Both the position numbers and the translations under genes were made by a program. 14,117 bases of DNA from Promethearchaeota archaeon (GTDB lineage: Archaea; Asgardarchaeota; Lokiarchaeia; Sigyniarchaeales; SOKP01), in contig JBHLNT010000106.1 of the NCBI GenBank assembly GCA_048941265.1, positions 1 through 14,117 of the forward strand. Direction: 5' to 3'. The notes beneath the pieces are model-generated. The model made no database searches. It was not told where the DNA came from and saw only the letters and a program-made list of their open reading frames with translations. How positions within the stretch are numbered: position 1 is the first letter of the stretch; each line of letters begins with the position of its first letter. Shown here piece by piece: positions 1 to 14,117 of the stretch.

Positions 1-248
1 AATACTTTCTATTAAAAATTTTAATTTTTGAGATTATCTTTCAAAAAATATGTGAGTTTTATAGTGTATAATTATTTTAAACCATTAGTTTCATATTTAT
101 CGACAAATCAGTCAAAGATTACAAATTAGTTGGGATATTTTTTTCACTACTTCTTAAATATATTATAAAAATGAAGTTAAAAAGCATAGATAAGTTTACT
201 ATAATCAATAAGACATTTGGAATTTAATTCATAATTTCTTGAAAAGAG

Positions 249-698
249 TTGTTTGAAATTAAAGAAAAGTTTGTTCCCATCCAAATTGATCAAAATCAAT
301 GTCTGCGCTGTGAGAGATGTTTAAGGGCATGTAAAGCTAAAGCAATTTATTTTGAGAATGGCATTCGGCTTGTGGATTATTCAAAATGTAAGGCTTGTTT
401 AAATTGTGTTCAGGTTTGTCCCAGAAACGCAGTTCAGGTGACATCTATACAGATTCCTAACCAAGTGTTATCCATTAAAATTGATCATAATAAATGTAAT
501 ATGTGTATGAAATGTGTCGAAGATAACGGTAAATTTTGCCCTAAAAATTTATTTTATGTGGATAAGGTTAAAAAAAACGGCGATGAAGTTGATGGAATTC
601 GATTTAAATTTAAGGAAATTGCCAAATGTCAAGGTTGCCTAAAATGTGAGTTAAGTTGTCCTCAAAATGCCCTTAAACCGGTAAAATTTGAGGATTAA
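249..698 (+). CDS. Polyferredoxin / 4Fe-4S binding protein (four clusters)
   Basis: Four ferredoxin motifs: CLRCERCLRAC, CKACLNCVQVCP, CNMCMKC-x7-CP, CQGCLKCELSCP. TTG start. Confidence 0.9.
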   Translation: MFEIKEKFVPIQIDQNQCLRCERCLRACKAKAIYFENGIRLVDYSKCKACLNCVQVCPRNAVQVTSIQIPNQVLSIKIDHNKCNMCMKCVEDNGKFCPKNLFYVDKVKKNGDEVDGIRFKFKEIAKCQGCLKCELSCPQNALKPVKFED

Positions 699-755
699 AG
701 ACAATTTTAAACCTAAATTTTTATTAAAACAAAATCAAGTAAATTCAAATTAAGT

Positions 756-1181
756 TCAATTAATTTTTAATGCGATAAGTACAACAGCTATTATTACTGT
801 AGTAATGAGATAAACAATAAACCACATTATGAATAAAATTATAACTATAAAGAGTACGAAGATCAATGACTGTTTAAGCTTTTTCTCATAAAATTTTGCA
901 GTACTAAGAGTACCAATCATTATATTAATTAAAAACGATAGTAATGCTGCAATAAATAAACCATAAACTACTTGTATCAAAATTATAAAGAGAATTAGAT
1001 TACAAACTAGCCAAAATAAATTTAAACGAATTGATGGTTTATAATTATCATTCCATTCTTCCTTTATTGCCCACCATCTTGTTATAATGATTCCAAGTAC
1101 AAAAACCACAAATGTAACGATTAAAATAGAATAAAGAGAGATAAAAAATCCCTGTGAAAGATTTTCTTCTAGAATAATCAT
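756..1181 (-). CDS. Hypothetical integral membrane protein (~4 TM)
   Basis: 141-aa ORF with long hydrophobic stretches. It fills the gap and converges on the polyferredoxin. No recognisable motif. Confidence 0.75.
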   Translation of the reverse strand: MIILEENLSQGFFISLYSILIVTFVVFVLGIIITRWWAIKEEWNDNYKPSIRLNLFWLVCNLILFIILIQVVYGLFIAALLSFLINIMIGTLSTAKFYEKKLKQSLIFVLFIVIILFIMWFIVYLITTVIIAVVLIALKIN

Positions 1182-1327
1182 AACAATCTATTCTATTTTA
1201 TCTTCCATTTGATTTTAAATTTAATATTTAAAAATGTTGAAGAACTCAGTTAACTTATTTTTATACGATATCTTTTAATGATTATATTAACATAATCGAG
1301 AGAATTAATTTTCATTAAGAAATAAAA

Positions 1328-2062
1328 GTGTATCAATTGATTAATAAAGAAAAACTCTTGAATGAAATTATAGCATGGGCTGTTATTGCTTTTTTAATTT
1401 CTTTTAGCTGTTTAATATTTTTTATTTATAAATCATCTGAAGAAATAATGTTTTCTATGAGAGTGGCTCTTTATTTTTTCAGACCTTACACTGTTCTCAC
1501 GCATGTAATTTTTCTTACAATCCTTGTAGAGGGATTAATTTTTAAAAGGGTAAATGATGAGTTGTATGCGGGAATTATGGCTTTTTTCGCGATTACGACA
1601 GCAATTATTGGTATAATTTTCATACTCATTCCAGAAATCATTTTCTTTACTCTTATATTTGTATTAACCATTAATGCTTATTTTAATAAGGAATTAACCT
1701 GGGATTTGAAAAAGACAGGCAAAATTTCACGGATTTTTGCAATTATTAGTTTTACTTTTGGTTTCTGGTATTTATTTTGGGTGGAGAGCCCTATTTGGGT
1801 AAATGCAATATTTCTCTCCCCTTTAGGAATTCTAAATAGCCCTACGTTACTAACAATCTGTGGTTTTCTTTGTATAAACAATGAACCAAGATCAAACAAA
1901 TTAGAGTTAGTTGTTGCGATAGTTTCTTTATGGATAGGAATAATAAACATCATAATATTTGGAATATATGTTGATATTGTGCTTCTTATCGTTGCCTTAT
2001 TTCTAATAATTCGCTTCGGCTATTATATCAGTAAGCAAAAAATAAATCAAAATCAAGTATAA
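1328..2062 (+). CDS. Hypothetical multi-pass membrane protein (possibly DUF6064-like)
   Basis: 244 aa, about 8 hydrophobic segments. SPLGILNSPTLLTICGFL loosely resembles the PCPTT motif of DUF6064-type proteins (recalled, unverified). Start (GTG) uncertain. Confidence 0.75.
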   Translation: MYQLINKEKLLNEIIAWAVIAFLISFSCLIFFIYKSSEEIMFSMRVALYFFRPYTVLTHVIFLTILVEGLIFKRVNDELYAGIMAFFAITTAIIGIIFILIPEIIFFTLIFVLTINAYFNKELTWDLKKTGKISRIFAIISFTFGFWYLFWVESPIWVNAIFLSPLGILNSPTLLTICGFLCINNEPRSNKLELVVAIVSLWIGIINIIIFGIYVDIVLLIVALFLIIRFGYYISKQKINQNQV

Positions 2063-2095
2063 AGTAAAAATCTATAACAATTATGGCTATAGTTT

Positions 2096-2659
2096 TTATG
2101 ATTTCTCCTTTATTTTATCGAGAATTAATTTTTTTATATCTGAAAAACTCTTAATCACATAAATACCTTCCATTTTCTTTAGTTTTTCTATATTTTCTAT
2201 TTCAATATCTCTAATTTTTAGAACTAATGGATCTCCATTAGGTCTGGAAGTAACAATTGGTTCAAAATCTTGGTCAGAAGGAAAGATATATACTGTTACT
2301 CCACCCTTTATTGCTTGTGCCACACTATTGGTTATTAAGGTGTCAGCTATTCCATAAACTATTTTTGCACAGGAATTCGCAGAAACTGGACAACATATAA
2401 ACATATCGTATTTGCCGATTTGAAGTGCTCCGGCAAAGAAAGGAATGTTAGGAGTTTTTTCAATATGAACCTTTTTCACTGTTTCTGTTAAATAAGTCCA
2501 TTGCTTATACCACTTTACTACGGCAGCACCTTCTTTTGAAAGCATAACGGTGATACTTATCTTTTCCCCAAATTCATCCTGTAATTCTTTCATTATGTCA
2601 ATTATTTCCTTAATCATATATCCAGTACCCGTCATACCAATCATTAATTTAAAAACCAT
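2096..2659 (-). CDS. afpA: Archaeal flavoprotein, AfpA / dihydromethanopterin-reductase-like (HFCD flavoprotein fold)
   Basis: GMTGTG FMN loop, PVSANSCAKIVYGIADTLITNSVAQAIKG and IFPSD signatures of the AfpA/DmrX family. GAGGA SD before the ATG. Confidence 0.8.
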   Translation of the reverse strand: MVFKLMIGMTGTGYMIKEIIDIMKELQDEFGEKISITVMLSKEGAAVVKWYKQWTYLTETVKKVHIEKTPNIPFFAGALQIGKYDMFICCPVSANSCAKIVYGIADTLITNSVAQAIKGGVTVYIFPSDQDFEPIVTSRPNGDPLVLKIRDIEIENIEKLKKMEGIYVIKSFSDIKKLILDKIKEKS

Positions 2660-2837
2660 TTTTAATCCTCTTTTTTTACTGTTAAGCTCTTTATAAATTA
2701 GAAAATTGGATAATAGATTTTCACATTTCTTTTAAATTATTAATTCCAATAATTCTTAAATTAAGTAATTGAAGGGTTATTTTAAAAAATATGATTTTCT
2801 TAATTATACATCAAGAAATATTTCTTTGGTTTTTTTA

Positions 2838-4076
2838 ATGAGTGAAAAAAAATATGTTTATTTAGATTATGCGGCTACAACTCCAATGGATCCTCGTGTA
2901 ATTGAAGAAATCAATAAACATTTTAGAGAAACGTATGGAAATTCTTCAAGCCTTCATTCATTTGGTCAAAAAGCGGGCAAATTATTAGAGCAATCACGCC
3001 AAACTATAGCAGATCTCATTAATGCCGACAGACAAGATATTATATTTACATCATCAGGAACGGAAGCAGACAATATGGCCATTACGGGAGTAGCCCTCCA
3101 AAATATGGATCGGGGGAATCATATCATAACATCGGCGATTGAGCATCATGCGATTGAAAATCCGTGTAGAGAATGGGATAATAGAGGTTTAGAAGTTACC
3201 TTTCTTCCTGTTGATAAATATGGTCTAATAAAATTAGAGGATTTACAAAATGCCATAACCGATAAGACTATTTTAATTAGTATCATGTTTGCAAACAATG
3301 AGATCGGAACGATTGAGCCGATAAAAGAGATCGGGGCGATTGCGCAAGAGCATAATATAATATTCCATACTGATGCTGTTCAAGCATTTGGTAAAGTTCC
3401 AATAGATGTCGAAGAGTTGAATATTGATTTATTATCGGCAAGCGCTCATAAAATATACGGTCCTAAAGGAATAGGACTTTTATATATGAGGAATAAAGGG
3501 ATCAAAAAGGGAATCGGAAAGTTCATAAGACCGATAATGTGGGGTGGTGGTCATGAAAAGGACATGCGTCCAAGTACTGTGGCAGTTCCCCTAATCGCGG
3601 GATTTGCCAAAGCCGTGGAAATTGCTAAAGAAGAAATGGTTGAAGAAGCAAAGCGCCAAGTTAAATTACGGGATAAAATCATTAACAGGGTTTTAGAAAA
3701 TATAGAAGATGTTTTTTTAAATGGTCATCCTACGCAACGTCTACCTAATAATGTAAATATAAGCTTCAAATATATAGAGGGAGAGTCTATAGTTCTAGAT
3801 TTGGATATGGAAGGGATCGGGGTGTCTACAGGTTCAGCATGCTCTTCAAAATCTTTAGAACCGTCTCATGTCTTGTTGGCAATCGGGCTGAGACCTGAAG
3901 AAGCACATGGTTCTTTGAGAGCTACTATAGGGAGATTTACGACTGAAGATGATATTGAGTATTTTTTAGAGAAATTGCCTCATGTCATTGAAAGATTAAG
4001 GAAAATGTCTCCTTTGAAAAAAGGAGTAAAATATATGTTTGATGATGCCCGTGAGAATGATCATCATCATGAGTAA
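2838..4076 (+). CDS. iscS: Cysteine desulfurase, group I (IscS/NifS)
   Basis: YLDYAATTP, FTSSGTEADN, HTDAVQA, SAHKIYGPKG (PLP lysine), STGSACSS (catalytic Cys). Start moved from TTG 2769 to ATG 2838 (MSEKKYVYLDY) to match the family N-terminus. Confidence 0.96.
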   Translation: MSEKKYVYLDYAATTPMDPRVIEEINKHFRETYGNSSSLHSFGQKAGKLLEQSRQTIADLINADRQDIIFTSSGTEADNMAITGVALQNMDRGNHIITSAIEHHAIENPCREWDNRGLEVTFLPVDKYGLIKLEDLQNAITDKTILISIMFANNEIGTIEPIKEIGAIAQEHNIIFHTDAVQAFGKVPIDVEELNIDLLSASAHKIYGPKGIGLLYMRNKGIKKGIGKFIRPIMWGGGHEKDMRPSTVAVPLIAGFAKAVEIAKEEMVEEAKRQVKLRDKIINRVLENIEDVFLNGHPTQRLPNNVNISFKYIEGESIVLDLDMEGIGVSTGSACSSKSLEPSHVLLAIGLRPEEAHGSLRATIGRFTTEDDIEYFLEKLPHVIERLRKMSPLKKGVKYMFDDARENDHHHE

Positions 4077-4110
4077 GATTTTTAGTATATTTAATAGTTA
4101 GAATATATCT

Positions 4111-4156
4111 AATAATGGTAAACGGTAAAGATATATAAATAAGTTTTACCATTATT
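4111..4156. promoter_or_regulatory. 12-bp perfect inverted repeat flanking a BRE/TATA-like element
   Basis: AATAATGGTAAA (4111-4122) and TTTACCATTATT (4145-4156) enclose AAAGATATATAAA, upstream of the ORF at 4197. Confidence 0.5.
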
Positions 4157-4196
4157 CAATTAAATTCTTGAACTATAGTTCGTTTGATACACTCTA

Positions 4197-5132
4197 ATGC
4201 TTAGGGAAGACGAGATTTTCAGGGAAAATTACGTAAAGATAAGATTAACATGCCCTAGATGTAAAAAGGAGAAATTTTTAAAAATTCCTACGGAATTAAC
4301 TAAACATAGCGAACATCTAACGACCATTTCGATTCCCTCTGATTTCGTTTGTAAACACAGTTTTCAAGCGTTTATAGATAAAGATTTTAATGTAAGGGCG
4401 TATCAAAATGCTGATTTTGAAATTACTAAAATTGAATTCTATGAAAGTGAACAGAAAGATAAGGAAGGTATAATTACTTACATTTTATCACAATTAATTA
4501 AAAATATAGTTGAAATACTACGTGAATCGTTAGTAGATAAACAGATTTTAGGGGGAGCAATATTTGATTTAGAGGGAAAAGTCATGTATTCTTCATTGCC
4601 GGATGAAATTTTTCTAGTTATGGTAAGCCAACTAGAGAATTTGCAAAAAAAGCAATCAATTCAAATAAAACAAACAATACTTCTGCTAGAAAATAGCGAA
4701 AAAATCTATTCTAAAATAATTCAACTTAAAGAAATTAGTTTAAATCTTGTATTATATATGTCTTCTGAACTTGATTTAAATGAAGCTGATAGTTATTTGG
4801 AAAATTTAATCGCAAAAATTAATGAATTAGAGAAACCTAAACAAAAATTAATCAAAGAAGATATAAAAATACAACAAACACCAAGTCAATATTGGATTTT
4901 TTCCAAAGTTAACTATACCTCCTCGCTCCAAGATGGTGATACGGTCTATATTGATTCTTTAGGTATAAGTGTTTCAAAATCTGTTATACTTAACCTTGAA
5001 GAAATTAAAAATAATCAAAAATTTGAGGGCAAAATTTATTTTACGCAAAAATATGTCAACCTAATGCAAGGATTAGCGTTAACTCTTAAAGATGCAGCAA
5101 TTTTTATGAGTAAATTAAATAAAATGTCTTGA
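4197..5132 (+). CDS. Lokiarchaeal-type protein: N-terminal CPxC...CxH zinc-binding module plus Roadblock/longin-like domain
   Basis: CPRCKKEKFLKIP...LTTISIP...CKHSFQAFIDKDFNVRAYQ followed by ILGGAIFDLEGKVMYSSLP, a Roadblock/MglB-like pattern. Domain assignment is by eye. Confidence 0.75.
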   Translation: MLREDEIFRENYVKIRLTCPRCKKEKFLKIPTELTKHSEHLTTISIPSDFVCKHSFQAFIDKDFNVRAYQNADFEITKIEFYESEQKDKEGIITYILSQLIKNIVEILRESLVDKQILGGAIFDLEGKVMYSSLPDEIFLVMVSQLENLQKKQSIQIKQTILLLENSEKIYSKIIQLKEISLNLVLYMSSELDLNEADSYLENLIAKINELEKPKQKLIKEDIKIQQTPSQYWIFSKVNYTSSLQDGDTVYIDSLGISVSKSVILNLEEIKNNQKFEGKIYFTQKYVNLMQGLALTLKDAAIFMSKLNKMS

Positions 5133-5145
5133 GCAGCAAAAAAAA

Positions 5146-5346
5146 TTAAATTTTTACAGAAATTCTTTGTTTGAATTTTACATAATCACATATCTTGCTC
5201 ACAGTTCTCACAGGACGGTCCCAGAATTGAAATAATATACCTTCACATTCTTTAATCTTTTTTGACCAAGAGCTAGAATAATTTTCGGGATTAATACAGA
5301 TTATTGGAATTGATAATCTTTTGGATAATTTTAAGGTAGGTCTGAT
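5146..5346 (-). CDS. Putative small protein (~66 aa) without a canonical start codon
   Basis: Stop-free frame of 77 codons (5379 to TAA at 5148-5146) fills the intergenic gap. GAGGA lies 7 nt before ATC at 5346. Not in the ORF track. Confidence 0.45.
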   Translation of the reverse strand: MRPTLKLSKRLSIPIICINPENYSSSWSKKIKECEGILFQFWDRPVRTVSKICDYVKFKQRISVKI

Positions 5347-5459
5347 TAAAATATCCTCAAGTTTAATTATGTAATTAACTTAATTTTTTTTTAAAGTTTG
5401 AAGGATTGATTTTCGGAAAAATCGTAAGAATTTTTTGTTACGCAAATTTGTATTAATTA

Positions 5460-7913
5460 ATGATTAACGAGGAATTTAAATTTTCAGATAAATCGATTTT
5501 AATAGAAGAATTGGCGAAATTAGGATCTTCTTTTAAAATTAAGTCCTATAATCAAAAACTAAAACTAATGGAAGATCAAAAAATTCCTCAAAAAGATATG
5601 AAAGAAGTATTAAATCACTTTTTTTCTAATGAAAATAAGATAATAAATCCCAAAACAAAAAATTCCATAAAAAAGATATTGTTTTCTCAAAAAGATCGTA
5701 TAATTATTGCGATAACTAACTCCGGAAGGGAAATTATTTGGAATCGAGATAAATTAATTAAAAAGTATGGTTGGTTTTTTTTTGTTTCTGAATCCGAAAA
5801 ACGTTTCATAGAAAAAAAATCCAAAAAATCTAAGAACTTTGAAAAAAAGGCAAAAAAAGAAGAGAAAACAATTAAAACAGAAGAATACAACTTCGATGAT
5901 ACTACTATTATTCTAAAGCAAAAAGAAAATATGCGACCTTTGTATAAGACAAAAGAATACTTTAAGTATTTTAAAAATATTAAATCAAAAAGAATTCCAC
6001 AGATGCCAATTAAAAAAGTATTAGATGATTTTTTTCTAAAAAATGAAGATATACCATTAAAAGAAAAAAAAACTATAGCTAAAATAATTTACTATACTGA
6101 AGATAAGGTTATTGTTGTTAAATCTTTAATCGGAGATAAAATGTATGAGAATCTGGATAAATTAGTAGATCATTACGGTTGGTATTTCTATATTACAGGC
6201 GTACCAGTGGGTAAAAGTGAAATTTCTATAGCTATAGATAAAATTGACAGAAAATTTGATGAAACTTTTTTTAAAGAGAAATCTCTTAAGGACGGAATAG
6301 AAAATGGGGAGAAGATTAGAGTAAGCCTTTATCCAGTTGCTTTAAAACCTAATCATAATTCATTAATTTTAGGTTTGGGAAAATTAAATATTTTATTAGA
6401 CTGCGGGATTACTGAAGAATATTTTGAATATATTGAAGATTATCAAAATAATTTTAACCAGCTAATAGCGGATAGTAGAGACACTAGAAAAATAATTACA
6501 GAATGGGGAAGTAAAGAAGGAAAATCTACAGACACTCAAAATACCCAAGAATCTGAAAATACTGAAAAAGTTGAATCTACAGAAGAAATCTTGTCTGAGA
6601 TTGAGAAAGAAGATGAGATTATTAAAAGTAAAGAAACTCAGGAGTTGTATATTCCTGAGGAAAAGAAATTATCATATATCCCAAAAATCGATGCTATATT
6701 TATATCCCACAGCCATTTTGATCATATTTCAGGTTTAAAAGATTTTATTAAACTAAATCCTGAGGTCCCAATTTTATGTTCAAGAATTACTTTGGATTTA
6801 TATTTGTTAAGAGATTCAGAATATTTAAAGCAGGAAAATCGGGAAGAAATCCAAGATCAAGAATATGTAAATATCGTTAAAAATGTAATATATGTTGAAA
6901 ACGGAGATAAGATTGAATTTGAAGAAAAAGGGTGTTATTTATCGTTCTACCATGCCGGACACATGCCAGGGGCCTTAATGATGTTAGCAAAAGTGCAAGA
7001 TTTTCGATTTTTATTTACAGGAGATTATACTTATTATGATATAACGCCATTTGCTGGTACCAGAAGATTTTTAGAACAAATTTCTCGTCCAATTGATTTT
7101 TTACTAATAGATGCTTCAAGCGCCCAAGAAGATTTCGGAAATCTATCAGATCAGTTTCATAGTTTAATCTTATTCTTAGAACAAAAAGCGGAATATGGAG
7201 ATAATTGTCTTATTGGTGCTGATCCATCAAGCTTAGCAATTACCTTTATGTTAATATTCTGGAGATACTTCAGAAAATTACAACTCAGAAAGGGCTTCAA
7301 GAAGAGACCTAATATTTATGTGGATCAGATGGTTCGAAAAAATATTCAAGTTATTAATCATAGATATGAATATATTTATGGTCCTATTTCTCGCTTAATC
7401 AGAGATAAAGCAAATCCATTTAATTCCATTAAATTTCGATGGTTTGACATTAGTGATTTAGATTTCTTACGAAAGAAAAATAATATCATTATATCACATC
7501 CACCGGATCTCTCATACGGGATTATTAGAAATATTATTAATGTGATAGGAAGAAACCCGCATAATTTAGTATTTCTTTCAGGTGCGATTCATGAAGACCC
7601 CGCATCAAGCTTGATTAATCCTCCTGAGTCAGATGAAAAAGCAGAAATGAAAGAGATTATCTTTTCTGATACATGGAAAATGCCTTTTCGAGCATTATTA
7701 ATAAATACCTTCGCACCTCAAATAAAAATAAAACTTCATGGGGATCGGACACAATTACGAGAAATGATTAAAAGTCTTGAACCAAAGGAAGTGTGCTTTT
7801 TTCATCAATCACCAAAAGCCCTGATTGATGTCGCAAGGGAAGTAGATCTCTCTTTTGATTTTGTTGATAAAGTATCAGTGCCACATAAGAGAAATCTCAT
7901 GATATTGAATTAA
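5460..7913 (+). CDS. Metallo-beta-lactamase / beta-CASP family nuclease (aCPSF-related) with duplicated N-terminal domain
   Basis: Motif 1 ILLDCG, motif 2 HSHFDH, motif 3 AGHMPG, motif 4 FTGDY, and beta-CASP motifs A (LIDAS), B (KLHGD), C (FFHQ). Confidence 0.85.
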   Translation: MINEEFKFSDKSILIEELAKLGSSFKIKSYNQKLKLMEDQKIPQKDMKEVLNHFFSNENKIINPKTKNSIKKILFSQKDRIIIAITNSGREIIWNRDKLIKKYGWFFFVSESEKRFIEKKSKKSKNFEKKAKKEEKTIKTEEYNFDDTTIILKQKENMRPLYKTKEYFKYFKNIKSKRIPQMPIKKVLDDFFLKNEDIPLKEKKTIAKIIYYTEDKVIVVKSLIGDKMYENLDKLVDHYGWYFYITGVPVGKSEISIAIDKIDRKFDETFFKEKSLKDGIENGEKIRVSLYPVALKPNHNSLILGLGKLNILLDCGITEEYFEYIEDYQNNFNQLIADSRDTRKIITEWGSKEGKSTDTQNTQESENTEKVESTEEILSEIEKEDEIIKSKETQELYIPEEKKLSYIPKIDAIFISHSHFDHISGLKDFIKLNPEVPILCSRITLDLYLLRDSEYLKQENREEIQDQEYVNIVKNVIYVENGDKIEFEEKGCYLSFYHAGHMPGALMMLAKVQDFRFLFTGDYTYYDITPFAGTRRFLEQISRPIDFLLIDASSAQEDFGNLSDQFHSLILFLEQKAEYGDNCLIGADPSSLAITFMLIFWRYFRKLQLRKGFKKRPNIYVDQMVRKNIQVINHRYEYIYGPISRLIRDKANPFNSIKFRWFDISDLDFLRKKNNIIISHPPDLSYGIIRNIINVIGRNPHNLVFLSGAIHEDPASSLINPPESDEKAEMKEIIFSDTWKMPFRALLINTFAPQIKIKLHGDRTQLREMIKSLEPKEVCFFHQSPKALIDVAREVDLSFDFVDKVSVPHKRNLMILN
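5469..6194 (+). repeat. Protein-level tandem duplication (aa 4-109 and aa 141-245)
   Basis: EEFKFSD/EEYNFDD, FKIKSY/YKTKEY and KIPQKDMKEVLNHFF/RIPQMPIKKVLDDFF align at a constant 137-aa offset. The units end in DKLIKKYGWFFFV/DKLVDHYGWYFYI. Confidence 0.85.
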
Positions 7914-7959
7914 ACTTATTCATAATCTCTAATAATACATTAAATATAGCATTATAAGA

Positions 7960-9834
7960 TTATGTTATTAAACCAAATTCCTTAAGTTTTATTTCTACAT
8001 CCATTAAATTAAGTTTTCTTAGTGTTTCTAGCATCGGTACTCCATTTTCATTCCAACCAATGCTATTATAGTATGCAAACCTTTTCTCTTCAAACTTTGT
8101 ACGATTTAATGTTTTTCCTTTATATGGTCCCGAGGTCAATGGTTCCCAGAACTTTGGGGGATTATCATCATCTTCTTTAGGTTTCCATCGAACGTCCGGT
8201 CCACCTAAAAGTAACATAGCTCTTTGGAGGTGAAGAATTCTTTGTGCTTTTTGGTTGAACCATTCCTCTTCTGATAGCTCCCATCCTGTTACTGCTTTAT
8301 AAAAGTTAAATATTGACTTGAATTGTAATAACATTGCGTTAAAAGCACAAAATACCGCAGAATCGGCCATTATCGTTGATAATTCACCATGTCCGCCATC
8401 AATCGGGAGAATGGCGGGTGAACCGTGATCTCCAGCCTGGACCGAGCAAGCATAGCCTATGTGATTAGAGATCATATCTTGTCCGCTCCTAATTCCATGA
8501 GCTCCAATGGCTATACCTTTTTCGTGAACGACATACTTAAGGAGATCAGTTTTTTTCACTTCTCCGATCTTTAATGCTGCTCGATAAATACCCTCTGCTA
8601 AAATATCTCCAATATCTCTTCTAGAGGCTATCTTCTCTGCTAAAGATACAAAAGCATCTGTATCTCCCCATTTTGGTGATATTCCATTTAAATCACTCTC
8701 TGTAAGAATTCTTTTTTCAAATAATTCTGCTGTTAATCCTAAAATTGCTCCACCTTGAATCGCGCACATTCCAAGTTCTTCAATAATATATGATAGATAA
8801 ATATTTTCTTCAGGAGTGAAAATTCCTAGATTAGTACCTAAATATGCTTGAAGCTCGTAATCGGGATTATCGCAAATTGCTCCTTTAAACTTTCCGGTTT
8901 TCAGAACTGAAAGCTTAAGACATGTTAATGGGCAACCATAATCACCCCAATTTTTTTTTACCCAGTATTTATCAAATTCTTCACCAGTATAGCTTTTATT
9001 ATCATGCCATTCTTCCTGCCAATTTCTAATAGGTTCAGAACTAGTCGTATTTCCAAACATATAACACCCTTGTCCTGTTCCCCAGCGTCTAAAAAATCTA
9101 TTTTGAAAATTCCTTTTTGAAATTTTTTCAATTAAATACAGAGTTTTTTCGCTATCGGCGATCTCTGGCAGTGGACCAAAACCTTTAACAACTATCGCCT
9201 TAAGGTTCTTAGAGCCCATTACTCCACCATATCCTCCATATCCTGCAGCATGTGAATATTTAGAGCACACAACTGCAACTCTTGTCCTATTTTCTCCAGC
9301 CGGTCCTATATAAAGAATTGAGGGCTCTTTTATTTGTCCATATTTAGGTCGAGCTTCTCTAAGTTCATCGTTTGATTTCTTTACAAGATAACGTACGGTT
9401 TTTCTAGCTGTTTTTCCCCAAATTGATGAGGCATCTTTAATCTCAACATTATCATCGGATAGAAATAAATAACATGGCTTTTCTGATTTGTTAATAAAAA
9501 TTAGACCATCATATCCAGCACATTTTAAGTCAATTCCAACTTCACCTGAAATGGTTGAGCCCACTATCCCATTACTTTGGGGTGATTTCCCAGAAATACA
9601 AATTCTTGCTCCGGGAAAAAATCCCGTCAATGGTCCAGTAAGTACGAGTAATAGGTTTTCTATTCCTAATGGATCCACGGTTTCCCATGTCTTACCAAGT
9701 CTATCCCATAATATCTTTGTGGCTAAACCCCTCCCCCCAATATAATCCCTTAAAATTTTATCAGGAAATTTTATTTCTTTTATTTGTTTATTAGATAGAT
9801 CTATCTCCAAGAATTTACCAGTATAACCGTTCAT
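7960..9834 (-). CDS. aor: Tungsten-containing aldehyde:ferredoxin oxidoreductase family, large subunit (WOR5-like)
   Basis: YIGGRGLA, KSPQSNG, IGPAGEN, GGVMGSKNLKA, DYGCPLTC, PDYE, DSAVFC, YYNSIGWNENGVP. ATGA overlap with the upstream Fe-S gene. Confidence 0.93.
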   Translation of the reverse strand: MNGYTGKFLEIDLSNKQIKEIKFPDKILRDYIGGRGLATKILWDRLGKTWETVDPLGIENLLLVLTGPLTGFFPGARICISGKSPQSNGIVGSTISGEVGIDLKCAGYDGLIFINKSEKPCYLFLSDDNVEIKDASSIWGKTARKTVRYLVKKSNDELREARPKYGQIKEPSILYIGPAGENRTRVAVVCSKYSHAAGYGGYGGVMGSKNLKAIVVKGFGPLPEIADSEKTLYLIEKISKRNFQNRFFRRWGTGQGCYMFGNTTSSEPIRNWQEEWHDNKSYTGEEFDKYWVKKNWGDYGCPLTCLKLSVLKTGKFKGAICDNPDYELQAYLGTNLGIFTPEENIYLSYIIEELGMCAIQGGAILGLTAELFEKRILTESDLNGISPKWGDTDAFVSLAEKIASRRDIGDILAEGIYRAALKIGEVKKTDLLKYVVHEKGIAIGAHGIRSGQDMISNHIGYACSVQAGDHGSPAILPIDGGHGELSTIMADSAVFCAFNAMLLQFKSIFNFYKAVTGWELSEEEWFNQKAQRILHLQRAMLLLGGPDVRWKPKEDDDNPPKFWEPLTSGPYKGKTLNRTKFEEKRFAYYNSIGWNENGVPMLETLRKLNLMDVEIKLKEFGLIT

Positions 9835-10367
9835 GGGCTTAACACCTCCTTTGTAATCTCTTCTCCTAGAATTTGTTTAGCAACATTAATAGTGAGTTCT
9901 TTAGGTTTTTTCGCCATACTGCCGCGATTAACACTCTTTGATTTTTGAATAACGGTTAATGCATTCCATCTGCCCTTTTGACAAGCCTTCGCGCATAAAG
10001 GTGTCCCGTTACACAAATCACATATTACGATGCAATCTTTCCCCGGATGGAGGTGTGGTATATCTCCAGGGCAAGCATCTATACACATCCCGCATGATAT
10101 ACATTTTGATTCGTCTACAATTACCGCACCAGTTTTATCATTTATTGTTAGAGCCTCCTCGGGGCAGGCTTCAACACAAGGATAATCTTCACATTGAAAA
10201 CAAAGATGAGGAATCTCGACTCCCGGAACAAGCATGAAGATTCGGATTCTTGATGCTTCGGGCCAAATTTTACCCTCATGAGAGATAGAACACGCAATTT
10301 CGCATCTTCTGCATCCACTGCAGGTTTCATAATTGCGTTTTATCCATATTTGTTCATCCTGACTAAT
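9831..10367 (-). CDS. 4x[4Fe-4S] electron-transfer small subunit of the oxidoreductase (DmsB/HydN-type); proposed ATT start
   Basis: The ORF-track call (ATG 10235) lacks the first cluster motif. The same frame continues upstream as ISQDEQIWIKRNYETCSGCRRCEIACSISHEGKIWPEASRIRIF, which completes four 4-Cys groups. No in-frame ATG/GTG/TTG occurs before the upstream TAG. Confidence 0.9.
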   Translation of the reverse strand: MSQDEQIWIKRNYETCSGCRRCEIACSISHEGKIWPEASRIRIFMLVPGVEIPHLCFQCEDYPCVEACPEEALTINDKTGAVIVDESKCISCGMCIDACPGDIPHLHPGKDCIVICDLCNGTPLCAKACQKGRWNALTVIQKSKSVNRGSMAKKPKELTINVAKQILGEEITKEVLSP

Positions 10368-10427
10368 CTTGGATCGCTTCTTTTTGATCTAATTTTACAA
10401 TCTGACATAAGAAAACAAAAAATTCTT

Positions 10428-10445
10428 ATATCGGAATTGCGATAT
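10428..10445. promoter_or_regulatory. Palindromic operator, site 1 (candidate PadR site)
   Basis: ATATCG-GAATTG-CGATAT, in the divergent region between the aor operon and padR. Confidence 0.65.
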
Positions 10446-10465
10446 TTTTTAATAATTAGAACTCT

Positions 10466-10473
10466 TATTTAAA
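10466..10473 (-). promoter_or_regulatory. Candidate TATA box for the Fe-S/aor operon
   Basis: TTTAAATA on the minus strand, lying between the two palindromes. Confidence 0.45.
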
Positions 10474-10474
10474 G

Positions 10475-10492
10475 ATATTGGTTAACCGATAT
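10475..10492. promoter_or_regulatory. Palindromic operator, site 2 (candidate PadR site)
   Basis: ATATTGGTTAACCGATAT, one mismatch from a perfect 18-bp palindrome and the same consensus as site 1. Confidence 0.65.
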
Positions 10493-10533
10493 TATTCATA
10501 AAAAGTTAATATAATATATCTAAAGGAAGATAC

Positions 10534-10836
10534 ATGACTTACCACAAAATGAAAGGACTCCTCTCTTTTCTAATACTATGGGTAATTAAAAATAGAAAGA
10601 TGACTGGAGTGGAAATAACCACAGAACTCGAAAAAAGAAAAGGTAGAAAACTAAGTCCTGGTACAATATATCCTGTGTTAAAAAAACTTAAAAAAGATGG
10701 ATTGCTTGAAATGGATGAAAACAAATGTTATGCTCTCACAGAATTAGGGATTAAAGAATTGAAGTATCGATTAGGAATTTTTCTAAAAACTTTTCCTGAT
10801 ATTGAGGATATGAGAGATTTTATAAAAAAAAATTAA
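10534..10836 (+). CDS. PadR-family transcriptional regulator
   Basis: MKGLLSFLILWVI...TGVEI...LSPGTIYPVLKKLKKDGLL...YALTELG is the classic short PadR winged helix. Confidence 0.92.
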   Translation: MTYHKMKGLLSFLILWVIKNRKMTGVEITTELEKRKGRKLSPGTIYPVLKKLKKDGLLEMDENKCYALTELGIKELKYRLGIFLKTFPDIEDMRDFIKKN

Positions 10837-10890
10837 AAAAAAAGTATAAAATTAAATTGACCTCAATGCTGTCCTAATTTTAAATTATCT

Positions 10891-11616
10891 TTATTTTAAG
10901 AACATTCTCTTTATCCAATTTGGTAAAACGAATGCTCCGTAAAATAATATCGCACTTAAGATCAAAATAAGCCTGAAAATTATTAAAGTTAAAGCAGTAG
11001 TAGGAATTGACGCATCTAAGAAACCACCGATACAAAACAATGGAAAAGCAATCAAAAGCAGCTTTCCCTTTAATTTTGTTTCGGAATCGTTTATTTTCAT
11101 AGTCTCTAATGCAAATTTAACACCTGTAACGAAGAAAATTACGATAAATATCACTAAAAGTACTGCTAAAACATAACTTCTGGCAGCTGTATCAACTGGA
11201 CTAATCTTCTCCGCTATAAGGTTTGGATTTGTAAATATAAAATAGAAAAAGACTGTGTAAAAAATAATGACATAAATTACATTTCCCAGAAGAAAAATAA
11301 ATTGTTTATCTTTTAGCAAGAAATTAGAAAACGCAATAGCCCATAAAATGAGAGCTATGGGTAATGGAATAAAGTTCAAAAGCAAAATCATTTCAAGAGA
11401 AAGACCATCTCCTCCCGTGAACAAGGCCACTAGGAAAGATGCGCTAGTTCCATACCATCCGCTAATTAAAAATATCCACGTGAATCCTACTAATAGGAAA
11501 TTTTTATCCTTAGTTTTAAAATATTTTAATACAATAATAATCCCTAAAATAATAGAAATTACGACAAATAAGAGCCCAAAAGTGCCGTTAACAATATCTA
11601 AAGGTTCTAATGACAT
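10891..11616 (-). CDS. 7-TM membrane protein of a family expanded in Lokiarchaeia
   Basis: Seven hydrophobic segments, ending LFYGAFVLPNWIKRMF. Start moved to ATG 11616 (MSLEPLD), which follows AAAGGAGA. Confidence 0.8.
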   Translation of the reverse strand: MSLEPLDIVNGTFGLLFVVISIILGIIIVLKYFKTKDKNFLLVGFTWIFLISGWYGTSASFLVALFTGGDGLSLEMILLLNFIPLPIALILWAIAFSNFLLKDKQFIFLLGNVIYVIIFYTVFFYFIFTNPNLIAEKISPVDTAARSYVLAVLLVIFIVIFFVTGVKFALETMKINDSETKLKGKLLLIAFPLFCIGGFLDASIPTTALTLIIFRLILILSAILFYGAFVLPNWIKRMFLK

Positions 11617-11819
11617 AGGTAATATTTCTCCTTTAAAATTTATTAAGATTATTTTATTTATAAAAATCCTTAGCATTAATTCTTTATCAATTCTTGGTTT
11701 TTAGTAAATTATTCCAAAAAACTATGATTAAGAAATTTTATGACCTATAAGCATTAAATTTTAAATCGTTTTATCTCATTTTATATATTATAGAAAGAAT
11801 AATTTTAAGGTGTTCAAGA

Positions 11820-12182
11820 ATTTATACTGACAAAGTATTGGAACATTTTAAGAATCCACGAAATATGGGAGAAATGGAAGATGCAGATGCCGTAGGAGAG
11901 TATGGAAATCCTGTATGTGGAGATTTGATGTATATTTATATAAAAGTTAAAGATGATAAAATTGATGATATTTCTTTCCAAACATTTGGATGTGCAGCTG
12001 CTATTGCTACATCAAGCATGGTAACCGAGTTGGCAAAAGGAAAAACATTAGATGAGGCAATGAACATTACTAGAAATGATGTTGCTGACGCTTTAGACGG
12101 TCTTCCACCAATTAAACTACATTGTAGTAATTTAGCTGCCGATGCTTTACATGAAGCTATAAAGAAATATCGTCAAAAATAA
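11820..12182 (+). CDS. iscU: Fe-S cluster scaffold IscU/NifU; proposed ATT start
   Basis: HFKNPRNMG, GNPVCGD, FQTFGCAAAIATSS, LPPIKLHCSNLA. The conserved N-terminus YTDKVLEHF lies upstream of the track's TTG 11838. ATT 11820 occupies the Met position, 7 nt after AAGGTG. Confidence 0.95.
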   Translation: MYTDKVLEHFKNPRNMGEMEDADAVGEYGNPVCGDLMYIYIKVKDDKIDDISFQTFGCAAAIATSSMVTELAKGKTLDEAMNITRNDVADALDGLPPIKLHCSNLAADALHEAIKKYRQK

Positions 12183-12268
12183 CTTATTTAAATTCTTTTA
12201 TTCAATATTAATTGAATAACGTCATCTTAAATAAAAAGTATCCACACTGTAAGCATATAAAAAGCCTC

Positions 12269-12718
12269 TTAATGTTTTTCAAAAGAGTTTTTAAAAGCTT
12301 TTGCACAATGTTTACAGCAAAAATTCATCTCCTTCCCCTCAATTACTTCAGTGTGATAATTATCATATAATTTTACTCCACAACTAGCACAGATTTTTAA
12401 TTTTGATTCTACCGCCGCTTCAATTAAATTATTAAATCTTGAAAATATCCTGTCAATAAATTCATCACCCGTAGAAGTTAATCTAATTCCTTTCACACGA
12501 CCTGTGTTTTTTTTTTGAATATCTTCAATGTATCCACTTTCTTTGAGGGTTTTTAAAAAATCATAAATGCTTGTTGGACTTGCTGTTGTGCCTAGATCCT
12601 CTTTTAGACGATTAATAATTTTATATCCCGTTAATCTATTTTTAGATTTTAGTAATAATAAGATATAGAATCTTGTTATACTTTGAATTTTTATATCTTG
12701 AGTTTCAGTCATTTTCAA
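12269..12718 (-). CDS. PadR-type winged-helix regulator with C-terminal TRASH metal-binding domain (probable copper regulator)
   Basis: FYILLLL...LTGYKII...SPTSIYDFLKTLKESGYI...LTSTG, then CASCG-x15-FCCKHC. Divergent from copA. Start is TTG 12718 or ATG 12712. Confidence 0.88.
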   Translation of the reverse strand: MKMTETQDIKIQSITRFYILLLLKSKNRLTGYKIINRLKEDLGTTASPTSIYDFLKTLKESGYIEDIQKKNTGRVKGIRLTSTGDEFIDRIFSRFNNLIEAAVESKLKICASCGVKLYDNYHTEVIEGKEMNFCCKHCAKAFKNSFEKH

Positions 12719-12790
12719 CTCTCACTGTTTAAAATATGAAACTTTTGTTTATTAAAAATTTCGTATATATTTCATAATAGTCATATTTAA

Positions 12791-12812
12791 ATATATACTG
12801 ATTAGTATATAT
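12791..12812. promoter_or_regulatory. Palindromic operator overlapping a TATA-like box of the cop genes
   Basis: ATATATACT-GATT-AGTATATAT (perfect 9-bp arms) overlaps TTTAAATA at 12786-12793. Confidence 0.6.
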
Positions 12813-12888
12813 CATAAGATAATAAATTTTAAAAAATCAAATAAAAACTAAAAAAAACCTATTAAAAATTAGGAGCTGAGTTGATTTT

Positions 12889-13212
12889 ATGTTATTGGAT
12901 GAGATGCATGGAGAAGAAAATCATATGATGGATTGGATGTCTAGAGGACAAGTAGATTGGATATTTATATTAGCAGGATGGATTATATTTCTTATGTTTG
13001 TGGTCATACTTTTATACATGCTTAACAGAGGATCAAAGAATTTTGCGAATAATAATGATTTGCGGAACCAACCTAATCAAGATCTCTCATTGGGCGTTAA
13101 AATTGATAAAACGCAACATGATCGTTCCATTTTTTGTCCTAATTGCGGAGAAAAAATAGATGGTAAAACACCTAAATATTGTCCAAGATGTGGGAACAAA
13201 ATTTGGACCTAA
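12889..13212 (+). CDS. Small membrane protein: His/Met-rich N-terminus, one TM helix, C-terminal zinc ribbon
   Basis: MHGEENHMMDWM; hydrophobic WIFILAGWIIFLMFVVILLYML; CPNCG...CPRCG. Confidence 0.82.
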   Translation: MLLDEMHGEENHMMDWMSRGQVDWIFILAGWIIFLMFVVILLYMLNRGSKNFANNNDLRNQPNQDLSLGVKIDKTQHDRSIFCPNCGEKIDGKTPKYCPRCGNKIWT

Positions 13213-13358
13213 TAACGCTGAATTATAAAATAAATAGAATATTTACTCTTTTTTTTAGTTTTTAATTATGAATTACTACAAATGTTTACAATTTATAAAC
13301 AAAATATAGAAAAATTAAAACAAAAATTAATAATATGAAGAAAAAGAAGTGATCTGAT

Positions 13359-14117
13359 ATGGATGATATTTCTGATGAGAAAGTTAAAATTAAACTTGGT
13401 GGGATGACATGTGCTTCATGTGCATTAAAAATTGAAACTAAACTGAAAAACATGGAAGGAGTTAGAAGTTCACTTGTAAATTTTGCTAACGAAGAGGCAA
13501 CGGTTGAATATAACCCAAAACGGACCAATTATTATGAGTTTGATAAAGCAATAAAGGATCTAGGATATAAAGCTTCACTTGCTAAAATTGATTTAAAAAT
13601 AGTTGACTCACTTTCTGAAGAAGAATTTGATACTCTTACTAAAAAGATTAAAGAAATATCGGGAATCTACAATGTACGAGGTAATTATAAGGCAGCAAAA
13701 TTATTTATTGAATTCAATGAGCTTCAAATAGATGAAAATAAAGTTTATACTTCAGTGAAAAATCTAGGGTATAAAATAGAAAAAGCAGCTGGTGTAGTTG
13801 ATAAGGAAATTGAACAACATAAGAAAGAAATGAAATATCGCTTAAGAATTCTTATAATATCTTTAATCTTTGCTGCAATTATCGCTCCTGTAAATTGGCT
13901 TGTTCCTCCTTCATTTACTCGTAATTTATTTTTGACAATATTAGCAACCGGGAATTATATTATAGCAGGTTCCTTTTTCTTCGAGGGTGCTTATAAATCC
14001 TTAAAAAATAAATCTGCAAATATGGATGTTTTAATCATACTAGGAACTACAACTGCTTATGTATATTCGTTTTTGACGACTTTTTTTATATCAGGAGAAG
14101 TTTTCTATGAGGCAATG
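13359..14117 (+). CDS. copA: Heavy-metal P1B-type ATPase CopA, 5' part (truncated by window edge)
   Basis: Hand translation gives 253 open codons: MDDISDEKVKIKLGGMTCASCALKIE (HMA), a second HMA-like fold, TM segments, then GAYKSLKNKSANMDVLIILGTTTAYVYS and FYEA. SD-like AAGTGATC before the ATG. Absent from the ORF track because there is no stop in the window. Confidence 0.93.
   Translation, partial: MDDISDEKVKIKLGGMTCASCALKIETKLKNMEGVRSSLVNFANEEATVEYNPKRTNYYEFDKAIKDLGYKASLAKIDLKIVDSLSEEEFDTLTKKIKEISGIYNVRGNYKAAKLFIEFNELQIDENKVYTSVKNLGYKIEKAAGVVDKEIEQHKKEMKYRLRILIISLIFAAIIAPVNWLVPPSFTRNLFLTILATGNYIIAGSFFFEGAYKSLKNKSANMDVLIILGTTTAYVYSFLTTFFISGEVFYEAM

Follow-up and report, generated by a model that had tools for sequence, protein, structure and literature searches.

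Archaea are described in a review as using AUG, GUG, and UUG as start codons (PMC7531240), and aIF1 of Saccharolobus and Pyrococcus is reported to discriminate against non-AUG codons (PMC6237735), which counts against an AUU start. In Lokiarchaea, according to PMC12993045 and PMC7531240, Shine-Dalgarno (SD) sequences are not prevalent. AUU starts are in themselves already known. In bacteria they are very rare and serve the autoregulation of initiation factor IF3; the classic case is the AUU of Escherichia coli infC (encoding IF3), which is SD led, is read by initiator tRNA, and is conserved among relatives. In mammalian mitochondria, AUA and AUU, both third-position variants of AUG, are regular starts (PMC11775629). 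Ribosome profiling of Haloferax volcanii placed approximately 30% of putative alternative initiation sites at near-cognate codons (PMC7261190), and archaeal ribosomes can therefore engage such codons; however, the authors left these sites aside because they might be false positives, and they do not represent the main start sites of conserved genes. In Asgard archaea, a "rare ATT start codon" has been inferred for the tubulin gene atubA (PMC13394414; Sci Adv 2026). Apart from the atubA remark, no systematic report of Asgard ATT or ATA starts was found in the literature searched (supplements excluded).

The locus examined here lies in a window of 14,117 nucleotides (the whole stretch of DNA that was analyzed) from a draft metagenome-assembled genome of a Promethearchaeota archaeon (genome G000; 5.0 Mb, 30.5% G+C, completeness of 91%, contamination of 4.8%). 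The names carried by the most similar proteins (Promethearchaeota, Lokiarchaeota, and Lokiarchaeia) put this genome among the Asgard archaea. The gene of interest occupies positions 9831 to 10367 of the minus strand and was predicted to encode an Fe-S protein of 178 amino acids (aa) plus a stop codon at 9833-9831 (P0001). The product matched Pfam Fer4 families and 4Fe-4S dicluster domains, as well as HydN/DmsB/NrfC-type four-cluster proteins in NCBIfam, with alignments starting at profile positions 8 to 10, near residue 12 or 13. Compared to solved structures, residues 4 to 170 aligned with residues 6 to 172 of the 173 in PDB chain 6x6u_B, "Oxidoreductase, Fe-S subunit" (E = 2.7e-59). The TGA of the Fe-S gene overlaps the ATG of the co-oriented gene that follows it as ATGA, and this second gene (7960 to 9834, minus strand; 624 aa, with Pfam domains AFOR_N and AFOR_C) was most similar to PDB 6x1o_A, "Formaldehyde:ferredoxin oxidoreductase wor5" (E = 2.6e-215, residues 2 to 618), and was annotated as the catalytic subunit of a WOR5-type tungsten oxidoreductase. 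The same pairing of an Fe-S gene with a WOR5-type catalytic gene was found in two other loci, L042 and L002. Based on sequence similarity, the Fe-S protein is the small polyferredoxin subunit of the tungsten oxidoreductase, with four clusters, and its roles in cluster binding and electron transfer are inferred. The Pyrococcus enzyme is an alpha2beta2 complex with an 18-kDa beta subunit that carries four Fe4S4 clusters (PMC12096430), and the beta subunit of Pyrococcus furiosus WOR5/ASOR (6x6u_B and 6x1o_B) resembles the Fe-S protein over its full length, including four 4-Cys groups. Measured against the P. furiosus enzyme, what is novel in the window is the start codon and not the protein; no substrate is known for the Asgard enzyme.

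On the minus strand, the reading frame of the Fe-S gene is closed upstream by an in-frame TAG (10389 to 10391) and reads TAG (10391-10389) ATC AAA AAG AAG CGA TCC AAG ATT (10367-10365) AGT CAG GAT GAA CAA ATA TGG. No ATG, GTG, or TTG occurs in this frame from the TAG down to the ATG at 10235-10233, which encodes Met45 and is the start chosen by gene callers; the standard ORF list contains only 9831 to 10235 (134 aa). The first Cys group, CSGCRRCEIAC (10290 to 10322, minus strand; Cys16, Cys19, Cys22, and Cys26 of the 178-aa protein), is encoded at 10322-10290, upstream of that first canonical start. Translation from the ATT at 10365 to 10367, the proposed initiation codon (AUU), gives MSQDEQIW... 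and 178 aa. The full-length product contains 16 Cys residues in four groups, which were invariant or nearly so across 24 aligned sequences, and the 134-aa form, without the first group, misses 4 of these 16 conserved ligands. The initial annotation, made from the sequence alone, had claimed that no ATG, GTG, or TTG precedes 10235 while the Cys motif lies upstream of that ATG, and this held in every detail. It had also claimed that standard gene callers truncate the gene, which was confirmed because the gene is present in the public protein collection only as a truncated 134-aa entry (P0004), and that the family needs four 4-Cys groups, which held as well: the first group is almost invariant among full-length homologues and is also present in the solved WOR5 small subunit.

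Homologous proteins place the N terminus at the ATT. The initiator Met of homologues of 177 to 178 aa aligned with the ATT at 10367 (for example, MSQYDQVWIKR compared to ISQDEQIWIKR), and the codon seven positions before the conserved Trp was ATG in 53 of 74 rows, TTG in 10, and ATT in 2. Of the nine remaining rows, eight had a canonical start at a different nearby position. Only three of the 74 (the window, L021, and L042) lacked a canonical start altogether in the interval from the in-frame stop to the Trp. This table comprised the window, 72 of 80 metagenome loci, and 1 of 19 related-genome loci (L002 to L020); the remaining 8 metagenome loci and 18 related-genome loci were left out since their N-terminal motif was not matched, and L001 duplicates the window. 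Homologues with ATG or TTG where the window has ATT favor the proposed start. In a maximum-likelihood tree, the window and L021 formed a supported pair (100/99), and L042 was placed elsewhere, amid sequences starting with TTG two codons further upstream. In L042 (47% G+C), a WOR5-type gene (67% identity) lies downstream, and GGAGGA precedes an ATT by 9 bases. L042 is likely to represent a second, separate ATT case, although the well-supported branches do not force two origins.

A close orthologue, L021, comes from a diverged, independent metagenome contig (29% G+C) and reads TAA AAG AAG TGG TCC AAG ATT AGT CAG, with ATT at the same place, an in-frame TAA just five codons before it, and no canonical start. 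From the ATT to the internal Met, 11 of the 44 codons differed between the window and L021; every change was synonymous and at a third position, and there were no gaps. The next 99 codons contained 24 synonymous and 14 nonsynonymous differences. The 60 alignment columns upstream of the ATT contained 12 substitutions and 2 single-base gaps. Because all differences in these 44 codons were synonymous, whereas substitutions and gaps occurred upstream, coding constraint begins at the ATT or just before it, which contradicts a sequencing error as well as a dead start. The first 10 codons after the ATT are nearly the same in both (9 identical and 1 synonymous) and therefore carry little codon-level signal of their own. 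This DNA-level conservation rests on one close orthologue. At the protein level, the 90%-identity cluster P0120 has nine members from several sources, eight of which are 134-aa calls from the same internal Met and the ninth of which, at 155 aa, begins within the first Cys group. Further upstream, a block conserved with L021 in a gapped alignment (10424 to 10476, minus strand) contains two A/T-rich TATA-like boxes, TTTAAATAAGA and CCGATATAAGA, for which a promoter role is only inferred; a scan for bacterial-type promoters returned 6 sites, with 5.1 expected. A divergent gene predicted to encode a PadR-family regulator (10534 to 10836, plus strand; 100 aa; Pfam PadR, E = 8.9e-14) was not found on the L021 contig, which stops within the Fe-S gene.

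One alternative is that an ancestral ATG mutated to ATT, so that the start was lost and a decaying gene yields only the 134-aa product from Met45, or none. In its favor, annotation pipelines report the truncated ORF, which begins with a canonical ATG. Against it, the 44 head codons contain 11 synonymous and 0 nonsynonymous differences relative to L021 and no indels; all 11 fall on third positions, which would have a probability of approximately (1/3)^11 if position were unconstrained. The ATT and its SD register are conserved in L021, the 134-aa form misses 4 of the 16 conserved Cys ligands, and the predicted SD duplex upstream of the ATG at 10235 reaches only -4.6 kcal/mol. A lost start is thus very unlikely.

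A base-calling or assembly error, hiding a true ATG or an indel that links the frame to an upstream ATG, was also considered, as the genome is a metagenome-assembled draft. Assembled (Logan) contigs of four public sequencing runs were compared with the locus; 40 of 241 differences could be inspected, none of them at 10365-10367. A contig from run X1 spans 10245-10450 with 0 differences, and a contig from run X5, from another study, spans 10237-10396 with 1 difference of unassigned position. Contigs from two studies thus cover the ATT with 0 and 1 differences, which speaks for the proposed start. Run X1 is possibly the source sample. One X1 contig lacks a base at 10386, which could be taken to support an error; however, this deletion precedes the ATT, creates no upstream start, and does not put the ATG at 10408 in frame. 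That ATG lies in another frame, would need a different indel, and is itself absent from L021, and no indel was found that joins the frame to an upstream ATG. The independent L021 contig has the same ATT amid many other differences, and eight relatives were separately recorded as 134-aa calls. Sequencing or assembly error is therefore all but excluded. No RNA runs were among the 12 public runs found for the locus.

Three bases (AAG) before the ATT lies an SD-like stretch, AGAAGCGATCC (10371 to 10381, minus strand), with 8 of 11 matches to GGAGGTGATCC. The initial annotation had noted an 8/10 match to the complement of the archaeal 16S rRNA 3' end, and this was confirmed: GAAGCGATCC (10380-10371) matches GAGGTGATCC at 8 of 10 positions. 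The match also held against the genome's own tail. Although no 16S gene was found in the genome with the Rfam SSU model, a motif search found a 3' fragment of roughly 65 bases at the end of contig C222, which carries the last 16S bases (...CTGCGGCTGGATCACCTCCT) and the 3' tail ...GGATCACCTCCT. Because this tail complements the same sequence, GAGGTGATCC is this organism's own SD complement. Two internal mismatches fall in the GGAGG-T core of the SD-like stretch, and its longest perfect run is GATCC.

Spacing was expressed as D, the distance from the first G of GGAGGTGATCC to the start codon. Genome-wide, SD words were enriched 3- to 4.7-fold upstream of presumed starts, and first canonical starts peaked at D = 14 (78 ATG, 27 TTG, and 9 GTG). 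The SD-AAG-ATT arrangement of the window sits at D = 14 and so has the usual spacing of SD-led ATG, TTG, and GTG starts, and L021 has AGAAGTGGTCC in the same register. Among comparable ORF heads, at least 8 of 11 positions matched at D = 14 for 2 of 11,279 control codons, 7 of 2,758 ATG codons, and 3 of 917 ATT codons, the ATT of the window being one of these three. Predicted duplex energies were -9.4 kcal/mol for the window ATT, -12.7 kcal/mol for L021, and -10.7 kcal/mol for L042. Duplexes of -8 kcal/mol or lower occurred in 8.3% of the 18-base stretches upstream of presumed starts and in 6.5% of those upstream of internal controls; because such energies barely separate starts from controls, register-specific tests were used. 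A reversed-template decoy was tried as a control and rejected because it contains GGAG-like words; it was replaced by distance-resolved and same-phase controls.

Initiation could instead take place slightly downstream, at the ATA at 10349 or at 10343, on either side of the conserved Trp, which would give a protein 6 to 8 residues shorter. This product would still hold all four Cys groups, ATA acts as a start codon elsewhere in the genome, and some homologues begin two residues before the Trp (MLWIKRNY..). Both ATA codons are also kept in L021, and conservation alone cannot exclude them. However, their distances from the SD origin are 32 and 38 bases, which is beyond the peak at D = 12 to 16, and the predicted duplex upstream of them is only -4.6 kcal/mol, compared to -9.4 kcal/mol for the ATT. 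In addition, the SQDE before the Trp resembles the N termini of distant ATG-started homologues (MSQDERVW in L036, L045, and L058). An ATA start is accordingly regarded as unlikely, and the ATT at 10367 remains the preferred initiation codon.

Startless heads elsewhere in the genome were defined as those that lack ATG, GTG, and TTG between the upstream stop and the 15th codon after the tested codon and are followed by 100 or more codons. In such heads, an exact SD 5-mer was present at D = 14 before ATT 20 times and before ATA 18 times, compared to 1 to 5 times at same-phase distances (means of 2.5 for ATT and 2.75 for ATA; Poisson P = 3e-12 and 9e-10, respectively) and only 2 to 4 times each for AAT, TTA, TAT, AAA, and TTT at D = 14. 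Matches at 7 or more of 11 positions at D = 14 were found for 15 of 917 ATT codons and 9 of 671 ATA codons, compared to 29 of 11,279 for the other codons pooled (P = 3.6e-7 and 2e-4, respectively); the rate for ATG, 42 of 2,758, was similar to those for ATT and ATA. At the same threshold, the second-position variants ACG, AAG, and AGG gave 0, CTG 2 of 61, and ATC 2 of 258. A phase artifact was considered, since the TGA of GGTGA stands in frame at D = 14; same-phase distances yielded only 1 to 5 cases. The 38 ATT and ATA cases are unrelated genes, and this count is a minimum for the number of such genes, as it includes only SD-led, otherwise startless cases. Pfam was run on 20 of the 38; in 11 of these, the domain begins (profile position 1 to 4) inside the startless head. 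These 11 were annotated as uS10, a short-chain dehydrogenase, SMP-30/gluconolactonase, a GPN-type ATP_bind_1 protein, an alpha/beta hydrolase, two Ras-family GTPases, a hexapeptide protein, a polyprenyl synthetase, a CoiA nuclease, and a protein with an HeH/Ish1 domain. For the other 9 of 20, Pfam was uninformative. The initial annotation had missed how common ATT and ATA starts are, both in this genome and in its relatives.

These genome-wide results also bear on a proposed detour in which translation starts at the out-of-frame ATG at 10357, within a 5-codon ORF, and then enters the main frame by a programmed -1 frameshift. The ATG at 10357 and its short ORF are identical in L021, which supports the idea, but no slippery heptamer is visible in the sequence, and residues 2 to 7 of the ATT frame match homologues. 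Because ATT and ATA starts occur genome-wide, a frameshift is not needed, and it is all but excluded in favor of direct initiation at the ATT.

Three genes were followed in relatives. For uS10 (28 of 30 loci parsed), the codon before QKARIRL was ATA in 9 of 28 loci, with GGTGA(T) upstream and no canonical alternative; these nine loci are those of the genome studied here, six other genomes of the same genus, and two of other genera. The other uS10 loci had ATG (9), GTG (6), TTG (2), TCG (1; genome G016), or an ambiguous codon (1). Among uS10 protein entries, 38 of 120 listed relatives are 76 to 96 aa long and not 101 aa, the 94-aa forms beginning at Leu8. For the GPN-loop GTPase gene (all 30 loci parsed), ATT with GAGGT at D = 14 was found in 16 of 25 loci of the window's family, two of which also have a nearby in-frame TTG, and the remaining loci had ATG (7), ATA (1), or TTG (1); in the sister family, ATG was found in 5 of 5 loci.

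The third gene was that for aIF1. The absence of aIF1 from the lineage was ruled out, as an aIF1 (SUI1) gene was found in 35 of 41 genomes, including the one studied here. In the window's family, 16 of 18 aIF1 loci lack any canonical codon from the in-frame stop to the zinc-knuckle Cys, and the codon nine bases after a conserved GTGA was ATT in 14 of the 18 loci, ATC in 3, and different in 1 (G016). An in-frame GTG is present in G013 (in which the codon is ATT) and in G016; 1 of 30 rows was left unparsed. The ATT of the Fe-S gene thus appears to be one case of a lineage-wide use of ATT and ATA that standard gene callers miss, a claim that rests at the family level on three genes because only one genome was analyzed whole. 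On comparative evidence, AUU and AUA can be exchanged for AUG, GUG, or UUG in the course of evolution within the window's family.

The Fe-S gene resembles atubA in that an upstream ATT restores a conserved N terminus and a likely ribosome-binding site lies at a plausible distance. The atubA case is a single gene in a heimdallarchaeial metagenome-assembled genome, was called rare, and was inferred from structure prediction; unlike atubA, the ATT of the Fe-S gene is conserved in diverged relatives, is followed by coding-type substitutions, and is accompanied by dozens of ATT and ATA genes in the same genome. Relative to infC, the Fe-S gene does not meet the criterion that the AUU-initiated gene encode a fidelity factor; the aIF1 gene of the window's family, with its ATT or ATC, is the parallel, its autoregulation being inferred by analogy. 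The likeness to mammalian mitochondria lies in the regular use of third-position variants of AUG. However, mitochondrial mRNAs are leaderless and read AUA as Met, whereas the starts described here are SD led, and within genes ATA and ATT code for Ile as usual.

The initial annotation had claimed that translation begins at the ATT, and this was supported by every check that could be run, including that in the close relative (L021 has ATT, and 11 of 11 differing codons are synonymous); no N-terminal peptide or initiation-site profiling was available. Genuine SD-led AUU initiation of the Fe-S gene at 10367 is very likely, with all of the evidence being comparative and without RNA or protein data. 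In the proposed mechanism, the Fe-S mRNA would have a leader in which AGAAGCGAUCC forms base pairs with the 16S rRNA 3' tail, so that the AUU comes to lie in the P site at the organism's SD spacing. Initiator Met-tRNA would then read the AUU with a third-position mismatch to give MSQDEQIW... (178 aa), and the gene for the catalytic subunit would be translationally coupled via the ATGA overlap. The initiator tRNA as decoder and Met as the first residue are inferred, as are the efficiency of the AUU start and a tuning of aIF1 proofreading to tolerate AUU and AUA in this lineage. No tRNA-Met was among the 10 tRNAs (27 with introns allowed) found by aragorn in the draft genome, and motif searches of the draft did not find an initiator-like tRNA; a modified C34 in the initiator, such as occurs in mitochondria, would account for the reading of AUA and AUU.

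For annotation, the consequence is that the public entry P0004 misses a quarter of the length of the protein and one of its four cluster-binding motifs. The same defect is found in relatives, both in cluster P0120, where it affects 8 of the 9 proteins, and in uS10, where 38 of the 120 entries listed are too short. A bolder reading, which the present evidence does not quite favor, is that AUU, AUA, and probably AUC are regular SD-led starts in this Lokiarchaeia-like family, with infC-like feedback on aIF1 and a regulon tuned by it. If true, such starts would be used by dozens of genes per genome, including those for uS10 and aIF1, and systematic N-terminal truncation would affect public Asgard proteomes. 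Because aIF1 rejects non-AUG codons, an AUU start of its own gene would give infC-like negative feedback, and the AUU- and AUA-initiated genes, the WOR5 operon included, would form a regulon tuned by the level of aIF1. The aIF1 gene itself, which has ATT or ATC as infC has its AUU in bacteria, offers a testable lead, and the conservation of AUU and AUA as main starts of essential genes bears on the evolution of start-codon stringency.

The start region of the window's Fe-S subunit gene (minus strand) contains a 22-codon out-of-frame open reading frame (ORF) that runs from an ATG at 10408 to a TAA at 10342-10340 (window 10340-10408, minus strand) and spans both the Shine-Dalgarno (SD)-like stretch and the proposed ATT start. 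This ORF is probably not functional, because its ATG is absent from L021, a close metagenomic relative of the locus with the same ATT. A contig from the public sequencing run X1 (depth, 11.8) lacked one base at window 10386, within the A-run separating the in-frame TAG from the SD-like stretch; this deletion is a strain variant of the leader and leaves the ATT frame unaffected. A block at window 10424-10476 (minus strand), in the interval that separates the Fe-S gene from the divergent PadR gene, was conserved with L021, the shared parts being TTTAAATAAGA.TTCTA..TATTAAAAAATA and AATTCCGATATAAGA. Judged from sequence alone, this block is possibly a promoter or operator.

The homologous Fe-S gene of L042, a more distant metagenome contig with 47% G+C (positions 2960-3400, plus strand), is followed downstream by a WOR5-type gene and likewise lacked any canonical start (ATG, GTG, or TTG). 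There, GGAGGA was followed after 9 bases by an ATT, which lies one codon closer to the Trp than does that of the window.

Other ORFs without a canonical start were found in the window's genome, G000. A flavodoxin-like ORF (contig C321, script index 16841-16916, 0-based, plus strand; ..KIALFYFSGTGNTE..) had no canonical start and carried GGTG, 6 bases, and then CTG, from which the product would begin MKIALFYF. Of 61 CTG head codons, 2 were preceded by a stretch matching the SD complement at a minimum of 7 of its 11 positions at D=14, the usual distance in this genome from the first G of the SD complement to the start codon. Initiation at CUG is a possibility for this ORF. Two paralogous ORFs (GINIA.I.D...; contigs C350 and C47, indices 12804 and 2950 of the reverse-complemented contig, 0-based, minus strand) had long, coding-looking heads directly after a stop codon, again with no start. 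Read-through, a selenocysteine UGA, or split genes might each account for these heads; the identity of the preceding stop was not established.

The ribosomal protein uS10 gene of G000 (C161:7764-8069, plus strand; locus L101/L111, relatives L112-L140) had ATA as its start (GGTGATataagATA; product, MQKARIRL..). This ATA was kept in 9 of 28 parsed loci, with ATG, GTG, or TTG at the same place in others, and many uS10 entries of the clade in public databases are truncated (76 to 96 amino acids). At uS10 locus L129 (G016:C7), the aligned start-position codon was TCG, and no ATG, GTG, TTG, AUU, AUA, or AUC codon was found there at a sensible spacing from the upstream GGTGAG.

For the GPN-loop GTPase gene (G000:C277:4574-5350, minus strand; locus L105/L141, relatives L142-L170), 25 loci belong to the window's family, and 16 of them had an ATT start with GAGGT at D=14; ATG was present in all five sister-family loci.

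The gene for aIF1 (SUI1), a start-codon fidelity factor (G000:C112:9700-9912, minus strand; locus L198, relatives L171-L200), encodes a zinc-knuckle Cys; among the 18 loci from the window's family, 16 had no ATG, GTG, or TTG ahead of this Cys. With all 18 counted, a conserved GTGA was followed after 9 bases by ATT in 14 and by ATC in 3; sister-family starts were TTG (5 loci), GTG (2), ATG (1), and ATA (2). The ATT or ATC at aIF1 in the window's family is reminiscent of bacterial infC, which starts at AUU, and by analogy, this infC-like start suggests that aIF1 may be subject to feedback.

What the first reader, a model, noticed from the sequence alone, without database searches (positions are those of the whole stretch)
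11807..11840. iscU also appears to start at ATT: a recurrent AUU-initiation signature
Seen: AAGGTG-TTCAAGA-ATT TAT ACT GAC AAA GTA TTG GAA CAT reads (M)YTDKVLEHF. No canonical in-frame start exists back to TAA at 11748. Known: IscU proteins begin MYSxKVxDHFxNPRN. The SD-core-to-start spacing is 7 nt here (GGTG), in the Fe-S subunit (AGCG) and in ATG-initiated copA (AGTG-ATCTGAT-ATG). Both ATT sites share a TC(C)AAG(A)ATT context. Inference: two independent cases in 14 kb suggest relaxed start-codon selection in this lineage, or AUU-based translational tuning of Fe-S genes. This bears on aIF1/eIF1-type initiation fidelity in Asgard archaea.
Basis: partly seen in the sequence, partly recalled or inferred. 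Interest (0 to 1): 0.82.

Follow-up and report, generated by a model that had tools for sequence, protein, structure and literature searches.

The report
AUU and AUA start codons, family-wide
The iron-sulfur scaffold gene iscU in this Asgard archaeon almost certainly starts at ATT, and it is one of dozens of genes here, including ribosomal proteins and the start-codon fidelity factor aIF1, that use ATT or ATA placed exactly behind a ribosome-binding site.

Summary
The iscU frame (11820-12182, +) has no in-frame ATG/GTG/TTG between the TAA at 11748 and TTG 11838. ATT 11820 lies 7 nt after GGTG, and the residue after it aligns to position 2 of Pfam NifU_N.

Orthologs carry ATT, ATA, ATC, ATG or GTG at this codon. 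Of 25 Asgard-titled loci, 21 carry ATT/ATA/ATC. All 29 Bathyarchaeia-titled loci carry a canonical start.

The signal is genome-wide. Among GGTG+7-nt sites opening at least 100 codons, with no upstream NTG, I count ATG 28, ATT 28, ATA 21, TTG 12 and 0-4 for each other codon. Coding periodicity starts directly after ATT/ATA. Pfam domains of uS10, uS12, Ras-like GTPases, TFB and others begin before the first NTG.

The pattern recurs in two other genomes of the same family. It is weak in a sister family. It is not seen in two other Asgard families, one of them equally AT-rich.

The initiator tRNA keeps a CAU anticodon. The aIF1 gene itself starts at ATT/ATC in 38 of 41 family genomes, which recalls bacterial infC.

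The idea of Fe-S-specific tuning and the shared "TCCAAGATT" context are not supported. There is no proteomic or ribosome-profiling proof, and eight literature searches found no prior description.

The parts
11807..11812 (+). Shine-Dalgarno core AAGGTG (GGTG at 11809-11812). It is complementary to the 16S rRNA 3' end ...GGATCACCTCCT found on contig C222.
   Evidence: GGTG ends exactly 7 nt before the start codon in 16 of 33 ATT/ATA/ATC-start orthologs.
11820..11822 (+). ATT, the proposed iscU start codon
   Evidence: no in-frame NTG upstream, it aligns to ATG in 42 of 104 ortholog loci, and the next residue aligns to NifU_N profile position 2.
11820..12182 (+). iscU coding sequence (120 codons plus stop)
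   Evidence: Pfam NifU_N, E 6.9e-49, covering the whole protein.
11838..11840 (+). TTG, the first canonical in-frame start (the rival start). Starting here would remove the conserved YTDKV.
   Evidence: This codon is ATG in 26 of 33 ATH-start orthologs and is also M or L in ATG-start outgroups, so it is an ordinary internal residue.
10365..10367 (-). ATT, the proposed start of the 4Fe-4S subunit upstream of the aldehyde:ferredoxin oxidoreductase gene
   Evidence: The first NTG (ATG 10235) lies after the first Cys cluster. Ortholog G020 has ATG at the aligned codon.
10371..10377 (-). SD-like GCGATCC, matching GTGATCC of the SD consensus at 6 of 7 positions. The GCG ends 7 nt before ATT.
9831..10367 (-). 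Fe-S subunit coding sequence (several 4Fe-4S dicluster domains)
13348..13361 (+). copA start region AGTG-ATCTGAT-ATG. It has the same 7-nt register with a canonical ATG.

Best explanation
iscU is translated from AUU at 11820. The 30S subunit is placed by pairing of the mRNA GGUG(A) with the 16S rRNA 3' end, which puts the codon 7 nt downstream into the P site. I infer that the ordinary initiator tRNA (anticodon CAU) pairs there with a third-position mismatch.

This is not a peculiarity of iscU or of Fe-S genes. In this genome, and in its GTDB family (called f1 here, within the Lokiarchaeia-type class of Promethearchaeota/Asgard), AUU and AUA, and more rarely AUC, are regular start codons of SD-led genes. 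By my background-corrected estimate they make up roughly a quarter of GGTG-led starts. They are restricted to a narrow SD spacing of 6-7 nt, whereas AUG tolerates 5-10 nt.

The gene for aIF1, the factor that rejects non-canonical starts in other archaea, itself starts at AUU/AUC in this family. That suggests (inference) a feedback loop like bacterial infC and a lineage-specific setting of start-codon stringency.

Shown here: the sequence anatomy, the genome-wide enrichment, the coding signal, the domain coverage and the ortholog alternation. Inferred: actual initiation at these codons, Met as the first residue, and any role of aIF1 dosage.
For: (1) Anatomy. There is no in-frame NTG from the stop at 11748 to 11838. 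GGTG ends 7 nt before ATT. The anti-SD ...GGATCACCTCCT is present in the 16S rRNA.

(2) Homology. The residue after ATT aligns to NifU_N profile position 2.

(3) Orthologs. In 104 distinct iscU loci the aligned codon is ATG 42, ATT 20, ATA 10, GTG 6, ATC 3, TTG 3 and other 20. Of the 20 others, 12 are long paralogs with ATG five codons upstream. Of the 33 ATT/ATA/ATC loci, 21 have no upstream in-frame NTG at all. Codons +1 to +5 keep Y-S/T-D/E-K-V while varying synonymously (TAT 24/TAC 9; GTA 18/GTT 7/GTC 5/GTG 3). By record title, 21 of 25 Asgard-titled loci have ATT/ATA/ATC and 29 of 29 Bathyarchaeia-titled loci have ATG/GTG/TTG.

(4) Genome-wide. I counted sites with GGTG, then N7, then a codon that opens at least 100 codons, with a stop within 30 codons upstream, no upstream NTG and the next NTG more than 4 codons away. 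The counts are ATG 28, ATT 28, ATA 21, TTG 12, CTG 4, GTG 3 and 0-2 for every other codon. ATT/ATA peak at spacing 7 (11 each at spacing 6), while ATG is flat at 19-29 over spacings 5-10. Poisson values are 3e-17 and 2e-12 against off-register spacings. Control codons AAA and AAT pass only when an NTG follows 1-2 codons later, in 10 of 10 and 6 of 7 cases.

(5) Coding signal. G at codon position 1 is 0.27 (ATT set, n=31) and 0.25 (ATA set, n=25) in codons +1 to +11, before any NTG. It is 0.29 for the ATG set and 0.09-0.11 upstream.

(6) Pfam on 20 of the 78 candidates, chosen by eye for recognisable N-termini. uS10 matches residues 4-98 (profile 1-98), with the next NTG at codon 25. uS12's domain is 34-142 and the next NTG is at codon 99 of 144. 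Ras matches 7-167 and 9-172 (NTG at 21 and 38), SDR 6-197 (NTG 30), Response_reg 4-114 (NTG 11), ATP-synt_D 11-205 (NTG 16), SGL 13-254 (NTG 29), and the TFB zinc ribbon 24-63 (NTG 78).

(7) Other genomes. In the same family (G001+G016, 792 kb), GGTG at spacing 6-7 gives ATT 9, ATA 4 and ATG 7. In G064 (another family, GC 30.8%), ATT and ATA are 0 against ATG 22 over spacings 5-8.

(8) uS12 has ATA behind GGTG+7 in G000, G001, G019 and G085, and ATG without an SD in other genera.

(9) The initiator tRNA candidate has A1-U72, a GGG/CCC anticodon stem and a CAT anticodon.
Against: There is no direct evidence of initiation: no N-terminal peptide, ribosome profiling or toeprint.

The public contigs laid on the window do not cover 11700-11818, so the base call at 11822 was not re-checked in reads.

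A TTG (ATG in most orthologs) lies six codons downstream and could serve as a start or as a second start.

In 12 of 33 ATT/ATA/ATC-start orthologs an in-frame NTG does exist upstream. From the rows printed it appears to be mostly the GTG of the SD motif at spacing 6, or an ATG overlapping the SD. I inspected these rows but did not tally them.

The 20 candidates sent to Pfam were hand-picked. Samples from other genomes were only 400-800 kb, so counts are small. In sister family f2 (G032, 800 kb) the signal is weak (ATT 4, ATA 2, ATC 1 against ATG 11).

Related genomes are not independent observations.
Confidence: 0.85

Rival explanations
1. IscU starts at the first canonical codon, TTG 11838 (ATG in most orthologs). 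The product would be six residues shorter, and the upstream YTDKV would be untranslated leader.
For: TTG 11838 is what ORF listing reports, and an ATG/GTG/TTG-only gene caller would presumably pick it too. The codon is ATG in 26 of 33 ATT/ATA/ATC-start orthologs. Nothing rules out dual initiation.
Against: No SD lies in front of it; the GGTG is 25 nt upstream. Codons +1 to +5 are conserved as amino acids while varying synonymously. They align to NifU_N profile positions 2-6. Outgroups that start at ATG have M or L at the same internal position. The aggregate coding signal starts at the ATT/ATA in 56 comparable genes. For uS12, uS10, the Ras-like GTPases and TFB the equivalent rival would delete essential domain parts.
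Confidence: 0.08
2. AUU is a dedicated translational throttle for Fe-S cluster genes.
For: Both cases in the window are Fe-S related (iscU and a 4Fe-4S subunit). Two 2-oxoacid:ferredoxin oxidoreductase beta subunits are also among the candidates. The near-cognate start of iscU is conserved across genera.
Against: The 20 candidates annotated span ribosomal proteins, GTPases, transcription factors, ATP synthase subunit D, dehydrogenases, peptidases and a response regulator. NifS in the same window uses ATG. The long NifU-like paralogs use ATG.
Confidence: 0.04
3. Artefact: a sequencing or assembly error (ATG read as ATT), a pseudogene, or a changed genetic code in which ATA/ATT encode Met.
For: Reads could not be checked at the site. 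The genome is a 361-contig assembly with 4.8% estimated contamination.
Against: Independent assemblies carry the same ATT at the same place behind the same SD: 20 ATT, 10 ATA and 3 ATC loci. The frame is intact and full-length. The enrichment is specific to codon, frame and spacing. I did not test a code change directly, but it would not explain why only sites at SD+6/7 are enriched.
Confidence: 0.02

Closest known systems
Bacterial infC (IF3) AUU start codon and its autoregulation; also E. coli pcnB AUU (recalled from general knowledge, not from a call)
   Same: An SD-led gene starts at AUU. The gene of the start-codon fidelity factor itself carries the non-canonical start. Here aIF1 starts at ATT/ATC in 38 of 41 readable family genomes.
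   Different: The domain and the factor differ: archaeal aIF1, the eIF1 homolog, rather than IF3. In bacteria AUU starts are isolated exceptions. Here ATT/ATA account for roughly a quarter of GGTG-led starts and include ribosomal proteins. Feedback is not shown.
Eukaryotic eIF1 autoregulation through a poor start context, and near-cognate initiation controlled by eIF1/eIF5 (passages of PMC6237735; search listings for PMC3326321 and PMC4705826)
   Same: The factor family is homologous. The logic is the same: a weak start on the fidelity-factor gene, and stringency set by factor dosage.
   Different: Eukaryotes scan and use Kozak context. Here a fixed SD spacing selects the codon. The weak element is the start codon itself, not its context.
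Mitochondrial AUA/AUU start codons (recalled)
   Same: AUA and AUU are used routinely as starts in an AT-rich genome.
   Different: Mitochondria read AUA as Met, use a modified tRNA-Met and have mostly leaderless mRNAs. Here a free-living archaeon uses an SD at 6-7 nt and a normal-looking CAU initiator tRNA. No evidence for a code change was sought or found.
[quoted passage not shown]
   Same: The same machinery is present: aIF1 with a zinc knuckle and a basic loop, and the same anti-SD.
   Different: In those systems non-canonical starts are rejected. In this family they are common. The aIF1 basic loop differs only conservatively: TRKWGK against KRRFGK in 4mo0 and RARYGK in 5zcy.

Membership tests
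IscU / NifU N-terminal domain (Pfam PF01592) | Full-length match to the NifU_N profile above the curated cut-off | tested here: met
   165.6 bits against a cut-off of 22. Residues 1-119 match profile positions 2-123 of 127.
IscU / NifU N-terminal domain (Pfam PF01592) | The three cluster-ligand cysteines. That these are the ligands is recalled; only their presence in the sequence was read. | tested here: inconclusive
   Cysteines are present in NPVCGD, FGCAAAIA and KLHCSN. I did not check their alignment to ligand positions residue by residue.
Near-cognate (non-ATG/GTG/TTG) translation start | No canonical in-frame start upstream of conserved protein sequence | tested here: met
   for iscU; for the Fe-S subunit; for uS10, uS12, the Ras-like GTPases, TFB and others.
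Near-cognate (non-ATG/GTG/TTG) translation start | Ribosome-binding site at a functional distance | tested here: met
   GGTG lies 7 nt upstream. The anti-SD is present in the 16S rRNA. The enrichment is specific to spacing 6-7.
Near-cognate (non-ATG/GTG/TTG) translation start | The same codon position is a start in orthologs | tested here: met
   ATG 42, GTG 6 and TTG 3 against ATT 20, ATA 10 and ATC 3 among 104 loci.
Near-cognate (non-ATG/GTG/TTG) translation start | Direct detection of initiation (N-terminal peptide, toeprint or initiation-site profiling) | not testable with these tools
   No RNA run is listed, and no proteome is available.
infC-type autoregulation of a fidelity factor through its own non-canonical start | The fidelity-factor gene carries a conserved non-canonical start | tested here: met
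   aIF1 has ATT (35) or ATC (3) in 38 of 41 readable f1 genomes, 3 are ambiguous, and 1 more is cut by a contig end. It also has ATA in families f29, f31, part of f2, f17 and f11, and CTG in f6.
infC-type autoregulation of a fidelity factor through its own non-canonical start | Translation of the factor's mRNA falls when the factor is abundant | not testable with these tools
   This needs in vitro translation or reporter assays.

The most novel reading that the evidence does not exclude
A whole family of Lokiarchaeia-type Asgard archaea runs with relaxed start-codon stringency. AUU and AUA behind an exactly spaced SD act as ordinary start codons, for ribosomal proteins as well. The stringency is set by an aIF1 gene that is itself AUU-initiated. 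That would be an archaeal counterpart of the bacterial infC loop and of eukaryotic eIF1 autoregulation, in the lineage closest to eukaryotes. A practical consequence is that some N-termini in Asgard proteomes predicted with ATG/GTG/TTG-only gene callers, eukaryotic-signature GTPases included, would be truncated or missing.
Probability: 0.35. Interest if true: 0.92.

Novelty: new variant of a known kind. Interest (0 to 1): 0.85.

Why it matters
(1) Annotation. Gene callers limited to ATG/GTG/TTG will truncate or lose these genes. uS12 would lose 99 of its 144 codons, and the Ras-like GTPases would lose their first 21 or 38 residues, which lie inside the Ras domain match. This affects comparative and structural work on Asgard proteins.

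(2) Mechanism. A natural system in which third-position near-cognates are efficient enough for ribosomal proteins, but only at one SD spacing, would be a direct handle on how the archaeal/eukaryotic-type initiation core (aIF1, aIF1A, aIF2, tRNAi) checks the codon.

(3) Evolution. A fidelity factor whose own start is non-canonical is now seen in the sister group of eukaryotes. That links the infC and eIF1 feedback designs and makes it testable how old tunable start-codon stringency is.

Tried and rejected

Reads. One search for sequencing runs listed no RNA holder. Logan contigs of 4 DNA runs laid on 11700-12200 give no cover for 11700-11818 and break at 11854/55, so they say nothing about the base at 11822.

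tRNA hunting. ARAGORN found only 10 tRNAs without intron search and 12 with it. Rfam tRNA matched at 22 places, none of them an initiator. The initiator candidate came only from a motif search. It appears to hold two introns, and I did not parse its T-arm.

Shared context. TCCAAGATT is not above chance.

Broader SD definition. Requiring at least 5 contiguous matches to the 12-nt SD consensus in register gave the same order (ATG 100, ATT 44, ATA 31, TTG 30) but a higher background of 10-15 per codon, so I kept the GGTG test.

SD strength. ATT/ATA sites do not have longer SDs than ATG sites.

aIF1 protein. I found no striking substitution in the basic loop.

Fe-S subunit orthologs. Only 1 close and 2 distant matches turned up in 40 relatives, so comparative support is thin for that gene.

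Sister family f2 gave an ambiguous result. Family f4 (G033) was not examined.

Literature. Eight searches and passages of PMC8211752, PMC6412873 and PMC6237735 contained no description of AUU/AUA starts in Asgard archaea or of a non-canonical aIF1 start. Subscription journals and supplementary files were not searchable and may hold one.

I did not test whether internal ATA/ATT codons are read normally. I did not build a complete re-annotation, and I did not fold or dock anything.

Full report
THE SITE. The window is contig C71 of a 5.01-Mb, 361-contig genome with GC 30.5%. On the + strand AAGGTG (11807-11812) is followed by TTCAAGA and then ATT at 11820, then TAT ACT GAC AAA GTA TTG GAA CAT. 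The frame is open from the TAA at 11748. Before TTG 11838 it holds no ATG, GTG or TTG, and the GTG inside GGTG is out of frame. Read from the codon after ATT, the protein is a complete IscU. Pfam NifU_N matches at E 6.9e-49, with residues 1-119 on profile positions 2-123, so ATT occupies the position of the family's first residue. The nearest public records are MAGs titled Promethearchaeota and other Asgard names. The genome's 16S rRNA ends ...GGATCACCTCCT, so GGTG is a genuine SD core.

ORTHOLOGS OF ISCU. I pooled loci from 40 relatives and from 80 public contigs. I dropped hits that did not reach query residue 2, hits at locus edges and duplicate loci, which left 104 distinct loci.
- The codon aligned with ATT is ATG in 42, ATT in 20, ATA in 10, GTG in 6, ATC in 3, TTG in 3 and something else in 20.
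- Of those 20, 12 are long NifU-like paralogs that start at an ATG five codons upstream, and 8 appear to have a start a few codons upstream.
- Of the 33 ATT/ATA/ATC loci, 16 have GGTG ending exactly 7 nt upstream and 21 have no in-frame NTG upstream at all. In the other 12, from the rows printed, the NTG appears to be mostly the GTG of the SD motif at spacing 6 or an ATG overlapping the SD. This was inspected but not tallied.
- The five codons after the start keep Y-S/T-D/E-K-V while varying synonymously, which indicates selection on the protein upstream of the first NTG.
- By record title, 21 of 25 Asgard-titled loci carry ATT/ATA/ATC and 4 carry ATG. All 29 Bathyarchaeia-titled loci carry ATG, GTG or TTG.
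- A sequencing error is therefore excluded in practice, although the public contigs I could lay do not cover the site.

THE SECOND CASE IN THE WINDOW. The 4Fe-4S subunit upstream of the aldehyde:ferredoxin oxidoreductase gene occupies ORF 9831-10388 on the - strand. Its first NTG (ATG 10235) lies behind the first Cys cluster. ATT at 10367-10365 follows GCGATCC, which matches the SD consensus at 6 of 7 positions, in the same 7-nt register. Only one close ortholog was found in 40 relatives, and it has ATG at exactly the aligned codon. The shared TCCAAGATT context is not above chance.

GENOME-WIDE TEST. For every GGTG on both strands I tabulated the triplet 3-12 nt downstream. I kept a site only if it met four conditions: the triplet opens at least 100 codons, an in-frame stop lies within 30 codons upstream, no NTG lies in between (ignoring the SD's own GTG), and the next in-frame NTG is more than 4 codons away.
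- At spacing 7 the counts are ATG 28, ATT 28, ATA 21, TTG 12, CTG 4, GTG 3, ACG 2, CAT 2 and 0-1 for every other codon.
- ATT and ATA peak at spacing 7, with 11 each at spacing 6 and 6 and 8 at spacing 8. ATG is flat at 19-29 from spacing 5 to 10.
- Against the mean at off-register spacings the excess has Poisson probabilities of 3e-17 (ATT) and 2e-12 (ATA). After background subtraction, near-cognates make up about 23% of GGTG-led starts.
- In an earlier version of the filter, the control codons AAA and AAT passed almost only when an NTG followed within two codons (10 of 10 and 6 of 7). For ATT and ATA the distance to the next NTG is spread like that of true ATG starts.

INDEPENDENT SUPPORT FOR THE GENOME-WIDE SIGNAL. 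In the sets whose next NTG is at least 12 codons away, G at codon position 1 over codons +1 to +11 is 0.27 (ATT, n=31) and 0.25 (ATA, n=25). It is 0.29 for ATG (n=115) and 0.09-0.11 upstream of the SD. Coding composition therefore starts at the ATT/ATA.

I sent 20 of the 78 ATT/ATA/ATC candidates, picked by eye for recognisable N-termini, to Pfam.

| Protein | Domain match (protein residues) | Next in-frame NTG (codon) |
|---|---|---|
| uS10 | 4-98 (profile 1-98) | 25 |
| uS12 | 34-142 | 99 of 144 |
| Ras-like GTPase 1 | 7-167 | 21 |
| Ras-like GTPase 2 | 9-172 | 38 |
| SDR | 6-197 | 30 |
| Response regulator | 4-114 | 11 |
| ATP synthase subunit D | 11-205 | 16 |
| SGL | 13-254 | 29 |
| TFB zinc ribbon | 24-63 | 78 |

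The functions are diverse, which argues against tuning specific to Fe-S genes.

HOW FAR THE TRAIT REACHES. I applied the same GGTG test to sampled DNA of other genomes.
- Same family, G001 plus G016 (792 kb): at spacing 6-7, ATT 9, ATA 4, ATG 7.
- Sister family f2, G032 (800 kb): ATT 4, ATA 2, ATC 1, ATG 11. This is weak and I leave it open.
- Two other Asgard families, G075 plus G064 (800 kb): ATT 2, ATA 2, ATG 24, TTG 13.
- G064 alone, with GC 30.8%: no ATT or ATA over spacings 5-8, against ATG 22.

AT-richness alone therefore does not produce the pattern. Counts are small and family f4 could not be fetched. uS12 shows the link between SD and start codon at the level of one gene. It has ATA behind GGTG+7 in G000, G001, G019 and G085. 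It has ATG without an SD in the other genera of the family, and NTG behind GAGGT-type SDs in other families.

MACHINERY. The initiator tRNA candidate on C212 has A1-U72, a GGG/CCC anticodon stem and anticodon CAT, and appears to hold two introns. I therefore infer an ordinary tRNAi pairing with a third-position mismatch, held in place by the SD duplex at its optimal spacing. aIF1 is present with a zinc knuckle and a basic loop TRKWGK. This differs only conservatively from KRRFGK in 4mo0 and RARYGK in 5zcy. The mutated residues R31, Y32 and K34 are described in PMC6237735 (passages).

THE aIF1 GENE. The aIF1 ORF has no in-frame NTG before the zinc knuckle. It starts at ATT, 10 nt after the GTG of a conserved AGGTTGTGA.
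- Family f1 yielded 42 loci. One is cut by a contig end. Of the 41 readable, 38 have ATT (35) or ATC (3) with no NTG option, and 3 are ambiguous because the motif's GTG is in frame.
- Elsewhere in the class, f29 (2 of 2) and f31 (2 of 2) have ATA, and f30 (3 of 3) has ATG or TTG. In f2, 2 have ATA, 1 is ambiguous and 5 are canonical.
- In 16 genomes of other classes, 13 are canonical, 2 have ATA (f17, f11) and 1 has CTG behind GGTG+7 (f6).
- Related genomes are not independent, so these are descriptions, not statistics.

The design recalls bacterial infC (recalled) and eIF1 autoregulation (PMC6237735, discussion passage). Feedback here is conjecture.

VERDICT. What remains unproven is initiation itself, the identity of the first residue, and any causal role of aIF1. 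Near-cognate initiation is a known kind of event. Its routine, SD-spacing-bound use across a family of Asgard archaea, and on the aIF1 gene, was not described in anything I could search. Supplementary files and subscription journals were not searchable.

Noticed in passing
L114:1468-1797 (-) = G000:C112, about 9667-9996: The aIF1 (SUI1) gene has no in-frame ATG/GTG/TTG before its zinc knuckle. It starts at ATT, 10 nt after the GTG of a conserved AGGTTGTGA. ATT/ATC is kept in 38 of 41 readable genomes of the family. ATA or CTG starts occur in several other Asgard families.
   Followed up: yes
G000:C1:8610-9044 (+) and G000:C161:7764-8069 (+): Ribosomal proteins uS12 and uS10 start at ATA behind GGTG+7. 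For uS12 the next in-frame NTG is codon 99 of 144, so an ATG/GTG/TTG-only gene caller would truncate it badly or miss it.
   Followed up: yes
G000:C212, minus strand, starting at plus-strand position about 20606: The initiator tRNA candidate appears to hold two introns (about 28 nt in the anticodon loop and a longer one in the T-arm region). ARAGORN finds only 10-12 tRNAs in the 5-Mb genome, and many of the Rfam tRNA matches are 100-137 nt long, so intron-rich tRNA genes seem to be the rule here.
   Followed up: partly
uS12 matches in G094, G127 and G100 (family f22): The uS12 match holds one in-frame TGA and is about 30 nt longer than elsewhere in three genomes of one Asgard family. This could be stop-codon recoding or a small insertion. 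A paper on stop-codon recoding in Asgard lineages appeared in a search listing (PMC9723677) but I did not read it.
   Followed up: no
window 12269-12718 (-), 10534-10836 (+), 13359-14117 (+): Two PadR-family regulators flank iscU. One is fused to a TRASH-type metal-binding domain and lies between iscU and the copA-like P-type ATPase gene. This could be a metal-responsive regulatory neighbourhood.
   Followed up: no
window 5460-7913 (+): An 817-aa protein whose metallo-beta-lactamase fold begins only at about residue 400. The long, Lys/Glu-rich N-terminal half, which contains an internal repeat of about 150 aa (KIPQ..MK.VL..FF...), has no Pfam match.
   Followed up: no
L006 and L009 (G009:C28, G005:C10): Some relatives carry two short iscU genes in tandem about 100 nt apart. 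Each sits behind its own GGTG. One starts at ATT and the other at ATT, ATG or ATA.
   Followed up: partly
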